Translations under genes and position numbers: made by a program | DNA from: Escherichia coli | GTDB lineage: Bacteria > Pseudomonadota > Gammaproteobacteria > Enterobacterales > Enterobacteriaceae | Length of the DNA stretch: 64,000 nucleotides | Direction: 5' to 3' (one strand) | Assembly: GCF_001677475.2 (NCBI RefSeq) | Contig: NZ_CP015229.1 | Part shown: positions 1-64,000 of the stretch, in pieces | How the letters are laid out: each line of letters starts with the position of its first letter | Numbering within the stretch: position 1 is the first letter of the stretch | The notes under the pieces: generated by a model | What the model was told of the DNA's origin: nothing | The model's input: the letters and a program-made list of their open reading frames with translations, nothing else | Databases searched by the model: none

Positions 1-2
1 CC

Positions 3-578
3 GTGCCGGAGGGTGACAGTACGGTGGATGTCGCTAACCGCCTGATTGACTGGTGCCAGTCGCGCGGTGAAGCGGTTATCGCCAGTCAGGACTGGCACCC
101 GGCGAATCACGGCAGTTTTGCCAGTCAGCACGGTGTAGAGCCTTATACGCCAGGCCAACTCGACGGTTTGCCACAAACCTTCTGGCCAGATCACTGTGTG
201 CAGAACAGTGAAGGCGCACAATTACATCCGTTACTGAACCAAAAAGCGATCGCAGCGGTGTTCCATAAAGGCGAAAATCCTTTAGTTGACAGTTACAGTG
301 CCTTTTTTGATAACGGCCGTCGGCAGAAAACCTCGCTTGATGACTGGTTACGCGATCATGAAATCGATGAATTGATCGTTATGGGCCTGGCTACTGACTA
401 TTGCGTGAAGTTTACCGTGCTGGACGCGTTACAGTTAGGTTATAAGGTAAACGTGATTACCGATGGTTGTCGTGGCGTGAATATCCAGCCCCAGGACAGT
501 GCGCACGCGTTTATGGAGATGTCAGCAGCTGGGGCAACGCTATATACGCTGGCAGACTGGGAAGAGACGCAGGGGTAA
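3..578 (+). CDS. pncA: Nicotinamidase/pyrazinamidase PncA, 5'-truncated by window edge (the leading M in the ORF track is an internal GTG)
   Basis: ORF 3..578; isochorismatase-like sequence; lies upstream of the yeaC-msrB-gapA neighbourhood. Confidence 0.8.
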   Translation: MPEGDSTVDVANRLIDWCQSRGEAVIASQDWHPANHGSFASQHGVEPYTPGQLDGLPQTFWPDHCVQNSEGAQLHPLLNQKAIAAVFHKGENPLVDSYSAFFDNGRRQKTSLDDWLRDHEIDELIVMGLATDYCVKFTVLDALQLGYKVNVITDGCRGVNIQPQDSAHAFMEMSAAGATLYTLADWEETQG

Positions 579-598
579 TATTAGTTGAATTCATCTCT

Positions 599-629
599 GG
601 CCTACATTTCCTCAATGACATTGTAGGCC
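599..629. terminator. Inverted-repeat hairpin (ggcctaca...tgtaggcc) in the pncA-yeaC spacer; possible terminator
   Basis: 8-bp perfect stem read directly from sequence, just 3' of pncA stop. Confidence 0.3.
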
Positions 630-738
630 AGATAATACTTGTCAGTGTTGCATTTAACCTACTTACAGCTAAAACACGACGTCCGAACAAGTATATTTGC
701 CCTCCCTTAATAACAGGCTTAAATACTAGATAACTCAT

Positions 739-1011
739 TCACTTAAACATGGCAATAGGCTTTGCTGAGATACCAAAATCTTCTTTTAACTGCTGTTTGC
801 TCTTCATGACCATCTGACCATTTGTGTCAATTGTCATATGCTGTGCTTCGGTATTATGGCGGGCTTGCCACAGCATCACCAATTGCAGGCAGTTCTCTTT
901 TTGTTCCTCGGTCAACGCACCGCCATCGGGCCATTTCCCCAGTTCAACGGCGGTCGACAAACGCTGGTATACCTCAGGCGTCATGCTGTTGATAATGTCA
1001 TCAAGATTCAT
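739..1011 (-). CDS. yeaC: DUF1315 protein YeaC
   Basis: ORF 739..1056; start set at internal ATG (MNLDDIINSM) to avoid overlap with msrB; 90 aa. Confidence 0.75.
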   Translation of the reverse strand: MNLDDIINSMTPEVYQRLSTAVELGKWPDGGALTEEQKENCLQLVMLWQARHNTEAQHMTIDTNGQMVMKSKQQLKEDFGISAKPIAMFK

Positions 1012-1052
1012 AATTTTTCCGCTCCTGTGGAATAAGTTGCTGAATCGTTTTT

Positions 1053-1466
1053 TCAACCGTTGATTTCTTCGCCGTTTTCACCATCAGTGAAGCGTAAAGA
1101 AGCAGAGTTAACACAATAACGTTCGCCCGTTGGCTGCGGCCCGTCAGGGAAGACATGCCCCAGATGGGCATCACAGTTACCGCAACGAATTTCTATGCGC
1201 TGCATTCCATGTGACAAGTCTTTGATATAACGAATGGATTCTTCACTCACCGGTTCGTAGAAACTGGGCCAGCCACAGCCGGAATCATACTTGGTTTGGG
1301 AATGAAACAGCGGGGCATCGCAGATCAAACAGTGATATACGCCGTCACGCTTGTTATGCAGTAAACGACCCGTAAATGGCGGCTCTGTCCCATGATTCTG
1401 CGTCACGTAAAACTGCATCTCGGACAAATTTTTTTTCAGTTCTTCTGCCGAAGGTTTATTAGCCAT
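1053..1466 (-). CDS. msrB: Peptide methionine-(R)-S-oxide reductase MsrB
   Basis: ORF 1053..1496; SelR domain with CxxC...CxxC zinc motif and [13 protein letters not shown]; start set at [10 protein letters not shown]. Confidence 0.9.
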
Positions 1467-1795
1467 TTGCTCACATCTCACTTTAATCGTGCTCACATTA
1501 CGTGACTGATTCTAACAAAACATTAACACCAACTGGCAAAATTTTGTCCTAAACTTGATCTCGACGAAATGGCTGCACCTAAATCGTGATGAAAATCACA
1601 TTTTTATCGTAATTGCCCTTTAAAATTCGGGGCGCCGACCCCATGTGGTCTCAAGCCCAAAGGAAGAGTGAGGCGAGTCAGTCGCGTAATGCTTAGGCAC
1701 AGGATTGATTTGTCGCAATGATTGACACGATTCCGCTTGACGCTGCGTAAGGTTTTTGTAATTTTACAGGCAACCTTTTATTCACTAACAAATAG

Positions 1796-2803
<1,008 letters not shown>

Positions 2804-2824
2804 GTTGAGATGACACTGTGATCT

Positions 2825-2855
2825 AAAAAGAGCGACTTCGGTCGCTCTTTTTTTT
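2825..2855 (+). terminator. Rho-independent terminator of gapA
   Basis: aaaaagagcgacttcggtcgctc followed by T8 run, immediately after gapA stop. Confidence 0.7.
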
Positions 2856-2886
2856 ACCTGATAAAATGAAGTTAAAGGACTGCGTC

Positions 2887-3771
2887 ATGATTAAGAAAAT
2901 TTTTGCCCTTCCGGTCATCGAACAAATCTCCCCTGTCCTCTCCCGTCGTAAACTGGATGAACTGGACCTCATTGTGGTCGATCATCCCCAGGTAAAAGCC
3001 TCTTTTGCATTACAGGGCGCACACCTTCTCTCGTGGAAACCTGCGGGTGAAGAAGAAGTTCTGTGGTTGAGTAACAACACACCGTTCAAAAATGGCGTCG
3101 CCATTCGCGGTGGCGTACCGGTTTGCTGGCCGTGGTTTGGTCCGGCTGCACAACAAGGTCTGCCTGCGCACGGTTTTGCCCGCAACCTGCCGTGGACGCT
3201 GAAATCACATCGTGAAGATGCTGATGGCGTAGCGCTGACTTTTGAATTGACACAAAGCGAAGAGACGAAAAAATTCTGGCCACACGACTTTACGCTATTA
3301 GCGCATTTCCGCGTGGGTAAAGCCTGTGAAATCGATCTTGAAGCACACGGCGAATTTGAAACCACCTCTGCACTGCATACCTACTTTAACGTGGGTAATA
3401 TCGCTAAGGTAAGCGTCAGTGGGCTGGGCGATCGCTTCATTGATAAAGTGAATGACGCGAAAGAAGATGTACTGACCGACGGTATTCAGACCTTCCCTGA
3501 CCGTACCGATCGCGTGTATCTGAATCCGCAAGATTGCAGCGTTATTAATGATGAAGCGCTGAATCGTATTATCGCCGTAGGCCACCAGCATCATCTGAAC
3601 GTTGTAGGCTGGAACCCAGGACCGGCGCTTTCAGTTAGCATGGGCGATATGCCGGATGATGGCTACAAGACCTTTGTTTGTGTAGAAACGGCTTACGCTT
3701 CAGAAACGCAAAAAGTGACCAAAGAGAAACCTGCACATCTGGCGCAATCCATTCGCGTTGCGAAACGTTAA
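2887..3771 (+). CDS. yeaD: Putative glucose-6-phosphate 1-epimerase (aldose 1-epimerase family) YeaD
   Basis: ORF 2866..3771; start set at ATG 2887 (MIKKIFALP), 294 aa. Confidence 0.8.
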   Translation: MIKKIFALPVIEQISPVLSRRKLDELDLIVVDHPQVKASFALQGAHLLSWKPAGEEEVLWLSNNTPFKNGVAIRGGVPVCWPWFGPAAQQGLPAHGFARNLPWTLKSHREDADGVALTFELTQSEETKKFWPHDFTLLAHFRVGKACEIDLEAHGEFETTSALHTYFNVGNIAKVSVSGLGDRFIDKVNDAKEDVLTDGIQTFPDRTDRVYLNPQDCSVINDEALNRIIAVGHQHHLNVVGWNPGPALSVSMGDMPDDGYKTFVCVETAYASETQKVTKEKPAHLAQSIRVAKR

Positions 3772-3821
3772 TTTGCGTTAATGTTGTGTGCCGGGTGCGA
3801 TGCATCCGGCACGTATCAACA

Positions 3822-4676
3822 TCACACCATATCCAGCGCAGTTTTTCCTTTTGGTGCCGGATATGCCTTATCCAGCATAGCTAATTCCGCTGACGAAAGT
3901 TCAACCTCAAGCACAGCCGCATTTTGTTGGACATGGGCAATCGTGGCCGCTTTTGGAATCGCCATCACCCCCTGATGGCTGATTACCCACGCCAACAATA
4001 CTTGTGCCGCGCTGATATTGTGAGCATGTGCAATTTCGTTGACTACCGCGTTTTTTAACAGCCCATTGCGCAACCGCCCGGCCTGAGCTAACGGACTGTA
4101 AGCCATCACCGGTATCTGCTGTTGCTGGCACCAGGGGAGTAGATCGTACTCAATCCCTCGTGAACCGAGATGGTAAAGCACCTGATTAGTGGCACACTGA
4201 TTTCCCCCCGGCAGCTGCCAGAGTTCCTGCATATCGGCATAATCAAGGTTAGAAACGCCCCAGCGGCGGATTTTTCCCCCGGCGATCAATTTTTCCATCG
4301 CTGCGACAGTCTCTTCAAAAGCGAAACTGCCAGACCAGTGTAATAAGTAAAGATCGAGATAATCAGTATTGAGACGGCGTAAACTGGCTTCGCATGCATT
4401 TATCGCTTTTTGCCCGCCAGCATTCCACGGATAGACTTTAGAGACGAGAAAGACCTTCTCTCGCAGACCGGCTAATGCCTCCCCAACCACCTTTTCGGCA
4501 CCGCCATCGGCATACATTTCGGCGGTATCAATGAGGGTTAAACCGAGCTCAATGCCCGCGCGTAGTGCAGCAACTTCTGTTTTACGCTTACTAGCGTCTT
4601 CGCCCATATACCATGTTCCCTGCCCAATGGCTGGCAGTGAGACATCGCCACTAAATTGAATCATTTTTTGTTGCAT
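3822..4676 (-). CDS. yeaE: Aldo-keto reductase (methylglyoxal reductase) YeaE
   Basis: ORF 3822..4676, 284 aa; AKR-family sequence. Confidence 0.8.
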   Translation of the reverse strand: MQQKMIQFSGDVSLPAIGQGTWYMGEDASKRKTEVAALRAGIELGLTLIDTAEMYADGGAEKVVGEALAGLREKVFLVSKVYPWNAGGQKAINACEASLRRLNTDYLDLYLLHWSGSFAFEETVAAMEKLIAGGKIRRWGVSNLDYADMQELWQLPGGNQCATNQVLYHLGSRGIEYDLLPWCQQQQIPVMAYSPLAQAGRLRNGLLKNAVVNEIAHAHNISAAQVLLAWVISHQGVMAIPKAATIAHVQQNAAVLEVELSSAELAMLDKAYPAPKGKTALDMV

Positions 4677-4765
4677 TGTTTCCTCCCAGGTATTGCACCA
4701 CCGTAATGCAAAACAGGGCGTGACGCCCTGTTTTTATGCACAAAATGCCCTGGAAAGATGCATTA

Positions 4766-5512
4766 TCAGAATTTGTAGGTGATCCCGGTAGAAATCAGGC
4801 CAGTCCAGGATTTATCCACCATTGGGCTGTCAGTAACTTCATCAGACAGACGGGTGTAGCGCGCGGTACCGTAAACACTCCAGTCGCCGAGGAAGTTGTA
4901 GCTGGCGCTCAGCTCCAGGTAAGGGCTCCAGCTGTCGTTCGGGTTATAGCCACGCAGACCGCTGCGAGCGGACTCTTTGCGCGATACGCCATAATAGTAT
5001 TCGTTCTGGTTTTCGCTGTTCCACTGCACACCAATACCCGGAGTCACGGTCAGGCCGCCGTTGGTGTAACGATACAACCAGGCCATATCCCAGACGATGC
5101 CGTTGCTGTTATCCAGGGTATCGCCAGCCAGGGTGGTACGCAGGTAACCGTACTGGGTAAAGTGAGCATAAGACAGACCAGCCATCATGGTGCTCTTACG
5201 GTCATCCAGGTGACGCATTTGGTGATCGCCACTGTCTTTAGCTTTGAAGTAAAGCGGCGACCAGTAAGCGGTAATTGAAAGTTTGTCCGTTGCGTCATTC
5301 CACAGGTAGTAACCACCACCTAAGCCACGGAACCAGAAGTTATCGCCTTCATAGTTGATTACCGGTACTGGGTAAACATCGGTATCGTAATCTTTATATG
5401 GGTGTTCAACGACACCTACGCCTGCGCCCAGGGAAAATTTACCTTCAGCGTGCGCTACGCCTGCAGACGTTGCGATAAGCACTCCAAGTGCCAGAAGTTT
5501 GAGTTTGGTCAC
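4766..5512 (-). CDS. mipA: MltA-interacting outer-membrane protein MipA
   Basis: ORF 4766..5512, 248 aa; signal peptide (MTKLKLLALGVLIATSAGVAHA) and beta-barrel-like aromatic-rich sequence ending in F. Confidence 0.85.
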   Translation of the reverse strand: MTKLKLLALGVLIATSAGVAHAEGKFSLGAGVGVVEHPYKDYDTDVYPVPVINYEGDNFWFRGLGGGYYLWNDATDKLSITAYWSPLYFKAKDSGDHQMRHLDDRKSTMMAGLSYAHFTQYGYLRTTLAGDTLDNSNGIVWDMAWLYRYTNGGLTVTPGIGVQWNSENQNEYYYGVSRKESARSGLRGYNPNDSWSPYLELSASYNFLGDWSVYGTARYTRLSDEVTDSPMVDKSWTGLISTGITYKF

Positions 5513-5947
5513 AATTAATCATTCCTTAAACAAATGTTTAGCGGGCGACAAAGTTTACCCGTCAATACATCGAAACCCAACCTTTTTACGTTTTCATTTT
5601 TTAAAGTAACTGTTTAATTTTCCTGACGCGGATGACACCGCGCTTACAGCCAAATGAATTTAGCGTTACTGGCGAGCCTGGTCTTTACATTAATTATGCA
5701 AAATTTATGGATGAGTTGTTGATATGCCATTGAAATTAAGAAAGCCGTGCAGGCAAGTTTTCCATTTGCCATCTACGCTTAATTTTGAAGGTGTATCACC
5801 GGGCACGTTGTTCTCATCGTCGATAAAATGGCATGAGAGTTGCTGTGTTTTAGCAAGAGACGTCGTTCAGTTTACCTCTTCCGGGAGCCTCTACTATTCA
5901 TATGAACGGCTCTTAACCTGTGCTAAAAAACGAAAGGACGGCATACC

Positions 5948-7882
5948 ATGAATATATTCGATCACTATCGCCAGCGATATGAAGCTGCCAAGGACGAAGA
6001 GTTCACACTGCAGGAGTTTCTTACCACTTGTCGGCAAGATCGCAGTGCTTATGCCAACGCGGCTGAGCGGCTATTGATGGCTATCGGTGAGCCTGTCATG
6101 GTCGATACAGCCCAGGAACCCAGACTTTCTCGACTCTTTTCTAACCGGGTCATAGCACGTTATCCGGCATTTGAAGAGTTTTACGGCATGGAAGACGCGA
6201 TTGAACAGATTGTCTCTTATCTGAAACACGCGGCTCAGGGGCTGGAAGAGAAGAAACAAATCCTGTATCTGCTGGGGCCTGTGGGTGGGGGTAAATCATC
6301 GCTTGCTGAGCGACTGAAATCATTGATGCAGCTCGTACCGATTTATGTATTGAGCGCCAACGGTGAGCGTAGCCCGGTCAACGATCATCCGTTCTGTCTT
6401 TTCAATCCGCAGGAAGATGCTCAGATTCTGGAAAAAGAGTATGGCATTCCTCGCCGTTATCTCGGCACCATCATGTCGCCGTGGGCGGCAAAACGCCTGC
6501 ATGAATTTGGTGGCGATATCACTAAGTTCCGGGTAGTGAAGGTCTGGCCGTCAATTCTGCAACAAATTGCTATCGCCAAAACGGAACCCGGCGATGAGAA
6601 CAACCAGGACATCTCCGCGCTGGTAGGGAAAGTCGATATTCGTAAACTCGAACACTACGCGCAGAATGACCCGGACGCCTACGGCTATTCCGGTGCGCTG
6701 TGCCGCGCCAACCAGGGGATCATGGAATTCGTTGAGATGTTTAAAGCACCGATTAAAGTGCTGCATCCCTTGCTAACCGCCACTCAGGAAGGTAACTACA
6801 ACGGGACGGAAGGTATCTCCGCCCTGCCGTTCAACGGGATTATTCTCGCCCACTCGAACGAATCCGAATGGGTCACTTTCCGTAATAACAAAAACAACGA
6901 AGCCTTCCTCGATCGTGTTTACATCGTGAAGGTGCCGTATTGCTTGCGCATTTCCGAAGAGATCAAAATCTACGAGAAATTGCTTAATCACAGTGAATTG
7001 ACTCACGCCCCCTGCGCCCCTGGCACGCTGGAAACGCTGTCACGTTTTTCCATTCTTTCGCGCCTTAAAGAGCCAGAAAACTCCAGCATTTATTCAAAGA
7101 TGCGGGTTTATGATGGCGAAAGTCTGAAAGACACAGATCCCAAAGCCAAGTCGTATCAGGAATATCGTGACTACGCCGGTGTCGATGAAGGGATGAACGG
7201 TCTGTCGACGCGTTTTGCGTTTAAGATCCTCTCCCGCGTGTTCAACTTCGATCATGTAGAAGTGGCGGCAAACCCGGTCCATCTGTTCTACGTCCTGGAA
7301 CAGCAGATCGAGCGCGAGCAGTTCCCGCAAGAGCAGGCAGAACGCTATCTGGAGTTCCTGAAAGGTTATCTGATCCCGAAATATGCCGAGTTTATCGGCA
7401 AAGAGATCCAGACGGCCTACCTTGAATCCTATTCCGAATATGGGCAAAACATTTTCGACCGTTATGTTACCTACGCGGATTTCTGGATTCAGGATCAGGA
7501 GTATCGCGATCCGGATACCGGGCAGTTGTTTGACCGCGAGTCTCTTAACGCCGAGCTGGAGAAAATCGAGAAACCGGCGGGGATCAGTAATCCAAAAGAT
7601 TTCCGCAACGAGATTGTTAACTTCGTACTGCGCGCCAGAGCGAATAACAGCGGACGCAATCCGAACTGGACCAGCTATGAAAAACTGCGCACGGTTATTG
7701 AGAAGAAAATGTTCTCCAATACCGAGGAGCTGTTGCCGGTTATTTCGTTTAACGCCAAAACGTCAACCGACGAGCAGAAGAAACATGACGACTTTGTCGA
7801 CCGTATGATGGAAAAAGGCTACACCCGTAAACAGGTGCGTTTACTGTGCGAATGGTATTTGCGCGTACGTAAATCGTCTTAA
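5948..7882 (+). CDS. yeaG: PrkA-family serine protein kinase YeaG
   Basis: ORF 5948..7882, 644 aa; Walker A-like GPVGGGKSS; PrkA family. Confidence 0.9.
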   Translation: MNIFDHYRQRYEAAKDEEFTLQEFLTTCRQDRSAYANAAERLLMAIGEPVMVDTAQEPRLSRLFSNRVIARYPAFEEFYGMEDAIEQIVSYLKHAAQGLEEKKQILYLLGPVGGGKSSLAERLKSLMQLVPIYVLSANGERSPVNDHPFCLFNPQEDAQILEKEYGIPRRYLGTIMSPWAAKRLHEFGGDITKFRVVKVWPSILQQIAIAKTEPGDENNQDISALVGKVDIRKLEHYAQNDPDAYGYSGALCRANQGIMEFVEMFKAPIKVLHPLLTATQEGNYNGTEGISALPFNGIILAHSNESEWVTFRNNKNNEAFLDRVYIVKVPYCLRISEEIKIYEKLLNHSELTHAPCAPGTLETLSRFSILSRLKEPENSSIYSKMRVYDGESLKDTDPKAKSYQEYRDYAGVDEGMNGLSTRFAFKILSRVFNFDHVEVAANPVHLFYVLEQQIEREQFPQEQAERYLEFLKGYLIPKYAEFIGKEIQTAYLESYSEYGQNIFDRYVTYADFWIQDQEYRDPDTGQLFDRESLNAELEKIEKPAGISNPKDFRNEIVNFVLRARANNSGRNPNWTSYEKLRTVIEKKMFSNTEELLPVISFNAKTSTDEQKKHDDFVDRMMEKGYTRKQVRLLCEWYLRVRKSS

Positions 7883-7982
7883 CAACCCTGGCCCGGTACA
7901 CATGCTACCGGGCCTACAACGACAGCGAACCGTGGGCCAGAGAAGCGGCAACACAGGCGTAGCATACAGTTGGCAAATGTAG

Positions 7983-9278
<1,296 letters not shown>

Positions 9279-9424
9279 AACTATCAGCCGGGTCATTATC
9301 GCCTGGCTGATTTTTAGCTCACTGTAAATTATCTCATTTATTACATACATTAGCTTACAATCGCTTTAAATATGACAGCATAACCTTTACACAATTTAGT
9401 TCCAGAAAACAATCATTCGGAAAA

Positions 9425-10900
9425 ATGATTCGGTCAACACGTGTTTCCCTAGGGTTATTCTTTAAATATTTTTTATCGTTAACGAAAATTGATCCTGGTC
9501 AAAACTATATATCTCTGCCATCAATAAAATCCAGCACTCACATTGCTCTCCTTTTTATGGTTTCTATGGGTACACAAAAATTAAAAGCTCAAGGCTTTTT
9601 TATTTTCAGTTTATTGCTGACGTTAATTTTATTTTGCATTACTACCTTATATAACGAAAACACGAATGTAAAACTCATCCCACAGATGAATTACCTGATG
9701 GTTGTTGTGGCTTTGTTTTTCCTTAACGCCGTCATTTTTCTTTTCATGTTAATGAAATATTTCACTAACAAACAAATTTTACCAACACTCATTTTAAGCC
9801 TTGCATTTTTAAGTGGCCTTATCTATTTAGTTGAAACCATTGTAATTATCCATAAACCAATCAACGGCAGTACACTGATCCAGACAAAGTCGAATGATGT
9901 TTCTATTTTCTATATTTTCCGCCAACTCAGTTTTATTTGTTTAACCTCGCTGGCGCTCTTTTGTTATGGAAAAGACAACATCTTTGAAAACAATAAGAAA
10001 AAAACTGGCATTCTGTTACTGGCGCTGATTCCTTTTTTAGTTTTTCCCCTTCTGGCACACAATCTGAGCAGTTATAACGCTGACTATTCTTTGTATGTCG
10101 TCGATTACTGTCCGGACAACCATACTGCGACCTGGGGAATCAACTATACAAAAATATTGGTTTGTTTGTGGGCATTTTTACTGTTCTTTATTATCATGCG
10201 TACACGATTAGCCAGCGAACTATGGCCGTTAATAGCATTATTATGTCTGGCATCGCTATGCTGCAACTTACTTCTACTGACTCTGGATGAGTATAATTAC
10301 ACCATCTGGTATATCAGTCGTGGGATTGAAGTTTCCAGTAAACTGTTTGTTGTGTCTTTTCTGATTTATAACATTTTTCAGGAACTGCAACTCTCCAGCA
10401 AACTGGCAGTTCATGATGTGCTGACCAATATTTATAATCGGCGCTACTTTTTCAACAGCGTAGAGTCATTATTGTCGCGACCTGTTGTTAAGGACTTCTG
10501 TGTCATGCTGGTTGATATTAATCAGTTCAAACGCATCAATGCCCAATGGGGACATCGTGTGGGTGATAAAGTGCTGGTTTCAATTGTCGATATTATCCAG
10601 CAAAGCATCCGCCCCGATGATATTTTAGCGCGACTGGAGGGTGAGGTGTTTGGCTTGCTGTTTACCGAACTCAATAGTGCCCAGGCAAAAATCATTGCAG
10701 AACGTATGCGTAAAAATGTCGAACTCCTGACCGGCTTTAGTAACAGATATGATGTTCCTGAACAAATGACCATCAGTATTGGCACGGTTTTTTCAACGGG
10801 TGACACGCGTAATATCTCGCTTGTCATGACGGAAGCAGATAAAGCCTTACGCGAAGCGAAAAGCGAGGGGGGCAACAAAGTGATTATTCATCATATTTAA
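9425..10900 (+). CDS. yeaI: Membrane protein with degenerate GGDEF domain (EGEVF) YeaI/CdgI
   Basis: ORF 9425..10900, 491 aa; multi-TM N-terminus; GGDEF-like C-terminus with EGEVF in place of GG(D/E)EF; AT-rich gene. Confidence 0.8.
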   Translation: MIRSTRVSLGLFFKYFLSLTKIDPGQNYISLPSIKSSTHIALLFMVSMGTQKLKAQGFFIFSLLLTLILFCITTLYNENTNVKLIPQMNYLMVVVALFFLNAVIFLFMLMKYFTNKQILPTLILSLAFLSGLIYLVETIVIIHKPINGSTLIQTKSNDVSIFYIFRQLSFICLTSLALFCYGKDNIFENNKKKTGILLLALIPFLVFPLLAHNLSSYNADYSLYVVDYCPDNHTATWGINYTKILVCLWAFLLFFIIMRTRLASELWPLIALLCLASLCCNLLLLTLDEYNYTIWYISRGIEVSSKLFVVSFLIYNIFQELQLSSKLAVHDVLTNIYNRRYFFNSVESLLSRPVVKDFCVMLVDINQFKRINAQWGHRVGDKVLVSIVDIIQQSIRPDDILARLEGEVFGLLFTELNSAQAKIIAERMRKNVELLTGFSNRYDVPEQMTISIGTVFSTGDTRNISLVMTEADKALREAKSEGGNKVIIHHI

Positions 10901-11080
10901 GTGCAAAAATATTCAGAGCCATGCTTTTTGCGTGGCTTTTGCATACAATTTATTACTATTACCCCTAAATTTCCCCTCCCCAGCGGCGCAGAGATGAGTA
11001 TAATTAGCGCCCCTGTGCCAGGCCGCAATCGAACTTTATCTGGTTTTCTCGTTTCACTAACCGAAGGAGTGCCATTTATC

Positions 11081-12571
11081 ATGAAATTGCACCATAGAAT
11101 GCTCCGGCATTTTATCGCCGCAAGTGTCATTGTGCTGACATCTTCCTTCCTTATTTTTGAACTTGTCGCCAGCGACAGAGCAATGAGTGCTTATCTGCGC
11201 TATATCGTGCAGAGAGCAGACTCCTCCTTTCTTTATGATAAGTATCAGAATCAGAGTATTGCCGCGCATGTGATGCGCGCTCTCGCTGCTGAGCAGTCGG
11301 AAGTGTCGCCAGAACAGCGGCGCGCCATCTGCGAGGCTTTTGAGTCTGCCAATAATACCCATGGCTTAAACCTGACTGCCCATAAATACCCGGGCTTACG
11401 CGGCACACTACAAACCGCATCCACTGACTGCGACACAATTGTGGAAGCTGCAGCACTATTACCCGCTTTTGATCAGGCAGTGGAAGGCAACCGCCACCAG
11501 GATGATTACGGTTCAGGTCTTGGGATGGCCGAAGAGAAATTTCACTATTATCTCGATCTCAATGACCGCTATGTCTATTTTTATGAGCCGGTTAATGTTG
11601 AATACTTTGCGATGAATAACTGGTCCTTCCTGCAGTCAGGAAGTATTGGCATCGATCGCAAAGATATTGAAAAGGTATTTACCGGGCGTACCGTATTATC
11701 GAGCATTTACCAGGATCAGCGTACTAAACAGAACGTGATGAGTTTGCTGACGCCGGTATATGTCGCAGGGCAGCTAAAAGGGATTGTGCTGCTGGATATT
11801 AACAAAAACAATTTGCGGAATATCTTTTACACTCATGACCGCCCTCTCCTCTGGCGTTTTCTCAATGTCACGCTAACTGATACCGATTCGGGGCGCGACA
11901 TTATCATCAACCAGAGCGAAGATAATCTGTTCCAGTATGTCAGTTACGTCCATGACTTACCGGGCGGCATTCGTGTCTCGTTATCCATTGATATTCTTTA
12001 CTTTATCACGTCTTCGTGGAAAAGCGTTCTGTTCTGGATTTTGACGGCGTTAATTTTGCTGAATATGGTCCGGATGCACTTCCGTTTATACCAAAATGTG
12101 TCGCGAGAAAATATTAGTGATGCGATGACTGGACTGTATAATCGCAAAATTTTAACCCCTGAACTGGAACAGCGGTTGCAGAAACTGGTGCAATCCGGTT
12201 CTTCGGTGATGTTTATTGCTATTGACATGGACAAGTTAAAGCAAATAAATGACACCCTCGGTCATCAGGAGGGGGATTTAGCGATTACGTTATTAGCTCA
12301 GGCGATTAAACAGTCGATTCGTAAAAGTGATTATGCCATCCGACTCGGTGGCGATGAATTCTGCATCATCCTTGTCGATTCGACGCCGCAAATTGCAGCA
12401 CAACTGCCTGAACGTATCGAAAAACGTCTGCAACATATCGCGCCGCAGAAAGAGATCGGCTTCTCTTCCGGTATTTACGCGATGAAAGAAAACGATACGT
12501 TACATGATGCGTATAAAGCTTCCGATGAGCGTTTATATGTCAATAAGCAGAACAAAAACAGCCGTTCATGA
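11081..12571 (+). CDS. dgcJ: Diguanylate cyclase DgcJ (YeaJ), periplasmic sensor plus GGDEF
   Basis: ORF 10901..12571; start set at ATG 11081 (MKLHHRMLRH) preceded by aaggagt RBS; RLGGDEF active-site motif. Confidence 0.8.
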   Translation: MKLHHRMLRHFIAASVIVLTSSFLIFELVASDRAMSAYLRYIVQRADSSFLYDKYQNQSIAAHVMRALAAEQSEVSPEQRRAICEAFESANNTHGLNLTAHKYPGLRGTLQTASTDCDTIVEAAALLPAFDQAVEGNRHQDDYGSGLGMAEEKFHYYLDLNDRYVYFYEPVNVEYFAMNNWSFLQSGSIGIDRKDIEKVFTGRTVLSSIYQDQRTKQNVMSLLTPVYVAGQLKGIVLLDINKNNLRNIFYTHDRPLLWRFLNVTLTDTDSGRDIIINQSEDNLFQYVSYVHDLPGGIRVSLSIDILYFITSSWKSVLFWILTALILLNMVRMHFRLYQNVSRENISDAMTGLYNRKILTPELEQRLQKLVQSGSSVMFIAIDMDKLKQINDTLGHQEGDLAITLLAQAIKQSIRKSDYAIRLGGDEFCIILVDSTPQIAAQLPERIEKRLQHIAPQKEIGFSSGIYAMKENDTLHDAYKASDERLYVNKQNKNSRS

Positions 12572-12613
12572 TAACCTTCTGTGATTGTTTGCTTGTAATC
12601 TCAGGAGCATGAA

Positions 12614-23913: not shown

Positions 23914-25038
23914 ATGAGCAATCTGAGCCCTGACTTTGTACTACCCGAAAATTTTTGCGCTAACCCGCAAGAGGCGTGGACCATTCCTGCCCGTTTTTAT
24001 ACCGATCAGAACGCCTTTGAACACGAAAAAGAGAGCGTCTTCGCCAAAAGCTGGATTTGCGTCGCTCATAGCAGCGAACTGGCGAATGCCAATGATTATG
24101 TGACGCGTGAGATCATTGGCGAAAGCATCGTGCTGGTACGTGGTCGTGATAAGGTTTTGCGCGCGTTCTATAACGTTTGCCCGCACCGTGGTCATCAGTT
24201 ATTGAGCGGCGAAGGGAAAGCGAAAAATGTGATTACCTGCCCGTATCACGCCTGGGCATTCAAACTCGATGGTAACCTGGCCCATGCGCGTAACTGCGAA
24301 AACGTCGCCAATTTCGATAGCGACAAAGCGCAACTGGTTCCAGTACGTCTGGAAGAATATGCCGGATTCGTCTTCATCAACATGGACCCCAACGCCACCA
24401 GCGTAGAAGATCAGTTACCCGGTCTGGGCGCGAAAGTGCTGGAAGCCTGCCCGGAAGTCCACGATCTGAAACTGGCGGCCCGCTTTACCACCCGCACGCC
24501 TGCCAACTGGAAGAACATTGTCGATAACTATCTCGAGTGCTATCACTGTGGTCCGGCGCATCCAGGTTTCTCCGACTCCGTACAGGTTGATCGTTACTGG
24601 CACACCATGCACGGTAACTGGACGCTGCAATACGGTTTCGCCAAACCGTCAGAACAGTCTTTCAAATTCGAAGAGGGCACGGATGCGGCATTCCACGGTT
24701 TCTGGCTGTGGCCGTGCACGATGCTGAACGTCACCCCAATCAAAGGGATGATGACGGTCATTTATGAATTCCCGGTGGATTCTGAAACTACCCTGCAAAA
24801 CTACGATATTTACTTCACCAATGAAGAGTTAACCGACGAGCAAAAATCGCTGATTGAGTGGTATCGCGATGTGTTCCGTCCGGAAGATTTACGTCTGGTT
24901 GAAAGCGTACAGAAAGGGCTGAAATCGCGTGGCTATCGTGGTCAGGGGCGCATCATGGCCGACAGTAGCGGTAGCGGAATTTCCGAACATGGTATCGCCC
25001 ACTTCCATAATCTGCTGGCGCAGGTGTTTAAGGACTAA
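23914..25038 (+). CDS. yeaW: Rieske-type oxygenase subunit YeaW (carnitine monooxygenase CntA-like)
   Basis: ORF 23794..25038; start set at MSNLSPDFV; Rieske motif CPHRG...CPYHAW. Confidence 0.85.
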   Translation: MSNLSPDFVLPENFCANPQEAWTIPARFYTDQNAFEHEKESVFAKSWICVAHSSELANANDYVTREIIGESIVLVRGRDKVLRAFYNVCPHRGHQLLSGEGKAKNVITCPYHAWAFKLDGNLAHARNCENVANFDSDKAQLVPVRLEEYAGFVFINMDPNATSVEDQLPGLGAKVLEACPEVHDLKLAARFTTRTPANWKNIVDNYLECYHCGPAHPGFSDSVQVDRYWHTMHGNWTLQYGFAKPSEQSFKFEEGTDAAFHGFWLWPCTMLNVTPIKGMMTVIYEFPVDSETTLQNYDIYFTNEELTDEQKSLIEWYRDVFRPEDLRLVESVQKGLKSRGYRGQGRIMADSSGSGISEHGIAHFHNLLAQVFKD

Positions 25039-25093
25039 TGACATCGGCGGCGGTATTTTCCGCCGCTGGGCTGATTTTTGATGGAGTACAGCA

Positions 25094-26059
25094 ATGTCAG
25101 ACTATCAAATGTTTGAAGTACAGGTGAGCCAGGTTGAACCGCTTACAGAACAGGTGAAACGCTTCACGCTGGTGGCAACCGATAGCAAACCATTACCTGC
25201 GTTTACTGGAGGAAGTCACGTCATTGTGCAGATGAGCGATGGTGATAACCAGTACAGCAATGCGTATTCACTACTGAGTTCGCCGCATGACACCTCTTGT
25301 TATCAGATTGCCGTTCGGCTGGAGGAAAACTCGCGCGGCGGTTCCCGCTTTTTGCATCAGCAGGTAAAAGTGGGCGATCGGTTAACGATTTCAACGCCTA
25401 ATAACCTGTTTGCGCTAATTCCCTCGGCCAGAAAGCATCTGTTTATCGCGGGCGGCATTGGTATCACCCCTTTCCTGTCGCACATGGCAGAGTTGCAACA
25501 CAGCGACGTCGACTGGCAGCTACATTACTGCACGCGAAATCCAGAAAGTTGCGCATTTCGTGATGAGCTAGTCCAACATCCGCAGACGGATAAAATCCAT
25601 TTTCATCACTCATCGACCGGAACGCGTCTTGAATTAGCGCGATTATTGGCGGATATCGAACCTGGCACACATGTTTATACCTGTGGCCCCGAGGCGCTAA
25701 ATGAAGCGGTAAGAAGTGAAGCTGCGCGTCTGGACATCGCCGCCGATACGATGCACTTTGAACAATTTGCGATTGAAGACAAAACCGGCGATGCATTTAC
25801 CCTGGTGCTTGCCCGTTCCGGTAAAGAGTTTGTGGTGCCGGAAGAGATGACTATTTTGCAGGTTATTGAAAATAATAAAGCAGCGAAAGTGGAATGTTTA
25901 TGTCGTGAAGGGGTATGCGGAACCTGCGAAACGGCAATACTGGAAGGTGAAGCTGACCATCGGGATCAGTATTTTAGCGATGAAGAGCGTGCCAGCCAGC
26001 AAAGTATGTTGATCTGTTGTTCGCGTGCGAAGGGTAAACGCCTGGTGTTGGATTTGTAG
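25094..26059 (+). CDS. yeaX: Oxidoreductase subunit YeaX (FNR-like reductase with C-terminal 2Fe-2S ferredoxin, CntB-like)
   Basis: ORF 25094..26059, 321 aa; C-terminal Cys cluster CREGVCGTCE. Confidence 0.85.
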   Translation: MSDYQMFEVQVSQVEPLTEQVKRFTLVATDSKPLPAFTGGSHVIVQMSDGDNQYSNAYSLLSSPHDTSCYQIAVRLEENSRGGSRFLHQQVKVGDRLTISTPNNLFALIPSARKHLFIAGGIGITPFLSHMAELQHSDVDWQLHYCTRNPESCAFRDELVQHPQTDKIHFHHSSTGTRLELARLLADIEPGTHVYTCGPEALNEAVRSEAARLDIAADTMHFEQFAIEDKTGDAFTLVLARSGKEFVVPEEMTILQVIENNKAAKVECLCREGVCGTCETAILEGEADHRDQYFSDEERASQQSMLICCSRAKGKRLVLDL

Positions 26060-26062
26060 TTT

Positions 26063-26099
26063 GCCGAAGCCGGACTGAGCGCGCCCAGTCCGGCTTCGG
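26063..26099. terminator. Long palindromic hairpin between convergent yeaX and rnd (bidirectional terminator or REP-like)
   Basis: gccgaagccggactg...cagtccggcttcgg, about 14-bp stem. Confidence 0.45.
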
Positions 26100-26105
26100 A
26101 AGATT

Positions 26106-27233
26106 TTACTGCGGATATTCCTGCAATAAATTGTGTAATGCTTCCGCCATCAGCTCACCACGCCAGCCGGAAATCAGCTCCGGCAAATTGTTCTGCGGTT
26201 TCAGTTTCCAGTGCCAGTTCAGCAGTTGGTTGATTTGCCGACGCGATGCCAGCAATTCGGCGCTGATCTTGTGCGTTTCGCTCACGTCAGTAATCAGCGA
26301 CTTAATCGCTTTAAACGCTTTACGATAACCCGGCATGTCCATCAGGTTAAGCATCGGCTGCGGTAAGGCCTCTTCCGGCAATGTCTGCGCTTTTTCCACC
26401 AGCGCCAGCAGCGTTTTACCGTGAAAGCGGATTTCGCTACCGGATAAGCCCAGGCTGTCCAGTTCGCCTAAACTTCCCGGCATATAACGCGCTACCGACC
26501 ACAAATGCTCTTCACGCACGACAAAGTTCACCGCCAGATCGCGCTCCCGCGCCTTGCGCAGTCGCCAGTCGGCTAACAGTTGCAGACAGGCCAGTTGGCG
26601 TGTGCGTAACTGCCAGGCATTGGTGATATCACGCCAGGCATCTTCCGGTGCAACGACTTCCTGACGACGCATTTGCATCAGGCGGCATTCATCCAGCGCC
26701 GCAGGTAGCCAGCCGGAGGCCTCCGTTTCTACCATAAGCTTTGCGGTGATCGGTAACAGATACCAGACATCCGCCGCTGCGTATTCACACTGACGTTCGG
26801 TCAGCGGTCTGGCCAGCCAGTCGGTGCGCGATTCACTCTTGTCCAGCGTAACGCCGGAATACTCTTCCACCATGGAAGCGAAACCCCATGACATCGGGCG
26901 TCCGCAGAAGGCAGCAAGGATTTGCGTGTCAATCAGGGGTTGTGGTAATTCGCCAAAGACATTGAGGAACACTTCCAGATCTTCACTGCCTGCATGGAGA
27001 AATTTTGTGATGGACGGATCGCGCAGGATCGCTTTCAGCGGTGACCAGTCGGTGATCCCGAGTGGATCGATTAGCGCCAGATGCTCGCCATCGAAAAGTT
27101 GAATCAACCCCAGCTGCGGGTAATAAGTGCGCGTACGAACAAATTCAGTATCCAGGGCTATCGCCGGAAAGGCACGGACGGCTTCACACAAAGAAGCCAG
27201 CGCATCGTCCGTGGTAATCATTTGGTAATTCAA
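26106..27233 (-). CDS. rnd: Ribonuclease D
   Basis: ORF 26106..27233, 375 aa; DEDD exonuclease and HRDC-like sequence. Confidence 0.9.
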   Translation of the reverse strand: MNYQMITTDDALASLCEAVRAFPAIALDTEFVRTRTYYPQLGLIQLFDGEHLALIDPLGITDWSPLKAILRDPSITKFLHAGSEDLEVFLNVFGELPQPLIDTQILAAFCGRPMSWGFASMVEEYSGVTLDKSESRTDWLARPLTERQCEYAAADVWYLLPITAKLMVETEASGWLPAALDECRLMQMRRQEVVAPEDAWRDITNAWQLRTRQLACLQLLADWRLRKARERDLAVNFVVREEHLWSVARYMPGSLGELDSLGLSGSEIRFHGKTLLALVEKAQTLPEEALPQPMLNLMDMPGYRKAFKAIKSLITDVSETHKISAELLASRRQINQLLNWHWKLKPQNNLPELISGWRGELMAEALHNLLQEYPQ

Positions 27234-27255
27234 ATTGTATTCTCTTTAGTGGGCG

Positions 27256-27282
27256 TCAAAAAAAACGCCGGATTAACCGGCG
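27256..27282 (-). terminator. Rho-independent terminator after fadD
   Basis: Minus strand reads gccggttaatccggcg followed by U8. Confidence 0.55.
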
Positions 27283-27302
27283 TCTGACGACTGACTTAAC
27301 GC

Positions 27303-28988
27303 TCAGGCTTTATTGTCCACTTTGCCGCGCGCTTCGTCACGTAATTCTCGTCGCAAAATTTTTCCGACGTTAGATTTCGGTAACTCATCACGAAACTCCA
27401 CCAGCTTCGGTACTTTGTAGCCCGTGAGCTGACGGCGGCAAAAGGTCACCAGTGACTCTTCGGTAAGCGATGGATCTTTTTTCACTACGAAGATTTTCAC
27501 CGCTTCACCACTGGAGCCGGAAGGTACGCCAACAGCCGCGACTTCCTGTACGCCAGGATGCTGCATGACGACATCTTCAATCTCGTTGGGATAGACGTTA
27601 AAACCGGAAACCAGAATCATGTCTTTTTTACGATCGACAATGCGCAGGAATCCTTCTTCATCCATCACCGCGATGTCGCCGGTGTGTAACCAGCCATTTT
27701 TGATGATTTCATCGGTAGCATCCGGACGCTGCCAGTAACCCAGCATCACCTGCGGTCCTTTGACACAAAGCTCACCCGGTTGACCCGGTGGTACTTCATT
27801 ATCATCATCATCCACAAGTTTTGCTTCCGTCGACGGCACCGGCAAACCGATGCTACCACTATGATAATCAATATCATACGGGTTAACGCTCACCAGCGGC
27901 GCACACTCGGTCAGGCCATAACCTTCCAGCAGATACTGTCCTGTCAGTTTCACCCAACGTTCTGCCACCACTTGCTGAACAGGCATCCCTCCGCCTGCGG
28001 AAAGATGCAGACTGGAGAAATCCAGCTGCTGGAACTCTTTATTGTTCAGCAACGCATTGAACAAGGTGTTTACGCCGGTGATAGCGGTAAACGGATATTT
28101 CGCTAACTCTTTTACCAACCCTGGAATATCGCGCGGGTTAGTGATAAGCAGGTTCTGCCCACCCAGTTCGATAAACAGCAGGCAGTTAATGGTCAGGGCA
28201 AAAATGTGATAGAGCGGCAGTGCCGTTACTACCAGTTCTTTACCTGGATGCAGCAACGGCCCATAGGTGGCGTTGACCTGTTCCAGGTTCGCCAGCATAT
28301 TGCGGTGAGTCAGCATCGCGCCTTTCGCCACACCTGTGGTGCCGCCGGTGTATTGCAGGAAGGCTAAATCTTCCGGCACCAGTTCGGGTTTGACGTACTG
28401 CATCCGGTAGCCGTTATGCAGTGCGCTACGAAATGAAATGGCATCTGGCAGATGGTATTTCGGCACCAGACGCTTGATGTATTTAACAACAAAATTGACT
28501 ACCGTGCCTTTTGCCGTAGATAGCTGATCGCCCATACGGGTCAGAATTACGTGCTGAACGGCGGTTTTATCAACCACTTTTTCCAGAGTGTGGGCAAAGT
28601 TAGACACGATAACAATCGCCGATGCGCCGCTATCGTTAAGCTGATGCTCAAGTTCACGCGGGGTATACAACGGGTTAACGTTTACGACAATCATCCCGGC
28701 ACGCAAAATACCAAACAGCGCCACCGGATATTGCAATAAATTAGGCATCATCAACGCAACGCGATCGCCTTTCTTCAGTCCCAACCCTTGTTGCAAATAA
28801 GCGGCAAACGCGCGACTGCGTTCTTCCAGTTTGCGGAAGGTCATCACCTCCCCCATATTCACAAACGCGGGTTGATCGGCGTAGCGCGCGACCGACTGCT
28901 CAAACATATCTACCAGAGATTGATAACGGTCAGGGTTGATCTCCGTCGGAACGTCCGCGGGATAACGGTTAAGCCAAACCTTCTTCAA
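27303..28988 (-). CDS. fadD: Long-chain fatty acid-CoA ligase FadD
   Basis: ORF 27303..29054; AMP-binding motif [16 protein letters not shown]; start placed at TTG ([10 protein letters not shown]) per recalled K-12 annotation; upstream ATG is possible. Confidence 0.9.
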
Positions 28989-29192
28989 TTCTTCACCTCT
29001 AAAATGCGTGTTCGTCGTCATCGCAACCCCAAATGATATACATGCCGTTAACATAATATTAACTCATCATACCAGCTTGATAATTACCCAACGAAAAGGT
29101 TGCGAAGCGCGTCACTATTTATTTTTATCTTTACCGTAAGAATGCAGAAACAGCGGACCAGCCGCTGTTTCTTTTTCTTTAAAAACAAGCAA

Positions 29193-29774
29193 TTATTCAG
29201 TTACAACTGTTTGTACTCTCGCGGGGCCGGGATTATACCAACCCCATCCACCGTAGCCATAGGGCCAGCCACGACCACCATAAAACCATGGATCAATCGG
29301 CTGAGGCGGCATAATCACCTGCTGGGTTAAATGCCAACGTTTGTAACCCGTTACCTGCATCACCATAAATTTATAGGGCGTGTTGCCGATTTTGCCGTCA
29401 ACCGCACCGGTGATTGGCCCAACTACCGTAACCAGTTGTCCACGGAAATCTACCGGGTCCAGAAAACCGTTCACATCAGCATAAATGCGACCGCGAGAAG
29501 GTTCTCCCAGCGTCGGTCTGGCTCCGCTGTCCAGTGGTACGGTGGCAATTTCCAGGCGGGTTTTCCCTTGCTGGTTTTGTACCGCAACCACTTTGCCACC
29601 AAAGCGTGCCTCCTGACCAACGTACAGCTGCGGCGCACTCATCACCCGAACTAAATCTTGTTGCGGCGTGGGACTGCTGCCTTTAATGGCGTCCGGCACA
29701 GTGACACAACCGCTCAGCATTAGCGCAAACGTACCTGCCAGTATGCCTTTGATAACATTCTTTTGAACCGCCAT
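29193..29774 (-). CDS. yeaY: Slp-family outer-membrane lipoprotein YeaY
   Basis: ORF 29193..29774, 193 aa; lipobox LSGC. Confidence 0.8.
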
Positions 29775-29813
29775 GATGCGACTCCTTTTTTTCTCAGGGC
29801 ATACTCTTAAGAT

Positions 29814-30509
29814 TCATTCTTTGCCCGGAAGTTTCTTCCATGCGACGTTGTTACGTAAATAAACCGGTTCGGCATGTTCCACCGCCACCGTTTTACCCTC
29901 GGCAAACATCTGACAAGCAATCGGCAGCATATCTTCTGCGGCGGGGAGTAACACTTCGCCATCGCGCAAAACCAACCCGCTCTCTTTACCGAGATCCGGC
30001 CAGGCTTGCCAGCCCGTCCCTACCGTCACCCATTCGCCGGAAAGCTGTTGCATTCGTTCATGAACGAGTTCGGGTTTGAGTACGGCTTCGGTTTCTTCAC
30101 CGTGCCAGATACCGTTTTCATCACGCTGATATTCGGCCCAGTAAACTTCGCCCATTCGCGCGTCAATGGCTGACAGCACGCGTGTTGCGCCGTTTTTGCG
30201 CCACGCCCCTTGCGCCATCGTCATTAGCGTGGAGACGCCAATCATCGGCAGCTCCGCGCCAAGCGCCAGCCCTTGCGCGATGCCAATACCAATGCGCACG
30301 CCAGTAAAGCTACCGGGGCCGCGCCCGTAAGCCAGAGCATTTATGTCCGTCAGGGAAGTTCCGCTGGTGGTCAGGATATCCTGCACCATCGGTAAGATTC
30401 GTTGAGTATGTTCACGAGGGCAAAGCTCAAAATGAGCGTTGACAGTACCGTCGTTCCACAGGGCGACAGAGCAGGCCTCTGTCGCGGTATCGATAGCCAG
30501 AATTCGCAT
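29814..30509 (-). CDS. tsaB: tRNA threonylcarbamoyladenosine biosynthesis protein TsaB (YeaZ)
   Basis: ORF 29814..30509, 231 aa; starts [11 protein letters not shown]. Confidence 0.9.
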
Positions 30510-30566
30510 GGGTCTTCGTGCTTAGATCAATAAAAAGGCGCGCATCATACCATACTCCATCACAAA

Positions 30567-32477
30567 TTACCTGGAGGATGGTATCGCAAGGAAACGAACC
30601 GCACGGGCAATGTCACGGGTGCGCGGCGCTGGCGGCAGACTGGCGAGAAACGTCGCGCCGTAAGGGCGCATCACCAGCCGATTATCGCAAATCACCAAAA
30701 CCCCTCGATCGTCGGCGTCGCGAATCAGTCGCCCTACCCCCTGTTTGAGAGTAATGACCGCATCCGGCAGCTGTACTTCATCGAACGGGTCGCCTCCGCG
30801 CAAACGGCAATCTTCCATGCGCGCTTTTAATAGTGGATCATCCGGTGAGGTAAACGGCAACTTGTCGATAATCACCAATGACAATGTATCGCCACGCACA
30901 TCCACCCCTTCCCAGAAGCTGCTGGTTGCCACAAGAAGCGCGTTACCGGCGCTGACAAATTGCTGCAACAGTTGCCCTTTGCTGGTTTCCCCCTGCAACA
31001 AAACGGGAAGCGTCATGGTAGCGCGGAACTGCTCGGCCAGATCGCGCATCATGGCGTGCGAGGTACAAAGCATAAAACAACGACCGTTGTTAGCCTCGAT
31101 GATCGGTCGCAGCATTGCCGCCAGTTGCCTTGCGGAACCCGGTTGATTGGTTTGCGGCAGGTTGCGCGGCACACAGAGTAACGCCTGGCGGCTGTAATCA
31201 AACGGGCTGGGTAACAGCAACGACTCTGCCTGTTCAATGCCAAGCCGCGAGGTAAAATGATGCAGATCGTCATTCACCGACAGCGTTGCTGAGGTAAAGA
31301 TCCAGCTACCTGGTTTTTGCGCCATTAACTCTTTGAATTTATCCGCCACGCTGAGCGGCGTGAGTGCCAGAGTAAAATGGCGCGAAGTGCATTCGTACCA
31401 GTAGCTGTAGCCCGGCTGATTGATCTCTTTTAGCCGTTTCAGCCGCGTGCGATACAACGTGGCGCGCTCAAATGCCGCATCCAGCAAGGCGGAACGCCCC
31501 AGCGACAGTTTCGCCACGTCATAACAAAGTTCCAGGGTGTCATCGAGCAGTAAAAACGCCCGTTGAATTTGCGGATTAGCTAACAGTTCGCGCAGGTTTC
31601 CGCGATAACCTGGCTCGCCTAATTGCAGACGAAAATCCTGCGCACTCTGGGCAAGACGGTCGGCGCATTTTTGTAACTGCTGAGTGTCTTTTAATTCGGT
31701 GCGATAGGCGATGGTGATGTCTTTTGCCAGGTCGAGCAGTTGTCGACTGGAGAGTGACTGACCAAAATACTGGCTGGCAATGTCGGGCAGTTGGTGGGCT
31801 TCGTCGAAGATCATCACGTCAGCTTCCGGGATCAGTTCGCCAAATCCACTCTCTTTCACCACCATATCCGCCAGAAAGAGATGATGGTTTACCACCACCA
31901 CATCGGCGTCCATCGCTTTTTTGCGTGCTTTGACTACAAAGCAATCTTTATACATCGGGCAGTCGCTGCCAAGGCAGTTATCGTTGGTGCTGGTGACAAG
32001 CGGCCACGCCTGTGAATCTTCCGCCACGCTGACGCAGGTGCTGATATCACCATCGACTGTTTGATTAGACCAGGAGCGCAGCAGGATCACATCGCTTAAG
32101 ATTTGTACCGGCAGATCGCCCCCCGCCAGCGCCTGCTGTTCGAGACGTTCGAGGCAGAGGTAGTTTGAGCGCCCTTTCAGCAACGCCACATTGCCCGTGT
32201 ATTTCAATGCCTTTGAGACCGTTGGCAAATCGCGGCTGTAGAGCTGATCCTGCAACGCTTTTGAGCCGGTCGAGATAATGACTTTCTTTTTCGCCCGCAG
32301 CGCAGGAGCCAGGTAAGCGTAGGTTTTGCCCGTACCGGTTCCGGCTTCCACCACCAGCGGCTGGCCTTTTTCTATCGCCTGGGTGACGGCTACCGCCATC
32401 TGTCGCTGTGGTTCTCGCGGCTTAAAGCCTGGTATCGCTTTCGCCAGCTGACCGTCTGGTGCAAAATCGTCCGTCAC
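30567..32477 (-). CDS. yoaA: DinG-family ATP-dependent DNA helicase YoaA (Fe-S helicase)
   Basis: ORF 30567..32477, 636 aa; Walker A GTGTGKT; DEAH box. Confidence 0.85.
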   Translation of the reverse strand: MTDDFAPDGQLAKAIPGFKPREPQRQMAVAVTQAIEKGQPLVVEAGTGTGKTYAYLAPALRAKKKVIISTGSKALQDQLYSRDLPTVSKALKYTGNVALLKGRSNYLCLERLEQQALAGGDLPVQILSDVILLRSWSNQTVDGDISTCVSVAEDSQAWPLVTSTNDNCLGSDCPMYKDCFVVKARKKAMDADVVVVNHHLFLADMVVKESGFGELIPEADVMIFDEAHQLPDIASQYFGQSLSSRQLLDLAKDITIAYRTELKDTQQLQKCADRLAQSAQDFRLQLGEPGYRGNLRELLANPQIQRAFLLLDDTLELCYDVAKLSLGRSALLDAAFERATLYRTRLKRLKEINQPGYSYWYECTSRHFTLALTPLSVADKFKELMAQKPGSWIFTSATLSVNDDLHHFTSRLGIEQAESLLLPSPFDYSRQALLCVPRNLPQTNQPGSARQLAAMLRPIIEANNGRCFMLCTSHAMMRDLAEQFRATMTLPVLLQGETSKGQLLQQFVSAGNALLVATSSFWEGVDVRGDTLSLVIIDKLPFTSPDDPLLKARMEDCRLRGGDPFDEVQLPDAVITLKQGVGRLIRDADDRGVLVICDNRLVMRPYGATFLASLPPAPRTRDIARAVRFLAIPSSR

Positions 32478-32608
32478 ACTACCCCCTGTTGATTTGAACA
32501 GGGATTATGTCAGGATGAGGGCGCTTTCGCCAGTTGAAGTGATGACGGCGACCTCACATTGTGGCAGTCTTTACAGCACGAAAATGGAAGTATAATGAGG
32601 ACAAAATG

Positions 32609-32953
32609 ATGACTATCGTTCGTATCGATGCTGAAGCCCGCTGGTCTGATGTGGTGATCCACAACAACACGCTCTACTACACTGGTGTACCGGAAAACCT
32701 CGACGCCGATGCTTTTGAGCAAACCGCCAACACGCTGGCGCAGATTGACGCCGTGCTGGAAAAACAGGGCAGCAATAAATCGAGCATTCTGGATGCCACC
32801 ATTTTCCTGGCTGATAAAAACGACTTCGCGGCGATGAATAAAGCGTGGGATGCCTGGGTTGTCGCGGGTCATGCGCCGGTGCGCTGCACGGTACAAGCGG
32901 GTTTGATGAACCCGAAGTATAAAGTTGAAATTAAGATTGTGGCTGCGGTGTAA
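32609..32953 (+). CDS. yoaB: RidA/YjgF-family protein YoaB
   Basis: ORF 32561..32953; start set at MTIVRIDAEARW, 114 aa. Confidence 0.8.
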   Translation: MTIVRIDAEARWSDVVIHNNTLYYTGVPENLDADAFEQTANTLAQIDAVLEKQGSNKSSILDATIFLADKNDFAAMNKAWDAWVVAGHAPVRCTVQAGLMNPKYKVEIKIVAAV

Positions 32954-33374
32954 GCTTTATCGAAGCAAAATAAGTCAGACGATAATTTATCGATAATACT
33001 GGTCGGTTTTACATAAATCGACCAGAGATTAAGATATTACTGTTGATGCTCCTGCTAATTCATTATTTATTTTTATAATTTCAATTTTAGCTATAAAACT
33101 AACTATATAAATAAACATAACCATGCCGTTGTGTTCGCCCTTCGATTAGCATCTCTGGTTTTCTTTCTTAGCTGAACAATTTGGTTATAGCGTGAGAACT
33201 GACCGTTAATTTTCTCCCTCTTACTGGATAACACACCATGAGCTGCTACCTTTAAAACACCTGAATGTCAACAAGTTAACTCGTGCCATATCGTTATAAT
33301 CCCTTTGATATTAGATGCAAATTAAGGTCATATATAGCCTTATCGATAACATGGTTAATTTTAAGGATAAGAAT

Positions 33375-33674
33375 ATGCCTGCTGTAATAGATAAAGCCCT
33401 GGATTTCATTGGTGCCATGGATGTATCAGCACCAACACCAAGTTCGATGAATGAAAGTACGGCGAAGGGAATCTTTAAATATTTAAAAGAACTGGGAGTA
33501 CCCGCGAGTGCCGCTGATATTACGACGCGAGCTGACCTGGAAGGCTGGAACCCGGGTTTCACGGAAAAAATGGTTGGATGGGCAAAAAAAATGGAGTCTG
33601 GTGAACGCATTGTGATTAAAAATCCTGAATACTTTTCAACATATATGCAGGAAGAACTAAAAGCACTGGTCTAA
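33375..33674 (+). CDS. yoaC: DUF1889 protein YoaC
   Basis: ORF 33315..33674; start set at MPAVIDKALD, 99 aa; the overlapping minus-strand ORF is judged spurious. Confidence 0.7.
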   Translation: MPAVIDKALDFIGAMDVSAPTPSSMNESTAKGIFKYLKELGVPASAADITTRADLEGWNPGFTEKMVGWAKKMESGERIVIKNPEYFSTYMQEELKALV

Positions 33675-33793
33675 GTTAAATTTACATCAGCATAAATGGG
33701 TCAGGACGCTTTTAATCACATATGAAAAGCGTCCTTTTTCTCACAATCAAATAACCATCGGCTTCTATAACGAAAGCGATACGGATAAGTGTG

Positions 33794-33973
33794 TTACTCG
33801 TCTTCATCCTCAAAACGCGCCACGATTCGCTCGCCGGAATGGTTGGCACGCAGCTCTTCTGCCACCAACGCGATTGCCTGGCCGCTGCTCATCCCTTGAG
33901 CCATCAGTTCCTGGATCCGCTCGACAGCTTTTTGCTGCTGTTCATGGGTGAGTGAAGGTAAACCTGCAAACAT
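33794..33973 (-). CDS. yoaH: UPF0181 protein YoaH (59 aa)
   Basis: Manual translation of minus strand: [59 protein letters not shown]. Confidence 0.7.
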
Positions 33974-34046
33974 TGTTAACTCCTGCTAAATTGTTGGCGC
34001 TAATTATTTCATGCTACCCGGCACATAGCCAGTAGAGTCAGGACTG

Positions 34047-35408
34047 ATGAAGACGTTATCTCCCGCTGTGATTACTTTACCCTGGCGTCAGGACGCCGCT
34101 GAATTTTATTTCTCACGCTTAAGCCACCTGCCGTGGGCGATGCTTTTACACTCCGGCTATGCCGATCATCCATATAGCCGCTTTGATATTGTGGTCGCCG
34201 AGCCGATTTGCACTTTAACCACTTTCAGTAAAGAAACCGTTGTTAGTGAAAGCGAAAAACGCACAACGACCACTGATGACCCGCTACAGGTGCTCCAGCA
34301 GGTGCTGGATCGCGCAGACATTCGCCCAGCGCATAACGAAGATTTGCCATTTCAGGGCGGCGCGCTGGGGTTGTTTGGCTACGATCTGGGCCGCCGTTTT
34401 GAGTCACTGCCAGAAATTGCGCCGCAAGATATCATTCTGCCTGATATGGCAGTGGGTATCTACGACTGGGCGCTGGTTGTTGACCACCAGCGTCAAACAG
34501 TTTCTTTGCTGAGTCATAATGATGTCAATACCCGTCGGGCCTGGCTGGAAAGCCAGCAATTCTCCCCGCAGGAAGATTTCGCGCTCACTTCCGACTGGCA
34601 ATCCAATATGACCCGCGAGCAGTACGGCGAAAAATTTCGCCAGGTACAGGAATATCTGCACAGTGGTGATTGCTATCAGGTGAATCTCGCCCAGCGTTTT
34701 CAAGCGGCCTATTCTGGCGATGAATGGCAGGCATTCCTTCAGCTTAATCAGGCCAACCGCGCGCCGTTTAGCGCTTTTTTACGCCTTGAACAGGGCGCGA
34801 TTTTAAGCCTTTCGCCAGAGCGGTTTATCCTTTGTGATAATAGTGAAATCCAGACCCGCCCGATTAAAGGCACGCTACCACGCCTGCCCGATCCTCAGGA
34901 AGATAGCAAACAAGCAGAGAAACTGGCGAACTCAGCGAAAGATCGTGCCGAAAATCTGATGATTGTCGATTTAATGCGTAATGATATCGGTCGTGTTGCC
35001 GTAGCAGGTTCGGTAAAAGTACCAGAGCTCTTCGTGGTGGAACCCTTCCCTGCCGTGCATCATCTGGTCAGCACCATAACGGCGCAACTACCAGAACAGT
35101 TACACGCCAGCGATCTGCTGCGCGCGGCTTTTCCTGGTGGCTCAATAACCGGGGCACCGAAAGTACGGGCTATGGAAATTATCGACGAACTAGAACCGCA
35201 GCGACGCAATGCCTGGTGCGGCAGCATTGGCTATTTGAGCTTTTGCGGCAACATGGACACCAGCATTACTATCCGCACGCTGACTGCCATTAACGGACAA
35301 ATTTACTGCTCTGCGGGGGGGGGAATTGTCGCCGATAGCCAGGAAGAAGCGGAATATCAGGAAACTTTTGATAAAGTTAATAAGATATTACGCCAACTGG
35401 AGAAGTAA
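34047..35408 (+). CDS. pabB: Aminodeoxychorismate synthase component I
   Basis: ORF 34047..35408, 453 aa; chorismate-binding family. Confidence 0.9.
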   Translation: MKTLSPAVITLPWRQDAAEFYFSRLSHLPWAMLLHSGYADHPYSRFDIVVAEPICTLTTFSKETVVSESEKRTTTTDDPLQVLQQVLDRADIRPAHNEDLPFQGGALGLFGYDLGRRFESLPEIAPQDIILPDMAVGIYDWALVVDHQRQTVSLLSHNDVNTRRAWLESQQFSPQEDFALTSDWQSNMTREQYGEKFRQVQEYLHSGDCYQVNLAQRFQAAYSGDEWQAFLQLNQANRAPFSAFLRLEQGAILSLSPERFILCDNSEIQTRPIKGTLPRLPDPQEDSKQAEKLANSAKDRAENLMIVDLMRNDIGRVAVAGSVKVPELFVVEPFPAVHHLVSTITAQLPEQLHASDLLRAAFPGGSITGAPKVRAMEIIDELEPQRRNAWCGSIGYLSFCGNMDTSITIRTLTAINGQIYCSAGGGIVADSQEEAEYQETFDKVNKILRQLEK

Positions 35409-35411
35409 GAC

Positions 35412-35990
35412 GTGGAATACCGTAGCCTGACGCTTGATGATTTTTTATCGCGCTTTCAACTTTTGCGCCCGCAAATTAACCGGGAAACCCTAAATCATCG
35501 TCAGGCTGCCGTGTTAATCCCCATCGTCCGTCGACCGCAACCGGGGTTGTTGCTGACTCAGCGTTCGATTCATCTGCGTAAACACGCTGGACAAGTGGCA
35601 TTCCCTGGAGGCGCAGTCGATGACACGGATGCATCAGTTATCGCCGCCGCGCTGCGCGAAGCTGAAGAAGAGGTCGCTATACCGCCTTCCGCCGTTGAAG
35701 TTATCGGCGTGCTGCCGCCCGTCGATAGCGTAACTGGCTACCAGGTAACCCCGGTGGTCGGCATTATCCCGCCTGATTTACCTTATCGTGCCAGTGAAGA
35801 TGAAGTTTCCGCAGTGTTTGAAATGCCGCTCGCCCAGGCATTACATCTGGGTCGTTATCACCCGTTAGATATCTACCGCCGTGGTGATTCACATCGGGTA
35901 TGGCTGTCCTGGTACGAACAGTATTTTGTATGGGGAATGACCGCAGGCATAATTCGTGAACTGGCGCTGCAAATTGGTGTGAAACCCTGA
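35412..35990 (+). CDS. nudL: Nudix CoA pyrophosphatase NudL (YeaB)
   Basis: ORF 35412..35990; GTG start; Nudix box around REAEEEVAI. Confidence 0.85.
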
Positions 35991-36173
35991 CTATACTTAT
36001 CTTTACATCTACAAAACACTACTTGAGACAATCATCGCAATATTAGTTAAATCGCGGTTTTTGATTAGTTTAATTCATGTGAATAGTTAAGCCAGTCGCC
36101 GCGTTCCCTCTTACACTATGCGCTGTTATTAGTTCGTTACTGGAAGTCCAGTCACCTTGTCAGGAGTATTATC

Positions 36174-37538
36174 GTGATTAGTCTATTCGACATGTTTAAG
36201 GTGGGGATTGGTCCCTCATCTTCCCATACCGTAGGGCCTATGAAGGCAGGTAAACAGTTCGTCGATGATCTGGTCGAAAAAGGCTTACTGGATAGCGTTA
36301 CTCGCGTTGCCGTGGACGTTTATGGTTCACTGTCGCTGACGGGTAAAGGCCACCACACCGATATCGCCATTATTATGGGTCTTGCAGGTAACGAACCTGC
36401 CACCGTGGATATCGACAGTATTCCCGGTTTTATTCGCGACGTAGAAGAGCGCGAACGTCTGCTGCTGGCACAGGGACAGCATGAAGTGGATTTCCCGCGC
36501 GACAACGGGATGCGTTTTCATAACGGCAACCTGCCGCTGCATGAAAACGGTATGCAAATCCACGCCTATAACGGCGATGAAGTCGTCTACAGCAAAACTT
36601 ATTATTCCATCGGCGGCGGTTTTATCGTCGATGAAGAACACTTTGGTCAGGATGCCGCCAACGAAGTGAGCGTGCCGTATCCGTTCAAATCTGCCACCGA
36701 ACTGCTCGCGTACTGCAATGAAACCGGCTATTCGCTGTCTGGTCTCGCTATGCAGAATGAACTGGCGCTGCACAGCAAGAAAGAGATCGACGAGTATTTC
36801 GCGCATGTCTGGCAAACCATGCAGGCATGTATCGATCGCGGGATGAACACCGAAGGCGTACTGCCAGGCCCGCTGCGCGTGCCGCGTCGTGCGTCTGCCC
36901 TGCGCCGGATGCTGGTTTCCAGCGATAAACTGTCTAACGATCCGATGAATGTCATTGACTGGGTAAACATGTTTGCGCTGGCAGTTAACGAAGAGAACGC
37001 CGCCGGTGGTCGCGTGGTAACTGCGCCAACCAACGGTGCTTGTGGCATTGTTCCGGCAGTACTGGCTTACTATGACCACTTTATTGAGTCCGTCAGCCCG
37101 GACATCTATACCCGCTACTTTATGGCAGCGGGTGCGATTGGTGCACTGTATAAAATGAACGCCTCTATTTCCGGTGCGGAAGTCGGTTGCCAGGGTGAAG
37201 TGGGTGTTGCCTGTTCAATGGCTGCTGCGGGCCTTGCCGAGCTGTTGGGCGGTAGCCCGGAACAGGTTTGTGTGGCGGCGGAAATTGGCATGGAGCACAA
37301 CCTCGGTCTGACCTGCGATCCGGTTGCAGGGCAGGTTCAGGTGCCATGCATTGAGCGTAATGCTATTGCCTCTGTGAAGGCGATTAACGCCGCACGGATG
37401 GCTCTGCGCCGCACCAGCGCACCGCGCGTCTCGCTGGATAAGGTCATCGAAACGATGTACGAAACCGGTAAGGACATGAACGCTAAATACCGCGAAACCT
37501 CACGCGGTGGTCTGGCAATCAAAGTCCAGTGTGACTAA
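36174..37538 (+). CDS. sdaA: L-serine dehydratase 1 (Fe-S)
   Basis: ORF 36174..37538, 454 aa; starts [23 protein letters not shown]. Confidence 0.9.
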
Positions 37539-37668
37539 TACTTCTTACTCGCCCATCTGCAACGGATGGGCGAATTTATCCCCGCTTTCTCGTCTGCTGT
37601 AATATTCCCCACTACACTTCCACTGTTGCGTCAGGCGTTTGTCGCCATACGCTTACAGGGTGGCCCGC

Positions 37669-39267
37669 ATGCAAAAAGCACAACGGATCATTAAAACCTA
37701 TCGCCGTAATCGAATGATTGTTTGTACGATTTGCGCACTCGTTACGCTCGCTTCGACCCTGAGCGTGCGATTTATTTCACAGCGTAACTTAAATCAACAA
37801 CGGGTAGTACAATTCGCCAATCACGCTGTAGAGGAATTAGATAAAGTACTGCTTCCCCTACAGGTAGGTAGCGAAGTCTTGCTTCCGCTGATTGGTCTGC
37901 CCTGCTCTGTCGCCCATTTGCCATTACGTAAACAGGCGGCAAAACTCCAAACTGTGCGATCCATTGGCCTGGTGCAAGACGGCACACTTTATTGCTCCAG
38001 CATTTTTGGTTATCGCAATGTGCCCGTCGTGGACATTCTGGCTGAACTTCCTGCACCGCAACCACTTTTACGCCTGACGACCGATCGTGCCCTGATTAAA
38101 GGCAGTCCGGTTTTGATTCAATGGACGCCTGCAGCGGGCAGTAGCAATGCTGGGGTCATGGAGATGATTAACATCGACTTACTGACAGCAATGCTGCTTG
38201 AGCCACAACTGCCGCAAATCAGTAGCGCCAGCCTGACGGTGGACGATCGGCATTTGCTCTATGGTAATGGGCTGGTAGATTCCCTTCCGCAACCTGAAAA
38301 CAATGAAAACTACCAGGTTTCTTCGCAACGCTTTCCTTTTACCATTAACGTTAATGGTCCGGGGGCTACGGCGCTGGCATGGCACTATCTTCCAACACAA
38401 TTACCGCTGGCGGTGCTGCTAAGTTTACTTGTGGGCTATATCGCCTGGCTGGCGACCGCTTACCGGATGAGTTTTTCCCGCGAAATCAATCTGGGCCTAG
38501 CGCAACATGAGTTCGAATTGTTCTGCCAGCCTTTGCTTAATGCGCGCAGCCAGCAATGTATTGGTGTAGAGATTTTGCTGCGCTGGAACAATCCACGTCA
38601 GGGCTGGATTTCACCGGATGTGTTTATTCCTATCGCGGAAGAACATCATTTAATTGTGCCACTGACCCGCTATGTGATGGCAGAAACCATCCGTCAGCGG
38701 CATGTTTTCCCAATGAGTAGTCAGTTTCATGTTGGCATTAACGTCGCACCCAGTCATTTTCGCCGTGGTGTGCTGATAAAAGATCTCAATCAGTACTGGT
38801 TTAGCGCTCACCCGATTCAGCAACTGATCCTCGAAATCACCGAACGCGATGCCTTACTGGATGTGGATTATCGGATTGCCCGCGAACTGCATCGTAAAAA
38901 CGTCAAACTGGCGATTGATGACTTCGGCACCGGCAACAGTTCATTTTCCTGGCTTGAAACATTACGTCCTGACGTGCTGAAAATTGATAAGTCATTTACC
39001 GCAGCTATAGGTTCTGACGCGGTTAACTCGACGGTGACCGATATCATCATCGCACTGGGGCAAAGACTGAATATTGAACTGGTGGCGGAGGGTGTGGAAA
39101 CGCAAGAACAGGCGAAATATTTGCGCCGTCATGGCGTGCATATTTTGCAAGGGTATTTGTACGCACAGCCGATGCCGCTACGTGATTTTCCCAAATGGCT
39201 GGCGGGCAGCCAACCGCCGCCCGCCCGGCATAATGGACATATCACACCCATTATGCCGTTACGTTAA
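37669..39267 (+). CDS. pdeD: c-di-GMP phosphodiesterase PdeD (YoaD), CSS-motif sensor plus EAL domain
   Basis: ORF 37639..39267; start set at MQKAQRIIKTY; EAL-domain sequence (ELVAEGVET). Confidence 0.8.
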   Translation: MQKAQRIIKTYRRNRMIVCTICALVTLASTLSVRFISQRNLNQQRVVQFANHAVEELDKVLLPLQVGSEVLLPLIGLPCSVAHLPLRKQAAKLQTVRSIGLVQDGTLYCSSIFGYRNVPVVDILAELPAPQPLLRLTTDRALIKGSPVLIQWTPAAGSSNAGVMEMINIDLLTAMLLEPQLPQISSASLTVDDRHLLYGNGLVDSLPQPENNENYQVSSQRFPFTINVNGPGATALAWHYLPTQLPLAVLLSLLVGYIAWLATAYRMSFSREINLGLAQHEFELFCQPLLNARSQQCIGVEILLRWNNPRQGWISPDVFIPIAEEHHLIVPLTRYVMAETIRQRHVFPMSSQFHVGINVAPSHFRRGVLIKDLNQYWFSAHPIQQLILEITERDALLDVDYRIARELHRKNVKLAIDDFGTGNSSFSWLETLRPDVLKIDKSFTAAIGSDAVNSTVTDIIIALGQRLNIELVAEGVETQEQAKYLRRHGVHILQGYLYAQPMPLRDFPKWLAGSQPPPARHNGHITPIMPLR

Positions 39268-39270
39268 CGC

Positions 39271-40827
39271 TTACTCATCTTCATCGTGCGCCGGTTGCTC
39301 TTTAACAATGCGAACCAGATCAACACGATAATCATTGGCTTCAATGATGGTGATATGCAGTGGCCCTACATCAATCACATCCCCCACACGGGGAATGTGA
39401 CCATTTGCCGAGATCACGAGGCCCGCGACCGTCGCGATATCATCGTCATCGGCAAGGTGCTCAACATCAAGCGCCTGCTGCAAGGCATGCAAATCTGTAC
39501 CGCCTTTTACCAGCCAGCCGTCACCATCGGTAATGATTTCCGGCGTTTCGTCAGCGTCCGGGAATTCACCCGCAATGGCTTCCAGCACATCCAGCGGCGT
39601 GACCAAGCCTTGTACCACACCAAACTCGTTGGTCACGATAACAAAGCTCCCGCGAGCACGACGCAGCACGCCCAGCAGGTTGATCGGATCGAGGGTTTCA
39701 GGGACGATAATCGCCGGAGACGCCGAAGCAATCGCCGCCACATCAACGCCCTCTTCCAGCGCCACCAGCAGTTCTTTAGCACGTACGATTCCGATGATTT
39801 CATCCAGTTCACCGCGACATACCGGGAACAGGCTGTGCGGTGAGGAGAGCAGCTGCTCGCGGATTTCATCGACCCCGAGATTAGCGTCAACCCAGCTTAT
39901 TTCACCGCGCGGCGTCATGATCCCGCGCAGAGAACGCGACGCCAGCGTCAGTACGCCGTTAATCATGTAACGTTCTTCTTCGGCAAATGCACCTTCCGGG
40001 ATCGGCATCGGCATCGGGTTATCGGCATCGTGCTGAACATTGGCCTGACGTTTCCCGCCCATCAAACGCAGGATGGCATCGGCAGTACGCGCTCGCAGCG
40101 GCAAAGTCGACTGGTGACGAATAAAGTTGCGACGCGCAATCTGGTTAAACACTTCGATGATGATCGAGAAGCCAATCGCGGCATACAGGTAACCTTTCGG
40201 AATGTGGAAACCGAAACCTTCTGCCACCAGACTCAGACCAATCATTAACAGGAAGCTCAGACAGAGCACCACCACCGTGGGGTGCTGGTTAACGAATCGC
40301 GTCAGCGGTTTCGATGCCAGCAACATAACCGCCATCGCAATCACTACCGCCGCCATCATCACCGGCAGATGGTTAACCATCCCTACTGCAGTAATTACCG
40401 CATCCAACGAGAAGACGGCGTCAAGGATGACAATCTGTGTGACGACCACCCAGAAACTGGCGTAGCCTTTACCGTGGCCGGAATCATGATCGCGGTTTTC
40501 CAGCCGTTCATGCAGTTCGGTTGTTGCTTTGAACAGCAAGAATATCCCCCCGAACAACATAATCAGGTCGCGTCCGGAGAAGGAGAAATCCATGACGGTA
40601 AATAGCGGTTTGGTCAGCGTGACCATCCATGAAATCAGCGACAGCAGCCCCAGACGCATAATCAGCGCCAGTGATAATCCCAGCAAACGCGCTTTATCGC
40701 GTTGTTTTGGCGGCAGTTTGTCAGCAAGAATGGCGATGAAGACCAGGTTATCGATACCCAGCACAATTTCGAGAACAACAAGCGTGAGTAGCCCCGCCCA
40801 AATTGAGGGGTCCATTAAGAATTCCAT
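39271..40827 (-). CDS. yoaE: TerC-family membrane protein with CBS/CorC domains, YoaE
   Basis: ORF 39271..40827, 518 aa. Confidence 0.85.
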
Positions 40828-41150
40828 GACAAGCTCCTGCTTAAGGAATAGCTATTCGACGCCAGAAATAATGCAGGCGTAACGACAAAATGCAAACGAA
40901 AGGTGCGGCATAGAGTGCCAGAAAGGCAGGCGTTAAAAGGCCTGATGCTGAAATGACGTCGGTGACGATCCATACTGCGGGCTACTGCCCTATACTCCAT
41001 GGTTGTTAAACGGGAGTTAAACATATCAGAGACGCCTCTGATTTGGCAAAGATTTACCTTCCTTTGCAAACGAATGTGACAAGGATATTTTACCTTTCGA
41101 AATTTCTGCTAATCGAAAGTTAAATTACGGATCTTCATCACATAAAATAA

Positions 41151-41180
41151 TTTTTTCGATATCTAAAATAAATCGCGAAA
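41151..41180 (+). promoter_or_regulatory. Putative Mlc/NagC-type operator in manX promoter region
   Basis: ttttttcgatatctaaaataaatcgcgaaa, TTCG...CGAA-type inverted repeat about 110 bp upstream of manX start. Confidence 0.3.
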
Positions 41181-41289
41181 CGCAGGGGTTTTTGGTTGTA
41201 GCCCTTATCTGAATCGATTCGATTGTGGACGACGATTCAAAAATACATCTGGCACGTTGAGGTGTTAACGATAATAAAGGAGGTAGCAA

Positions 41290-42261
41290 GTGACCATTGC
41301 TATTGTTATAGGCACACATGGTTGGGCTGCAGAGCAGTTGCTTAAAACGGCAGAAATGCTGTTAGGCGAGCAGGAAAACGTCGGCTGGATCGATTTCGTT
41401 CCAGGTGAAAATGCCGAAACGCTGATTGAAAAGTACAACGCTCAGTTGGCAAAACTCGACACCACTAAAGGCGTGCTGTTTCTCGTTGATACATGGGGAG
41501 GCAGCCCGTTCAATGCTGCCAGCCGCATTGTCGTCGACAAAGAGCATTATGAAGTCATTGCAGGCGTTAACATTCCAATGCTCGTGGAAACGTTAATGGC
41601 CCGTGATGATGACCCAAGCTTTGATGAACTGGTGGCGCTGGCAGTAGAAACAGGCCGTGAAGGCGTGAAAGCACTGAAAGCCAAACCGGTTGAAAAAGCT
41701 GCGCCAGCACCCGCTGCCGCAGCACCAAAAGCGGCTTCAACTCCGGCAAAACCAATGGGACCAAACGACTACATGGTTATTGGCCTTGCGCGTATCGACG
41801 ACCGTCTGATTCACGGTCAGGTCGCCACCCGCTGGACCAAAGAAACCAATGTCTCCCGTATTATTGTTGTTAGTGATGAAGTGGCTGCGGATACCGTTCG
41901 TAAGACACTGCTCACCCAGGTTGCACCTCCGGGCGTAACAGCTCACGTAGTTGATGTTGCCAAAATGATTCGCGTCTACAACAACCCGAAATATGCTGGC
42001 GAACGCGTAATGCTGTTATTTACCAACCCAACAGATGTAGAGCGTCTCGTTGAAGGCGGCGTGAAAATCACCTCTGTTAACGTCGGTGGTATGGCATTCC
42101 GTCAGGGTAAAACCCAGGTGAACAACGCGGTTTCGGTTGATGAAAAAGATATCGAGGCGTTCAAGAAACTGAATGCGCGCGGTATTGAGCTGGAAGTCCG
42201 TAAGGTTTCCACCGATCCGAAACTGAAAATGATGGATCTGATCAGCAAAATCGATAAGTAA
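41290..42261 (+). CDS. manX: PTS mannose-specific EIIAB component
   Basis: ORF 41290..42261, 323 aa; starts MTIAIVIGTHGWAAEQ; Ala/Pro-rich linker. Confidence 0.95.
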   Translation: MTIAIVIGTHGWAAEQLLKTAEMLLGEQENVGWIDFVPGENAETLIEKYNAQLAKLDTTKGVLFLVDTWGGSPFNAASRIVVDKEHYEVIAGVNIPMLVETLMARDDDPSFDELVALAVETGREGVKALKAKPVEKAAPAPAAAAPKAASTPAKPMGPNDYMVIGLARIDDRLIHGQVATRWTKETNVSRIIVVSDEVAADTVRKTLLTQVAPPGVTAHVVDVAKMIRVYNNPKYAGERVMLLFTNPTDVERLVEGGVKITSVNVGGMAFRQGKTQVNNAVSVDEKDIEAFKKLNARGIELEVRKVSTDPKLKMMDLISKIDK

Positions 42262-42323
42262 CGTATTGTGTTGATTATCACTCAGTTTTCACACTTAAGT
42301 CTTACGTAAACAGGAGAAGTACA

Positions 42324-43124
42324 ATGGAGATTACCACTCTTCAAATTGTGCTGGTATTTATCGTAGCCTGTATCGCAGGTATGGGATCAATCCTCGATGA
42401 ATTTCAGTTTCACCGTCCGCTAATCGCGTGTACCCTGGTGGGTATCGTTCTTGGGGATATGAAAACCGGTATTATTATCGGTGGTACGCTGGAAATGATC
42501 GCGCTGGGCTGGATGAACATCGGTGCTGCAGTTGCGCCTGACGCCGCTCTGGCTTCCATCATTTCTACTATTCTGGTTATCGCAGGTCATCAGAGCATTG
42601 GTGCAGGTATCGCACTGGCAATCCCTCTGGCCGCTGCGGGCCAGGTACTGACCATCATCGTTCGTACTATTACCGTTGCCTTCCAGCACGCTGCGGATAA
42701 GGCTGCTGATAACGGCAACCTGACAGCGATTTCCTGGATCCACGTTTCTTCTCTGTTCCTGCAAGCAATGCGTGTGGCTATTCCGGCCGTCATCGTTGCG
42801 CTGTCTGTTGGTACCAGCGAAGTACAGAACATGCTGAATGCGATTCCGGAAGTGGTGACCAATGGTCTGAATATCGCCGGTGGCATGATCGTGGTGGTTG
42901 GTTATGCGATGGTTATCAACATGATGCGTGCTGGCTACCTGATGCCTTTCTTCTACCTCGGCTTCGTAACCGCAGCATTCACCAACTTTAACCTGGTTGC
43001 TCTGGGTGTGATTGGTACTGTTATGGCAGTGCTCTACATCCAACTTAGCCCGAAATACAACCGCGTAGCCGGTGCGCCTGCTCAGGCAGCTGGTAACAAC
43101 GATCTCGATAACGAACTGGACTAA
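42324..43124 (+). CDS. manY: PTS mannose-specific EIIC component
   Basis: ORF 42324..43124, 266 aa. Confidence 0.95.
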   Translation: MEITTLQIVLVFIVACIAGMGSILDEFQFHRPLIACTLVGIVLGDMKTGIIIGGTLEMIALGWMNIGAAVAPDAALASIISTILVIAGHQSIGAGIALAIPLAAAGQVLTIIVRTITVAFQHAADKAADNGNLTAISWIHVSSLFLQAMRVAIPAVIVALSVGTSEVQNMLNAIPEVVTNGLNIAGGMIVVVGYAMVINMMRAGYLMPFFYLGFVTAAFTNFNLVALGVIGTVMAVLYIQLSPKYNRVAGAPAQAAGNNDLDNELD

Positions 43125-43136
43125 CAGGTGAGCGAA

Positions 43137-43988
43137 ATGGTTGATACAACTCAAACTACCACCGAGAAAAAACTCACTCAAAGTGATATTCGTGGCGTCT
43201 TCCTACGTTCTAACCTCTTCCAGGGTTCATGGAACTTCGAACGTATGCAGGCACTGGGTTTCTGCTTCTCTATGGTACCGGCAATTCGTCGCCTTTACCC
43301 TGAGAACAACGAAGCTCGTAAACAAGCTATTCGCCGTCACCTGGAGTTCTTTAACACCCAGCCGTTCGTGGCTGCGCCGATTCTCGGCGTAACCCTGGCG
43401 CTGGAAGAACAGCGTGCTAATGGCGCAGAGATCGATGACGGTGCTATCAACGGTATCAAAGTCGGTTTGATGGGGCCGCTGGCTGGTGTAGGCGACCCGA
43501 TCTTCTGGGGAACCGTACGTCCGGTATTTGCAGCGCTGGGTGCCGGTATCGCAATGAGCGGCAGCCTGTTAGGTCCGCTGCTGTTCTTCATCTTGTTTAA
43601 CCTGGTGCGTCTGGCAACTCGTTACTACGGCGTAGCGTATGGTTACTCCAAAGGTATCGATATCGTTAAAGATATGGGTGGTGGTTTCCTGCAAAAACTG
43701 ACGGAAGGGGCGTCTATCCTCGGCCTGTTTGTCATGGGGGCATTAGTTAACAAGTGGACGCATGTCAACATCCCGCTGGTTGTCTCTCGCATTACTGACC
43801 AGACGGGCAAAGAACACGTTACCACTGTCCAGACTATTCTTGACCAGTTAATGCCAGGCCTGGTACCACTGCTGCTGACCTTTGCTTGTATGTGGCTACT
43901 GCGCAAAAAAGTTAACCCGCTGTGGATCATCGTTGGCTTCTTCGTCATCGGTATCGCTGGTTACGCTTGCGGCCTGCTGGGACTGTAA
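43137..43988 (+). CDS. manZ: PTS mannose-specific EIID component
   Basis: ORF 43128..43988; ATG 43137 preferred (aggtga RBS upstream); GTG 43128 is an alternative start. Confidence 0.9.
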   Translation: MVDTTQTTTEKKLTQSDIRGVFLRSNLFQGSWNFERMQALGFCFSMVPAIRRLYPENNEARKQAIRRHLEFFNTQPFVAAPILGVTLALEEQRANGAEIDDGAINGIKVGLMGPLAGVGDPIFWGTVRPVFAALGAGIAMSGSLLGPLLFFILFNLVRLATRYYGVAYGYSKGIDIVKDMGGGFLQKLTEGASILGLFVMGALVNKWTHVNIPLVVSRITDQTGKEHVTTVQTILDQLMPGLVPLLLTFACMWLLRKKVNPLWIIVGFFVIGIAGYACGLLGL

Positions 43989-44003
43989 GACTGTTGTACA
44001 CTA

Positions 44004-44029
44004 CCGGGGCCTTTTGGCCCCGTTTTTTT
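44004..44029 (+). terminator. Rho-independent terminator after manZ
   Basis: ccggggccttttggccccg followed by T7 run. Confidence 0.65.
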
Positions 44030-44042
44030 ATCTGGAGGATTA

Positions 44043-44501
44043 ATGACAATCACGGACCTGGTACTGATTCTTTTCATCGCCGCACTCCTGGCCTTCGCGA
44101 TCTACGATCAGTTCATCATGCCCCGCCGTAACGGCCCCACTCTGCTGGCAATTCCTTTGCTCCGGCGTGGTCGCATCGATAGCGTTATATTCGTCGGATT
44201 GATTGTCATTCTTATCTATAACAACGTCACGAATCATGGCGCGCTAATAACAACATGGTTATTAAGTGCACTGGCTCTGATGGGTTTTTATATATTCTGG
44301 ATCCGCGTTCCGAAGATCATCTTTAAACAAAAAGGTTTTTTCTTCGCCAATGTCTGGATTGAATATAGCCGAATCAAAGCGATGAACTTGTCGGAAGATG
44401 GCGTGTTGGTGATGCAATTAGAACAGCGTCGGCTGTTAATCCGCGTTCGAAATATCGACGATCTAGAAAAAATTTATAAGCTTCTCGTTTCAACTCAATA
44501 A
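44043..44501 (+). CDS. yobD: UPF0266 membrane protein YobD
   Basis: ORF 44043..44501, 152 aa. Confidence 0.8.
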
Positions 44502-44513
44502 GTTATGAATTTA

Positions 44514-44566
44514 GCCAAAGCTATGTTTAGTGTATTTTTAATAATCAGACATAGCTTAGGCTATAT
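44514..44566 (+). promoter_or_regulatory. Putative MntR operator(s) of the mntP promoter
   Basis: aaagctatgttt and acatagcttaggctata resemble the MntR palindrome AACATAGC-N-GCTATGTT as I recall it. Confidence 0.35.
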
Positions 44567-44665
44567 TACCTCTTCCCTTATTTGTTATTTATTTTAACGT
44601 TTCATTGATATATAAATCTAAATGAAAATCGTTATCAATAAAGCAATGAAATAATATATTCCAAC

Positions 44666-44673
44666 AGTTGTTT
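44666..44673. repeat. Left copy of 8-bp target-site duplication AGTTGTTT flanking the IS
   Basis: Identical 8-mer immediately outside both IS ends (44666-44673 and 47082-47089). Confidence 0.6.
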
Positions 44674-44765
44674 ATGAGACGACAATAACTCAGTCCGCCT
44701 GGCGCCGATTATTCTGGCCGGTTTTGTAACCTGAGTGTCATTTACATGATCCAACAGGAAATGGC

Positions 44766-46265
44766 GTGACGCTCAATACTTCTCAGGTCAGTTACTATAT
44801 GACTCAGCGTAAGAAAGGTATAACTCAGCATATCTCGGCCATGAAGGCTGGTATCTCAGTCCGTTCTGGTCGTCGGATCGAAAAAGGAGAGTGGGCAAAA
44901 AACAGTGTTCGGCACTGGCGCACACGCAAAGATCCTCTGGAAGCTGTGTGGGACAGCATGCTTGTTCCTCTGTTGAAAGAGAGGCCGGCTCTGACACCAA
45001 CAACTCTACTGGAGATGCTACAGGATAAATATCCCGGCCAGTACCCCAACAGCCTTCGAAGAACAATGCAACGGCGGGTTCGCGAATGGAAACTACAGTA
45101 TGGTACAGAGCAGGAGGTCATGTTCCGCCAGCAACATCAGCCCGGCCTGCGAGGCCTGTCGGACTTTACTGAACTGAAAGGTGTAGTTGTCACCATCGCC
45201 GGTAAGTTGTTGGCGCATAAGTTGTATCACTTCCGTCTGGAATGGAGCCACTGGAGCTGGATGCGGGTTGTTCTGGGTGGTGAGAGCTTCTCTGCTCTGG
45301 CTGAAGGCCTGCAGGAAGCCCTCGGACAACTGGGCGGAGTGCCGGTAGAACATAAAACGGACAGCCTGAGGGCAGCATGGAAACAACAGGGCGAAGATGG
45401 ACGCCGCGAGCTGACTGAGCGTTATGCTACTCTCTGTCAGCACTACGGAATGCAGGGCGTACACAATAATGCCGGTCGGGGCCACGAAAATGGCTCGGTT
45501 GAAAGTGCCCACGGACATCTGAAAAGGCGTATCTGTCAGGCGCTGATACTGCGGGGCAGTAACGACTTCAGCACCATAGAAGAATATCAGGCCTTCATCA
45601 CTCAGCAGGTTATGCGGCACAACCGTAACAATCAGGATCTGGTCAAGGAAGAACGTCTTCATCTGAAACCGCTGCCGCTTCGTCGCAGTGCTGACTATGA
45701 TGAGCTGACTGTGAGGGTTAGTCGCAGCAGTACCATCAATGTGAAGCACGTCGTCTACAGCGTACCTTCCCGGCTTGTAGGTCAACTGTTACGGGTCAGG
45801 TTATGGGACGATCGTCTGAGCTGTTACGTTGGCAGCAGCGAGGTCATGAGCTGCCCTCGCGTCAGACCAGAAAAAGGGAAGACGCGGGCCCGTCGTATCG
45901 ACTTCCGACATGTGATCGACAGTCTGGCAAAAAAGCCCGGTGCGTTCTGCCATGCAACGCTGAGAAATGACATCCTGCCGGACGATGAATGGCGGAGGCT
46001 GTGGCGTCGCTTATGTAATCATCTGGAGCCCGATATGGCAGGAAGGCTGATGGTACATGCCCTGAAACTGGCTGCAGGATACGACGATATCTCAGTCGTG
46101 GCAAAAGGTATGGAGCAGATGCTGAATACCCCGGGAAACGTGGATCTGCACCGGCTGATGCGCTTCCTGGGTATAAAAGAAAAGGCGTTGCCGGTAGTCA
46201 ATGTGATACAGCATAACCTGAGCAGTTATGAGCAACTACTGCGTGGCAAGGGAGGTTCGCAGTGA
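44766..46265 (+). CDS. istA: IS21-family transposase IstA
   Basis: ORF 44766..46265, 499 aa; N-terminal HTH-like region; start may be GTG 44766 or ATG 44799; stop overlaps istB start (GTGA). Confidence 0.85.
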   Translation: MTLNTSQVSYYMTQRKKGITQHISAMKAGISVRSGRRIEKGEWAKNSVRHWRTRKDPLEAVWDSMLVPLLKERPALTPTTLLEMLQDKYPGQYPNSLRRTMQRRVREWKLQYGTEQEVMFRQQHQPGLRGLSDFTELKGVVVTIAGKLLAHKLYHFRLEWSHWSWMRVVLGGESFSALAEGLQEALGQLGGVPVEHKTDSLRAAWKQQGEDGRRELTERYATLCQHYGMQGVHNNAGRGHENGSVESAHGHLKRRICQALILRGSNDFSTIEEYQAFITQQVMRHNRNNQDLVKEERLHLKPLPLRRSADYDELTVRVSRSSTINVKHVVYSVPSRLVGQLLRVRLWDDRLSCYVGSSEVMSCPRVRPEKGKTRARRIDFRHVIDSLAKKPGAFCHATLRNDILPDDEWRRLWRRLCNHLEPDMAGRLMVHALKLAAGYDDISVVAKGMEQMLNTPGNVDLHRLMRFLGIKEKALPVVNVIQHNLSSYEQLLRGKGGSQ

Positions 46266-47017
46266 GCAATATCCATCACCTTGAACATAGCCTGCGTAAA
46301 CTACGCCTGACACGAGTTGGAGCTGAATGGCACGCTCTGGAAAAACGAGCGCTGGCAGAAGGCTGGACACCATCGCGCTATCTTCTGACGCTATGCAATG
46401 AAGAACTCCTGTGGCGCGAGAGTGAAAAACTGCGTCGTTATAAAAAGGAGGCCCGGTTGCCAGTTGCCAAAACGCTGAGCGAATACGACTTCAGTCAGGT
46501 GCCGGAACTGAATGGAGCTCAGTTCCGGCAACTCTGTGAAACGACAGACTGGGTTGATGCAGGAGAAAACGTTCTGCTGTTCGGAGCCAGCGGGTTGGGG
46601 AAAAGCCATCTGGCGGCAGCGATCGTGGATGGCGTAGTAGGTCAGGGCTACCGGGCCCGGTTCTACAGCGCAGGAGAGCTGTTGCAGGAACTACGTAAAG
46701 CCAGAGCTCAGTTGAAACTGAATGAGCTGCTACTGAAACTGGATCGCTACCGGGTGATAGTGGTGGATGATCTTGGCTATGTCAAACGCGATAGTGCCGA
46801 AACGGGTGTGCTGTTCGAGTTAATAGCGCATCGCTATGAACGTGGGAGCCTGGTGATAACCAGTAACCATCCGTTCAGCATGTGGGGCAGCATCTTCGTG
46901 GATGAGACTATGGCGGTGGCTGCGGCAGACAGGCTGCTCCATCACGGATATATGTTCGAACTGAAAGGGGAAAGCTACAGGAAAAAGACAGCGAAGGCAG
47001 TAACAAGCGCGACTTGA
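46262..47017 (+). CDS. istB: IS21-family helper ATPase IstB (AAA+/DnaC-like)
   Basis: ORF 46262..47017, 251 aa; Walker A GASGLGKSHLA; Walker B VVDDLGY. Confidence 0.85.
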   Translation: MSNIHHLEHSLRKLRLTRVGAEWHALEKRALAEGWTPSRYLLTLCNEELLWRESEKLRRYKKEARLPVAKTLSEYDFSQVPELNGAQFRQLCETTDWVDAGENVLLFGASGLGKSHLAAAIVDGVVGQGYRARFYSAGELLQELRKARAQLKLNELLLKLDRYRVIVVDDLGYVKRDSAETGVLFELIAHRYERGSLVITSNHPFSMWGSIFVDETMAVAAADRLLHHGYMFELKGESYRKKTAKAVTSAT

Positions 47018-47081
47018 TGTCGCCCTGAAGGGTGCGGCCAGTATAGTTGGCGCGAGTCGGCAAAACTAGTTGACGTCTAAT

Positions 47082-47089
47082 AGTTGTTT
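47082..47089. repeat. Right copy of 8-bp target-site duplication AGTTGTTT
   Basis: See left copy. Confidence 0.6.
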
Positions 47090-47111
47090 TATATTCTCAA
47101 AATATGTTAAG

Positions 47112-47240
47112 GTTGCGCCCTCATTTGGGGAGTAGCCGATTTCCAGATTCCGGAAATGTACGTGTCAACATACTCGTTGCAAAACGTGGCACGTACGGAC
47201 TGAACACTTTCAGTCAGGCGAGACCATATGCACATCAATC
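47112..47240 (+). promoter_or_regulatory. yybP-ykoY-type Mn(2+) riboswitch aptamer in mntP 5' leader
   Basis: Conserved elements ttggggagtagc ... gtcaacatac ... ggcgagaccatatg upstream of mntP; boundaries approximate. Confidence 0.6.
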
Positions 47241-47346
47241 GCTATGCCTGCATGAACGCGAAAACCCGTCGCGGCTTGTTGTTCATGTATGCATGTTTGC
47301 TGGGGGCGATGATGTGTTTTATGGATACCCCGGTCAGGACGTTGTC

Positions 47347-47913
47347 ATGAATATCACTGCTACTGTTCTTCTTGCGTTTGGTATGTCGATGGATGCATTT
47401 GCTGCATCAATCGGTAAAGGTGCCACCCTCCATAAACCGAAATTTTCTGAAGCATTGCGAACCGGCCTTATTTTTGGTGCCGTCGAAACCCTGACACCGC
47501 TGATCGGCTGGGGAATGGGCATGTTAGCCAGCCGGTTTGTCCTTGAATGGAATCACTGGATTGCGTTTGTGCTGCTGATATTCCTCGGCGGGCGAATGAT
47601 TATTGAGGGTTTTCGTGGCGCAGATGATGAAGATGAAGAGCCGCGCCGTCGGCACGGTTTCTGGCTACTGGTAACCACCGCGATTGCCACCAGCCTGGAT
47701 GCCATGGCTGTGGGTGTTGGTCTTGCTTTCCTTCAGGTCAACATTATCGCGACCGCATTGGCCATTGGTTGTGCAACCTTGATTATGTCGACATTAGGGA
47801 TGATGGTTGGTCGCTTTATCGGCTCAATTATTGGGAAAAAAGCGGAAATTCTCGGCGGGCTAGTGCTGATCGGCATCGGCGTCCAGATCCTCTGGACGCA
47901 CTTCCACGGTTAA
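47347..47913 (+). CDS. mntP: Mn(2+) efflux pump MntP
   Basis: ORF track gives 47104..47913, but start set at ATG 47347 ([18 protein letters not shown]), 188 aa; the upstream in-frame stretch covers the riboswitch leader and is not coding. Confidence 0.9.
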
Positions 47914-48719
47914 TAAGAACGCTGCCAGAGGTGAATATTAAAGTCCGTCTGGCAGTCGAACACTTCTTTTGCTACCAGTGTTTGCCAGACTTCTGGCTTC
48001 GCACGCCAGGCAAACGGCGTCATCTGCAATAATGCGACGGCTTCGTCACCGCGAAGACGCATCGGATAACACAACTCATCACTCTGCTGTAATGTAAAAC
48101 CTTCCAGTTGTTCTGCATGTGGTGCATGAAGATGTACTTCATTGTAAATCAGCCCCTTCAGCTCCATCAAATGTCGCGGTCCCGGCGTGGCAGTAATGAC
48201 CCAACCGCCAGGCTTCACTACTCGCGCTAATTCTTCTGCTTTACACGGCGCGTAAATACGTATTATGGCGTCCATACTGGCATCGGAAAACGGCAAACGG
48301 TGGCTGGAAGCAACACAAAAAGTGACCTGCGGATAGCGTTTCGCCGCCGCTTTTATCGCTACCTTCGAGACATCCAGGCCAAACGTGGTGATTTCGGGCA
48401 GCGCATCGGCAAATGCGTGTGTGTAATACCCTTCACCACAGCCAATATCCAGCACCGCCGTGGCCTTTTCATCAAGCCGTTCCCGCAGTTGGGCGACAAT
48501 TGCATCACGCAGCGGCTGATAATGTCCGGCATCTAAGAATGCGCGGCGTGCTTGCATCATTTCCGCGCTGTCGCCCGGATCACGAGACCGTTTATGCTGA
48601 ACGGGCAGCAGATTGACATACCCTTCTTTCGCCATATCAAACTGATGTCGCTGGGGACAGATATAGCTGTTTTTTTCACGCGAAAGAGGCTGATGGCAAA
48701 GTGGACAGGAAAACGACAT
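47910..48719 (-). CDS. rlmA: 23S rRNA m1G745 methyltransferase RlmA
   Basis: ORF 47910..48719, 269 aa; N-terminal Cys4 zinc motif (CPLC...CPQRH); SAM-binding DIGCGEG. Confidence 0.85.
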
Positions 48720-48812
48720 GACAACTCCGGCAGGATACTAAAGGCCGCAAGTGTAACGCGAATCACGCGGCGGGCAAATATCCGAACGCCAGGAGCGAAG
48801 ATAAAGCAAAGT

Positions 48813-48840
48813 AAAAAGCCTCGCATTCGACGAGGCTTTA
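48813..48840 (-). terminator. Rho-independent terminator after cspC
   Basis: Minus strand: aaagcctcgtcgaatgcgaggc followed by U5. Confidence 0.55.
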
Positions 48841-48884
48841 TAGCGAGATTGAAGCGTATTCACACTTCAGATCAGTGGATTCGA

Positions 48885-49094
48885 TCAGATAGCTGTTACG
48901 TTAACAGCTGCCGGACCTTTCTGGCCGTCCTGAATTTCGAACTCAACGTTCTGACCTTCAGCCAGAGTTTTGAAGCCATTACCCTGGATAGCGGAGAAGT
49001 GTACGAACACGTCTTTGCTGCCATCAGCCGGAGTAATGAAGCCAAAACCTTTAGACTCGTTGAACCACTTAACCTGACCTTTAATCTTTGCCAT
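48885..49094 (-). CDS. cspC: Cold-shock-domain protein CspC
   Basis: ORF 48885..49094, 69 aa; [23 protein letters not shown] motifs. Confidence 0.95.
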
Positions 49095-49107
49095 TTGAAA
49101 AATTCCT

Positions 49108-49251
49108 TAGATTGTTTTCTTCGCCCGCAGGCATAACATAGATAAAACTGACACATTACTGCATGAGGCACCAATATAAGGCTCGGCAGAGAAGCGGTAT
49201 TCAACGTCAACGTGTTTACTCAGGACTTCTTTACTGAAAATGCCACACATA
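49108..49251 (-). CDS. yobF: Small protein YobF (47 aa), upstream of and probably co-transcribed with cspC
   Basis: Manual translation of minus strand: [47 protein letters not shown]. Confidence 0.7.
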
Positions 49252-49876
49252 AACAGAACTGTACCTCGTTTAACCCGAAATCTGTTATCACATACAACGT
49301 TAATTATGGCAAGCCATTTTTAAACATGTCTCGATCAGACGCACAAATCTCGATACGTCTTCCACTTTTTTTGCACACTTATGCAACGGAATACGCGCCG
49401 ATATATCATTGTGCTTAACCTTGCCAGTTCAGGCAGATACTTAAACTGACGTATTTTCTAACATAGTTCAATAAGTTCAGTTGTTCCAGGCCAGTAGGAG
49501 AAGTTATTACATAGTGCGTGCAATATCACATTTTCTGCTATGCAATGAATAAAAAGTTATATCACTTTTTCTCATAAAACAGTCAGTTAACGGCCACCAA
49601 TTACCCCAAAGAGAAGTCAATCCCCAATGGTATTGTAAATTTAAAATAAGAAAAATTGATGAATGCGCAAAAAAATCAAGAGAGAAACGTTTCGCTAATA
49701 AATAATACCACGCTTAATCACAAATCCGATGTAAACATCCTAATAAATTAATGGGCTAAATATCTTTTTCTGATATCTCGTTACGCAAATAAATAATATG
49801 ATAATTATTTGAAGTCAGACCAGAGTTTTAATTTGAAGCAGTTGCACCATGACAGTGCGTATAATCAGGATGAATT

Positions 49877-49904
49877 GAGTAACCCTTCAACGACGGGGTT
49901 ACTC
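49877..49904 (-). terminator. Hairpin downstream of yebO (possible terminator)
   Basis: gagtaaccc...gggttactc 9-bp stem just 3' of yebO stop. Confidence 0.4.
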
Positions 49905-49919
49905 AAGATTGAGGAAGGA

Positions 49920-50207
49920 TTATCGTTCGGCGACCAGACGAATAATATCTTCGTCTTCAACCGATTTTTGACTCTCAACGGTCTTTTTATCTGCTTTCTC
50001 TGGTTCATTTGCTTCGCACAAACGACGTAACAGTGCATTTTGACGTTTTTGCTGATCCAACAACGCCTCAAGCAGTTCAATCTGTTCGTTAGTCCGTGAA
50101 CTGGCACGATTGATAAAAAACCACAAGATGAGCCCGATAAGAAGAACCACCACCGATACAACCAAAGACGCTATGTTCATCACGCCTGAATTTACAACTT
50201 CGTTCAT
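49920..50207 (-). CDS. yebO: DUF2633 membrane protein YebO
   Basis: ORF 49920..50207, 95 aa; N-terminal TM then charged/coiled C-terminus. Confidence 0.75.
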   Translation of the reverse strand: MNEVVNSGVMNIASLVVSVVVLLIGLILWFFINRASSRTNEQIELLEALLDQQKRQNALLRRLCEANEPEKADKKTVESQKSVEDEDIIRLVAER

Positions 50208-50281
50208 TTCACCACCTCTGAGTAGAGGCGCTATTCTACCACTGCTGGAGAGGAAGAAAATCTAGTGCTGAAAAAATGATA

Positions 50282-50425
50282 TCACCACGGGATAAACTGG
50301 TTAATGGCACAAATTCCGCTGAAAAATTGTACATCCTGATCGCACATCATGTTGAATACCTGCGCCCAAAGCAGCAAGCAAGCCAACACCACGACAACCA
50401 GAACGACCCATCGAAACTTTTTCAC
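50282..50425 (-). CDS. mgrB: PhoQ-inhibitory small membrane protein MgrB (47 aa)
   Basis: Manual translation of minus strand from GTG: (M)[46 protein letters not shown]; ggag RBS upstream. Confidence 0.8.
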
Positions 50426-50475
50426 TCCAATCTCCGTTTCACCTACCTTATGTCATTAAACTAGCATGCGTTAGT

Positions 50476-50492
50476 TAAACAGCGCCTAACTA
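50476..50492 (-). promoter_or_regulatory. Putative PhoP box upstream of mgrB
   Basis: Minus strand reads TAGTTA-ggcgc-TGTTTA, a direct repeat with 5-nt spacer, about 50 bp upstream of mgrB start. Confidence 0.4.
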
Positions 50493-50583
50493 TGTCGATA
50501 TTCGTGCTTTTTCAGAATGAGTCGCTTGCTTCAGCGCATATTGCCGCTACGATTAAGCGAACATAAAAAGAGAAGAGGTTGTA

Positions 50584-50823
50584 ATGCGATTCATCATTCG
50601 CACAGTTATGCTGATAGCACTGGTATGGATAGGATTATTACTCAGCGGATATGGCGTTTTGATTGGAAGCAAAGAGAATGCCGCGGGATTAGGTTTGCAA
50701 TGTACCTATCTGACCGCCAGAGGCACCAGCACGGTACAATACCTGCACACTAAAAGTGGTTTTCTGGGGATAACAGATTGCCCGTTGTTACGTAAAAGCA
50801 ATATTGTGGTCGATAATGGTTAA
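50584..50823 (+). CDS. yobH: Small secreted/membrane protein YobH
   Basis: ORF 50584..50823, 79 aa; N-terminal hydrophobic segment. Confidence 0.7.
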   Translation: MRFIIRTVMLIALVWIGLLLSGYGVLIGSKENAAGLGLQCTYLTARGTSTVQYLHTKSGFLGITDCPLLRKSNIVVDNG

Positions 50824-50928
50824 GGGTAATAAATAACCAGATTCTCACTCATGAGTAAAATATTCTTATCGCAAGTGCGTTTAATATAACGCCACCTTCA
50901 ACTTTATTTTTCTCATGCTAAATAAAGA

Positions 50929-50963
50929 ACCTGTCTGTTTGATATTCAGACAGGTTCTTACTC
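50929..50963 (-). terminator. Perfect 13-bp-stem hairpin between yobH and kdgR 3' ends (kdgR terminator)
   Basis: aagaacctgtctg...cagacaggttctt. Confidence 0.5.
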
Positions 50964-50966
50964 TCA

Positions 50967-51758
50967 TCAGAACGGATAGTCGTGATAACCCATTTGGGCA
51001 GAAATTTTGCGCGCTGCGGTATGCAACATTGCGACATATTCCTGTAAACGCTCTTCAGAGAAACGCAACGTCGGGAAGGAGATGCTAAGACCGGCAATGA
51101 CCACGCCAAAGCGATCAAATACCGGAACCGCAATGCATCGCAGCCCTTCTTCCTGCTCTTCGTTATCTTCGCCATACCCCTGCTCACGCACCTGGTCCAG
51201 AACGGGTAATAACGCTTCTGTACTGGTGATGGTCCGCTCGGTACTGCATTTATACTCCACGCCCTCAAGAATTTGCTTCACTTCATCGCGATCGCGCCAT
51301 GCCAGCAGTACCTTACCAATCGCGGTGCTGTACAGCGGATTACGACGCCCAATCCGTGAATACATGCGCAAATTGTACATAGAGTCAATTTTATGGATGT
51401 AAACAATACTGTCTTCGTCCAGTGCGCCGAGGTGGATAGTTTCTTTGGTCAGGCGGGAGATCTCACGCATCTGGATATCTGCGCTACGAATTAAATCGAC
51501 GTTTTGTAACGCGCGAGCGCCCAGTTCAAACAATTTCAGGGTCAGGGAATATTTCTCCGACTCCCCTTCCTGCGCCACATAACCTAAGGTTTTCATGGTC
51601 TGTAAAAAGCGATAAACGGTGCTTTTTGACATCATGACGCGCTGCGACAGCTCGGTTATCCCTATTTCGCGCTCTTCACCCAGCGCCTGCAAAATGCCAA
51701 AAACTTTTAGCACGGAAGATACAGAATCAGGCTGTTTATCCAGATCTGCGTTAGCCAT
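50967..51758 (-). CDS. kdgR: IclR-family transcriptional regulator KdgR
   Basis: ORF 50967..51758, 263 aa; N-terminal HTH and IclR effector domain. Confidence 0.9.
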   Translation of the reverse strand: MANADLDKQPDSVSSVLKVFGILQALGEEREIGITELSQRVMMSKSTVYRFLQTMKTLGYVAQEGESEKYSLTLKLFELGARALQNVDLIRSADIQMREISRLTKETIHLGALDEDSIVYIHKIDSMYNLRMYSRIGRRNPLYSTAIGKVLLAWRDRDEVKQILEGVEYKCSTERTITSTEALLPVLDQVREQGYGEDNEEQEEGLRCIAVPVFDRFGVVIAGLSISFPTLRFSEERLQEYVAMLHTAARKISAQMGYHDYPF

Positions 51759-51934
51759 TTATCACCTCATTGCGAGTGTTTTATAAAAATCAGAACTGTT
51801 TTTTATTATAATTTCGCACCAGGGTGGTCGCAATCCATCTTTTGCCGGTTAGTTACAATTCTGCGACATCCACCGTGAATATCAGTGCTAGAATCATACC
51901 CCTGTTGATTATTCACCAAAGATATAAAATTCCT

Positions 51935-53308
51935 ATGCCAAAAGTTCAGGCCGACGGCCTGCCGTTGCCCCAGCGATACGGTGCGATATTAACCATTGTG
52001 ATTGGTATTTCGATGGCTGTCCTTGACGGCGCAATCGCCAACGTCGCCTTGCCAACAATCGCCACGGACCTTCATGCCACGCCGGCCAGTTCCATCTGGG
52101 TAGTGAACGCCTATCAAATCGCCATTGTCATCTCCCTGCTCTCGTTTTCGTTTCTGGGCGATATGTTTGGCTATCGACGTATTTATAAATGCGGTCTGGT
52201 CGTTTTTCTGTTGTCTTCACTGTTCTGCGCCCTTTCTGATTCGCTGCAAATGCTCACCCTTGCGCGCGTCATACAAGGTTTCGGCGGTGCAGCGTTGATG
52301 AGCGTTAATACCGCACTTATCCGCCTGATCTATCCACAACGTTTTCTGGGTAGAGGGATGGGCATAAACTCGTTTATTGTTGCCGTTTCTTCTGCTGCCG
52401 GGCCGACAATTGCTGCAGCAATCCTCTCCATCGCATCCTGGAAATGGTTATTTTTAATCAACGTACCGTTAGGTATTATCGCCCTGCTTCTGGCCATGCG
52501 TTTTCTGCCACCCAATGGTTCTCGCGCCAGTAAACCCCGTTTCGACCTGCCCAGCGCCGTGATGAACGCGTTAACCTTCGGCCTGCTTATCACTGCGTTG
52601 AGTGGTTTCGCTCAGGGGCAATCGCTGACGTTAATTGCTGCGGAACTGGTGGTAATGGTTGTAGTTGGTATTTTCTTTATTCGCCGCCAGCTTTCTCTTC
52701 CCGTACCGCTGCTACCGGTGGATTTACTGCGTATCCCGCTGTTTTCACTTTCTATTTGCACATCTGTTTGCTCTTTCTGCGCACAAATGCTGGCAATGGT
52801 TTCCCTGCCCTTTTACCTGCAAACCGTGCTCGGGCGTAGTGAAGTCGAAACAGGTTTACTTCTGACACCGTGGCCGTTAGCAACGATGGTGATGGCTCCG
52901 CTGGCAGGCTATTTGATTGAACGCGTACATGCAGGATTGCTGGGTGCTTTAGGGTTGTTCATCATGGCTGCGGGGCTTTTTTCCCTGGTTCTGCTGCCCG
53001 CGTCACCTGCGGATATCAATATTATCTGGCCGATGATCTTATGTGGTGCTGGATTTGGCTTATTCCAGTCACCCAATAACCACACCATTATTACCTCAGC
53101 TCCTCGCGAACGTAGCGGTGGAGCCAGTGGCATGTTAGGAACGGCCCGTCTACTGGGTCAGAGTAGCGGCGCGGCGCTGGTGGCGCTGATGCTAAATCAG
53201 TTTGGAGATAATGGTACGCACGTCTCGCTGATGGCTGCGGCTATTCTGGCAGTGATTGCTGCCTGTGTCAGTGGTTTACGTATCACTCAGCCACGATCCA
53301 GGGCATAA
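51935..53308 (+). CDS. yebQ: MFS (DHA2-like) efflux transporter YebQ
   Basis: ORF 51824..53308; start set at ATG 51935 (MPKVQADGLPLPQRYG), 457 aa. Confidence 0.85.
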   Translation: MPKVQADGLPLPQRYGAILTIVIGISMAVLDGAIANVALPTIATDLHATPASSIWVVNAYQIAIVISLLSFSFLGDMFGYRRIYKCGLVVFLLSSLFCALSDSLQMLTLARVIQGFGGAALMSVNTALIRLIYPQRFLGRGMGINSFIVAVSSAAGPTIAAAILSIASWKWLFLINVPLGIIALLLAMRFLPPNGSRASKPRFDLPSAVMNALTFGLLITALSGFAQGQSLTLIAAELVVMVVVGIFFIRRQLSLPVPLLPVDLLRIPLFSLSICTSVCSFCAQMLAMVSLPFYLQTVLGRSEVETGLLLTPWPLATMVMAPLAGYLIERVHAGLLGALGLFIMAAGLFSLVLLPASPADINIIWPMILCGAGFGLFQSPNNHTIITSAPRERSGGASGMLGTARLLGQSSGAALVALMLNQFGDNGTHVSLMAAAILAVIAACVSGLRITQPRSRA

Positions 53309-53338
53309 AAAAAGCGCGTCGATCAGGACGCGCTTTTT
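53307..53338. terminator. Bidirectional rho-independent terminator between convergent yebQ and htpX
   Basis: aaaaaaagcgcgtcgatcaggacgcgcttttt: A-run, stem-loop, T-run. Confidence 0.6.
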
Positions 53339-53353
53339 AGTATTTACTTCATA

Positions 53354-54235
53354 TTACTTCAGATATTCACCCGTACGCAGAGCTTCAATACGTTTATCCA
53401 GCGGCGGGTGAGTCATGAACAACTCACTGAGCGATTTCGACTTACCGTTAATGCAGAAAGCCATCATGCTGGTTGCTTCTTGCGGTTCATAGCTGGTTTT
53501 CAGGCGCTGCAGCGCGGCAATCATTTTCTCGCGACCAACCAGTTTTGCCGAACCGGCATCAGCATGGAATTCACGATGACGCGAGAACCACATGGTGATA
53601 ATGCTCGCCAGAATACCAAACACCAGTTCCAGAACCGTTGCAACCGCAAAGTAGATCAGCGGGTTGCCGTTACTCTCTTCACCTTCATCACGATTTCCGC
53701 CCATAAAACCCGCGGCAAGCTGCGCCAGAATACGGGAAATAAAGATAACGAAGGTGTTCACCACGCCCTGAATCAGCGTCATGGTGACCATATCACCATT
53801 GGCGATGTGGCTGATTTCATGAGCAATTACCGCCTCGGCTTCATCCGGGCTCATGTTCTGCAGCAAACCGGTGCTGACAGCAACCAGAGAGGCATCACGG
53901 CGCGCACCGGTTGCAAAAGCGTTGATGTCCGGCGCATGGTAGATAGCCACTTGCGGCATAGCGATCCCCGCCTGACGAGCCTGGGTTGCTACAGTATTGA
54001 CCAGCCAACGTTCCCTTTCGTTACGCGGTTGCTCGATCACTTCCCCGCCAACAGATCGTAATGCCATCCATTTGGACATCAGAAGCGAAACGAAGGAACC
54101 ACCAAAACCGAACAGCAAGGCCATGATCATCAGCCCCTGAACGCTGCTCGACTGTATCCCTGTCAGGCTCAGTACCAGCCCGAAAACGACCATTACGGCC
54201 AGGTTCGTTAGCAGGAAGAGCGCGATTCGCATCAT
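53354..54235 (-). CDS. htpX: Membrane zinc metalloprotease HtpX
   Basis: ORF 53354..54235, 293 aa; HEXXH motif ([11 protein letters not shown]). Confidence 0.9.
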
Positions 54236-54426
54236 AATTTTCTTTTTACCTCAGTTTAACAAAACGCAATATGCGATACCCACATCGTATGGGTTACGCG
54301 ACTATTTTCAAGTCTGGATAGTGCGTAAGTCACCAGAAAGACACAACTTTACATTTTGTAGCATCTGATTTACGGCATCTTGCCGCTGTTAAAAAATCAG
54401 GCACAATTTCTTGTGCCTGATTGATA

Positions 54427-56475
54427 TTACTTGACGGGAGCGGGTTGTTCCGCGGGTCTGGCTTTTTCAAGCTTCGCCAGATCGAGTGCGATATTCACCG
54501 TCTCATCCAGATAAGGATCCGGCTCCTGGTAATCTTTCGGTAGATCATCCAGTTTCTTCAACTCCGGTTTACCTTCGCGCTTAAAGCGTTCGTTCAAACG
54601 CGCCAGACGCGTCGCATCATCTTCATTATTCTCTTTCTCACGCACAGCGTAATTCAGAGAAACGATATTGCGCTTGTCCTTCATAGCGTTGAAGCGCGCG
54701 ATATCCTTCATGATGTTCTGGAACTCTGGATCTTTCGCGATACGCGCATTATGTTCCTTCAGCAGCTCCGGTCCAAAGGCCGTCAAATCTCCCGATTTCA
54801 CATAGGTCGCGGCATCGATGCTATCCCACGGCAGCGCGTTATCTTCGAATTTCTCACCGGTTTCCGTTTCTTCATTACCCGTCGGCATGATGATGTCTGG
54901 CGTTACGCCTTTACGTTGCGTACTGCCGCCGTTAACGCGATAGAATTTCTGGATCGTGTACTGCACAGATCCCAGCGCTGGCCATTCAGGACGTAACATC
55001 TGATCGTAGATACGGTTCAATGAACGGTATTGCTGAACGGTGCCTTTACCAAACGTCGGTTCACCCACAACCAGCGCACGACCGTAATCCTGCATTGCCG
55101 CGGCAAAGATTTCTGAAGCCGAAGCACTGAAACGGTCAACCAGTACCACCAGCGGGCCTTTATAGAAGACCTGTCCGTCGGTATCGCTGTCTTCACGAAC
55201 TTTACCGTTGTTATCACGGACCTGAACAATCGGGCCGGATGGAATAAACAGACCGGAGAGCGATACCGCTTCGGTCAGCGCCCCACCACCATTGCTACGC
55301 AGGTCGATGATGACGCTGCTGACATTCTGTTTTTCCAGTTTCTGCAGTTGCACTTTGACATCGTCTGTCAACCCCACATAGAAGCCCGGAATATCCAGCA
55401 CGCCGACTTTCTCTTTACCGACGGTCTTCACCGACATTTTAACCGCGCGATCTTCGAGACGAATACGTTCACGGGTCAACGTTACAGTACGGGTCTTGGT
55501 CCCTTTACCAGCGGGTAAAATTTCCAGACGAACTTTACTGCCCTTCGGCCCTTTAATTAAGGCAACCACATCATCAAGACGCCAGCCAATCACGTCAACC
55601 ATCGGCTTGCCTGTTTGACCAACACCGACAATTTTATCACCAACGCTGATAGCTTTACTCTTCGCTGCCGGACCACCTGCCACCATCGAATTGATAACGG
55701 TGTAGTCATCATCCATTTGCAGAACTGCGCCAATACCTTCCAGCGACAAACTCATTTCAGTGTTGAACTGTTCGGTATTACGCGGGGAAAGATAGTTGGT
55801 ATGCGGGTCGATTTCACGCGCAAACGCCGTCATTGCCAGCGAGAAAACATCTTCGCTGTTGGTTTGCGCCAGACGACGAATGGCAAATTTGTAGCGGCGA
55901 GTCAGGGTTTCACGAATTTCTTTATCCGTTTTTCCTGCCAGCTTCAGGCTTAACTCGTCGAATTTGACTTTACTGTCCCACAGCGCGTTCAACTCAGCCT
56001 CGTTTTTCGGCCATGGCGCTTTACTGCGGTCAAGGTTATAAGTGTCGTTGCCGGTAAAATCCATCGGCTTTTCCAGTACCGACAAAGCGTACTGGTAACG
56101 CTCAAAACGGCGCTTTTGCGCCAAATTGTAGAGATCGTAGAAAACGTCGAGTTTTCCTGAACGTAGTTCATCGCCTAACTCGGTTTTCTTTTTCGCGAAC
56201 TGTTCAACATCGCTTGCCAGCAGCACGTTGTGGCTGTAATCGAGCAGATTCAGATAGCGGTCAAAGATTTTGGCCGAAAATGCCTGATCGAGGTCGAACT
56301 GGCGATAATGAGAACGGGTGAAGCGCGACGTTACGCGCTCACTCACCGTCGCATGCTGCGTCTCTTCCTTTAATACCGGAATTTGATCAGCACGCGTGAT
56401 ATCTTCTACAGCGAAGGTCTGGCCTGCTATTGCAAGCAGGCCAGCTAACGCGGTAAGCCTAAAAAACATGTTCAT
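54427..56475 (-). CDS. prc: Tail-specific protease Prc (Tsp)
   Basis: ORF 54427..56523; start set at MNMFFRLTALAG (signal peptide), 682 aa. Confidence 0.9.
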   Translation of the reverse strand: MNMFFRLTALAGLLAIAGQTFAVEDITRADQIPVLKEETQHATVSERVTSRFTRSHYRQFDLDQAFSAKIFDRYLNLLDYSHNVLLASDVEQFAKKKTELGDELRSGKLDVFYDLYNLAQKRRFERYQYALSVLEKPMDFTGNDTYNLDRSKAPWPKNEAELNALWDSKVKFDELSLKLAGKTDKEIRETLTRRYKFAIRRLAQTNSEDVFSLAMTAFAREIDPHTNYLSPRNTEQFNTEMSLSLEGIGAVLQMDDDYTVINSMVAGGPAAKSKAISVGDKIVGVGQTGKPMVDVIGWRLDDVVALIKGPKGSKVRLEILPAGKGTKTRTVTLTRERIRLEDRAVKMSVKTVGKEKVGVLDIPGFYVGLTDDVKVQLQKLEKQNVSSVIIDLRSNGGGALTEAVSLSGLFIPSGPIVQVRDNNGKVREDSDTDGQVFYKGPLVVLVDRFSASASEIFAAAMQDYGRALVVGEPTFGKGTVQQYRSLNRIYDQMLRPEWPALGSVQYTIQKFYRVNGGSTQRKGVTPDIIMPTGNEETETGEKFEDNALPWDSIDAATYVKSGDLTAFGPELLKEHNARIAKDPEFQNIMKDIARFNAMKDKRNIVSLNYAVREKENNEDDATRLARLNERFKREGKPELKKLDDLPKDYQEPDPYLDETVNIALDLAKLEKARPAEQPAPVK

Positions 56476-56494
56476 GCCTGGCCCGGCCTCCGTT

Positions 56495-57193
56495 TCAGAA
56501 CACCAGGTGTTCTGCGCGCACAATCAAAGACATACCCGAATTCAGCTGGACGCGGACGCCGTCTTTGGTGATTTCTAATACGGTGGCATCCATCGCGTTT
56601 TGACCCGCTTTCACCTTCAGGGCTTGTCCGACAGTCAGAGCTGAAATGTCAGAAACCGGGGTGTGCTGTTCTTCGCGAGGTGCTTTTACTGTTTTTGGCG
56701 CTTTCTCTACCGGCTTTTGCGCACGAGGTTTACGTTCAGCGCCTTCTTTGCGGCGTGGCGTGGTCGGACGTGGCTTGCGTTCGCGGCGCGGTGCGTCTTC
56801 TTTCTCACCAGCAGCTGCGGCAGCTTCGCGTTTTTTCGCTTGCTGTTCAGCACGCTGTGCCTGAACACGCGCTTTCGCTTCTTCAAGCTGCTTGCGAGCA
56901 TGCTCTACATGTTGCTCGTCCAGCTCACCGCATGGGTTGCCGTCAAGATCGACACGCGTTGCGCCGGGTTTAACACCGTAAAGGTAACGCCAGCTCGAAG
57001 TGTAGAGACGTAAAGCGGATCGCAATTGCGTTTTGCTCAGGTTCATTTCCCCGGCAACACGATCGACCAAATCCTGAAAAATACCGATTTTCAGCGGACG
57101 CGCTTCACCTTCCGCACTGAAACAGTGGGGAAAACGTTCGGCCAGAAACGCGATTACTTCTTTACTGCTATTCAACTTAGGTTGATTTTCCAT
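56495..57193 (-). CDS. proQ: RNA chaperone ProQ
   Basis: ORF 56495..57193, 232 aa; FinO-like N-domain and basic Ala/Lys/Arg-rich linker. Confidence 0.9.
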
Positions 57194-57289
57194 GAAATTT
57201 CCTGATTACAACGGACGTAGCCAACAAGCGCAGGCATGAACAGGCGTCATTATAATGACGCTATCAGTAAATGCTACGTTATCCGTTGA

Positions 57290-57787
57290 TTATCCTGCGA
57301 CGCTCGCAAAGAATTTTTTGTAATCCGTCGTTGCAAGCACTTTTTCAAGCTGTGCTACAAGCTGACGTAAGCCTTGCTCGTCCTCGTCTGTAAAGCGACC
57401 GAAGACGGTACTATCGATGTCGAGAACACCAATAATCTGATTTTTCACCACCAGCGGCAGAACAATTTCAGAATTACTCGCCGCATCACAGGCAATATGC
57501 CCGTCAAACGCGTGCACATCCTCGATACGCTGCACTTGATTGCGGGCAACCGCTGTGCCGCACACCCCGCGCCCGACGGGTATCCGAACACAGGCAATTT
57601 TGCCCTGAAATGGTCCGAGCACCAGTGTATCGTCCTCAAGCAAATAAAAACCTGCCCAGTTTACGTCAGTGAGACGCTCATATAACAACGCACTGGTGTT
57701 CGCAAGCGTTGCCAGAAAACTGGTTTCTCCTGCCATCAGCGCGTTAAAGTCGCGATTTAAATCCGCGTAAAATTCTGTTTTGTTCAT
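57290..57787 (-). CDS. msrC: Free methionine-(R)-sulfoxide reductase MsrC (GAF-domain, YebR)
   Basis: ORF 57290..57841; start set at MNKTEFYADL, 165 aa. Confidence 0.85.
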   Translation of the reverse strand: MNKTEFYADLNRDFNALMAGETSFLATLANTSALLYERLTDVNWAGFYLLEDDTLVLGPFQGKIACVRIPVGRGVCGTAVARNQVQRIEDVHAFDGHIACDAASNSEIVLPLVVKNQIIGVLDIDSTVFGRFTDEDEQGLRQLVAQLEKVLATTDYKKFFASVAG

Positions 57788-57916
57788 TATATAATCACTT
57801 GGTTGTCTTACCAGGAACTGCCAGCCTATTAAAATAAGCATTAAATGCGTTAATGCTCAAGATCATTCCCATCATGGGTTAAGATTAATGTTAATTCTTA
57901 TTACATTTGGCACGTC

Positions 57917-59200
57917 ATGGCTCTTAACACACCACAAATTACGCCGACAAAAAAGATAACAGTGAGGGCAATCGGCGAGGAACTGCCGCGTGGTGATTAC
58001 CAACGTTGCCCGCAATGTGACATGCTGTTTAGCCTGCCCGAGATAAATTCTCATCAGAGTGCCTATTGTCCGCGCTGTCAGGCAAAAATTCGCGACGGGC
58101 GCGACTGGTCGCTGACGCGCCTGGCGGCAATGGCGTTCGCTATGCTGTTGTTGATGCCGTTTGCATGGGGCGAACCGCTGTTGCATATCTGGCTGTTAGG
58201 CATTCGTATTGACGCCAACGTCATGCAAGGCATCTGGCAAATGACCAAACAGGGCGATGCGATAACGGGATCAATGGTCTTTTTTTGCGTTATTGGTGCC
58301 CCCCTCATTCTGGTGACCTCCATAGCTTATTTATGGTTTGGTAACCGACTGGGAATGAATCTACGTCCGGTACTGCTGATGCTTGAGCGACTGAAAGAGT
58401 GGGTAATGCTCGATATCTACCTGGTCGGCATTGGCGTTGCTTCTATAAAGGTACAGGATTATGCCCATATCCAGGCGGGTGTCGGCTTGTTCTCTTTTGT
58501 GGCGTTGGTGATTTTAACGACGGTGACGTTGTCACATCTCAATGTCGAAGAACTGTGGGAGCGATTTTATCCACAGCGCCCCGCTACGCGTAGAGACGAG
58601 AAACTCCGTGTCTGTCTTGGGTGCCATTTTACCGGCTATCCTGATCAGCGTGGTCGCTGCCCGCGTTGCCATATTCCGCTACGCCTGCGTCGCCGTCATA
58701 GTCTGCAAAAATGCTGGGCGGCGCTGTTAGCGTCAATCGTTTTGTTGTTACCTGCCAACCTGTTGCCTATTTCTATCATTTATCTGAACGGAGGACGGCA
58801 GGAAGATACAATTCTTTCCGGAATTATGTCGCTGGCGAGTAGCAACATTGCCGTTGCGGGAATCGTGTTTATCGCCAGTATTCTGGTACCGTTTACTAAA
58901 GTGATCGTCATGTTCACTTTACTGTTGAGCATTCATTTTAAATGCCAGCAAGGTTTACGCACACGCATTCTGTTACTGCGGATGGTGACCTGGATTGGTC
59001 GCTGGTCGATGCTCGACCTGTTTGTCATATCTTTAACCATGTCGCTGATTAATCGCGATCAGATCCTCGCTTTTACTATGGGACCGGCTGCGTTTTATTT
59101 CGGCGCAGCGGTAATTTTGACTATTCTTGCTGTGGAATGGCTGGACAGCCGCTTACTTTGGGATGCACATGAGTCAGGAAACGCCCGCTTCGACGACTGA
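57917..59200 (+). CDS. letA: Paraquat-inducible-A-like inner-membrane protein LetA (YebS)
   Basis: ORF 57917..59200, 427 aa; two CxxC zinc-ribbon-like pairs and PqiA-like TM repeats. Confidence 0.85.
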
Positions 59201-61802
59201 AGCGCAGATTAAAAATAAACGCCGTATCTCACCTTTCTGGCTGCTGCCGTTCATCGCGCTAATGATTGCTGGTTGGCTGATTTGGGACAGTTATCAGGAC
59301 CGGGGTAATACCGTCACCATCGACTTTATGTCGGCGGATGGTATTGTCCCGGGCCGCACCCCTGTTCGTTATCAGGGCGTTGAAGTCGGAACTGTGCAGG
59401 ATATCAGCCTGAGCGACGATCTTCGTAAGATTGAAGTCAAGGTCAGCATCAAGTCTGATATGAAAGATGCGCTGCGCGAAGAGACACAGTTCTGGCTGGT
59501 GACGCCAAAGGCCTCGTTGGCAGGTGTCTCCGGGCTGGATGCCCTCGTCGGTGGTAACTATATCGGCATGATGCCAGGTAAAGGTAAAGAGCAGGATCAC
59601 TTTGTCGCACTCGATACCCAACCGAAGTATCGGCTGGATAATGGCGATCTGATGATCCACCTGCAAGCCCCCGATCTCGGTTCACTGAACAGTGGTTCAT
59701 TGGTCTATTTCCGTAAGATCCCGGTGGGTAAAGTCTACGACTATGCCATCAATCCCAATAAGCAAGGCGTGGTGATTGATGTCCTGATCGAGCGGCGTTT
59801 TACCGATCTGGTGAAAAAAGGTAGCCGTTTCTGGAACGTTTCCGGCGTTGATGCCAACGTCAGTATCAGTGGCGCGAAGGTGAAACTGGAAAGTCTGGCG
59901 GCACTGGTTAACGGTGCGATTGCCTTCGATTCACCTGAAGAGTCGAAACCTGCCGAGGCGGAAGATACCTTTGGTCTGTATGAAGATCTCGCCCACAGCC
60001 AGCGTGGCGTAATAATAAAACTGGAACTGCCGAGTGGGGCCGGATTAACCGCCGACTCGACGCCGTTAATGTATCAGGGGCTGGAAGTCGGACAGCTGAC
60101 TAAACTGGATTTAAATCCTGGTGGTAAAGTCACTGGGGAAATGACCGTTGATCCCAGCGTCGTCACCCTGCTTCGTGAAAATACCCGCATCGAATTACGC
60201 AACCCGAAATTATCCCTTAGCGATGCCAATCTCAGCGCCCTGCTGACCGGAAAAACCTTTGAGTTGGTGCCCGGCGATGGCGAGCCACGCAAAGAGTTCG
60301 TTGTTGTGCCAGGCGAAAAAGCACTGCTGCATGAACCTGATGTTCTGACACTGACCCTGACAGCACCGGAAAGTTACGGTATTGATGCTGGTCAGCCGCT
60401 CATTCTTCACGGCGTGCAGGTAGGCCAGGTTATTGATCGTAAACTCACCAGTAAAGGCGTCACCTTTACCGTCGCCATCGAGCCTCAGCATCGAGAACTG
60501 GTAAAAGGCGATAGCAAATTTGTCGTCAACAGCCGTGTCGACGTGAAGGTGGGGCTGGATGGCGTTGAGTTTCTCGGAGCCAGCGCCTCAGAATGGATTA
60601 ATGGCGGGATACGTATTCTGCCGGGCGATAAAGGCGAGATGAAAGCCAGCTATCCACTGTATGCCAATCTGGAAAAAGCGCTGGAGAACAGCCTTAGCGA
60701 TTTACCCACCACAACCGTAAGTTTGAGTGCAGAGACGCTGCCGGATGTGCAGGCGGGCTCGGTAGTGCTGTACCGTAAATTTGAAGTTGGTGAAGTTATT
60801 ACCGTGCGTCCGCGAGCTAACGCGTTTGATATCGATCTGCATATTAAGCCGGAGTATCGCAACCTTCTGACCAGCAACAGCGTGTTCTGGGCAGAAGGTG
60901 GGGCGAAAGTTCAGCTAAATGGTAGTGGTCTGACTGTACAGGCATCCCCGCTCTCCAGAGCATTAAAGGGGGCTATTAGCTTCGATAACCTCAGCGGTGC
61001 CAGCGCCAGTCAGCGTAAAGGCGACAAGCGTATTCTGTATGCTTCCGAAACAGCGGCCCGTGCGGTTGGCGGGCAAATTACGCTTCACGCTTTCGATGCC
61101 GGAAAACTGGCGGTCGGGATGCCAATTCGCTATCTCGGTATTGATATCGGGCAAATCCAGACGCTGGATCTGATTACCGCGCGCAATGAAGTACAGGCAA
61201 AGGCGGTGCTCTATCCGGAATATGTCCAGACCTTTGCTCGCGGTGGTACGCGCTTCTCAGTGGTCACACCGCAAATTTCGGCAGCTGGCGTTGAGCATCT
61301 AGATACTATCCTCCAGCCGTATATCAACGTCGAACCAGGACGGGGCAATCCTCGTCGCGACTTTGAATTACAAGAGGCCACCATTACTGATTCGCGTTAC
61401 CTGGATGGCTTAAGCATTATTGTTGAAGCGCCGGAAGCCGGTTCGTTAGGTATCGGTACACCTGTGCTGTTCCGTGGTCTGGAAGTCGGTACGGTTACCG
61501 GAATGACGCTGGGGACATTGTCAGATCGCGTGATGATTGCGATGCGCATCAGTAAACGCTATCAACACCTGGTGCGTAACAATTCCGTCTTCTGGTTGGC
61601 ATCGGGTTACAGTCTGGACTTTGGTCTGACGGGCGGCGTAGTGAAAACCGGCACCTTTAACCAGTTTATCCGTGGCGGCATCGCCTTCGCCACGCCTCCA
61701 GGTACGCCACTGGCACCGAAAGCCCAGGAAGGCAAGCACTTCCTGTTGCAGGAAAGTGAACCGAAAGAGTGGCGTGAATGGGGTACTGCGCTTCCCAAAT
61801 AA
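59169..61802 (+). CDS. letB: Multi-MCE-domain envelope-spanning protein LetB (YebT)
   Basis: ORF 59127..61802; start set at MSQETPAST, 877 aa; repeated MCE-like segments; 32-nt overlap with letA. Confidence 0.85.
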
Positions 61803-61881
61803 TGCCCACTGCTCCGGCGTGCCTGCGCCGGAGCGTTTATGCTAAACTGCGCGCCTGTTTTTTTGCCAGTGGTATATGCTC

Positions 61882-63321
61882 GTGGCCCAACATACCGTTT
61901 ATTTCCCGGACGCCTTTCTGACACAAATGCGCGAAGCAATGCCTTCGACGCTCTCTTTTGATGATTTTCTTGCCGCCTGTCAGCGCCCGTTGCGCCGCAG
62001 CATTCGCGTTAATACGCTGAAAATCTCCGTTGCTGATTTCCTGCAATTAACCGCTCCTTATGGCTGGACGCTTACGCCAATTCCGTGGTGTGAAGAAGGT
62101 TTCTGGATTGAACGCGACGATGAAGATGCATTGCCATTGGGTAGTACCGCCGAGCATTTAAGCGGCCTGTTTTATATTCAGGAAGCCAGTTCAATGTTGC
62201 CCGTTGCCGCCTTGTTTGCTGACGGTAATGCACCACAGCGGGTGATGGATGTCGCTGCTGCGCCAGGCTCCAAAACGACGCAAATTGCCGCGCGGATGAA
62301 TAACGAAGGGGCTATCCTTGCCAATGAGTTTTCCGCCAGTCGGGTAAAAGTGTTACATGCCAATATCAGCCGCTGTGGTATCAGTAATGTTGCGCTCACA
62401 CATTTTGATGGCCGCGTGTTTGGTGCGGCATTGCCAGAAATGTTCGATGCCATTTTGCTGGACGCTCCCTGCTCCGGCGAAGGCGTGGTGCGTAAAGATC
62501 CCGATGCGCTAAAAAACTGGTCACCAGAAAGCAATCAGGAAATCGCAGCTACCCAACGGGAGCTTATCGACAGCGCCTTTCATGCATTACGCCCTGGCGG
62601 TACGCTGGTTTACTCGACCTGTACCTTAAACCAGGAAGAAAACGAAGCCGTTTGCCGGTGGCTGAAAGAGACTTACCCCGACGCAGTAGAGTTTTTACCG
62701 CTTGGTGATCTCTTCCCTGGTGCAAACAAGGCGCTGACCGAGGAAGGCTTTTTGCATGTTTTCCCACAAATTTACGACTGCGAAGGCTTCTTCGTTGCTC
62801 GTCTGCGTAAAACTCAGGCGATTCCCGCCTTACCCGCCCCAAAATACAAAGTGGGCAATTTCCCGTTCAGCCCGGTGAAAGATCGCGAAGCTGGACAAAT
62901 TCGTCAGGCGGCTGCAGGTGTTGGCTTAAACTGGGATGAAAACCTGCGCCTCTGGCAGCGTGACAAAGAACTGTGGTTGTTCCCGGTGGGCATTGAAGCC
63001 CTGATCGGTAAAGTCCGATTTTCTCGCCTGGGGATTAAACTTGCCGAAATGCACAACAAAGGTTATCGCTGGCAGCATGAAGCGGTTATTGCCCTTGCCT
63101 CCCCCGACAATGTGAACGCTTTTGAACTGACACCGCAGGAAGCGGAAGAGTGGTATCGCGGGCGCGATGTTTACCCGCAAGCCGCGCCAGTGGCGGATGA
63201 TGTATTGGTTACTTTCCAACATCAGCCGATTGGTTTAGCCAAACGGATTGGTTCGCGACTGAAAAACAGCTACCCGCGTGAACTGGTGCGCGACGGGAAA
63301 CTTTTTACCGGTAACGCCTGA
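61882..63321 (+). CDS. rsmF: 16S rRNA m5C1407 methyltransferase RsmF (YebU)
   Basis: ORF 61876..63321; GTG 61882 start gives (M)[14 protein letters not shown]-binding [10 protein letters not shown]. Confidence 0.85.
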
Positions 63322-63438
63322 CAGCGCACAAAAAAAGCGCACTTTTTGACTGGCACATTCGGCTGCCTCAACTAGGCTGATAAATGGTGCGATCGGACTG
63401 GTCGTACCACAACCGGCAGCTAAATGGAGAGCACGAAG

Positions 63439-63675
63439 ATGAAAACCAGTGTGCGCATAGGCGCTTTTGAAATCGACGACGGCGAATTACACGGCGAATC
63501 GCCGGGTGATCGAACGTTAACCATTCCTTGTAAATCAGACCCCGATTTATGTATGCAACTGGATGCCTGGGATGCCGAAACCAGTATCCCTGCCCTGCTA
63601 AATGGCGAACACTCTGTCCTTTACCGTACCCGTTACGATCAACAATCTGATGCCTGGATTATGCGTCTTGCCTGA
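63439..63675 (+). CDS. yebV: Small protein YebV
   Basis: ORF 63424..63675; start set at MKTSVRIGAF, 78 aa. Confidence 0.7.
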   Translation: MKTSVRIGAFEIDDGELHGESPGDRTLTIPCKSDPDLCMQLDAWDAETSIPALLNGEHSVLYRTRYDQQSDAWIMRLA

Positions 63676-63779
63676 TCCAAAAAGAACCCGTCAGCATGGC
63701 GGGTTATTTGTCCTGGTTATTCCCCCGTTGTAAAATCTCTCCTAAACTTAACGGTACGGCACCACACTTCGGGGATGAA

Positions 63780-63971
63780 ATGTTCGCGCTGGTACTTTTT
63801 GTTTGCTACCTGGATGGCGGTTGTGAAGATATTGTTGTGGATGTCTACAACACGGAACAGCAGTGTCTTTATTCTATGAGCGATCAACGGATCCGCCATG
63901 GCGGTTGTTTTCCGATTGAGGATTTTATAGATGGTTTCTGGCGACCAGCACAGGAGTATGGTGATTTTTAA
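63780..63971 (+). CDS. yebW: Small protein YebW
   Basis: ORF 63696..63971; start set at MFALVLFVCY, 63 aa. Confidence 0.6.
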   Translation: MFALVLFVCYLDGGCEDIVVDVYNTEQQCLYSMSDQRIRHGGCFPIEDFIDGFWRPAQEYGDF

Positions 63972-64000
63972 TTATTGCAGTTGCACAAGAGTCAGTTCGC

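Follow-up and report, generated by a model that had tools for sequence, protein, structure and literature searches.

The short pncA–yeaC junction of an Escherichia coli strain, most likely an old and distinct allele without the ydj operon

The stretch of Escherichia coli DNA analyzed here, referred to below as the window, is 64,000 nucleotides long and starts inside pncA, the gene for nicotinamidase. The 3′ part of pncA is an open reading frame on the plus strand (3–578; stop codon TAA at 576–578). It is 99.0–99.1% identical to K-12 pncA, and the matching genomes carry the pncA annotation at this place. Convergent with it on the minus strand is yeaC (739–1011), which encodes a 90-aa DUF1315 protein (Pfam E-value 3.8e-27) and ends with TGA at 739–741, whereas K-12 yeaC ends with TAA. 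Upstream of yeaC and on the same strand lies the open reading frame of msrB (methionine-R-sulfoxide reductase, 1053–1466), after which come gapA (open reading frame at 1808–2803, plus strand), yeaD and yeaE. Exactly 160 bp (579–738) separate the pncA stop codon from the yeaC stop codon, in keeping with the original prediction of about 160 bp. We call this short pncA–yeaC junction the S allele, and a junction in which the ydj block is present the L allele. The S spacer has two parts. The pncA-side part (579–655) is common to ydj-bearing alleles but diverged: it aligns to K-12 with ~80% identity and an 11-bp indel. The yeaC-side part (656–738) is an S-specific segment of 83 bp for which alignment and sensitive blastn detect no K-12 counterpart. 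In the S allele, pncA and yeaC are thus convergent neighbors with only a conserved hairpin between them.

In K-12 the two genes are not adjacent; direct adjacency in the reference, which would have refuted the original prediction, is not seen. According to the MG1655 annotation, the gene order is sppA, ansA, pncA, ydjE-F-G-H-I-J-K-L, yeaC, msrB, gapA, and the ydjE–ydjL block (locus b1768–b1777; 1852621–1861332 of the record, all on the minus strand) measures 8.7 kb, which agrees with the ~9 kb of the original prediction. The products of ydjLKJIHGFE are two MFS transporters, a DeoR-type regulator, one kinase, one aldolase, and three dehydrogenases/reductases, and the operon serves a sugar acid. 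No part of the K-12 block is found anywhere in the window. The strain therefore lacks the block at this locus, as predicted, and on the 64 kb covered here it most likely lacks the whole ydj pathway.

The transition between conserved and diverged sequence falls at the two stop codons. Identity to K-12 is 99% through pncA and drops to ~80% from the pncA stop codon onward; on the right side, identity of 99.4% resumes at the yeaC stop codon. The last ~240 bp of pncA contain a single difference, at position 569, which is private to the window, and the first 110 bp of yeaC from the junction (741–850) are identical to K-12. The alignment of the window to K-12 ends at ~655 and restarts at ~729–741. 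The position held by 656–738 is taken in L alleles by 9.1 kb, made up of ydjE–ydjL and a 369-bp ydjL–yeaC intergenic region. The suggestion that the junction marks an indel boundary needs refinement, as the difference is not a clean indel: since 83 bp without a K-12 counterpart stand in place of 9.1 kb, it is better described as a replacement. No homology links the 83-bp segment to the yeaC-adjoining 100 bp of K-12 (pairwise alignment against shuffles, z = −0.9). A MAFFT alignment gave the impression that 688–738 is a degraded form of the K-12 yeaC-side hairpin (ATCCCCTT...AAGGGGAT); pairwise shuffling tests did not support this reading for the window (value above) and supported it only marginally, with a z of 2.2, for the related spacer of a cryptic Escherichia (L007, see below).

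The hairpin had been placed at 599–629, and these coordinates are exact for the pattern GGCCTAC-N17-GTAGGCC, which occurs once in the 64-kb window against 0 expected copies (100 shuffles). RNA folding gives a stem of 11 bp, in which 596–606 pair with 622–632. The stem-loop is G+C-rich, and the folding energy of the 160-nt spacer is −32.2 kcal/mol (z = −2.7). The 8-bp core of the stem (TGGCCTAC/GTAGGCCA) is unchanged in six alleles, of both S and L type, that represent four Escherichia lineages; the loop and the surroundings vary among these six. Because the stem core is invariant, there is no covariation in the stem among the six alleles, and conservation of the structure is therefore indistinguishable from conservation of a sequence motif. 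The hairpin is not a canonical intrinsic (Rho-independent) terminator, because neither strand carries a U-tract 3′ of the stem (on the plus strand the stem is followed by AGATAATAC, on the minus strand by AGAGATGAA) and a terminator scan of 400–1100 came back empty. It may instead be a stabilizer of the pncA 3′ end, or it may act on both convergent transcripts. Its arms resemble the GGCCTAC tail of the repetitive extragenic palindrome (REP), which is a dispersed multi-copy unit, and the palindrome itself is present once in the window.

Other candidate features of the spacer did not hold up. Positions 400–1900 have no Rfam match at E-values up to 1 and thus no known RNA in the spacer, and scans of 400–1100 (both strands for terminators) returned no promoter or terminator-like site. 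Two open reading frames were rejected as genes. One of 75 aa (511–738, minus strand) reaches into pncA in antisense or in another frame, and one of 88 aa (467–733, plus strand) overlaps pncA likewise in another reading frame or in antisense; indels between the window and L007 break the frame of both.

Beyond the junction, the window is collinear with K-12, with 97.9–98.6% identity over 64 kb and a single IS. Its best match among 5,426 complete E. coli genomes is only 98.9–99.0% identical, and its lineage is therefore poorly represented among finished genomes. A Shigella origin was considered as the reason for this 99% ceiling and finds no support in a window that is collinear with K-12 and carries one IS. 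The IS is an IS21-family element (ISEc10-like) of 2.4 kb at 44673–47076, located between yobD and mntP relative to K-12 and encoding IstA (44766–46265) and IstB (46262–47017; Pfam IstB_IS21, E-value 7e-62). The whole query across the yobD–mntP site is covered by none of the 5,426 complete genomes, so the insertion is absent there in all of them. A further difference from K-12 is ~225 bp of extra sequence at the dmlA–yeaV boundary (22175–22400), part of which may give the transporter gene downstream a new 5′ end or start region.

How common the S allele is was surveyed in the same 5,426 complete genomes. A 1.5-kb query for the S junction gave one continuous match in 1,089 (20%) and matched in two separate places in the rest. 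The 160-bp spacer alone matched in 1,087 genomes, and it lies once per carrier genome, between pncA and yeaC. A sensitive blastn search with 645–740 matched in 1,090 genomes, always as a single copy and always adjoining yeaC. The K-12 ydj block is matched in 4,336 genomes (80%). The S and L counts are complementary, which suggests that no complete S genome carries a copy of ydj elsewhere. Carriers of L include K-12 (phylogroup A), O157:H7, O127:H6, Seattle 1946 and PCN033. Carriers of S include 88-3493, O26, O103:H2 and O111 STEC, and APEC O78, the latter four belonging to phylogroups B1 and C. Over the next 20 kb, the closest relative of the window's backbone is PCN033 (98.9% identity), and this strain carries L, so that S is not bound to a single backbone. 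Two papers in Biochemistry (2019) that deal with YdjH and YdjI reportedly put the cluster in ~80% of E. coli genomes. Presence or absence of ydj is a polymorphism that has already been documented, with prevalences by phylogroup: among 700 meat-plant isolates, the prevalence of ydjI was 100% in phylogroups B2, D and E, 96.6% in A, 50% in C and 29.9% in B1, and its absence, at least in these isolates, is mainly a matter of B1 and C (PMC9602453). The S allele is a common natural variant and not a new feature.

The direction of change was approached through the yeaC loci of 80 species-level Enterobacteriaceae genomes, a set without E. fergusonii, E. marmotae, E. ruysiae and a complete E. albertii locus; the K-12 proteins were located in each. 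In 17 of the 80, yeaC and pncA are separated by the ydj block in unchanged orientation, and pncA adjoins yeaC within 500 bp in 24, including Salmonella arizonae, diarizonae and Kosakonia. Other DNA occupies the interval in 26 genomes (0.5–3 kb) and in 4 more (>3 kb), pncA is not within 10 kb of yeaC in 5, and the arrangement was undeterminable in 4. Carriers of ydj at this locus are E. whittamii, Escherichia sp. E1V33, Citrobacter spp., the Klebsiella oxytoca group, Raoultella planticola and Intestinirhabdus. Across 12 genomes of 5 genera, the identity of ydj to K-12 follows that of the flanks. It is 89% in E. whittamii and Escherichia sp. E1V33 (flanks 91%), 79–80% in Citrobacter (flanks 82–84%), and 78–79% in the K. 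oxytoca group and Raoultella (flanks 79–80%). Divergence out of step with the flanks, which would indicate a recent horizontal arrival of ydj, was not seen in these 12 genomes.

These data bear on the alternative that ydj entered K-12 and the rest of the 80% of E. coli as an inserted island, with the S spacer representing an ancestral site that was never occupied. The 24 species in which pncA adjoins yeaC argue for such a history, but the S spacer has no homology to the empty sites of Salmonella, Kosakonia, Enterobacter or Phytobacter. The GC content of the block (46.4%) is below that of the sppA–pncA flank (51.8%), but the right flank is equally low (47.3%). The occurrence of the S spacer type in a second Escherichia lineage also counts for a gain; it has to be weighed against a block that keeps its locus and orientation in several genera, diverges in step with its flanks, and is 97.7–100% identical among phylogroups A, B2, D and E, as core genes are. 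No terminal direct or inverted repeats surround the block, and no integrase, transposase or tRNA is annotated among its eight genes, all of which are metabolic, transport or regulatory. By repeats, mobility genes and divergence, then, it does not qualify as a mobile genomic island. We consider a gain of this kind unlikely, and K-12 did not gain the block recently. The original prediction had allowed either that this strain lacks the block or that K-12 gained it; with ydj at the locus in 17 of 80 genomes and its divergence tracking the flanks, loss is favored and a gain by K-12 is disfavored. From the 80 species representatives we infer that, most simply, the Escherichia–Citrobacter–Klebsiella group had the ydj operon at this locus ancestrally and its absence would be a loss.

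Several further observations concern the same interval in other species. The space from yeaC to pncA, or from yeaC to ydjL, contains a GH18 (chitinase-like) gene in three Citrobacter and Enterobacter loci taken as examples from the 0.5–3 kb class (L009 10334–12107, L020 10329–11663 and L022 10759–12039), and L009 adds an adjoining HNH nuclease gene; the interval therefore carries different cargo in different Enterobacteriaceae. The Klebsiella and Raoultella loci have gaps of a size similar to the GH18-bearing ones. In E. albertii NBRC 107761 (L004 8882–9330), the L-type yeaC-side hairpin is still present in the 449 bp that follow yeaC; from there to the end of the contig, these 449 bp have no match to ydjL, pncA or the S spacer, and the sequence may be a further allele. 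Finally, a stretch of ~60 bp upstream of ydjL (GTCAACATTAAATCTGTAAAACACAGATAATGATCTGCGTTTTACAAC..., L001 12380–12450, K-12) is conserved from E. coli to Citrobacter and partly in Intestinirhabdus. It probably serves as the ydj promoter and DeoR-type (YdjF) operator.

The age of the S allele can be judged from its relatives. The S spacer is homologous over its full length to the empty site of L007 (75% identity over 142 bp, E-value 5e-21), a lineage that is ~9% divergent. S is also diverse inside E. coli, where a sub-allele of 90–95% identity occurs in 77 genomes. On the other side, blastn of the spacer against K-12, E. whittamii and E1V33 covers only spacer positions 19–75, and the 83-bp segment has no homology that we could find with the L allele or with the empty sites of other genera. 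It is absent from every one of the 4,336 L genomes, as the sensitive search with 645–740 returned S genomes only. Because the 83 bp are specific to S within E. coli and recur in another Escherichia lineage, we infer that S is most likely an old distinct allele and not the scar of a recent deletion.

A recent deletion of ydjE–ydjL in place, by illegitimate or IS-mediated recombination, would make the 160 bp such a scar. Events of this kind are known at the locus, for example the IS1-bounded remnant of KTa005 and the 109-bp spacer of Escherichia sp. MOD1-EC7003, but a scar is hard to reconcile with the absence of 656–738 from all L genomes in the sensitive search, with one spacer that recurs in 1,089 genomes, diverges by up to 5% among them and is also found in a lineage ~9% divergent, or with a junction that has no IS or repeat. 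We regard it as very improbable. An artefact of assembly or sequencing as the source of the pncA–yeaC abutment in the window can be dismissed, since the junction, annotated as pncA next to yeaC, recurs at 98–99.4% identity in 1,089 independently finished genomes; the sole oddity of the window, its best identity of ~99% to any complete E. coli, was not counted in favor of an artefact.

Our preferred reading takes S for an old loss allele, without the ancestral ydj operon, which homologous recombination has moved between lineages; we give this reading as a whole a probability of about 0.75. The proposed history is as follows. The ydj operon would have been ancestral at the locus, and S would have arisen by an old loss. 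The S spacer keeps the pncA-side segment with the hairpin and has in addition 83 bp that are absent from K-12-type chromosomes. The two alleles most likely coexist stably within E. coli (20% S versus 80% L) and are probably swapped between lineages through homologous recombination in the conserved flanks (ansA–pncA on one side, yeaC–msrB–gapA on the other). The intergenic core would be too diverged to recombine and would thus stay linked to the indel. Such swapping would explain why the divergence between the alleles collapses to ~1% exactly at both stop codons. It is this sharp drop, seen in a handful of sequences, that points to recombination as the probable means of spread.

A side observation touches on the same process. 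In two cryptic Escherichia that bear ydj (L006 and L008), pncA (19441–20086) shares only 84% identity with its E. coli counterpart, and in the S-bearing L007 it is 94% identical (10444–11082); on the yeaC side, all three are ~91% identical to E. coli. The 84% against 94% hints that pncA and the spacer may travel together by recombination.

The preferred reading can be extended to a long-lived S/L polymorphism across Escherichia species, kept at intermediate frequency by niche-dependent selection on the ydj substrate and combined with a function for the 83 bp. The segment could, for example, be a replacement 3′ end or 3′-UTR element for the msrB–yeaC transcript after loss of the L-type yeaC-side hairpin. 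This extension is speculative, and we hold it to be decidedly doubtful.

For annotation and strain typing, the practical outcome is that this strain most likely has no ydj sugar-acid pathway, like ~20% of E. coli. The locus offers a small, clear example of gene-content variation in E. coli, in which what is most likely an old loss allele exists beside an intact operon, homogenization of the flanks reaches as far as the stop codons, and divergence persists only in the intergenic core. It is an ordinary accessory-operon polymorphism and opens no new question; the sole addition made here is that the junction is most likely an old distinct allele rather than a deletion scar.

Comparison with known arrangements places the window as follows. 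It shares with K-12 MG1655 the order and orientation of the flanks at ~99% identity (ansA–pncA on the left; yeaC–msrB–gapA–yeaD–yeaE on the right) and the GGCCTAC/GTAGGCC core in the hairpin downstream of pncA. It differs in that K-12 has 9.1 kb where the window holds 83 unrelated bp, and the sequences adjoining yeaC cannot be aligned. KTa005 and MOD1-EC7003 are genuinely recent deletions which, like the window, are missing most or all ydj genes between pncA and yeaC. The IS1-mediated deletion in KTa005 reads pncA, a ydjE fragment, IS1, K-12-type sequence, yeaC, and the 109-bp spacer of MOD1-EC7003 retains, on its yeaC side, 65 bp of K-12-type sequence with 83% identity. Unlike both, the window is without K-12-type sequence on the yeaC side, and unlike KTa005 it has neither a ydjE remnant nor IS1. 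A recent deletion has also occurred inside S itself, where BS-04 has lost 88 bp. L007, which is recorded as 'E. coli' SCPM-O-B-8794 but is a cryptic Escherichia and the representative of its own GTDB species, resembles the window in that pncA adjoins yeaC and in that the homology of its spacer includes the S-specific part and the hairpin. Its spacer is longer (174 bp) and 75–76% identical, within flanks that are 91–94% identical to the window, and it retains a faint likeness to the K-12 sequence adjoining yeaC (z = 2.2) that is gone from the window. The S junctions of B1/C-type E. coli such as 88-3493 carry the same 160-bp spacer, at 98–99.4% identity, in the same place; these strains differ from the window in a backbone that is not close to it, with flanks 98.6–98.9% identical in the case of 88-3493.

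Follow-up and report, generated by a model that had tools for sequence, protein, structure and literature searches.

The window analysed here, a stretch of 64,000 nucleotides of Escherichia coli DNA, carries at 9425-10900 (+) an open reading frame of 491 aa that E. coli annotation and a domain search identify as cdgI (yeaI). It is the same gene as that of CdgI (YeaI, b1785) in E. coli K-12, with 98.5% identity at the DNA level and 98% at the protein level, and K-12 likewise has yeaH and dgcJ as flanks and EGEVF and RPDD as motifs in the protein. The window strain lies outside the set of 5426 complete E. coli genomes used for comparison, where the best match reaches 99.1%, and cdgI was found in 5411 of them (99.7%). 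cdgI is a core Escherichia gene that is already well known, its product being named in NC_000913.3 as "putative c-di-GMP binding protein CdgI".

CdgI is a member of the MASE4-GGDEF family, in which an N-terminal MASE4 domain (aa 88-319; Pfam PF17158, E 1.6e-48, 165.7 bits against a gathering cut-off of 28.4) is followed by a GGDEF domain (aa 328-485; Pfam PF00990, E 9.2e-45, 152.7 bits against a gathering cut-off of 23.8). The MASE4 integral-membrane domain, encoded at 9686-10381 (+), is supported by hydropathy, an AF2 model and invariant residues in addition to Pfam. The model (pLDDT 81, pTM 0.80) places eight transmembrane helices between about aa 49 and about aa 329, with a beta-hairpin in the periplasmic TM5-TM6 loop that contains a conserved HNLSSYN...W motif, and TM2-TM8 may form a GPCR-like seven-helix sensor arrangement. 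The degenerate GGDEF domain is encoded at 10406-10879 (+), and its top relatives of solved structure are active cyclases (E 6.5e-22 and weaker).

Base composition, origin and neighbourhood of cdgI

A reading made from the sequence only had described yeaI as AT-rich relative to its neighbours, rich in Ile, Leu, Phe and Asn and heavy in TTT and ATT codons, and this description is borne out. The GC content of cdgI, 0.383, is the lowest of the 61 mapped genes in the window and falls outside the local gene range, at z = -4.0 relative to a mean of 0.511 (sd 0.031) over the 42 genes that are 450 nt or longer, with lowered values at GC1 (0.420, z = -3.2), GC2 (0.312, z = -2.3) and GC3 (0.422, z = -2.8). 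Ile, Leu, Phe and Asn make up 38.7% of the residues, and TTT serves 24 of 35 Phe, ATT 30 of 50 Ile and TTA 25 of 76 Leu codons. Of the two per-gene measures proposed in the sequence-only reading, GC content sets cdgI apart, whereas codon adaptation does not: its Fop of 0.441 (z = -0.94) is the seventh lowest of 44 genes and within the local range, and we rejected codon adaptation as a sign of foreignness.

The AT-rich tract begins at the yeaH stop codon, and its core, at 9250-10000, covers the intergenic region and the 5' third of cdgI at a GC content of about 0.26-0.37, being deepest at 9550-9800 (0.26-0.31); the part encoding the GGDEF domain has 0.41-0.50. The H-NS, FNR and AppY data cited below derive from K-12 rather than from the window strain, and K-12 ChIP coordinates were transferred to the window by an offset fixed through the FNR site and the K-12 gene match. 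H-NS ChIP data had been suggested as a check on this segment, and a published ChIP-chip region of 2.8 kb (K-12 1867616-1870436; PMC3688515 Table S3), equivalent to window 8632-11452, spans the whole of cdgI. A published 304-bp "promoter island" at about window 9550-9853 is H-NS-bound in all studies cited (PMC3661553 Table 1); the excess of promoter-like sites was not reproduced in our simple sigma-70 scan (5 against 5.9 expected). H-NS over the AT-rich intergenic region and 5' third would keep cdgI nearly silent in laboratory culture; de-repression of cdgI without H-NS was not found in the PMC3688515 tables covered.

The GC content predicted from the amino-acid composition of CdgI alone is 0.432, such that 0.079 of the total deficit of 0.128 comes from composition; GC3 is 0.422 against 0.542 expected. 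About 60% of the deficit is due to the amino-acid composition of a membrane protein rich in Ile, Leu, Phe and Asn, and about 40% to AT-biased synonymous sites. It is conceivable, if doubtful, that low GC is merely a by-product of a hydrophobic membrane protein with very low expression, the DNA itself being under no selection, a view in line with the amino-acid share, with an Fop that is ordinary relative to weakly expressed neighbours and with a DgcT-like MASE4-GGDEF gene of E. cloacae whose deficit is about 0.07 at a normal GC3. However, GC3 is 0.39-0.45 in every cdgI orthologue against 0.50-0.68 in the neighbours, and since it stays low at saturated synonymous sites, where drift to the local level would otherwise be expected, a maintaining force is indicated. 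Against the by-product view, moreover, the non-coding leader is just as AT-rich (0.34), and the GC minimum coincides with the H-NS-bound promoter island.

Horizontal origin, which had been raised as a possibility from the composition, fares worse. The slot yeaG-yeaH-X-dgcJ-yeaK-yeaL is identical in E. albertii, in a further clade (P0007), in two other loci (L007 and L090) and in two Citrobacter loci, the position between yeaH and dgcJ being fixed in seven lineages across genera; the orthologues have a GC content of 0.36-0.39 against 0.50-0.58 in their neighbours. The flanks of cdgI are yeaH and dgcJ, with no mobility gene, tRNA, integrase or IS, and among the marks of a xenogeneic island we found atypical composition, but not patchy distribution, variable location or flanking mobility genes. 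The shared slot, the shared low GC, the 99.7% presence, the flanks free of mobility genes and the ordinary codon adaptation together exclude a recent acquisition: the AT-richness of cdgI is real but ancient, with no sign of recent import. Recent transfer is thereby removed as a wrong lead, and the identity of the gene is unchanged.

Acquisition at any time, with H-NS silencing a xenogeneic gene, is an unlikely source of the AT-richness, even though several observations favour it besides composition. Compositional methods flagged yeaI as foreign, with H-NS bound in all cited ChIP studies (PMC3661553); the MASE4 family is tiny, with 55 cluster representatives among 1.84 billion proteins; the paralogue dgcX is known as mobile; and cdgI has a higher dS than its neighbours (0.84 against 0.45 and, between two Citrobacter loci, 1.25 against 0.32-0.38). 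Against these stand the uniformly low GC of the orthologues and a slot that Escherichia, Citrobacter and two further lineages share despite saturated divergence (yeaH dS about 1.4); together these leave an event before the Escherichia/Citrobacter split as the sole possible acquisition scenario. We favour descent in place, in which cdgI would derive from an active MASE4-GGEEF cyclase that lay between yeaH and dgcJ before these genera diverged. In the contig scan for taxonomic spread, where matches to the generic GGDEF pattern predominated, the informative cases among the matches listed were E. albertii, the dgcT-like gene of E. cloacae and a C. werkmanii paralogue; no Salmonella-named match was among the MASE4 proteins found, and cdgI is not known from Salmonella.

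cdgI had also been placed in a c-di-GMP gene cluster, with four such genes within 30 kb and dgcP disrupted. The description is correct: cdgI, dgcJ (11081-12571 (+); GAPES1 and canonical GGDEF), a dgcP pseudogene (16755-17764 (+)) and pdeD (37669-39267 (+); a CSS-motif and EAL phosphodiesterase) lie within 29.8 kb. In dgcP, 16 bp between two copies of CGCCAG have been deleted (repeat at 17135-17140), which puts the GAF and GGDEF parts into different frames; of the 5417 complete E. coli genomes that gave a match, none carries this deletion (best identity 96.3%). The clustering is real but modestly non-random, as random placement of about 29 GGDEF/EAL genes on a K-12-sized chromosome would give four in 29.8 kb with P = 0.021.

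As a functional unit, the cluster does not hold up, and we consider a c-di-GMP module of these four genes quite improbable. Beyond their proximity, a module would be consistent with the adjacency of cdgI and dgcJ, conserved across genera and in every orthologous locus examined, with the failure to find a terminator-like site between these two genes, and with the increased motility of ST131 upon insertion into either yeaI or yeaP (PMC5425062). However, that adjacency is the only one conserved, and unrelated genes on both strands interrupt the four. AppY, whose ChIP peak lies within yeaI, increases yeaI about 35-fold when overproduced (reads 1/9/6 to 62/243/259) and leaves yeaJ unchanged (PMC10057817), and dgcJ is preceded by a sigma-70 peak of its own and by a promoter-like site. 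In addition, dgcP is inactivated in the window and dgcJ carries IS1 in some K-12 stocks, cdgI being unaffected both times.

Catalytic and c-di-GMP-binding sites of the GGDEF domain

Window 10610-10651 (+) translates to RPDDILARLEGEVF, that is RPDD-ILARL-EGEVF. RPDD (10610-10621 (+)) is the primary inhibitory site (I-site, RxxD), exactly five residues upstream of the active site (A-site), where translation confirms the sequence-only observation of EGEVF (10637-10651 (+)) instead of GG(D/E)EF; in the motif that marks an active cyclase, Glu thus takes the place of the first Gly, and Val that of the Glu at position four. The CdgI clade shows the A-site variants EGEEF, EGNVF, EGEVF and EGKRF, and the Citrobacter orthologues have GGEEF. 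The Arg and Asp of RxxD are kept in all five CdgI-clade sequences and in 25 of 30 MASE4-GGDEF proteins. Among these 30, loss of the A-site with retention of RxxD is confined to the five-member CdgI clade, two other degenerate lineages being without RxxD. The Arg of the secondary I-site is R427, which we take to be the equivalent of PleD R390, within AER(M/V/I)RKNVE, and it is conserved throughout the clade.

In active cyclases, the catalytic and substrate-binding residues are D327, K332, N335, D344, K442 and R446 in PleD numbering. CdgI maps onto this numbering without indels and keeps D364, K369, N372, D381 and K479, while E405, V408, A373, N366 and G483 are changed positions; the PleD equivalents lost are R446 (G483), D336 (A373) and D329 (N366), and the R446 equivalent is Gly in 5/5 members of the clade. 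We rejected the idea that the change in RINA removes the guanine-binding Asp, because the equivalents of N335 and D344 are both present and it is the D336 equivalent that has changed. At dN/dS values of 0.055-0.08 in both domains, cdgI is under purifying selection.

A c-di-GMP binder or effector rather than a cyclase, as the sequence-only reading had proposed, is supported by the lost A-site and R446, D336 and D329 equivalents, the kept I-site, purifying selection and published binding; this assignment is itself already published (Sarenko 2017). The purified GGDEF domain of K-12 CdgI binds c-di-GMP (PMC5635695 Fig. S4B) and engages in heteromeric GGDEF contacts, and CdgI is toxic when overexpressed and its protein below detection in standard laboratory culture (PMC5635695). 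CdgI is most likely a membrane-anchored c-di-GMP receptor or regulator, in which the cyclase site, together with the phosphate-binding Arg and two conserved Asp, appears to be gone, and the inhibitory-site pocket for c-di-GMP, formed by RxxD and the secondary Arg, appears to be retained. It would bind c-di-GMP via the I-site and act by contacting other GGDEF proteins, and this output step may lower motility.

That CdgI is still a diguanylate cyclase, perhaps weak or conditional, with its phenotypes due to c-di-GMP synthesis, is very improbable. D364, which binds Mg, the guanine-binding pair N372 and D381, and K479 are retained, Sanchez-Torres 2011, as cited by others, reports that YeaI raises c-di-GMP and lowers motility, and the cyclase WspR complements the biofilm defect of CFT073 yeaI in no-salt LB. 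WspR does not, however, complement the phenotype in glycerol medium, and the residue losses described above, with Gly at the R446 position throughout the clade, speak against synthesis. The A-site varies freely at positions 3 (E/N/K) and 4 (V/E/R), a sign that constraint there is relaxed, and two groups have termed CdgI catalytically inactive (PMC5635695, PMC10459773). Scarcely credible is the view of cdgI as a silent relic decaying into a pseudogene, which the degenerate active site, the undetectable protein and many truncated "partial" database entries might suggest, given low dN/dS in both domains over long divergence, an ORF intact in the window and across genera, an invariant I-site, yeaI phenotypes in K-12, CFT073 and ST131, and the finding that most truncated entries are contig-end fragments.

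Control region and start codon of cdgI

An intrinsic terminator of yeaH, with an 11-bp stem followed by a T-run, lies at 9283-9311 (+); the six orthologous loci that were aligned all share it, and it separates yeaH from the cdgI control region. Further downstream, an FNR box, TTGATCCTGGTCAA, at 9489-9502 (+) matches 9/10 positions of the consensus TTGAT-N4-ATCAA, occupies the same place in all nine orthologous leaders and is perfect in three of the loci (L090, L006 and L004). It is the K-12 site listed as bound in vivo (1868473, 15.15 bits; ChIP peak 1868480; PMC3688515 Tables S5 and S6), and FNR binding is documented through Table S7 of that paper as well. The 64-kb window holds five FNR-like matches against 3.2 expected, a count that is not significant by itself, and we retained the box because of its conservation and the published ChIP data. 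A -10 element, TAAAAT (TAGAAT in other lineages), follows after 22 nt at 9525-9530 (+), with T, A, A, A and T invariant in eight sequences and the box/-10 spacing fixed in six of seven lineages; across the seven, nine of ten specified FNR positions and five of six -10 positions are invariant.

Given the 22-nt gap, the centre of the box would lie at -41.5 relative to a predicted transcription start near 9537 (about 1,870,497 in NC_000913.3), the layout of a class II FNR promoter, with a box near -41.5 and about 22 nt upstream of the -10 hexamer. In K-12, an anaerobic sigma-70 ChIP-seq peak at 1868507 corresponds to window 9523, a further one lies at about window 10313, and FNR occupancy at yeaI rises from 1.57 to 2.55 in an hns/stpA double mutant (PMC3688515). 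Myers 2013 reported no FNR-dependent change in yeaI mRNA (PMC3688515, Table S9), so the class II FNR promoter remains putative; nor does yeaI figure among the genes listed as gaining O2 dependence once hns/stpA are mutated (PMC3688515).

Several other elements were considered. A CsrA-type hairpin overlapping the annotated ATG (9411-9428), with ATCATT/AATGAT as its stem and a GGA loop motif, folds no better than shuffled sequences (z = +0.94) and was rejected, as was an RstA box, TACATTAGCTTACA, at 9346-9359, called with two mismatches to what we presume to be the consensus, since such matches occur at chance level (3 found against 4.05 expected). At the intragenic AppY/sigma-70 site (about 10269-10313), synonymous-site conservation is average, and a conserved element there was likewise dismissed. 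A ATTCGGAAAAA block, noted together with the hairpin, is conserved, and a peak of synonymous conservation at 10484-10560 overlies the coding sequence of a DINQFK motif, probably as a codon-bias effect.

The FNR box and -10 element lie within the annotated N-terminal 44 codons (9425-9556 (+)), which probably serve as promoter and 5' leader and do not encode protein. This extension is open solely in E. coli proper: in the P0007 clade, E. albertii, L007, L090 and Citrobacter, an in-frame stop precedes the conserved start by 10-23 codons, and no start codon occurs where E. coli has the annotated ATG; the P0007 clade has one just five codons upstream of M45. Window and K-12 CdgI differ at ten residues, three in the doubtful first 44 codons and seven in the other 447. 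The ATG at M48 is invariant in all orthologues and opens the conserved coding sequence (9566-10900 (+)); Escherichia additionally has ATG or GTG at 9557 (M45). As the promoter would lie inside the annotated ORF, cdgI probably starts at 9557 or 9566 rather than at 9425, in which case any construct designed from the 491-aa annotation includes 44 non-native residues. There are also a second promoter-like site at 9386-9413 and a sigma-70 peak at about window 9345, and in E. coli, where the frame from the 9425 ATG is open, these could give a longer CdgI isoform.

Our joint explanation, to which we assign a probability of about 0.72, is that CdgI is a c-di-GMP receptor with a dead A-site, encoded in an ancient slot within an H-NS-covered AT tract and with a putative FNR-type promoter inside the annotated ORF. 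Expression would most likely proceed from this conserved class II FNR-type promoter and would probably be induced by low oxygen, by counter-silencers such as AppY, or by both. More tentatively, CdgI may be a low-oxygen-induced c-di-GMP receptor whose class II FNR promoter, conserved from Citrobacter to E. coli, sits in a misannotated 44-codon extension and whose AT-richness in the leader and the first third of the coding sequence has been selected as an H-NS silencing platform, which FNR and a counter-silencer such as AppY would have to overcome. A promoter hidden in this way would explain the listing of the published FNR site as lying "within yeaI", where no effect was attributed to it. What is new beyond published work is a small re-annotation of cdgI and the idea of anaerobic expression; the rest is already known.

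Comparison with related systems

PopA of Caulobacter and PelD of Pseudomonas likewise combine a dead A-site with an RxxD that binds c-di-GMP, and exert their output through protein contacts. Their partner domains, REC-REC in PopA and TM-GAF in PelD, are unlike that of CdgI, and the comparison covers the GGDEF fold. With regard to regulation, pdeF (yfgF) resembles cdgI in belonging to the membrane-bound GGDEF/EAL family and in carrying a strong FNR box bound in vivo, TTGATATATATCAA, which shares a published table with the yeaI site. pdeF is undetectable aerobically, and its anaerobic induction by FNR activation is established, whereas cdgI mRNA showed no FNR-dependent change.

CdgI has its architecture and length in common with DgcT (YcdT) and DgcX, active MASE4-GGDEF cyclases of E. 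coli and relatives that share 38-40% identity and the RxxD with CdgI but, unlike it, keep GGEEF and the full catalytic set. dgcT lies beside pgaABCD (in locus L009), and its E. cloacae homologue has a near-normal GC3; dgcX is mobile. The Citrobacter MASE4-GGEEF orthologues (P0020, P0024 and P0025), 57-61% identical to CdgI, share the cdgI slot, the low GC, the FNR box, the -10 element and their spacing. In contrast to CdgI, they carry a canonical GGEEF with Asp and Arg at the catalytic positions, and on account of these residues they are presumably active cyclases. They appear to represent the ancestral state, and the series from GGEEF through EGEEF to EGEVF, EGNVF and EGKRF, with an invariant RxxD, would make cdgI a clean natural case of an enzyme turned receptor.

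Identity, composition and origin of cdgI

The window, an E. coli-type stretch of chromosome, extends from pncA to yebW; in it, cdgI (yeaI; 9425-10900, + strand) encodes a 491-aa protein composed of a MASE4 domain (aa 88-319, Pfam E 1.6e-48) and a GGDEF domain (aa 328-485, Pfam E 9.2e-45). Of 5426 complete E. coli genomes, 5424 gave a Megablast match to the gene, 5411 of them at a coverage of at least 80%, and both its annotation as cdgI and its position between yeaH and dgcJ are constant across the matched genomes. The copy studied here reaches a top identity of 99.1% among complete E. coli genomes and 98.5% with K-12; the product label in NC_000913.3 is “putative c-di-GMP binding protein CdgI”.

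To describe composition, 61 genes were mapped onto the window and z-scores calculated against the 42 genes measuring 450 nt or more. The GC content of cdgI, 0.383, is the minimum among the 61 (z = -4.0; mean 0.511, sd 0.031) and is low at every codon position (GC1 0.420, GC2 0.312, GC3 0.422). Ile, Leu, Phe and Asn make up 38.7% of residues, with TTT used for 24 of 35 Phe and ATT for 30 of 50 Ile, in agreement with the sequence-only reading, which had called the gene AT-rich relative to its neighbours and rich in these residues and codons. Of its two proposed per-gene checks, GC content marks cdgI as an outlier and codon adaptation does not (Fop 0.441, z = -0.94). Expected values were derived from protein composition and the pooled codon usage of the window; because amino acids alone predict a GC of 0.432, ~0.079 of the 0.128 deficit is assigned to the protein, and ~0.049 to synonymous choice (GC3 expected 0.542 vs 0.422 observed). 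Starting from the stop codon of yeaH, the AT-rich tract has its lowest GC at 9550-9800 (0.26-0.31) and weakens over the GGDEF part of the gene (0.41-0.50). Further AT-rich kilobases, mostly small genes and intergenic DNA, lie at 32.5-34 kb (GC 0.41) and 49-50.5 kb (GC 0.38-0.39).

Orthologues were located in contigs through exact-protein look-ups, and every locus placed shows the gene order yeaG-yeaH-X-dgcJ-yeaK-yeaL. In Citrobacter sp. Awk 4 (P0024) and a related contig (P0020), the same slot holds a canonical GGEEF protein, encoded at a GC of 0.374-0.383 among neighbours of 0.50-0.58; the orthologues of other lineages range from 0.356 to 0.392, GC3 across cdgI orthologues is 0.39-0.45, and yeaH, compared between the window and these loci, has a saturated dS (~1.4). 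Given the shared slot, the shared low GC and the saturated yeaH divergence, low GC and GC3 predate the split of these genera. Horizontal acquisition long ago is possible, as compositional methods flag yeaI as foreign (PMC3661553), the MASE4-GGDEF family is narrow, and dS of cdgI exceeds that of its neighbours (0.84 vs 0.45; 1.25 vs 0.32-0.38 between two Citrobacter loci). The possible horizontal origin raised in the sequence-only reading fails in the form of a recent transfer into E. coli, which the orthologous loci exclude. A low GC3 is not forced by the amino-acid composition of the family on its own, since a DgcT-like member from E. cloacae, adjoining pgaBCD, has a GC of 0.487 and a GC3 of 0.604. 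The cdgI and dgcJ phylogenies conflict: at locus L007 (dgcJ 3155-4645), cdgI is nearer E. coli (77% aa) yet dgcJ is more divergent (dN 0.248, against window 11081-12571), while at L090 (dgcJ 1848-3335) cdgI is farther (64%) and dgcJ nearer (dN 0.102). This discordance suggests recombination within the pair.

Catalytic and inhibitory sites of CdgI and its c-di-GMP neighbours

The translation of 10610-10651 reads RPDDILARLEGEVF, with EGEVF in place of GG(D/E)EF, just as had been noticed from the sequence. MASE4 is a very small family, with 55 cluster representatives among 1.84 billion proteins (E <= 1e-3), and catalytic positions were read from an alignment of 30 MASE4-GGDEF members, in which CdgI aligns without indels to PleD numbering at these positions. 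We take CdgI D364, N372, D381, K479 and G483 to be equivalent to PleD D327, N335, D344, K442 and R446, R396xxD399 to R359xxD362, and E405-F409 to G368-F372. GG(D/E)E(F/Y) and a complete catalytic set are present in 23 of the 30. The CdgI clade comprises five lineages (E. coli, an 89%-identical clade, E. albertii, and lineages at 77% and 64% identity), whose A-sites read EGEVF, EGEEF, EGNVF, EGEVF and EGKRF. In all five, the phosphate-binding Arg position is Gly, the D336 position is Ala or Asn and the conserved Tyr preceding K442 is lost, the D329 position being Asn in three; RxxD and the secondary Arg (R427) are retained throughout. Two other degenerate lineages of the family (TGQIF, GSNSF) have lost RxxD as well. 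Within the CdgI clade, A-site positions 3 and 4 drift freely and the I-site is frozen while synonymous divergence is saturated, the pattern to be expected if an enzyme had become a c-di-GMP receptor. With dN/dS of 0.055-0.08 in both domains (yeaH 0.01; dgcJ 0.016-0.03), cdgI is maintained rather than decaying.

The main rival explanation, that CdgI is a cyclase raising c-di-GMP, rests on a claim to that effect for YeaI, reportedly originating with Sanchez-Torres 2011. In CFT073, deletion of yeaI causes biofilm defects, for which complementation with the cyclase WspR succeeds in one medium and fails in another. Sarenko et al. found the A-site degenerate and the I-site intact, and showed that the purified domain binds c-di-GMP, that CdgI engages other GGDEF domains in strong heteromeric interactions, and that it is toxic if overexpressed and undetectable as protein in culture (2017; PMC5635695). 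The Römling laboratory terms it catalytically non-functional (PMC10459773), and yeaI insertions in ST131 lead to higher motility (PMC5425062). A binding or effector role rather than synthesis, as proposed from the sequence, thus agrees with the degenerate A-site, the retained RxxD and the published binding; the receptor-not-cyclase conclusion had been reached earlier in the literature.

The reported proximity of dgcJ (11081-12571), a disrupted dgcP (16755-17764) and pdeD (37669-39267; CSS-motif and EAL) was confirmed, four of ~29 GGDEF/EAL genes lying within 29.8 kb (P = 0.021 under random placement). In dgcP, 16 bp are deleted between two CGCCAG direct repeats (17128-17145), which breaks the frame. 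Of the 5417 complete E. coli genomes matched, none carries this deletion (best identity 96.3%); it is therefore private to this strain, which lies outside that collection, or to its lineage. An MG1655 stock (NZ_CP009685.1) carries IS1 within dgcJ (12896-13593 of locus L002), an insertion also reported for BW30270 (PMC8117528).

The 5' leader, start codon and regulatory sites

Alignment of orthologous loci from the yeaH stop codon to the first TM helix revealed conserved blocks within the first 44 annotated codons (9425-9556), in a pattern that is not codon-like. Only E. coli proper has an open frame across this N-terminal extension and a start codon where the annotation places it; other lineages have an in-frame stop 10-23 codons upstream of the conserved Met. 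Window and K-12 proteins differ at 3 of 44 residues in the extension and 7 of 447 in the remainder. The conserved elements are an FNR box, TTGAT-N4-(A/G)TCAA, at 9489-9502 (perfect consensus in three lineages, one mismatch in others) and, exactly 22 nt after it, a -10 element, TA(A/G)AAT, at 9525-9530. The box centre precedes the first base of the hexamer by 29.5 nt, as in class II FNR promoters (box at -41.5), and this arrangement predicts a transcription start near 9537. Across 8 sequences from 7 lineages, 9 of 10 specified box positions and 5 of 6 of the -10 are invariant, and the spacer is almost unconserved; taken alone, a one-mismatch box would turn up by chance in a sequence of 64 kb.

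In 2013, Myers et al. listed in their supplementary tables a site, TTGATCCTGGTCAA, at K-12 position 1868473 (15.15 bits, “Within yeaI”, bound in vivo), with an FNR ChIP peak at 1868480 positive across all data sets and occupancy rising from 1.57 to 2.55 in an hns/stpA mutant (PMC3688515). This is exactly the conserved box, and it fixed the K-12-to-window offset, confirmed with NC_000913.3. With this offset, K-12 data from the same study place sigma-70 peaks at 9523 (anaerobic), ~10313 (strongly anaerobic, 15.6 to 407.9) and 11012 (preceding dgcJ), and an H-NS ChIP-chip region at 8632-11452, which covers yeaI, the segment for which H-NS data had been sought. Panyukov and Ozoline described a 304-bp H-NS-bound “promoter island” that maps to ~9550-9853 (PMC3661553). 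Against a simple FNR switch count the absence of FNR-dependent change in yeaI mRNA and of yeaI from the list of genes O2-dependent without H-NS and StpA (PMC3688515). Searchable paper texts yielded no link of cdgI expression to FNR or anaerobiosis. We infer that the published “intragenic” site is the ancestral cdgI promoter; translation would then start at 9557 (M45) or 9566 (M48, an invariant ATG), and expression would require low oxygen plus relief of H-NS silencing.

Just 5' of the annotated ATG, the block AATCATTCGGAAAAA (9409-9423), which contains GGA, forms no stable hairpin and is not accounted for by the FNR promoter, is conserved from E. coli to Citrobacter and diverged in E. albertii. 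A second FNR-like match, TTGATATTAATCAG (one mismatch; 10512-10525, over VDINQ codons), lies within 10484-10560, where synonymous-site conservation of cdgI is highest, and is probably a coincidence of coding and codon bias. A K-12 AppY ChIP summit maps to ~10269, and when AppY is overproduced, yeaI reads climb from 1/9/6 to 62/243/259 with yeaJ (dgcJ) unchanged (PMC10057817). At ~10269-10313 (codons ~282-297), the summit coincides with the sigma-70 peak that rises 26-fold anaerobically; synonymous sites there show no unusual conservation, and a promoter-like site lies on the minus strand at 10317-10290. On long contigs of draft assemblies, many “partial” CdgI proteins likewise stop here, at aa ~281-285, suggestive of recurrent IS insertion or an assembly break.

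The yobD-mntP intergenic region is another H-NS-bound “promoter island” in K-12; here, ISEc10 (IS21-family; ~44673-47086, with istA at 44766-46265 and istB at 46262-47017) is inserted between the two genes, ending 33 nt upstream of a Mn2+ (yybP-ykoY) riboswitch (47119-47215; 41.9 bits, slightly below the Rfam cut-off of 45), and probably separates mntP from its native promoter. The features of the window that pass the Rfam gathering score are, upstream of cspE, a thermoregulator leader of the cspA type (48810-49270, minus strand) and the sRNA sroD (27259-27344, minus strand). The ydjE-ydjL sugar-utilisation cluster (~9 kb in K-12 and ST2747) is missing between pncA and yeaC (578-741); as 1089 of the 5426 complete E. 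coli genomes share this junction, the cluster shows a common presence/absence polymorphism.

Membrane domain and proposed mechanism

An AlphaFold2 model of residues 45-330, built from 24 family sequences (pLDDT 81, pTM 0.80), predicts eight TM helices; between TM5 and TM6, the loop forms a small beta-hairpin and carries the best-conserved motif of the family, HNLSSYN...W. The positive-inside rule and the cytoplasmic location of the GGDEF domain put this loop in the periplasm. MASE4 may read a periplasmic or membrane signal, which, together with cytoplasmic c-di-GMP at the I-site, would set the engagement of CdgI with partner GGDEF proteins, and the conserved FNR-type promoter would drive the gene once H-NS silencing is relieved.

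By the present comparison and the literature, CdgI sits in the membrane, its A-site is dead and its I-site conserved; it binds c-di-GMP, makes contact with other GGDEF domains and reduces motility, and its gene lies under H-NS and is almost silent in culture. The sequence-only finding was accurate for a gene already well described; to that description, we add evidence for its ancient AT-richness, a natural series from enzyme to receptor, and a proposed re-reading of the start codon and promoter.

Follow-up and report, generated by a model that had tools for sequence, protein, structure and literature searches.

Genomic context of the yoaB-yoaC spacer

In the 64,000-nt stretch of Escherichia coli chromosome analysed here (hereafter the window), the yoaB stop codon ends at position 32953 and the yoaC ATG occupies 33375-33377. 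The strongly AT-rich gap originally noted between the two genes was borne out: the spacer (32954-33374) measured 421 bp and had a G+C content of 0.328, compared with 0.497 for the 64-kb window, a value as low being reached in only 0.8% of 421-bp windows. Together with yoaC, a terminator and the remnant of a pentapeptide-repeat gene, the spacer makes up an islet whose overall G+C content (0.37) was lower than that of the flanking genes (0.52/0.55). The features of the interval are listed in Table 1.

Within the spacer, three parts can probably be distinguished, namely the yoaB 3' UTR, a filler of ~210 bp, and the yoaC promoter and leader. Nucleotide diversity (pi) in 14 E. coli genomes reached 0.041 in the filler, the maximum of the locus, compared to 0.015 in yoaB and 0.005 in the promoter and leader.

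Table 1. Features identified between yoaB and yoaH, in order of position in the window.
Feature	Position	Strand	Basis or remarks
yoaC islet	32954..33793	none	Escherichia-lineage insertion between the convergent yoaB and yoaH stop codons
yoaB 3' UTR	32954..33029	+	Ends where the RNA 3' end was mapped
Candidate H-NS high-affinity motif	32984..32993	-	TCGATAAATT; exact match, the only one in the 64-kb window
Weak antisense promoter	32986..32999	-	TSS 32986(-); -10 TATTAT, the reverse complement of 32994-32999; transcript antisense through yoaB
Stem-loop	32999..33025	+	11-bp stem (CUGGUCGGUUU/AAAUCGACCAG), 5-nt loop; no U-tract after it
Filler	33030..33239	none	AT-rich, fast-evolving, ~210 bp; no conserved ORF or RNA structure
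Published candidate YhaJ box	33081..33096	none	TCAATTTTAGCTATAA here, TCAATTTTATCTATAA in K-12 and CFT073; PMC6765310 SI Tables S3/S4
Weak yoaC TSS with -10-like hexamer	33247..33259	+	TSS A33259 (TSS-seq); TACCTT at 33247-33252
Cross-genus yoaC upstream module	33293..33374	+	~82 bp; unstructured leader, Shine-Dalgarno AAGGA (33364-33368), near-invariant GGTTAATTTTAAGGATAAGA
TATAAT, possible -10	33295..33300	+	Perfect hexamer; predicted TSS near 33307; Escherichia-specific; no usable -35
Promoter-like pair	33305..33334	+	-35 TTGATA (33305-33310), 18-bp variable spacer, -10-like CATATA (33329-33334)
yoaC	33375..33674	+	Islet cargo; DUF1889, 99 aa; Pfam PF08986 (E = 2.4e-48); PDB 2es9/2jn8; RefSeq annotation
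Bidirectional terminator hairpin	33703..33739		Terminator of yoaC (+, then T-run) and yoaH (-); inverted repeat I4
Pentapeptide-repeat gene remnant	33741..33793	-	~12 codons of the 5' end; alignment

Probable acquisition of the yoaC islet in the Escherichia lineage

In Salmonella, Klebsiella and Enterobacter, 0-11 bp separate the stop codons of yoaB and yoaH, and the segment 32954-33793 is therefore an insertion of the Escherichia lineage, an origin that also accounts for the AT-richness of the spacer. A published ortholog table for K. pneumoniae is consistent with the absence of the islet from the yoaB-yoaH site (PMC3415461), and in Kluyvera another gene occupies this slot. In a genome scan that was incomplete, as it missed E. 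coli's own representative and did not place E. fergusonii, yoaC was found between yoaB and yoaH only in Escherichia (six lineages), and in unrelated contexts in Buttiauxella, Citrobacter, Lelliottia, Kosakonia and Klebsiella. The islet was fixed in essentially all E. coli (5355/5426 genomes). Three more YoaB variants, followed up to date the insertion, all led to Escherichia loci already carrying the islet.

Of the cargo, yoaC is an uncharacterised DUF1889 gene whose deletion leads to boric acid sensitivity (PMC11502571). Term-seq 3' ends mapped at its terminator on both strands (PMC7815308), at K-12 coordinates 1894497/8(+), corresponding to 33739/40 in the window, and 1894457(-), corresponding to 33699. 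The pentapeptide-repeat gene was intact in lineages L004, L005 and L044 (150-aa ORF; Pfam PF00805, E = 2.5e-20), and its sequence here is that of a second cargo gene which appears to be decaying.

Neither a mobility gene nor a tRNA, a target duplication, or terminal or flanking direct or inverted repeats were found at the islet. A mobile-element origin was rejected, as there was no phage match and the 'plasmid' matches were mislabelled chromosomes or Klebsiella DUF1889 genes, leaving no identifiable donor among the phage and plasmid matches. The islet, now ~0.84 kb and originally at least 1.27 kb, would have landed precisely at the junction of two convergent stop codons, those of yoaB and yoaH, bringing with it yoaC and the pentapeptide-repeat gene. 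The spacer is thus likely to be the upstream, non-coding part of a small foreign AT-rich insert of the Escherichia lineage, and an unusual 421-bp AT-rich gap in the core E. coli chromosome would be explained as foreign DNA between two stop codons.

Promoter and leader of yoaC

The segment 33240-33374 was the least polymorphic of the locus in E. coli, with a pi of 0.003 in its last part (33293-33374), and in our judgement it probably holds the promoter and leader of yoaC, kept under strong purifying selection. In the alignments, cross-genus conservation began at ~33293, and the resulting ~82-bp module is found alongside yoaC in five other genera, at chromosomal sites that differ. Both hexamers of the promoter-like pair and their 18-bp spacing were conserved in Citrobacter, Kosakonia, Klebsiella and Lelliottia, the sequence between them being variable. 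The -10-like CATATA reads CATAGT or CATATT in other genera, the Escherichia version having lost T6. These last ~82 bp would form a portable unit made up of a -35 TTGATA, 18 bp, a -10 CATAnT, an unstructured AU-rich leader and a Shine-Dalgarno sequence, so that yoaC would move between genomes together with its own promoter and leader.

RNAalifold predicted 0 pairs over 15 yoaC leaders, and the single-sequence z-score was +0.48. A structured cis-regulatory leader (riboswitch, thermosensor) was rejected on the grounds that no covarying structure and no Rfam match were found. Two coding readings were discarded as well, a yoaC lengthened in frame at its N terminus (ATG 33351 or 33315) and a 34-codon ORF that begins at GTG 33283 upstream of it. 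Neither has a conserved start codon, and in E. albertii, Kosakonia and Klebsiella the frame is broken by 1-nt indels. The GGTTAATTTTAAGGATAAGA motif just before the ATG was unstructured and more conserved than the YoaC protein itself. The module is present in at least six genera, and it is conceivable, if improbable, that this motif binds a sequence-specific post-transcriptional regulator of yoaC (protein or trans-acting sRNA) wherever yoaC lands.

The TATAAT that had been singled out upstream of yoaC lies exactly at 33295-33300 and matches the -10 hexamer at 6/6 positions; it is a possible candidate for the yoaC -10. A TATAAT on the + strand occurred in 53% of dinucleotide shuffles of the spacer, and 17% of them had one 40-150 bp upstream of the ATG; a second copy is present at 33074. 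By itself the hexamer is not above chance, and a perfect TATAAT in such AT-rich DNA is no evidence of a promoter. The sequences CAAGTT, ACAAGT and AAGTTA, found 17, 18 and 16 bp upstream, respectively, gave no -35 hexamer match, which is why a simple promoter scan missed the TATAAT, and GT stands in place of the TG of an extended -10. The TATAAT is conserved in Escherichia (GATAAT in E. whittamii), and the aligned hexamer reads GATGTT, GACAAT, GATAAA, AATGAT or others elsewhere.

Published TSS-seq data list only 33259(+) for yoaC and no start at the position predicted from the TATAAT (PMC3415461). This start (1892041(+) in NC_000913.2) was represented by 21 reads versus 448 for yoaB, and its -10-like TACCTT was conserved in 6/7 Escherichia sequences. 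The data are old and shallow, the starts at 33259(+) and 32986(-) both being weak (21 and 12 reads, respectively). In Escherichia the ancestral yoaC -10 would have decayed, and present-day transcription apparently begins further upstream, with a weak start observed at 33259 and a possible one at ~33307 from the Escherichia-specific TATAAT.

Occupancy by LysR-type regulators and candidate H-NS sites

Two LysR-type regulators have reportedly been located on the spacer in vivo, YhaJ by ChIP-seq peaks in both EHEC and UPEC (PMC6765310 SI) and YeiE by ChIP-exo (PMC6237786). Transferred through CFT073 coordinates, the YhaJ peaks map to 32805-33234 with centres at 33015-33033, and the filler lies under the peak. 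The candidate YhaJ box TCAATTTTAGCTA fits T-N11-A and is imperfect, with TCA-N7-CTA instead of TCA-N7-TGA. Its centre (~33088) is at -171 from the TSS at 33259, ~-219 from 33307 and ~-102 from 32986(-); for none of these three starts was the recognition site located near -65. The peak centre falls on the hairpin following yoaB, 66 bp from the box. Its distance from the yoaC TSS that was observed, ~230 bp, exceeds what classical LysR activation allows, and no change in yoaC expression was found in the YhaJ supplement searched.

With its low G+C content (0.328) and an exact copy of the candidate motif TCGATAAATT, the spacer is a candidate for H-NS-bound DNA. The motif overlaps the palindrome TTATCGATAA (32987-32996), which is repeated at 33340-33349. 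By our own estimate, chance alone would give about two 10-mers of this kind, and the palindrome was not conserved outside E. coli.

A model built on the original prediction would take the hexamer at 33295-33300 as the principal -10 of yoaC, kept silent by H-NS, with Fis as a modulator, through curved AT-rich upstream DNA, activators counteracting the silencing. This model is tenable, though we consider it the less probable one. The perfect hexamer is conserved in Escherichia and lies in a strongly constrained segment, the 33% G+C and exact H-NS nucleation motif belong to foreign DNA, a classic H-NS substrate, and yoaC is activated by YeiE, whose site lies upstream of RNA polymerase (PMC6237786). 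However, the hexamer lacks a -35 and is at chance level for the composition of the region, and the only TSS found, at 33259, places it inside the 5' UTR. Moreover, outside Escherichia the aligned hexamer is a weak one, and it is the downstream -35/-10 pair that is conserved.

Search for a hidden RNA or small protein in the filler

The filler showed frequent indels, and most of it is missing from Escherichia sp. MOD1-EC7003 owing to a 150-bp deletion in the spacer. The suggestion that the region might host an unannotated small RNA or small ORF was not supported. For an sRNA, there was no Rfam match, and the middle of the spacer is both the most polymorphic part of the locus and mostly deleted in one species; the stem-loop after yoaB was the only conserved element relevant to a small RNA. 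A search with all 4227 Rfam families (E <= 10) across 32000-34500 returned only two chance matches, one of them to a snoRNA of eukaryotes and the other at the terminator of yoaC. Among the six ORFs of 22-43 codons in the spacer, none was conserved (14 E. coli genomes and five other Escherichia lineages), each being broken by stops or frameshifts in further Escherichia species as well as in certain E. coli strains; none had a Pfam match or was annotated in MG1655.

The filler is largely unconstrained foreign DNA. Its AT-rich sequence would yield promoter-like sites by chance, including the weak antisense start at 32986 and the second TATAAT, and would offer binding sites to nucleoid proteins and to YhaJ and YeiE, the two LysR-type regulators. 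It is unlikely that the middle of the spacer is instead what is left of another, decayed gene of the islet (e.g. a regulator) rather than DNA that never coded. The neighbouring pentapeptide-repeat gene does show the islet losing genes by deletion, and most E. coli retain a 43-codon ORF, but the spacer middle has no Pfam match, its G+C content (~0.32) is well under that of yoaC (0.43), and none of the Escherichia lineages with a 440-470 bp spacer has an intact or longer ORF.

The 3' end of yoaB

The hairpin predicted just after yoaB proved real and misplaced by 8 nt, its G+C-rich arms lying at 32999-33005 and 33019-33025 rather than within about 32991-33017. Folding of 32954-33035 gave -22 kcal/mol (z = -5.6), a value as good being obtained in 0/200 shuffles, and a 7-bp G+C-rich hairpin arose in 1.8% of shuffled spacers. 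Across six Escherichia lineages, 93% of the cells of the stem-loop were paired, with compensatory changes at two pairs and G.U wobbles in L005, L007 and L044 that are valid on the + strand only. The stem-loop was present as a single copy in 5418 E. coli genomes, which rules out membership of a REP or MITE family. An ancestral yoaB terminator was also rejected, other genera having no room for it between yoaB and yoaH.

In Term-seq data, the dominant RNA 3' end of this region (K-12 1893787(+), seen under two conditions; Suppl. file 1 of PMC7815308) corresponds to position 33029 in the window, 4 nt beyond the stem, and was classed as 'orphan' (PMC7815308). The best interpretation is that the yoaB mRNA ends here, so that a published 'orphan' end can now be assigned to yoaB, and there is a good probability that the stem-loop defines or protects this end. 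Of the features of an intrinsic terminator, the stem-loop has the G+C-rich stem and the mapped RNA 3' end but not the U-run: the stem is directly followed by AGAGAUUAAGAU, and a terminator scan returned 0 sites in 32500-33900. The segment 32954-33029 would now serve as the yoaB 3' UTR. Transcription of yoaB would run on into the AT-rich DNA and stop there, probably by Rho, and the RNA would then, as the most likely mechanism, be trimmed by 3' exonucleases back to the base of the hairpin. The 3' end of yoaH has the same form (a hairpin plus 4 nt, no U-tract), with a Rho termination region downstream. For the + strand, the BCM data set has no Rho-dependent site listed within the spacer (PMC7815308), and Rho plus trimming is the most likely route at yoaB by analogy only.

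The 'orphan' label would favour a separate RNA, either an sRNA derived from the 3' UTR, with its end at the hairpin, or an RNA antisense to yoaB from 32986(-), perhaps controlled by YhaJ. For the latter, the minus-strand TSS (1891768(-) in NC_000913.2) was assigned to yoaA with a 509-nt UTR (PMC3415461); its -10, TATTAT, is a 5/6 match, and the YhaJ peak centres lie 29-47 bp upstream of it, the position expected for a controlling LysR tetramer. Such an independent regulatory RNA nevertheless seems improbable, since no + strand TSS is listed between the yoaB TSS (32578) and the hairpin (PMC3415461), the hairpin lacks a U-tail for Hfq, and no Rfam match was found. The antisense start was represented by 12 reads only, and its -10, limited to E. 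coli and close relatives, was not conserved in three Escherichia lineages (L004, L005 and L007). AT-rich foreign DNA creates spurious promoters. In the equally improbable case that YhaJ, bound at 33015-33050, does drive the 32986 antisense start, quinone/nitroaromatic stress would be coupled to yoaB/yoaA expression.

That the inverted repeat at 32999-33025 is mainly a protein-binding DNA palindrome (for YhaJ or another factor) is the least probable reading: the YhaJ peak centres on or beside it in UPEC, EHEC is bound too, and the published YhaJ box is imperfect and 66 bp away, but ChIP-seq resolves only tens of bp, the repeat is unlike the TCA-N7-TGA box, its arms co-vary between species (GT/AC to AC/GT, T/A to C/G) in a way that keeps pairing and changes base-specific contacts, its G.U-type asymmetries fit + strand RNA, and an RNA 3' end maps 4 nt past it.

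Overall, the spacer is ordinary regulatory DNA, in all likelihood without a hidden RNA gene or small protein. The promoter and leader in its 3' third, their strong constraint and the occupancy by LysR-type regulators uphold the regulatory side of the original interpretation, its small RNA or small ORF finding no support. The locus offers an example of an eye-catching AT-rich spacer without a new RNA or protein; its importance beyond annotation is small.

Comparison with known systems

Stem-loops are known to mark the 3' ends that processing leaves on mRNAs terminated by Rho (Dar and Sorek 2018, discussed in PMC7815308). Like these, the yoaB stem-loop is a stable hairpin without a U-tract, and the RNA 3' end lies a few nucleotides past the stem, within a long 3' UTR. 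It differs from them in that it sits in foreign DNA and would have been acquired rather than evolved with yoaB, the role of Rho being drawn by analogy.

The spacer resembles the promoters of the YhaJ regulon (yqjF, ybiJ, yhaK, yhhW) in having a peak in EHEC as well as UPEC with a T-N11-A-type box beneath it. Unlike in those promoters, the box is imperfect and lies ~170 bp upstream of the yoaC TSS rather than near -65, and the spacer positions within it are polymorphic in E. coli.

The start at 32986(-) is similar to the pervasive antisense transcription arising from AT-rich DNA in E. coli, as it is weak (12 reads), has a good -10, a poor -35 and poor conservation, and runs antisense into the neighbouring gene, whereas its coincidence with a transcription-factor ChIP peak sets it apart from ordinary antisense starts and makes regulated use conceivable.

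Finally, the yoaC islet compares with the small AT-rich islets acquired horizontally by enterobacteria, which are typically H-NS-bound, H-NS binding of the yoaC islet being only a candidate property. As in those islets, it occurs in one genus, sister genera lacking it at this site, its G+C content is ~13-15 points below that of its flanks, and it combines an orphan gene having its own promoter with gene decay and spurious promoter-like sites. In contrast to the usual islets, it is very small (0.84 kb), has no integrase, tRNA site, direct repeats or plasmid or phage relative, and has become fixed in essentially the whole species.

Probable islet insertion between yoaB and yoaH

The window was 99.4-99.6% identical to phylogroup-B2-like E. 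coli strains (e.g. ATCC 11775), and the yoaB-yoaC interval carried no annotated feature in the two RefSeq records inspected (ATCC 11775 and MG1655). Neighbourhoods of yoaB in other genera were retrieved via YoaB homologues. The convergent yoaB and yoaH stop codons lay 5 bp apart in Salmonella, 0 bp in Klebsiella and 11 bp in Enterobacter, and the same two codons were separated by 840 bp in E. coli (32954-33793). G+C content was 0.37 in this segment and 0.43 in yoaC, compared to 0.52 in yoaB and 0.55 in yoaH. The whole segment (hereafter the islet) thus appears to be an insertion. The orthologs tabulated by Kim et al. 2012 agree: b1809 and b1811 are neighbours in K. pneumoniae (KPN_02326/02327), and b1810 corresponds to KPN_03300 (PMC3415461). 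As the segment was inserted and its G+C is below that of the flanking genes, its AT-richness would be a signature of foreign DNA rather than a property evolved for a promoter. An unrelated 350-aa gene with a faint DUF7716 match fills the same slot in Kluyvera, which suggests that this convergent junction is a recurrent insertion site.

In a YoaC genome scan, Escherichia alone (E. coli and five non-coli lineages) had yoaC in the yoaB-yoaH interval; the gene occupied several unrelated neighbourhoods in Buttiauxella, Citrobacter, Lelliottia, Kosakonia and Klebsiella. This peptide-pattern scan of genome contigs was non-exhaustive, returning no E. coli reference although YoaC is nearly identical there, so absence from its list (e.g. 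of E. fergusonii or Salmonella) is not evidence of absence. No integrase, flanking repeat, plasmid relative or phage relative was found. Several PLSDB records of 4.7-5.4 Mb and two Klebsiella ones of about 0.7-0.8 Mb (the whole set including NZ_CP134663.1 and CP125156.1) are chromosomes or chromosome fragments mislabelled as plasmids; matches to them are therefore not evidence of plasmid carriage.

The islet is also decaying, as a comparison of lineages shows. Escherichia sp. E1V33, E. whittamii and one more Escherichia lineage (L044) possessed an intact pentapeptide-repeat gene of 150 aa (PF00805, E = 2.5e-20) on the minus strand past yoaH, between yoaH and the yoaC terminator, its start lying 6 nt beyond the yoaH stop. 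In E. coli only some 12 codons from the 5' end persist; two lineages carry internal deletions, and E. albertii a different deletion.

Features of the locus and nucleotide diversity (pi) across 14 E. coli genomes. Positions are those of the window unless a comparison locus (L) is named.
Feature	Position	Strand	pi
yoaA	30567-32477	-	
yoaB	32609-32953	+	0.015
Spacer, yoaB-proximal	32954-33029		0.018
H-NS nucleation motif, exact match TCGATAAATT (sole one in window)	32984-32993		
Spacer, middle	33030-33239		0.041 (highest in locus)
YhaJ box TTATAGATAAAATTGA (PMC6765310)	33081-33096	-	
Spacer, yoaC-proximal	33240-33374		0.005
Its terminal part	33293-33374		0.003
yoaC	33375-33674	+	0.022
Hairpin ending yoaC (+) and yoaH (-)	33703-33739		
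Pentapeptide-repeat remnant	33741-33793	-	
yoaH	33794-33973	-	
pabB	34047-35408	+	
Intact pentapeptide-repeat gene	L004 4390-4842; L005; L044 3678-4130		
Kluyvera gene (metagenome scaffold)	L030 3381-4433		

Composition and conservation of the spacer

The strongly AT-rich region first described between yoaB and yoaC spans 421 bp (32954-33374) with a G+C content of 0.328 (window: 0.497), a value as low being reached by only 0.8% of the window's 421-bp windows. Three other stretches of the window have a 421-bp G+C of at most 0.36, at about 9161-10170 (minimum 0.309), 44201-44880 (0.335) and 49271-50060 (0.321), as low as the spacer or lower. Of 5426 complete E. coli genomes, 5355 covered at least 80% of the spacer. 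When seven Escherichia spacers were aligned, the hairpin and 33240-33374 stood out as conserved blocks, separated by an indel-rich middle that aligned poorly; Escherichia sp. MOD1-EC7003 lacked 150 bp, chiefly from this middle.

A perfect 10-bp palindrome, TTATCGATAA, occurred at each spacer end (32987-32996, overlapping the H-NS motif match, and 33340-33349), 353 bp apart. It was perfect only in E. coli, and two copies are estimated to be near chance expectation at this composition.

A hairpin at the 3' end of yoaB

The hairpin noted after yoaB exists, although it lies at 32999-33025, shifted rightwards by 8 nt from its original placement, and is longer than first described (11-bp stem CUGGUCGGUUU/AAAUCGACCAG, 5-nt loop). 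The 82 nt nearest yoaB folded at -22 kcal/mol (z = -5.6), matched by none of 200 shuffles, and a comparable 7-bp G+C-rich hairpin occurred in 1.8% of shuffled spacers. Among six distinct Escherichia sequences, 93% of stem cells were paired (7-43% in slid controls), with compensatory double changes at two pairs (G-C to A-U and U-A to C-G); the covariation score was matched or exceeded by 19 of 500 shuffles, a modest statistic from six sequences only. G.U wobbles in three lineages were valid solely on the + strand. With a single copy in E. coli, it is not a REP-type repeat.

Term-seq in two growth conditions showed a dominant 3' end on the + strand, K-12 1893787 (Adams et al. 2021, Suppl. file 1; PMC7815308), which corresponds to 33029, 4 nt beyond the stem; it was classed as 'orphan' because it lies >50 nt past yoaB. 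Having no U-tract, the hairpin is missing one of the features that define an intrinsic terminator. The yoaH message has an end of the same form, at 33699 (-), 4 nt past its hairpin, without a U-tract and with a very high Term-seq score, a bicyclomycin-sensitive (Rho) region having been mapped downstream at 33639 (-), antisense to yoaC (PMC7815308). By analogy, yoaB transcription may stop in AT-rich DNA and its RNA may then be trimmed back to the hairpin. The yoaC RNA ends at 33739/40 (+), after a T-run.

Regulator occupancy and the spacer middle

The suggestion of an unannotated small RNA or small ORF was not supported: the Rfam search gave no match, and all six ORFs (22-43 codons), none with a Pfam match, were interrupted in other Escherichia species, several of them also in some E. 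coli strains.

H-NS-type DNA is plausible here. The LysR-type regulator YhaJ gave a ChIP-seq peak in UPEC CFT073 (2045235-2045664, centres 2045445 and 2045463) and was bound here in EHEC as well (PMC6765310); on the window the peak covers 32805-33234 and is centred at 33015 and 33033. The published box, an imperfect TCA-N7-TGA, is some 170 bp away from the yoaC start that was observed, far off the usual -65 position. AT-rich imperfect inverted repeats (33063-33114, 74-87% complementary) are centred on it. YeiE, another LysR-type regulator, was reported to bind upstream of the yoaC RNAP site and activate yoaC (PMC6237786).

Promoter, leader and start codon of yoaC

As predicted, the spacer is a promoter region, with a yoaC promoter and reported regulator binding. 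Kim et al. 2012 listed one + strand yoaC start (1892041 in NC_000913.2; 21 reads vs 448 for yoaB), corresponding to 33259 with a -10-like TACCTT, and a minus-strand start (1891768, 12 reads) assigned to yoaA with a 509-nt UTR (PMC3415461). The latter corresponds to 32986 (-), with a -10 TATTAT, and runs antisense through yoaB.

The TATAAT was found exactly at 33295-33300, but is unremarkable at this composition (+ strand copy in 53% of shuffles; a second at 33074-33079, immediately upstream of the YhaJ box). It lacked a -35 partner, was not called in the promoter scan, and no start was listed where it predicts one (PMC3415461).

Cross-genus conservation upstream of yoaC began abruptly at about 33293. 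The conserved block held -35-like TTGATA/TTGAAA and -10-like CATAGT/CATATT at exactly 18 bp with freely varying intervening sequence, a sigma-70 promoter signature. At this pair the Escherichia -10 is CATATA, with T6 lost, and Escherichia alone carries a perfect TATAAT, 5 bp ahead of the -35. In Buttiauxella (L008-L011, some 60-25 nt before yoaC), an 8-9 bp insertion breaks the spacing, and a new near-consensus TTGTCA-N17/18-TTTAAT lies nearer the ATG; the promoter appears to have turned over there. These differences may together be read as turnover of the promoter around a gene that is portable.

The leader did not fold (RNAalifold, 0 pairs on 15 sequences; single-sequence z +0.48). A coding leader was rejected, as in-frame upstream ATGs become ACG, AAG or GTG elsewhere and 1-nt indels occur inside the most conserved stretch. 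Cross-genus comparison supports a yoaC start at 33375 (99 aa) with the SD AAGGA at 33364-33368. Because of the in-frame ATGs at 33315 and 33351, gene callers made yoaC 119 aa (or 107 aa) long in the old K-12 annotation and in some assemblies (loci L035, L040, L041 and L043 among them).

Overall reading

Overall, the original prediction was partly right, and the spacer is ordinary, forming the non-coding portion of a foreign islet that is small, old and decaying. It would give yoaB a 3'-end hairpin and supply yoaC with a self-contained promoter and leader; the middle is probably AT-rich filler free of constraint, with spurious weak starts and with LysR-type factors bound. Least ordinary are the near-invariant unstructured leader accompanying yoaC from genome to genome and the antisense start coinciding with the YhaJ peak; that either has a function is very unlikely. 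Every element is of a known kind, and most are already in published genome-wide data sets.

Follow-up and report, generated by a model that had tools for sequence, protein, structure and literature searches.

What has become of the manganese control of mntP, the Mn2+ exporter gene, in an Escherichia coli strain in which 2.4 kb of additional DNA separates it from its upstream neighbour, yobD? The site lies in the window, a 64-kb stretch of contig NZ_CP015229.1. A preliminary description had reported an IS21-family element at this position and had suggested that the Mn-responsive transcriptional control of mntP might be lost or rewired, with control by the riboswitch alone remaining. We regard it as practically certain that an intact ISEc10 has inserted in the yobD–mntP region with duplication of the hexamer GTTGTT, which is the demonstrated part of our interpretation. 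The complete statement, ISEc10 transposition with this duplication and with loss of MntR and Fur control included, we consider likely.

Results

The inserted element and its genes are listed below.

44673..47082, + strand: complete ISEc10 (IS21 family), 2,410 bp, with ends TATGAG...CTAATA
44766..46265, + strand: istA, transposase, 499 aa, GTG start (open reading frame list, NCBIfam, Pfam)
46262..47017, + strand: istB, AAA+ helper ATPase, 251 aa (open reading frame list, NCBIfam, Pfam, PDB)

Over its full length, the core of the element (44674-47081) shares 99.8% identity with ISEc10 copies annotated in RefSeq. Against the RefSeq copies labelled 'IS21-like element ISEc10 family', the coverage is 100% and the identity ranges from 98.5 to 99.8% (CFT073, 98.5%; OkiPb01695 and RM9088, 99.8%), and the nearest copy, that of OkiPb01695, differs by 4 nt, with 2 + 2 amino-acid differences. 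ISEc10 is carried by 898 of 5,426 complete E. coli genomes, and the 64-kb window contains one copy, at 44673-47082. A search for the ISEc10 end pattern among the GTDB species representatives gave no Escherichia match.

The istA and istB reading frames overlap by 4 nt, and istA has the same coordinates within the element as the RefSeq istA in four other ISEc10 copies. IstA scores 226.4 bits (cutoff 160) with the NCBIfam model NF033546 transpos_IS21, residues 12-304 aligning with positions 2-293 of the 294 in the profile, and it also matches Pfam Mu-transpos_C_2. No rve domain was found in IstA by Pfam, and phmmer found no match to IstA among the PDB sequences, the solved IS5376 IstA included, even at E = 10. 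The candidate DDE residues, assigned by inspection only, are D133 (SDFT), D199 (KTDS), and E246 (SVES), with spacings of 66 and 47 residues. IstB scores 266.7 bits (cutoff 200) with NCBIfam NF038214 IS21_help_AAA, and it matches Pfam PF01695 (IstB_IS21) at 7.9e-62 and the IS5376 IstB structure 8q3w at 2e-45; its Walker A motif is GASGLGKS (residues 108-115), and its Walker B motif is IVVDD. The original assignment to the IS21 family, with IstA and IstB reading frames, is confirmed by these family-model matches above the cutoffs, and the element can be named as ISEc10. Its intactness is also upheld, as both proteins are equal in length to the RefSeq proteins and have 2-4 substitutions. These comparisons indicate that 44673-47082 is a full-length, coding-intact, and apparently functional ISEc10.

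The ends of the element and the flanking repeats are as follows.

44673..44720, + strand: left terminal inverted repeat, containing two candidate repeat units (L1/L2) at a 23-nt offset
47035..47082, + strand: right terminal inverted repeat
44667..44672, no strand: left target duplication GTTGTT, single copy in K-12
47083..47088, no strand: right target duplication GTTGTT, single copy in K-12

The terminal inverted repeats are 48 nt long, imperfect, and 71% complementary, in agreement with the imperfect repeats of about 45 bp seen initially. A second, weaker candidate repeat unit is seen at both ends at an offset of +23, with 8/12 matches. The last 31 nt of the right end are identical across the four other ISEc10 copies compared, and the termini TATGAG...CTAATA are conserved in every ISEc10 copy examined. 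The 5'-TG...CA-3' ends usual for the IS21 family are absent, since TG occupies positions 3-4 of the left end and the right end is without CA; this is a trait of ISEc10 generally and is not peculiar to the copy near mntP.

How long is the target duplication? The octamer AGTTGTTT is found at 44666-44673 and at 47082-47089, enclosing 2,408 bp, and these were the length and the 8-bp duplication originally proposed. The ends were set by comparison of about 20 other copies, which gave 22 independent right flanks and 11 independent left flanks. The base following ...CGTCTAAT is A in 22/22 right flanks, and the base preceding ATGAGACG is T in 11/11 left flanks. Because this T and A beside the 2,408-bp core are invariant, we assign the element to 44673-47082, a length of 2,410 bp. 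The flanking octamers are identical because the terminal T and A of the element chance to equal the target bases. By itself, the octamer is not rare, with 4 copies in the window as against 2.7 expected. The target duplications at five other full or miniature copies, two of them miniature derivatives, are about 6 bp (5-7 bp). An element of exactly 2,408 bp with an 8-bp duplication of AGTTGTTT would also be compatible with the identical octamers, with the K-12 empty site, which fits either reading, and with one other copy (L005), which fits 7-8 bp as well. However, the invariant T and A argue against these ends, and with them six other copies (L003, L004, L021, L023, L015, and L018) would have no direct repeat at all, whereas the 2,410-bp ends give repeats of 5-6 bp in these copies. 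We consider the 2,408-bp anatomy very improbable, and the hexamer GTTGTT is the most probable target duplication. Of the initial claim, the identical octamers stand, but the duplication length and the element length most likely need correction.

ISEc10 resembles IS21 and IS5376, the prototypes of the family studied by cryo-EM and biochemistry (PMC10122671), in its two overlapping genes, one for the transposase IstA, with a putative DDE triad, and one for the AAA+ helper IstB. It also resembles them in its short target duplications and right-end -35 box, and in its terminal inverted repeats, each with two candidate repeat units. It differs from IS5376 (PMC10122671) in the size of IstA, 499 aa vs about 400 aa, with no phmmer match, and in the duplication of about 6 bp rather than 5 bp. 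The termini are TA...TA, in contrast with the usual TG...CA of IS21 and IS5376.

When the element is removed, the yobD–mntP region lines up base for base with those of K-12 and Z503. Both of these have one AGTTGTTT and lack the 2.4-kb element, just as had been foreseen for an insertion-free reference such as K-12. The uninterrupted site is found in 5,419 of the 5,426 complete E. coli genomes, while the ISEc10–mntP junction occurs in none of the 5,426 and is absent from the metagenome contigs searched. At the level of sequence, it is the empty site, rather than the octamer, that proves the insertion. Could the IS copy have been misplaced in the yobD–mntP intergenic region during assembly? Misassembly is classically associated with IS elements, and the junction is seen in no other genome or metagenome contig. 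However, both junctions are clean, the flanks rejoin into the exact wild-type sequence, and the target duplication is perfect, a feature that a misjoin would not produce. An assembly artefact is, in our judgment, hardly credible. Among complete E. coli genomes, the best match to the flanks of the insertion has 99.2% identity. The copies of ISEc10 in CFT073 and other RefSeq genomes have the same terminal 31 nt and the same istA and istB coordinates and lengths, and it is in location alone that the present copy differs from them, as no searched genome has a copy in the mntP promoter. The element was already known, and its insertion is an ordinary strain-specific mutation.

The following features lie upstream of the insertion.

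44043..44501, + strand: yobD (DUF986 protein), the upstream neighbour, intact (open reading frame; annotated yobD in the K-12 and Z503 orthologous regions)
44507..44528, no strand: predicted MntR box 1, GAATTTAGCCAAAGCTATGTTT (one arm of a palindrome; mntH/mntS core)
44547..44568, no strand: predicted MntR box 2, AGACATAGCTTAGGCTATATTA (palindrome; mntH/mntS core)
44618..44636, no strand: Fur-box-like sequence, CTAAATGAAAATCGTTATC (14/19 consensus matches)

The stop of yobD at 44501 is 165 bp upstream of the left octamer, and the mntP ATG at 47347 is 265 bp downstream of 47082, so the distances first given for both genes agree with the coordinates. The core ATAGC-N4-GCTAT, with at most one mismatch, occurs at 44511 and 44551, and it also occurs upstream of K-12 mntH (one box) and mntS (two boxes). 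In the published layout of mntP, two MntR sites are separated by more than 20 bp and lie about 170 bp away from the promoter. In the native arrangement, the mean distance of the two predicted boxes from 47122 is 168 bp. Because the core is common to mntH and mntS, and because the two boxes match the published layout in number, spacing, and distance, they are probably MntR operators. The MntR-box-like palindromes noted before are thereby supported, at 44507-44528 and 44547-44568. The Fur-like box is a weak match to the consensus, and there are 9 such matches in the whole window. According to a review, Fur acts at the mntP promoter, and H-NS represses mntP, with MntR and Fur relieving this repression. 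Several sub-threshold Rfam matches (mir-282, mir-4662, and others; 44497-44578) coincide with the hairpin of the two MntR boxes and were rejected as chance.

Insertion at this region is not limited to ISEc10. E. coli W444 (NZ_CP122507.1) has an independent IS1 of about 0.8 kb in the yobD–mntP intergenic region, with a 9-bp duplication, CTCTTCCCT. Like ISEc10, this IS1 separates the MntR boxes from the mntP promoter; it is located a short distance downstream of box 2. Its site is about 100 bp farther upstream than that of ISEc10, and the Fur-like box and promoter-proximal DNA are still joined to the promoter.

The right end of the element and the retained downstream region contain the following features.

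47070..47075, + strand: outward-facing -35-like hexamer TTGACG in the right end of ISEc10 (promoter scan)
47084..47113, + strand: presumed native mntP core promoter, intact (leader 5' end and sequence)
47084-47089, + strand: presumed -35, TTGTTT, part of the mntP core promoter
47105-47113, + strand: presumed extended -10, TGTTAAGGT, part of the mntP core promoter
47119..47215, + strand: Mn2+ riboswitch aptamer (yybP-ykoY) in the mntP leader (RF00080, 41.9 bits, E 3.1e-9)
47347..47913, + strand: mntP, Mn2+ exporter, intact (in-frame Met at 47347; annotated mntP in orthologues)

These coordinates agree with the earlier placement of the element, downstream of the MntR boxes and upstream of the Mn riboswitch. 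With the presumed leader start at 47122 (-225 from the ATG), which is taken from published constructs, that placement can be refined. ISEc10 entered at about -40 of the presumed mntP promoter, where the presumed -35 shares bases with the duplicated hexamer. All of the sequence from about -39 downstream is kept, including the presumed -35, the extended -10, the 225-nt leader, the riboswitch, and mntP. The sequence upstream is now 2,416 bp farther off; this comprises the AT-rich region, the Fur-like box (native position about -79), and both MntR boxes (about -148 and -188). The displaced AT-rich tract has a GC content of 25%, compared with 53% for ISEc10.

The RF00080 score of 41.9 bits is below the gathering score of 45, and an Rfam search at the gathering threshold gave no riboswitch in the window, while an E-value search recovered the aptamer. 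The K-12 mntP leader has a score of 41.6 bits. In published work, a K-12 mntP fragment from -225 to +45, driven by Plac, is activated by Mn, showing that the riboswitch alone confers induction. Since the K-12 leader scores alike and yet is Mn-activated, we ascribe the sub-threshold score to a shortfall of the model. Between the IS end and the mntP ATG, there are four substitutions and a 1-nt indel relative to K-12; only one substitution falls within 47119-47215, the aptamer match, at a place where the bases are unpaired and the alignment is poor, and the rest are downstream of the aptamer. On this alignment, the leader is orthologous to the characterised K-12 mntP leader. A 40-codon upstream open reading frame in the leader (47228-47350) was not treated as coding because the K-12 1-nt indel inside it changes the frame.

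The TTGACG hexamer of the right end, with a spacer of 16 nt and TATTCT at 47092-47097, makes up a candidate hybrid promoter with 9/12 consensus matches. The presumed native hexamers, TTGTTT and TAAGGT, are of poor consensus, with 6/12 matches plus TG. The promoter scan of the region gave 4 promoter-like sites vs 2.8 expected. No terminator-like site was found on the + strand between the istB stop and the IS end, and the fold of the RNA that would read through the right junction is no more stable than those of shuffled sequences (z = -1.85). The right terminal inverted repeat of IS21 carries a -35 box (PMC10122671). A single copy of IS21 has weak promoter activity, and the binding of IstA masks the end (PMC10122671). 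IstA binding may occlude the right-end -35 of ISEc10.

Discussion

How would the insertion change the response of mntP to manganese? Published work indicates that MntR acts on mntP at initiation, while the riboswitch and Rho act during elongation, and that the MntR-dependent induction of mntP is large in K-12. We propose that, once ISEc10 has landed about 40 bp upstream of the leader start, Mn-MntR and Mn-Fur would no longer be able to act on the mntP promoter. Because these regulators would be cut off from the promoter, the Mn-dependent control of initiation would be lost. From the arrangement of the sites, we think it fairly probable that MntR and Fur control of mntP has gone. Transcription of mntP would then come from the weak core promoter, the possible hybrid promoter, and istAB read-through, and the Mn responsiveness would be kept after initiation, by the riboswitch and by Rho-dependent termination in the leader. 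The initial view that only riboswitch control is left is too narrow because Rho termination also acts, the Fur-like box is displaced as well, and the IS -35 could make a Mn-blind promoter.

Is it possible that nothing changes? MntR and Fur could act from 2.5 kb, by looping or through H-NS filaments, or their loss could make no measurable difference. Even in the native arrangement, the sites work over about 150-190 bp, an unusual distance, which argues that the mechanism of MntR is not classical contact activation, and ISEc10 in the afa region left the afaA transcript unaffected. However, the DNA that now separates the sites from the promoter is 2.4 kb of 53% GC, transcribed, and transposase-bound, and a precedent for MntR action at kilobase range was not found. 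Regulatory neutrality is thus improbable, and we continue with loss of MntR and Fur control as the preferred reading.

In which direction would mntP expression change? Beside lpp, ISEc10 brought expression down 6- to 10-fold; in the ampC promoter or attenuator, it reportedly caused overexpression; in the afa promoter, it lowered the activity of a reporter; and in the afa region, it left the afaA transcript unchanged (PMC7482066, PMC8764528). In those cases, the same element lies in or beside a promoter, and expression was measured. Since the published insertions differ in direction, the sign of the net change in mntP is not predictable from the sequence.

A net gain, with constitutively higher mntP transcription, is a possibility that we hold only tentatively. 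It could arise from the hybrid promoter, from istAB read-through, or because the AT-rich tract, to which H-NS binds, no longer adjoins the core promoter. The better consensus and 16-nt spacer of the hybrid promoter relative to the presumed native one, the -35 box at the right ends of the IS21 family, the lack of terminator-like sites on the + strand from the istB stop to the IS end, and the ampC precedent all favour such an increase. Furthermore, H-NS normally silences mntP, and the IS is much less AT-rich than the tract it displaced. If MntR works only through the displacement of H-NS from this tract, the separation of the tract from the promoter could itself de-repress mntP. On the other hand, the low promoter activity of one IS21 copy and the masking of its end by IstA speak against a gain, the riboswitch and Rho would continue to limit the output, and the points in favour are all at the consensus level. 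Because strong overproduction of MntP is toxic, a large increase would be selected against.

A net loss may be entertained with the same reserve. Here, the removal of the activator sites, and of any UP-like AT-rich DNA, would result in poor induction and higher Mn sensitivity. The poor native hexamers suit an activator-dependent promoter, and the size of the MntR effect in K-12, together with the lpp and afa reporter results, is in accord with a decrease. However, neither the core promoter nor the leader is damaged, the riboswitch by itself still gives Mn induction from a foreign promoter, and a better -35 is available from the IS. Selection in nature would also probably act against an allele that made the strain strongly Mn-sensitive.

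ISEc10 here and IS1 in W444 have independently entered the interval from the MntR boxes to the promoter, and on that basis it can be speculated that the uncoupling of mntP from MntR by IS elements is a recurrent, selected change and no accident, in which the near-consensus -35 of ISEc10 makes mntP constitutive and gated only by the riboswitch and Rho. We regard this idea as unlikely; if it were true, it would provide a natural experiment separating two Mn-sensing layers.

Conclusions

Existing knowledge of IS21 elements and of mntP regulation is left unchanged by these results, which are of use chiefly for annotation: ISEc10 is the proper label for the 2.4 kb, and the regulatory region of mntP in this strain should be marked as disrupted. 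The comparison of copies also describes ISEc10 more cleanly, with a length of 2,410 bp, duplications of about 6 bp, an outward -35, and miniature derivatives. Judged from the sequence, an effect of the insertion on manganese control is plausible. If the regulatory interpretation holds, this would be a natural allele in which initiation control, by MntR, Fur, and H-NS, is parted from leader control, by the riboswitch and Rho, and such an allele could serve research on manganese homeostasis.

Identity of the element and the empty site

Identical copies of the 8-mer AGTTGTTT stand at 44666-44673 and 47082-47089, with 2,408 bp between them. In a megablast search of 5,426 complete E. coli genomes, this 2,408 bp was matched full length at 98.5-99.8% identity, and all the matches carry the annotation 'IS21-like element ISEc10 family transposase / helper ATPase IstB'. 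Matches occur in 898 of the genomes, on chromosomes and plasmids, with a near-complete copy in 525. The closest copy has 4 DNA differences from the window element, and no second ISEc10 copy lies in the window. The features of the element are as follows.

44766-46265, + strand, istA, 499-aa ORF with a GTG start
46262-47017, + strand, istB, 251-aa ORF, overlapping the 499-aa ORF by 4 nt
44673-44720 versus 47035-47082, imperfect terminal inverted repeat, 48 nt, 71% complementary

IstA scores 226 bits against NCBIfam transpos_IS21 (cutoff 160), and IstB scores 267 bits against IS21_help_AAA (cutoff 200). IstB also passes the IstB_IS21 model of Pfam and hits the solved structure of IS5376 IstB at 2e-45. 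Both proteins have the lengths of their RefSeq counterparts, with 2-4 substitutions. Because IstA has no sequence match to any solved structure, and in Pfam only the Mu-transposase C-terminal domain, its candidate DDE triad (D133, D199, E246) was assigned by inspection only. The IS21-family element with overlapping IstA and IstB ORFs of the preliminary description is thus borne out by the profile scores and the annotation, and its distances of 165 bp on the yobD side (gene end 44501) and 265 bp on the mntP side (start 47347) are right.

With the element and one repeat copy removed, the window lines up base by base with the intergenic regions between yobD and mntP in K-12 and Z503, each of which has a single AGTTGTTT there, as expected from the proposed alignment to an insertion-free K-12. 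Of the 5,426 genomes, 5,419 have the site uninterrupted; the left junction is in none of them, and the right junction was not found in JGI metagenome contigs. We regard the element as ISEc10, not a new IS, and both its identity and its insertion as settled with very high confidence. An IS inserting into a promoter is a standard event, and this is an ordinary feature of an already known kind. The suggestion that it is possibly recent holds only in the sense that it is younger than the split from the compared relatives and that its duplication is perfect and its genes are intact.

The rest of the window is collinear with K-12 1,861,692-1,922,341 at about 98% identity. The best match among complete genomes is 99.2%, and therefore the host lineage lies outside that collection. 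Other differences from K-12 were seen. At the window start, a pncA-like gene (nicotinamidase-like ORF, 3-578) is followed almost immediately by yeaC and msrB. K-12 1,856,000-1,930,000 gives no match to the first 728 bp, so the roughly 9-kb ydjE-ydjL cluster, which adjoins yeaC in K-12, is apparently absent here (1-738). About 225 bp (22175-22400), which include an ATG and a membrane-like N-terminal peptide continuing into yeaV, are absent from K-12 at 1,883,151, between dmlA and yeaV; compared with the window strain, K-12 may have lost the 5' end or promoter of yeaV by deletion.

Element ends and target duplication

The ends were compared among other E. coli copies of ISEc10 and copies from other Enterobacteriaceae, the latter collected by an exact right-end 23-mer search. 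An A follows ...CGTCTAAT in 22/22 independent right flanks, and a T precedes ATGAGACG in 11/11 left flanks. These invariant bases therefore belong to the element, TATGAG...CTAATA, 2,410 bp, at 44673-47082.

Direct repeats around ISEc10 copies with the 2,410-bp ends

GTTGTT, window copy
GTCTTC, locus L003
GGCACC, locus L021
CCCGTT, locus L023
CCTTAC, locus L015, miniature derivative
CACCTG, locus L018, miniature derivative
TTTTC, locus L004
GGTCACC or GTCACC, locus L005

With the 2,408-bp ends, most of the compared copies have no duplication at all. The target duplication in the window is most likely 6 bp, and two of the eight bases in the 8-mer (A before GTTGTT, T after) are IS termini that match the target by chance. 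The identical 8-mers described earlier are present, while the lengths assigned to the element and its duplication, 2,408 and 8 bp, are revised by the compared flanks. Relative to the IS21/IS5376 prototypes (PMC10122671), ISEc10 has a longer, divergent IstA, termini TA...TA instead of TG...CA, and a target duplication about 6 bp long; these are traits of the known ISEc10.

The comparison also returned miniature derivatives of about 48, 63, and 96 bp, in Enterobacter asburiae TN152 (L015 319-364) and Citrobacter braakii ATCC 51113 (L018 8423-8483; L017 7611-7704). Each is made up of just the outermost ~24 nt from the two ends, joined directly or through a short filler. Two have 6-bp direct repeats (CCTTAC, CACCTG), and the appearance is that of MITE-like elements, or of copies with internal deletions, that inserted in this form. 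Exact right ends were also found in assemblies of the alphaproteobacterium Martelella alba BGMRC 2031 (L020, L021) and an actinobacterial Collinsella sp. MAG (L022), one being a full 2,410-bp copy with the duplication GGCACC (L021). Such hosts are unexpected for an IS of enterobacteria, and contamination or mis-binning seems more likely here than transfer.

Position in the mntP promoter

The mntP leader constructs of other laboratories start at -225 relative to the ATG, with Plac replacing everything upstream, which places the leader 5' end at about 47122. Counted from 47122, the last IS base is at -40, and the right copy of the duplication covers -39 to -34. The strongest candidate for the core promoter has a -35 TTGTTT at -38 to -33 and an extended -10 TGTTAAGGT at -17 to -9. 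The duplicated hexamer thus overlaps the presumed -35, and its right-hand copy keeps the core promoter whole. The preliminary location, between MntR operators and riboswitch, is correct, and is more exactly about -40 of this predicted promoter. The following sites lie to the left.

44507-44528, putative MntR box 1, ATAGC-N4-GCTAT core common to the K-12 mntH and mntS upstream boxes
44547-44568, putative MntR box 2, same core
44618-44636, Fur-like box, weaker than the MntR boxes, natively at about -79

Natively, the MntR boxes are 188 and 148 bp from 47122 (mean 168), which fits the published description of two MntR sites separated by >20 bp and lying about 170 bp away from the promoter. The insertion has put an extra 2,416 bp between the promoter and all three boxes, together with the AT-rich tract (171 bp displaced, 25% GC). 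The MntR boxes also form an inverted repeat with one another (44497-44578; 19-nt arms, 89% complementary, 22-nt loop), and this larger palindrome accounts for spurious sub-threshold Rfam microRNA matches there on both strands.

Downstream, the Mn riboswitch (RF00080) matches at 47119-47215 with 41.9 bits. The characterised K-12 leader scores 41.6 bits, so the window aptamer is as good. Default Rfam annotation misses this riboswitch in E. coli (window 47119-47215; K-12 locus L002 5462-5558), the gathering score being 45. The leader also has a 40-codon ORF (47228-47350), its stop codon sharing bases with the mntP start (ATGA). A 1-nt indel in K-12 shifts its frame, so a conserved uORF is improbable here.

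In the complete genome of E. coli W444 (L027, NZ_CP122507.1), an IS1 with a 9-bp duplication CTCTTCCCT lies just downstream of MntR box 2 (equivalent to window ~44570-44578). It is independent of the window insertion and, like it, parts the mntP promoter from the MntR boxes. An IS occupies this interval in at least 1 of the 5,426 genomes, and in no more than about 3. Such independent insertions thus occur but are rare, and the counts are too few for arguing selection.

Expected effect on mntP control

The insertion may supply new mntP transcription, from a hybrid IS-flank promoter and/or from istAB, which points towards mntP. TTGACG at 47070-47075 in the ISEc10 right end and TATTCT at 47092-47097, spaced by 16 nt, are promoter-like and nearer consensus than the presumed native elements; the IS21 right TIR carries a -35 box, and the + strand shows nothing resembling a terminator after istB. 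In CFT073 the mobility of ISEc10 has been demonstrated. Published promoter-proximal insertions of ISEc10 (PMC7482066, PMC8764528) have acted in different directions, and one reportedly raised ampC. The promoter scan of the region gave 4 sites versus 2.8 expected, all consensus matches only, and IstA binding may mask the IS21 right end. Raised basal mntP expression is thus a tentative reading. Lowered basal expression, as at lpp (down 6- to 10-fold) and in the reduced reporter activity with ISEc10 at afa, is a possibility of about the same standing. An unaltered basal level, as for the afaA transcript, seems improbable.

H-NS silences mntP, and Mn-MntR and Mn-Fur lift the silencing at the promoter. 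Initiation is the step at which MntR works; the riboswitch and Rho work on the elongating leader, which alone gives Mn induction from a foreign promoter. The insertion would physically uncouple the MntR/Fur layer from the promoter and leave the leader layer intact. To judge from this arrangement of sites, MntR/Fur-dependent induction of the Mn2+ exporter has probably been lost in this strain, with riboswitch and Rho control retained.

Follow-up and report, generated by a model that had tools for sequence, protein, structure and literature searches.

The chromosomal stretch analysed here raises the question of which promoter drives mntP when an insertion sequence ends directly in front of the gene, and how much of the manganese-dependent control of mntP is retained. 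The initial annotation of the window, i.e., of the whole 64-kb stretch of E. coli DNA under study, noted an outward-facing TTGACG hexamer at the right end of the element, and considered that mntP transcription may now depend on it if the native -35 element was displaced. We followed up this proposal by defining the element, the native promoter and the upstream control sites, and by weighing the promoters that could serve the gene.

An intact ISEc10 copy in the yobD-mntP intergenic region

Alignment with the K-12 sequence revealed a clean insertion into the otherwise continuous yobD-mntP intergenic region. The inserted element comprises 2410 bp (positions 44673-47082, + strand) and is oriented like mntP. 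It harbors an intact istA gene (44766-46265, +) encoding an IS21-family transposase of 499 amino acids (NCBIfam NF033546, 226 bits, cut-off 160), and an intact istB gene (46262-47017, +) encoding the IS21 helper AAA+ ATPase of 251 amino acids (Pfam PF01695, 209 bits; NCBIfam NF038214, 267 bits, cut-off 200), the reading frames of which overlap at positions 46262-46265. The IstA protein differs from the annotated ISEc10 IstA in 2-4 residues. The 2408-bp core of the element is matched over its full length in 525 E. coli genomes, where the 30 best matches listed show an identity of 98.5-99.8%; the RefSeq annotation likewise reads ISEc10 family. The terminal inverted repeats are 48 nucleotides in length and 71% complementary. 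Moreover, the element is flanked by a 6-bp target-site duplication, GTTGTT (44667-44672 and 47083-47088), which is present as a single copy in the uninterrupted K-12 sequence, and the right copy overlaps the native -35 hexamer of mntP. The element thus combines the istA-istB overlap, the terminal inverted repeats and the duplication of 4-8 bp that characterize the IS21 family with near-identity to annotated ISEc10, and is an intact ISEc10 copy inserted into GTTGTT.

The exact termini were derived from a comparison of seven ISEc10 copies, in all of which a T precedes ATGAGACG and an A follows CGTCTAAT. Because these termini are invariant in every copy compared, the element was assigned to positions 44673-47082. 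When the same end definition is applied to the six other copies, their duplications measure 5-7 bp. An alternative delineation, in which a 2408-bp element is flanked by the 8-bp duplication AGTTGTTT, was dropped, since the six other copies show the T...A termini and duplications of 5-7 bp; the apparent 8-bp repeat consists of the 6-bp duplication and two chance matches. The right terminus given in the initial annotation is thereby corrected to position 47082, and what had been described as the last 11 nucleotides of the element is a tail of 13 nucleotides, TTGACGTCTAATA. The + strand reads ...GGCAAAACTAGTTGACGTCTAATA up to the junction and GTTGTTTTATATTCTCAAAATATGTTAAGGTTGCGCCCTCATTTGGGGAGTAGCC... 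beyond it.

The junction between the element and mntP was found in none of 5426 complete E. coli genomes, and it was likewise absent from 80 species-representative loci and from metagenome contigs. The yobD-mntP region is uninterrupted in 5421 of the 5422 E. coli genomes having the region, and the single exception is a deletion, not an insertion. In this genome, E. coli B1172 (NZ_CP120549.1, 2271181-2271424), the match starts at the equivalent of window position 47138, and the matched stretch carries the annotation of a manZ-type PTS IID gene; the deletion appears to have taken out yobD and the promoter together with the initial portion of the aptamer. The chromosome flanking the element is 98.5-99.0% identical to K-12, with a best complete-genome identity of 99.1% over 10 kb. 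The intact state of istA, istB and mntP fits a recent or tolerated event and proves neither. No relevant report of an IS insertion at mntP emerged from a search of the literature. Insertion of such an element in front of a gene is a familiar kind of event, to which the present case adds an example in an uncommon location. Elsewhere in the window, an Rfam match to the cspA thermoregulator (135.7 bits, 48810-49270, - strand) covers the cspC region downstream of rlmA, which presumably reflects the paralogy of cspA and cspC and not a demonstrated cspC thermosensor.

The retained core promoter and the outward-facing end of the element

The native promoter was delineated by means of 80 mntP loci from species-representative genomes, 76 of which were anchored on the aptamer core GGGGAGTAG. 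In these 76 Enterobacteriaceae loci conservation sets in sharply at TTGTTT and continues through TATATTCTCAAAATATGTTAAGGTTGCGCC into the aptamer, while the bases directly upstream vary. The first bases of this conserved block, TTGTTT (47084-47089, +), were taken as the native -35 hexamer. They are followed after 18 bp by the -10 candidate TAAGGT (47108-47113, +), which overlaps with the alternative -10 candidate TATGTT (47103-47108, +). Across genera, T1, A2 and T6 of TAAGGT are invariant, and positions 3 and 4 are variable (TAATGT, TATGGT), a pattern as would be expected of a -10 hexamer; TAAGGT and TATGTT are treated here as alternative candidates. Positions 47084-47120 are the same as in K-12 and fit the consensus of at least 80% of the 76 loci except at positions 47096-47097, which agree with the majority only at a level of at least 50%. 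A leader length of 225 nucleotides would place the transcription start at position 47121. The primers in the supplement of PMC11647493, in which +1 corresponds to GCCCTCATTTGGGG and +20 to CCGATTTCC, place +1 at G47117. Thus, the native start zone comprises positions 47117-47121 (+).

The terminus of ISEc10 at position 47082 lies one base upstream of this conserved block, and the native core promoter is therefore intact. Among the three bases upstream of the duplication, there is one change when compared to the native sequence (ACA to ATA). The core promoter (TTGTTT ... TAAGGT), the leader, the riboswitch and mntP are hence untouched by the insertion. The supposition that the native -35 element had been displaced does not hold, as TTGTTT is fully kept on the mntP side of the element.

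The TTGACG hexamer is situated in the right inverted repeat (47070-47075, +), 7 nucleotides from the right terminus of ISEc10, and faces mntP. Its outward orientation had been recognized correctly in the initial annotation, while its coordinates shift by one base to the left from 47071-47076. The hexamer is invariant in all seven ISEc10 copies. Moreover, the four copies that were compared over the 45 bases ending in ...AGTTGACGTCTAAT show no difference there, and the terminal 14 bases do not vary in any of the seven copies. TTGACG is therefore a fixed property of the insertion sequence, not of the mntP locus. That IS21-family right ends carry an outward -35-like hexamer, as had been proposed, is borne out by published work (PMC9330008): abutting ends of IS21-family elements form a strong junction promoter with the -35 element in the right end, and hybrid promoters arise from an element end together with flanking DNA, as for ISKpn7 with blaKPC and ISBf1 with cepA. 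In a head-to-tail ISEc10 junction modelled with a gap of 1-3 bp, TTGACG would be positioned 16-18 bp from GACAAT of the left end, providing a model for an ISEc10 junction promoter; head-to-tail tandems of ISEc10 were found in none of the 5426 genomes.

At the mntP locus, a -10-like hexamer, TATTCT (47092-47097, +), is located in the chromosomal DNA 16 bp past TTGACG. It was found by a consensus scan and by a weight matrix, and so fills the place for which the initial annotation had seen no convincing -10 hexamer at ideal spacing. A hexamer such as TTGACG, matching the consensus in 5 of 6 positions, has little meaning by itself. In the consensus scan, however, positions 46900-47400 contain a single sigma-70-like match, TTGACG-16 bp-TATTCT, where 0.4 matches are expected. 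In addition, approximately 640,000 candidates on both strands of the 64-kb window were scored with a rough weight matrix of hexamer frequencies. By this measure, the hybrid combination reaches 11.9 bits, as compared to 6.5 bits for TTGTTT-18-TAAGGT and 3.6 bits for the TATGTT alternative, and it is among the 10 best of the approximately 640,000 candidates. TATTCT itself matches the -10 consensus in only 4 of 6 positions, with a spacer of 16 bp and without an extended -10 motif. How readily such a match arises by chance was estimated by inserting the element end in silico at every position of the window: an equally good or better -10 partner is found at 3.5% of all sites and at 11% of AT-rich sites. 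The coincidence of TTGACG and TATTCT is thus unremarkable and carries no sign of selection.

From the usual distance between -10 and +1, transcription from the hybrid promoter is predicted to start near A47104 (47103-47105), i.e., 13-17 nucleotides upstream of the native start. The native spacer contains the hybrid -10 hexamer, while the hybrid spacer contains the native -35 hexamer. An outward -35 element in the terminal repeat, a -10 hexamer at 16 bp and a co-oriented mntP gene on the + strand, with no terminator-like site on that strand before the leader, provide the sequence features of a hybrid promoter. This lends partial support to the hybrid promoter, which appears geometrically sound and better than had been thought initially. 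It is plausible but unproven, and need not be selected or even active. The arrangement resembles the (IS21)2 junction, ISKpn7 and ISBf1 in that an outward -35 element in the right repeat is combined with a -10 element from beyond the end. In contrast to these cases, however, the -10 partner sits here in another, retained promoter, and not upstream of a silent gene.

As to the effects of ISEc10 on neighbouring genes, overproduction of AmpC is reported for an insertion of the same element in the chromosomal ampC promoter or attenuator (Haldorsen et al. 2008, as cited in PMC7482066). Unlike in the ampC case, ISEc10 insertions in the promoter regions of lpp and afa lowered expression: with the element upstream of lpp, expression fell 6-10 fold, and the activity of the afa promoter was reduced.

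We also observed that the 18-bp native spacer (47090-47107) is largely as conserved among Enterobacteriaceae as the hexamers, with conservation falling below 80% at just four positions (47092 and 47095-47097), and that it contains an inverted repeat, ATATT-N5-AATAT (47091-47105), within which the hybrid -10 hexamer TATTCT is situated. The conserved spacer together with the inverted repeat may point to a protein-binding site that covers the core promoter and has so far escaped notice.

Upstream control sites and the leader riboswitch

In the uninterrupted locus, the core promoter is preceded by sites for regulators of mntP. Using the mntH MntR box as a reference, two candidate MntR boxes were located at positions 44507-44528 and 44547-44568, each matching in 17 of 22 positions and together forming an inverted pair. 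A Fur-like box, CTAAATGAAAATCGTTATC (44618-44636), matches the Fur consensus in 14 of 19 positions. Natively, the MntR boxes would be found approximately 145 and 185 bp, and the Fur-like box approximately 65-85 bp, upstream of +1. When the 230 nucleotides upstream were aligned with MAFFT for 21 genera or species, four conserved blocks emerged, namely two ATAGC-N4-GCTAT palindromes, a TTAACG block and AAATGAAAATCGTTATCA, the latter being nearly invariant across genera. These blocks are contained in a tract with a GC content of 25-28% (44450-44700). In the present locus the MntR boxes and the Fur-like box remain to the left of the element and are shifted 2416 bp further from the core promoter, so that no MntR or Fur site is placed within approximately 200 bp upstream of it, though the boxes exist.

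MntR and manganese-loaded Fur bind to the mntP promoter and relieve repression by H-NS, as summarized in PMC8632737 with reference to Dambach et al. 2015, and induction of the mntP mRNA by manganese requires MntR (PMC11647493). Given these roles and the displacement of the boxes by 2416 bp, uncoupled initiation would therefore be the most consequential effect of the insertion. When compared to the native E. coli mntP gene with its control by MntR, Fur, riboswitch and Rho, no regulatory box is missing, and the leader, the aptamer and the coding sequence share 98.5% identity with K-12; however, a distance of 2.4 kb now separates the boxes from the core promoter.

Whether the net level of mntP goes up or down is not readable from the sequence. 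Activation of bgl by IS1 or IS5 provides a precedent, in which the element comes to lie between the promoter and the sites for H-NS silencing or for regulators further upstream. As in bgl, the insertion is located between an AT-rich regulatory tract and the core promoter, which itself is untouched. In contrast to bgl, mntP is parted not only from the presumed H-NS tract but also from activator (counter-silencer) sites, and because both are displaced the sign of the effect is unpredictable from sequence.

On the far side of the element, a sigma-70-like site, TTATCA-17 bp-TATATT (44632-44660, +), scores 10.8 bits with the same matrix and overlaps the Fur-like box. Natively, transcription from this site would start approximately 38 bp upstream of the mntP +1, and it now aims into the left end of the element and istA. 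Transcription of the transposase gene might thus be fed by a Fur-overlapped chromosomal promoter at 44632-44660.

Downstream of the core promoter, the yybP-ykoY Mn2+ riboswitch aptamer of the mntP leader is matched at positions 47119-47215 (+; RF00080, 41.9 bits, E = 5e-10). The score is below the gathering score of 45, and a default Rfam scan misses the region. Compared with the mntP leader of K-12, the riboswitch of which has been validated by experiment, the aptamer carries a single base difference. The start of the riboswitch leader had been placed at about 47115-47125, in agreement with both the aptamer match from 47119 and the +1 of the published construct at G47117. The mntP coding sequence (47347-47913, +), which was aligned with K-12 mntP, is intact and encodes 188 amino acids (Pfam PF02659, 187 bits).

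Also in the leader, we noticed a terminator-like hairpin, CGCGA-N7-TCGCG followed by GCTTGTTGTT (47257-47273, +). It arises from three differences to K-12, namely the insertion of a C and the replacement of A by G at two positions. A reading of these changes as compensatory mutations was dropped, as the apical loop of the long leader hairpin is hypervariable between species, and they are probably neutral. In many RefSeq E. coli genomes, a 'hypothetical protein' is annotated in the interval from yobD to mntP. A candidate for it is an ATG open reading frame of 40 codons in the leader (47228-47350, +), which overlaps with the start codon of mntP.

The consequences of the two start positions for the aptamer were modelled by folding RNAs up to position 47225 with ViennaRNA, a thermodynamic treatment that ignores tertiary structure, manganese binding and co-transcriptional folding. 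For RNAs starting at 47117 or 47121, the GCC:GGC helix that closes the aptamer forms with a probability of 0.93, and for RNAs starting at 47104 or further upstream this probability is 0.00. In the longer RNAs an alternative hairpin is predicted, in which GGUUGC (47111-47116) pairs with GUAGCC (47132-47137) around an inner CCCU:GGGG stem (-14.4 kcal/mol). With longer 3' windows the fold predictions for the native start are themselves unstable, and we give low weight to the prediction that a leader extended by 13-17 nucleotides sequesters the conserved GGGGAGUAGCC of the aptamer. Deletion of nucleotides +1 to +19 abolishes the manganese response of the leader (PMC11647493), and sequestration of +11 to +21 could plausibly lead to the same loss. 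The complementary motifs, GGTTGC directly before the native start and GTAGCC in the aptamer core, are both conserved in the majority of the Enterobacteriaceae loci that were compared. Transcripts that initiate upstream of the normal +1 are predicted to sequester the aptamer core, which may explain why the start position is constrained.

Competing accounts of mntP transcription

Taken together, we favour an account in which ISEc10 uncouples initiation at mntP, the native core promoter and the hybrid promoter overlap, and a hybrid leader may blunt the sensing of manganese; as a whole, we give this account roughly even chances. Initiation would now be largely uncoupled from MntR and Fur and would proceed from two overlapping and mutually exclusive promoters approximately 14-16 bp apart, the native one starting at 47117-47121 and the hybrid one at about 47104. 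The hybrid promoter would likely contribute, because its TTGACG -35 element is far nearer to the consensus. Control by the riboswitch and by Rho in the leader would persist for transcripts from the native start, and the 13-17 extra nucleotides of transcripts from the hybrid start, which are predicted to pair with GUAGCC, may blunt manganese sensing in these molecules. A more far-reaching version of this account, in which an initiation blind to MntR and Fur is combined with a dominant hybrid start, GGUUGC locks GGGGAGUAGCC and the riboswitch becomes blind to manganese, so that the allele would be doubly uncoupled, appears unlikely to us.

The strongest competitor, possible though on the unlikely side, is that the retained native core is the sole relevant start (47117-47121) and is used at its unactivated level, with TTGACG as a bystander and riboswitch control fully intact. 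The level of mntP could then be low, as activation is lost, or raised, as the AT-rich H-NS-binding tract is 2.4 kb off. It agrees with this reading that the core block conserved in the 76 loci is wholly present, that merely a single base of the three upstream of the duplication is altered, that AT-rich DNA often yields an equally good hybrid match by chance (11% of sites), and that lpp and afa were not activated by an upstream ISEc10. However, the native hexamers are weak, scoring at most 6.5 bits as compared to 11.9 bits for the hybrid, and the native promoter normally needs help by MntR or Fur. Moreover, the hybrid overlaps the native -35 hexamer and spacer, and competition for RNA polymerase would be expected from a better -35 element located 14 bp further upstream.

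The preferred account of two overlapping promoters also has to be set against read-through, i.e., expression of mntP mainly from istAB transcripts or from another promoter within the element. The genes istAB and mntP are co-directional, and no terminator-like hairpin was found on the + strand between the istB stop codon (47017) and the leader. Nevertheless, transcription of istA in IS21-type elements is kept low unless a tandem junction forms (PMC9330008), and the consensus scan did not reveal a complete outward promoter in the last 180 bp of the element. Read-through transcripts would further carry 330 nucleotides of untranslated RNA, including the Rho-target leader (PMC11647493), and should be terminated, and they are predicted to misfold the aptamer. 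We consequently regard this route as very unlikely.

Least of all do we credit the reading of the initial annotation, in which mntP has lost its -35 element and depends on TTGACG together with a native -10 hexamer, a dependence that the anatomy does not imply: TTGACG is real and outward-facing, but its distances of 27 bp to TATGTT and 32 bp to TAAGGT are far outside the range of 15-19 bp and rule out this pairing, the native TTGTTT is retained intact, and the conservation pattern argues against a true native -35 element upstream of position 47083.

That an outward -35 element in the end of an insertion sequence rewires a neighbouring gene is textbook knowledge, and the mechanism considered here is not new. 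The present case is the only interruption of the yobD-mntP control region by inserted DNA seen against 5422 E. coli genomes with the region. For annotation, the lesson is that regulation of mntP by MntR should not be assumed at this locus. If the doubly uncoupled version were true, the position of the native start just past the conserved GGTTGC would be a functional requirement of the riboswitch. The insertion cleanly separates three layers of mntP control, namely the MntR/Fur/H-NS module further upstream, the core promoter, and the riboswitch in the leader. If the source strain is available, it would offer a natural test of how much regulation of the manganese exporter the riboswitch alone gives, and of whether a yybP-ykoY aptamer is disabled when its RNA is extended by a few nucleotides at the 5' end.

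Follow-up and report, generated by a model that had tools for sequence, protein, structure and literature searches.

The 669-bp yebO-yobF spacer of Escherichia coli is very probably a compound, AT-rich control region for yobF-cspC transcription

The window analysed here, a stretch of 64,000 nucleotides of the Escherichia coli chromosome, carries cspC (48885-49094), yobF (49107-49250) and yebO (49920-50207) on its minus strand according to the gene calls, flanked by rlmA and mgrB, which also lie on the minus strand. The spacer between yebO and yobF covers 669 bp (49251-49919). The gene-free gap of about 670 bp announced in an earlier note on this DNA does exist, its true start (49251) being one base off the 49252 given there, and it is free of annotated features in both the K-12 RefSeq record and PGAP. 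It had also been described as AT-rich and as holding no ORF longer than 73 aa, and both descriptions were accurate. Indeed, with a GC content of 35.4%, where the window as a whole has 49.7%, it ranks within the lowest 1% of 669-bp windows, and the 378 bp that precede the distal promoter (P2, see below) have 31.7%, while the longest ORFs touching the spacer have 73 aa (49809-50030, plus strand) and 68 aa (49212-49418, plus strand). A 901-bp query over the spacer found matches in 5423 of the 5426 complete E. coli genomes, and at least 80% of this query is carried, in single copy, by 5409 of them. Published K-12 coordinates were converted by subtracting 1856365 from U00096.2 positions or 1858341 from NC_000913.3 positions.

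Eighty Enterobacteriaceae loci were fetched via YebO, chosen as the query because YobF (47 aa) is too short; yebO, yobF and cspC were located in each, and the spacers were aligned. This comparative alignment, which the earlier note had proposed as a way of finding conserved blocks, did reveal them, in P1, in P2 and in several blocks upstream. Across 77 loci, identity is 80-100% over positions 49350-49251. Further upstream, conservation is at background level save for islands at 49489-49455 (P2), 49389-49370 (GCATAAnTGTGCA), 49549-49520, 49659-49650 and 49699-49680. Two records of the set deserve a remark. In NZ_CP023386.1 (L001) the PGAP locus tags jump from RS10700 (yobF) to RS10690 (yebO), and a spacer feature RS10695 may once have been called there and then withdrawn; the cspC orthologue of this record is named 'cspE' by PGAP. 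CACSKA010000003.1 (L011), labelled Chryseobacterium sp. 18061, contains an enterobacterial yebO-yobF-cspC locus with a CspC identity of 100% and, within the same project, has a nearly identical counterpart in a Citrobacter sp. 18056 contig (L020); the Chryseobacterium assembly looks mislabelled or contaminated.

Two starts of yobF transcription have been mapped inside the spacer, in support of the earlier proposal that it serves as the upstream control region of yobF-cspC. Kim 2012 (PMC3415461, supplement file 2) lists a start at 1905641 with 249 reads and a 26-nt UTR, corresponding to 49276, and a second one at 1905817 with 107 reads and a 202-nt UTR, corresponding to 49452; for both, the upstream 50-mer printed there is exactly the window sequence. 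Independently, tagRNA-seq (PMC7075262) places yobF starts at 1907615-8 (49274-7), and a 2026 paper citing EcoCyc names the promoters yobFp1, yobFp2 and cspCp8. The proximal promoter region, P1 (49277-49350, minus strand), contains the hexamers TTGCCA (49312-49307) and GATAAC (49289-49284), separated by 17 nt and ending 7 nt before 49276, and thus correctly spaced for this start; the promoter TTGCCA-17-GATAAC is also listed by Shimada 2014. An overlapping set, GAGACA (49332-49327) and TGC-CATAAT (49308-49303) with an 18-nt spacing, and an upstream block, ATTTGTGCG..GATCGAGACA, are found in the same region, whose identity across the 77 loci is 0.8-1.0. The distal promoter, P2 (49453-49492, minus strand), precedes the start at 49452. 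It comprises a -35-like CTGGAAC (49489-49483), matching the consensus at 3/6 positions whether read as CTGGAA or TGGAAC, and a -10 element TATGTT (49465-49460, at -13 to -8) with a C just before it. The identity of the P2 block across the 77 loci is 0.67-0.76, and 63 of the 78 loci have a CTA[TA]G[GT]T motif between -204 and -217. As P2 was seen as a conserved block before the start of Kim 2012 was known to us, each of these observations is an independent check on the other. P1 and P2 each have the mapped start, the hexamers and the conserved block of a sigma70-type promoter.

The transcript from P2 begins with a 202-nt leader (49251-49452, minus strand) that contains P1 and whose 5′ half is poorly conserved in sequence. 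The P1 transcript has a short leader of 26 nt (49251-49276, minus strand), with a Shine-Dalgarno GAGG at 49267-49264, and this short leader is invariant in all loci compared. Pairing of the small RNAs OxyS and CyaR close to this Shine-Dalgarno sequence of yobF has been reported (PMC10965054, PMC5861431). The suggestion of a long cspC-type leader holds in part: with the distal start 202 nt ahead of the yobF ATG, 5′ leader accounts for about 30% of the spacer (202/669 bp), and the rest is mostly promoter or upstream DNA together with the yebO 3′ end. Downstream of the spacer, Kim 2012 (PMC3415461) also lists weak start sites within yobF at 1905571, 1905578 and 1905588, and the Term-seq data of Adams 2021 (PMC7815308) place a 3′ end within yobF at K-12 1907479 (49138, minus strand), 44 nt upstream of cspC; these authors class yobF as an 'upstream ORF' of cspC.

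Several published data sets bear on the use of the two promoters. A sigmaS ChIP-seq peak (1905547-1905784) spans P1 (PMC4447067), and the RpoN holoenzyme, with or without NtrC, gives a gSELEX peak at 1905652 (49287), again at P1 (PMC8743547). Under nitrogen limitation the yobF and cspC mRNAs decrease 7.4-fold and 6.5-fold, with a smaller drop in an rpoN mutant, which the same authors interpret as occlusion of the sigma70 promoter by the sigma54 holoenzyme (PMC8743547). According to Shimada 2014, 'the 670 bp spacer' contains several RpoD peaks and is bound by H-NS. In Salmonella, a study of succinate utilisation (PMC10965054) gives the yobF-cspC start site as 1893683, with two Tn5 insertions 'in the 5′-UTR' (1893511 and 1893502) and a third in cspC (1893137). 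Taken together with the conserved gene geometry, these coordinates require that in Salmonella 182 nt or more separate the start from the downstream yobF ATG, which fits P2. The fusion primer of the same study begins at GTTGTATGTGATAAC, the equivalent of 49298, and this implies that the proximal start is also used in Salmonella, via GAGACA-18-(TGC)CATAAT. On the opposite strand, Maciag 2011 observed that a forward-strand yobF-yebO intergenic probe was transcribed in vitro, preferentially by the sigmaS holoenzyme, so that some antisense transcription is possible; a CFT073 ORF antisense to cspC (48552-49136, plus strand) was likewise sigmaS-preferred in vitro. The in vivo list of Kim 2012 contains no plus-strand start in the spacer.

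The upstream border of the spacer is occupied by the yebO 3′ UTR and a hairpin (49871-49919, minus strand), recognized by its inverted repeat and by a Term-seq end. The arms (49906-49896 and 49885-49875) are 11 bp long with 100% complementarity, and the free energy of the hairpin is -15.5 kcal/mol (z = -2.5). Adams 2021 (PMC7815308) reports a 'primary' yebO 3′ end at 1908212/3, that is 49871/2, so the mgrB-yebO mRNA ends 3-4 nt past the hairpin. The tail that follows it, UUCAUCCU, is not a U-tract, and therefore this end is hairpin-defined but is not a textbook intrinsic (Rho-independent) terminator. The hairpin position is kept, despite a different sequence, in the loci that lack the hydrolase gene described below (mean z = -3.0), whereas the loci possessing this gene have no strong hairpin after it (mean z = -0.1). 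Inside yebO, Adams 2021 (PMC7815308) maps a Rho-dependent 3′ end at K-12 1908371 and further ends at 1908368, 1908477 and 1908502 (50133-50030, minus strand), which suggest premature termination within mgrB-yebO.

The earlier note had considered the spacer a candidate for regulatory RNA structure, and we thus asked how far this extends beyond the existence of a 202-nt leader. A structured cis-regulatory RNA of the thermometer or riboswitch type, in the P2 leader or elsewhere in the spacer, or else an independently encoded small RNA, is in our estimation very unlikely. An Rfam scan of 48500-50600 at a permissive threshold did return the cspA thermoregulator (RF01766) at 135.7 bits, above its gathering score. 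However, this match (48810-49270, minus strand) covers yobF and cspC, only 20 nt of it being inside the spacer, and what drives it is the coding sequence of cspC, the 5′ portion being aligned poorly and with low posterior probability; the part of the model that represents the cspA 5′ UTR falls, poorly aligned, on the yobF coding region. Upstream of 49270 no other Rfam family was significant, and a psRNA2 match was dismissed, at 16 bits for a gathering score of 65. Folding of the P2 leader tells a similar story of faint signals. Over 62 homologues the mean z is -0.7 for the whole leader, -0.65 for its first 45 nt and -1.35 for nt 45-110, where 47% of the homologues fall below z -1.64, but these homologues are related, so that the excess over shuffled sequence does not constitute independent evidence. 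Moreover, block H (49384-49377, in GCATAAGTGTGCA) is complementary to block I (ATTTGTGC, 49347-49340), and a GCATAAGTGTGCA-ATTTGTGC pairing could form in the leader. Against this, the two blocks never vary, and hence offer no covariation, and the variable part of the leader does not align reliably; at most, RNA structure might contribute modestly to the P2 leader.

Nor do the published maps point to an independent RNA. Start and termination mapping, which the earlier note had suggested, is available in published form and yields the two yobF starts and the yebO 3′ end at 49871/2. In the coordinate-sorted list of Kim 2012, the two yobF starts are the only ones on either strand between 1905641 and 1906591, the next start past 1905817 being that of yebO, at 1906591, and the Term-seq data of Adams 2021 (PMC7815308) record no 3′ end on the minus strand between 49138 and 49871; these maps cover few growth conditions. 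With no separate start or 3′ end mapped in either data set, with 20 nt of RF01766 in the spacer and with weak leader z-scores, the proposal of a regulatory RNA here did not gain ground. A simple promoter/terminator consensus scan was discarded, its sites being no more frequent than in shuffled sequence.

Unannotated small protein genes, the other possibility that had been raised, are extremely unlikely. Many short ORFs exist mechanically in such a spacer, but among those of at least 10 aa, on both strands, all except one lose their start or frame within Escherichia. The exception is a 22-aa plus-strand ATG ORF (49381-49449), antisense to the P2 leader and intact in the five Escherichia sequences, the K-12 copy being longer by 4 codons. 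We rejected it: no Shine-Dalgarno sequence precedes it, no start is mapped on the plus strand, and its Salmonella counterpart is reduced to 4 codons. Another frame looked more promising outside E. coli: in Salmonella, in several Citrobacter and in one Pluralibacter locus, a conserved ATG at -214 and a conserved TAA bound a frame of 28 codons. This ORF was also rejected: its ATG falls within the P2 -10 element, ahead of the P2 start site, its length drops to 5-7 codons in E. coli and in the majority of genera, its peptide is not conserved, and its frequency is about that expected by chance (13/62). None of the spacer ORFs combines a conserved start, a ribosome-binding site and a conserved frame; no ORF of at least 10 aa with a credible start is kept across Escherichia, and the spacer has no gene in the curated K-12 record.

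The history of the locus provides a third possible explanation. The yebO-yobF distance is bimodal, either about 590-750 bp or about 1460-1590 bp, and in the long class a gene for a 329-341-aa MBL-fold hydrolase (PF12706, E = 8e-42) starts about 17 nt after yebO (for example L009:3308-4303 and L031:3310-4335, plus about 30 other loci). The long class comprises Lelliottia, Leclercia, Kosakonia, Phytobacter, Buttiauxella, Cedecea and many Enterobacter; Escherichia, Salmonella, Citrobacter and Klebsiella do not have the gene between yebO and yobF. Members of the E. cloacae complex (L053, L059, L069, L070), which belong to the short class, retain the last 60-100 nt of the hydrolase gene as a deletion scar. 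By analogy, the E. coli spacer might be mainly a decayed remnant of this gene, a view that we regard as distinctly improbable. Indeed, tblastn, a protein HMM run against six-frame translations and sensitive blastn detected no hydrolase remnant in E. coli, at either the protein or the nucleotide level, and the homology of E. coli to the long class starts about 40 nt past the hydrolase stop codon, at spacer nt 201. The yebO-proximal 200 bp (49919-49720) are therefore specific to short-class lineages. Furthermore, even when the gene is present about 520 bp of non-coding DNA remain upstream of yobF, so that at most these 200 bp could be scar, and they have a conserved hairpin and a palindrome of their own. 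The upstream part of the spacer has several conserved elements that would suit a control region.

The first of these elements, going from yebO to yobF, is a 17-bp palindrome, CGCACTGTCATGGTGCA (49843-49859, read on the minus strand), noted for its consensus match and its synteny. It agrees with the NtrC box TGCACCAnnnTGGTGCA, as quoted in PMC8743547, at 11 of 14 specified positions, with the GCA and TGGTGCA arms present and the A at position 7 missing. The pattern GCA[CT]-N7-[AG]TGC occurs 45-78 nt past the yebO stop codon in 16 loci, from Escherichia, Citrobacter, Trabulsiella, Pseudocitrobacter and Superficieibacter, for a chance rate of 2.4% per locus. No sigma54 promoter with both the GG and GC cores (GG-N10-GC) was found on either strand between 49200 and 50000. 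By its resemblance, CGCACTGTCATGGTGCA may be called an NtrC-like site.

The second element is a 16-bp palindrome of the LacI/GalR type, AGCGAAACGTTTCTCT (49681-49696), singled out by its conservation and by its match to the rbsD operator. Of 78 loci, 70 share the unchanged core CGAAACGTTT, over a range of genera that reaches from Escherichia to Buttiauxella and Cedecea, while the flanks diverge, and in the long class the CGAAACGTTT palindrome is located 28-78 nt after the hydrolase stop codon. The box is symmetric at 7 of 8 half-site positions, and 15 of its 16 positions are identical to the K-12 rbsD operator AGCGAAACGTTTCGCT, the 16-bp core of the operator region taken directly from K-12 (TCAGCGAAACGTTTCGCTGA). 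Across loci, the mean match is 13.6/16 to the rbsD operator, for 10.0 to an ideal PurR site and 9.4 to an ideal Cra site, the latter two being measured against what we take to be the ideal consensus sequences. A 20-nt direct repeat with 90% identity (49688-49707 and 49779-49798, plus strand; CGTTTCGCTAATAAATAATA and CGTTACGCAAATAAATAATA) copies half of this palindrome together with its flank, in E. coli and not in the other Escherichia species. The resemblance of AGCGAAACGTTTCTCT to an RbsR operator and the evolutionary constraint on it are apparent from the alignments.

Its position is less easily reconciled with such a role. The centre of AGCGAAACGTTTCTCT is 236.5 bp upstream of the P2 start, and in the list of Kim 2012 no mapped start lies beside it, as promoter proximity would demand of an RbsR operator. 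A distance of 236 bp upstream of P2 is unusual for a classical repressor. We conjecture that TGGTATTAT, just upstream of AGCGAAACGTTTCTCT, might be an extended -10 element, specific to E. coli. In the searchable literature we found no published RbsR gSELEX or ChIP, PurR or ChIP-exo binding at this locus. That the CGAAACGTTT palindrome is a working operator for RbsR, or for a related LacI-family protein, tying yobF-cspC to the ribose or nucleoside status of the cell, is graded as unlikely. Such an operator might act through a conditional far-upstream promoter, through looping, or as a roadblock to mgrB-yebO read-through. One observation from Salmonella lends it relevance: rbsR and cspC mutants were independently recovered in the same screen, both genes being needed to restrain succinate utilisation, and the authors left the route from RbsR to RpoS unexplained (PMC10965054). 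If the proposal were true, the operator would provide a direct link between the RbsR regulator and CspC.

Closer to the promoters, the conserved block TTCATTGCATAGCAGAAAATGTGATATTG (49520-49550; identity 0.47-0.63 over 77 loci) sits upstream of P2 within otherwise diverged sequence. It contains a TGTGA half-site centred at about -70.5 from P2, which might tentatively be read as CRP-like. TGTGAT recurs three times in conserved blocks, at 49724-49717, 49530-49523 and 49293-49286 (minus strand; TTTGTGAT, AATGTGAT and TATGTGAT), and the related TGTGC is found at 49377-49373 and 49345-49341; for these repeats, a role as extended -10 elements (TGnGATAAC at P1) or as half-sites of the CRP type is conceivable. 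Inside the P2 leader, the block GCATAAGTGTGCA (49372-49384; identity 0.59-0.68 over 77 loci) includes GCATAA/TGTGC, nearly invariant in a 20-taxon alignment.

Altogether, the spacer is very probably a compound, AT-rich transcriptional control region, and neither a gene nor an RNA gene. Following the minus strand, the mgrB-yebO mRNA ends after the hairpin, at 49871/2. About 380 bp of DNA with 32% GC then carry conserved elements of the protein-binding type (NtrC-box-like, RbsR-operator-like and the further blocks), in a region that the literature describes as bound by H-NS and as having several RNA-polymerase binding peaks (Shimada 2014). P2 next starts the 202-nt leader at 49452, and the near-invariant P1 the 26-nt leader at 49276. 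P1 is also bound by the sigmaS holoenzyme and, with a repressive outcome, by the sigma54 holoenzyme, and the 26-nt leader carries the ribosome-binding site targeted by OxyS and CyaR. The starts and ends of the transcripts, the pattern of conservation and the absence of conserved ORFs come directly from published mapping or from the sequences. We infer that the upstream blocks are transcription-factor sites acting on P2 and P1, and likewise the identity of the factors: the RbsR-like, NtrC-like and CRP-like assignments are tentative ones, drawn from sequence resemblance and conservation.

The operon is of interest because of its product. CspC is an RNA chaperone, and RpoS-dependent stress physiology, PhoP activation in Salmonella, succinate use and the fitness of ageing colonies all respond to its level; for this reason the control of the cspC operon matters. 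The main features of its spacer, a multi-promoter and H-NS-associated region, are already in the literature and databases, so this catalogued part gains little from our confirmation. What our study adds is a family-wide map of the constrained upstream blocks and the difference between genera in the presence or absence of the hydrolase gene. The candidate RbsR-type operator is the sole new testable lead, and it is cheap to test.

How does this region compare with known systems? The closest is the published yobF-cspC control region, which is the same locus and from which the core of our description does not differ. The likeness to the rbsD operator lies in the two 16-bp palindromes, both with a central CG. 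However, the rbsD operator is found 12-31 bp upstream of the rbsD start codon, whereas AGCGAAACGTTTCTCT precedes the nearest mapped start by 236 bp, and the right half-site of the spacer box varies among genera, which is a further difference. As for NtrC enhancers, CGCACTGTCATGGTGCA shares with them the 17-bp palindrome and the GCA...TGC arms, and it is syntenic in five genera, but NtrC enhancers precede sigma54 promoters and the spacer is devoid of a GG-N10-GC promoter; moreover, the published RpoN/NtrC peak is about 570 bp away from CGCACTGTCATGGTGCA, at P1 (49287) (PMC8743547). Finally, yobF-cspC resembles the cspA family in having a cold-shock-domain gene behind a long leader (202 nt from P2). 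It differs from the cspA leaders in that a small ORF, yobF, interrupts the leader and that the 5′ UTR part of the cspA model aligns poorly, and, to our knowledge, cspC has not been described as cold-induced.
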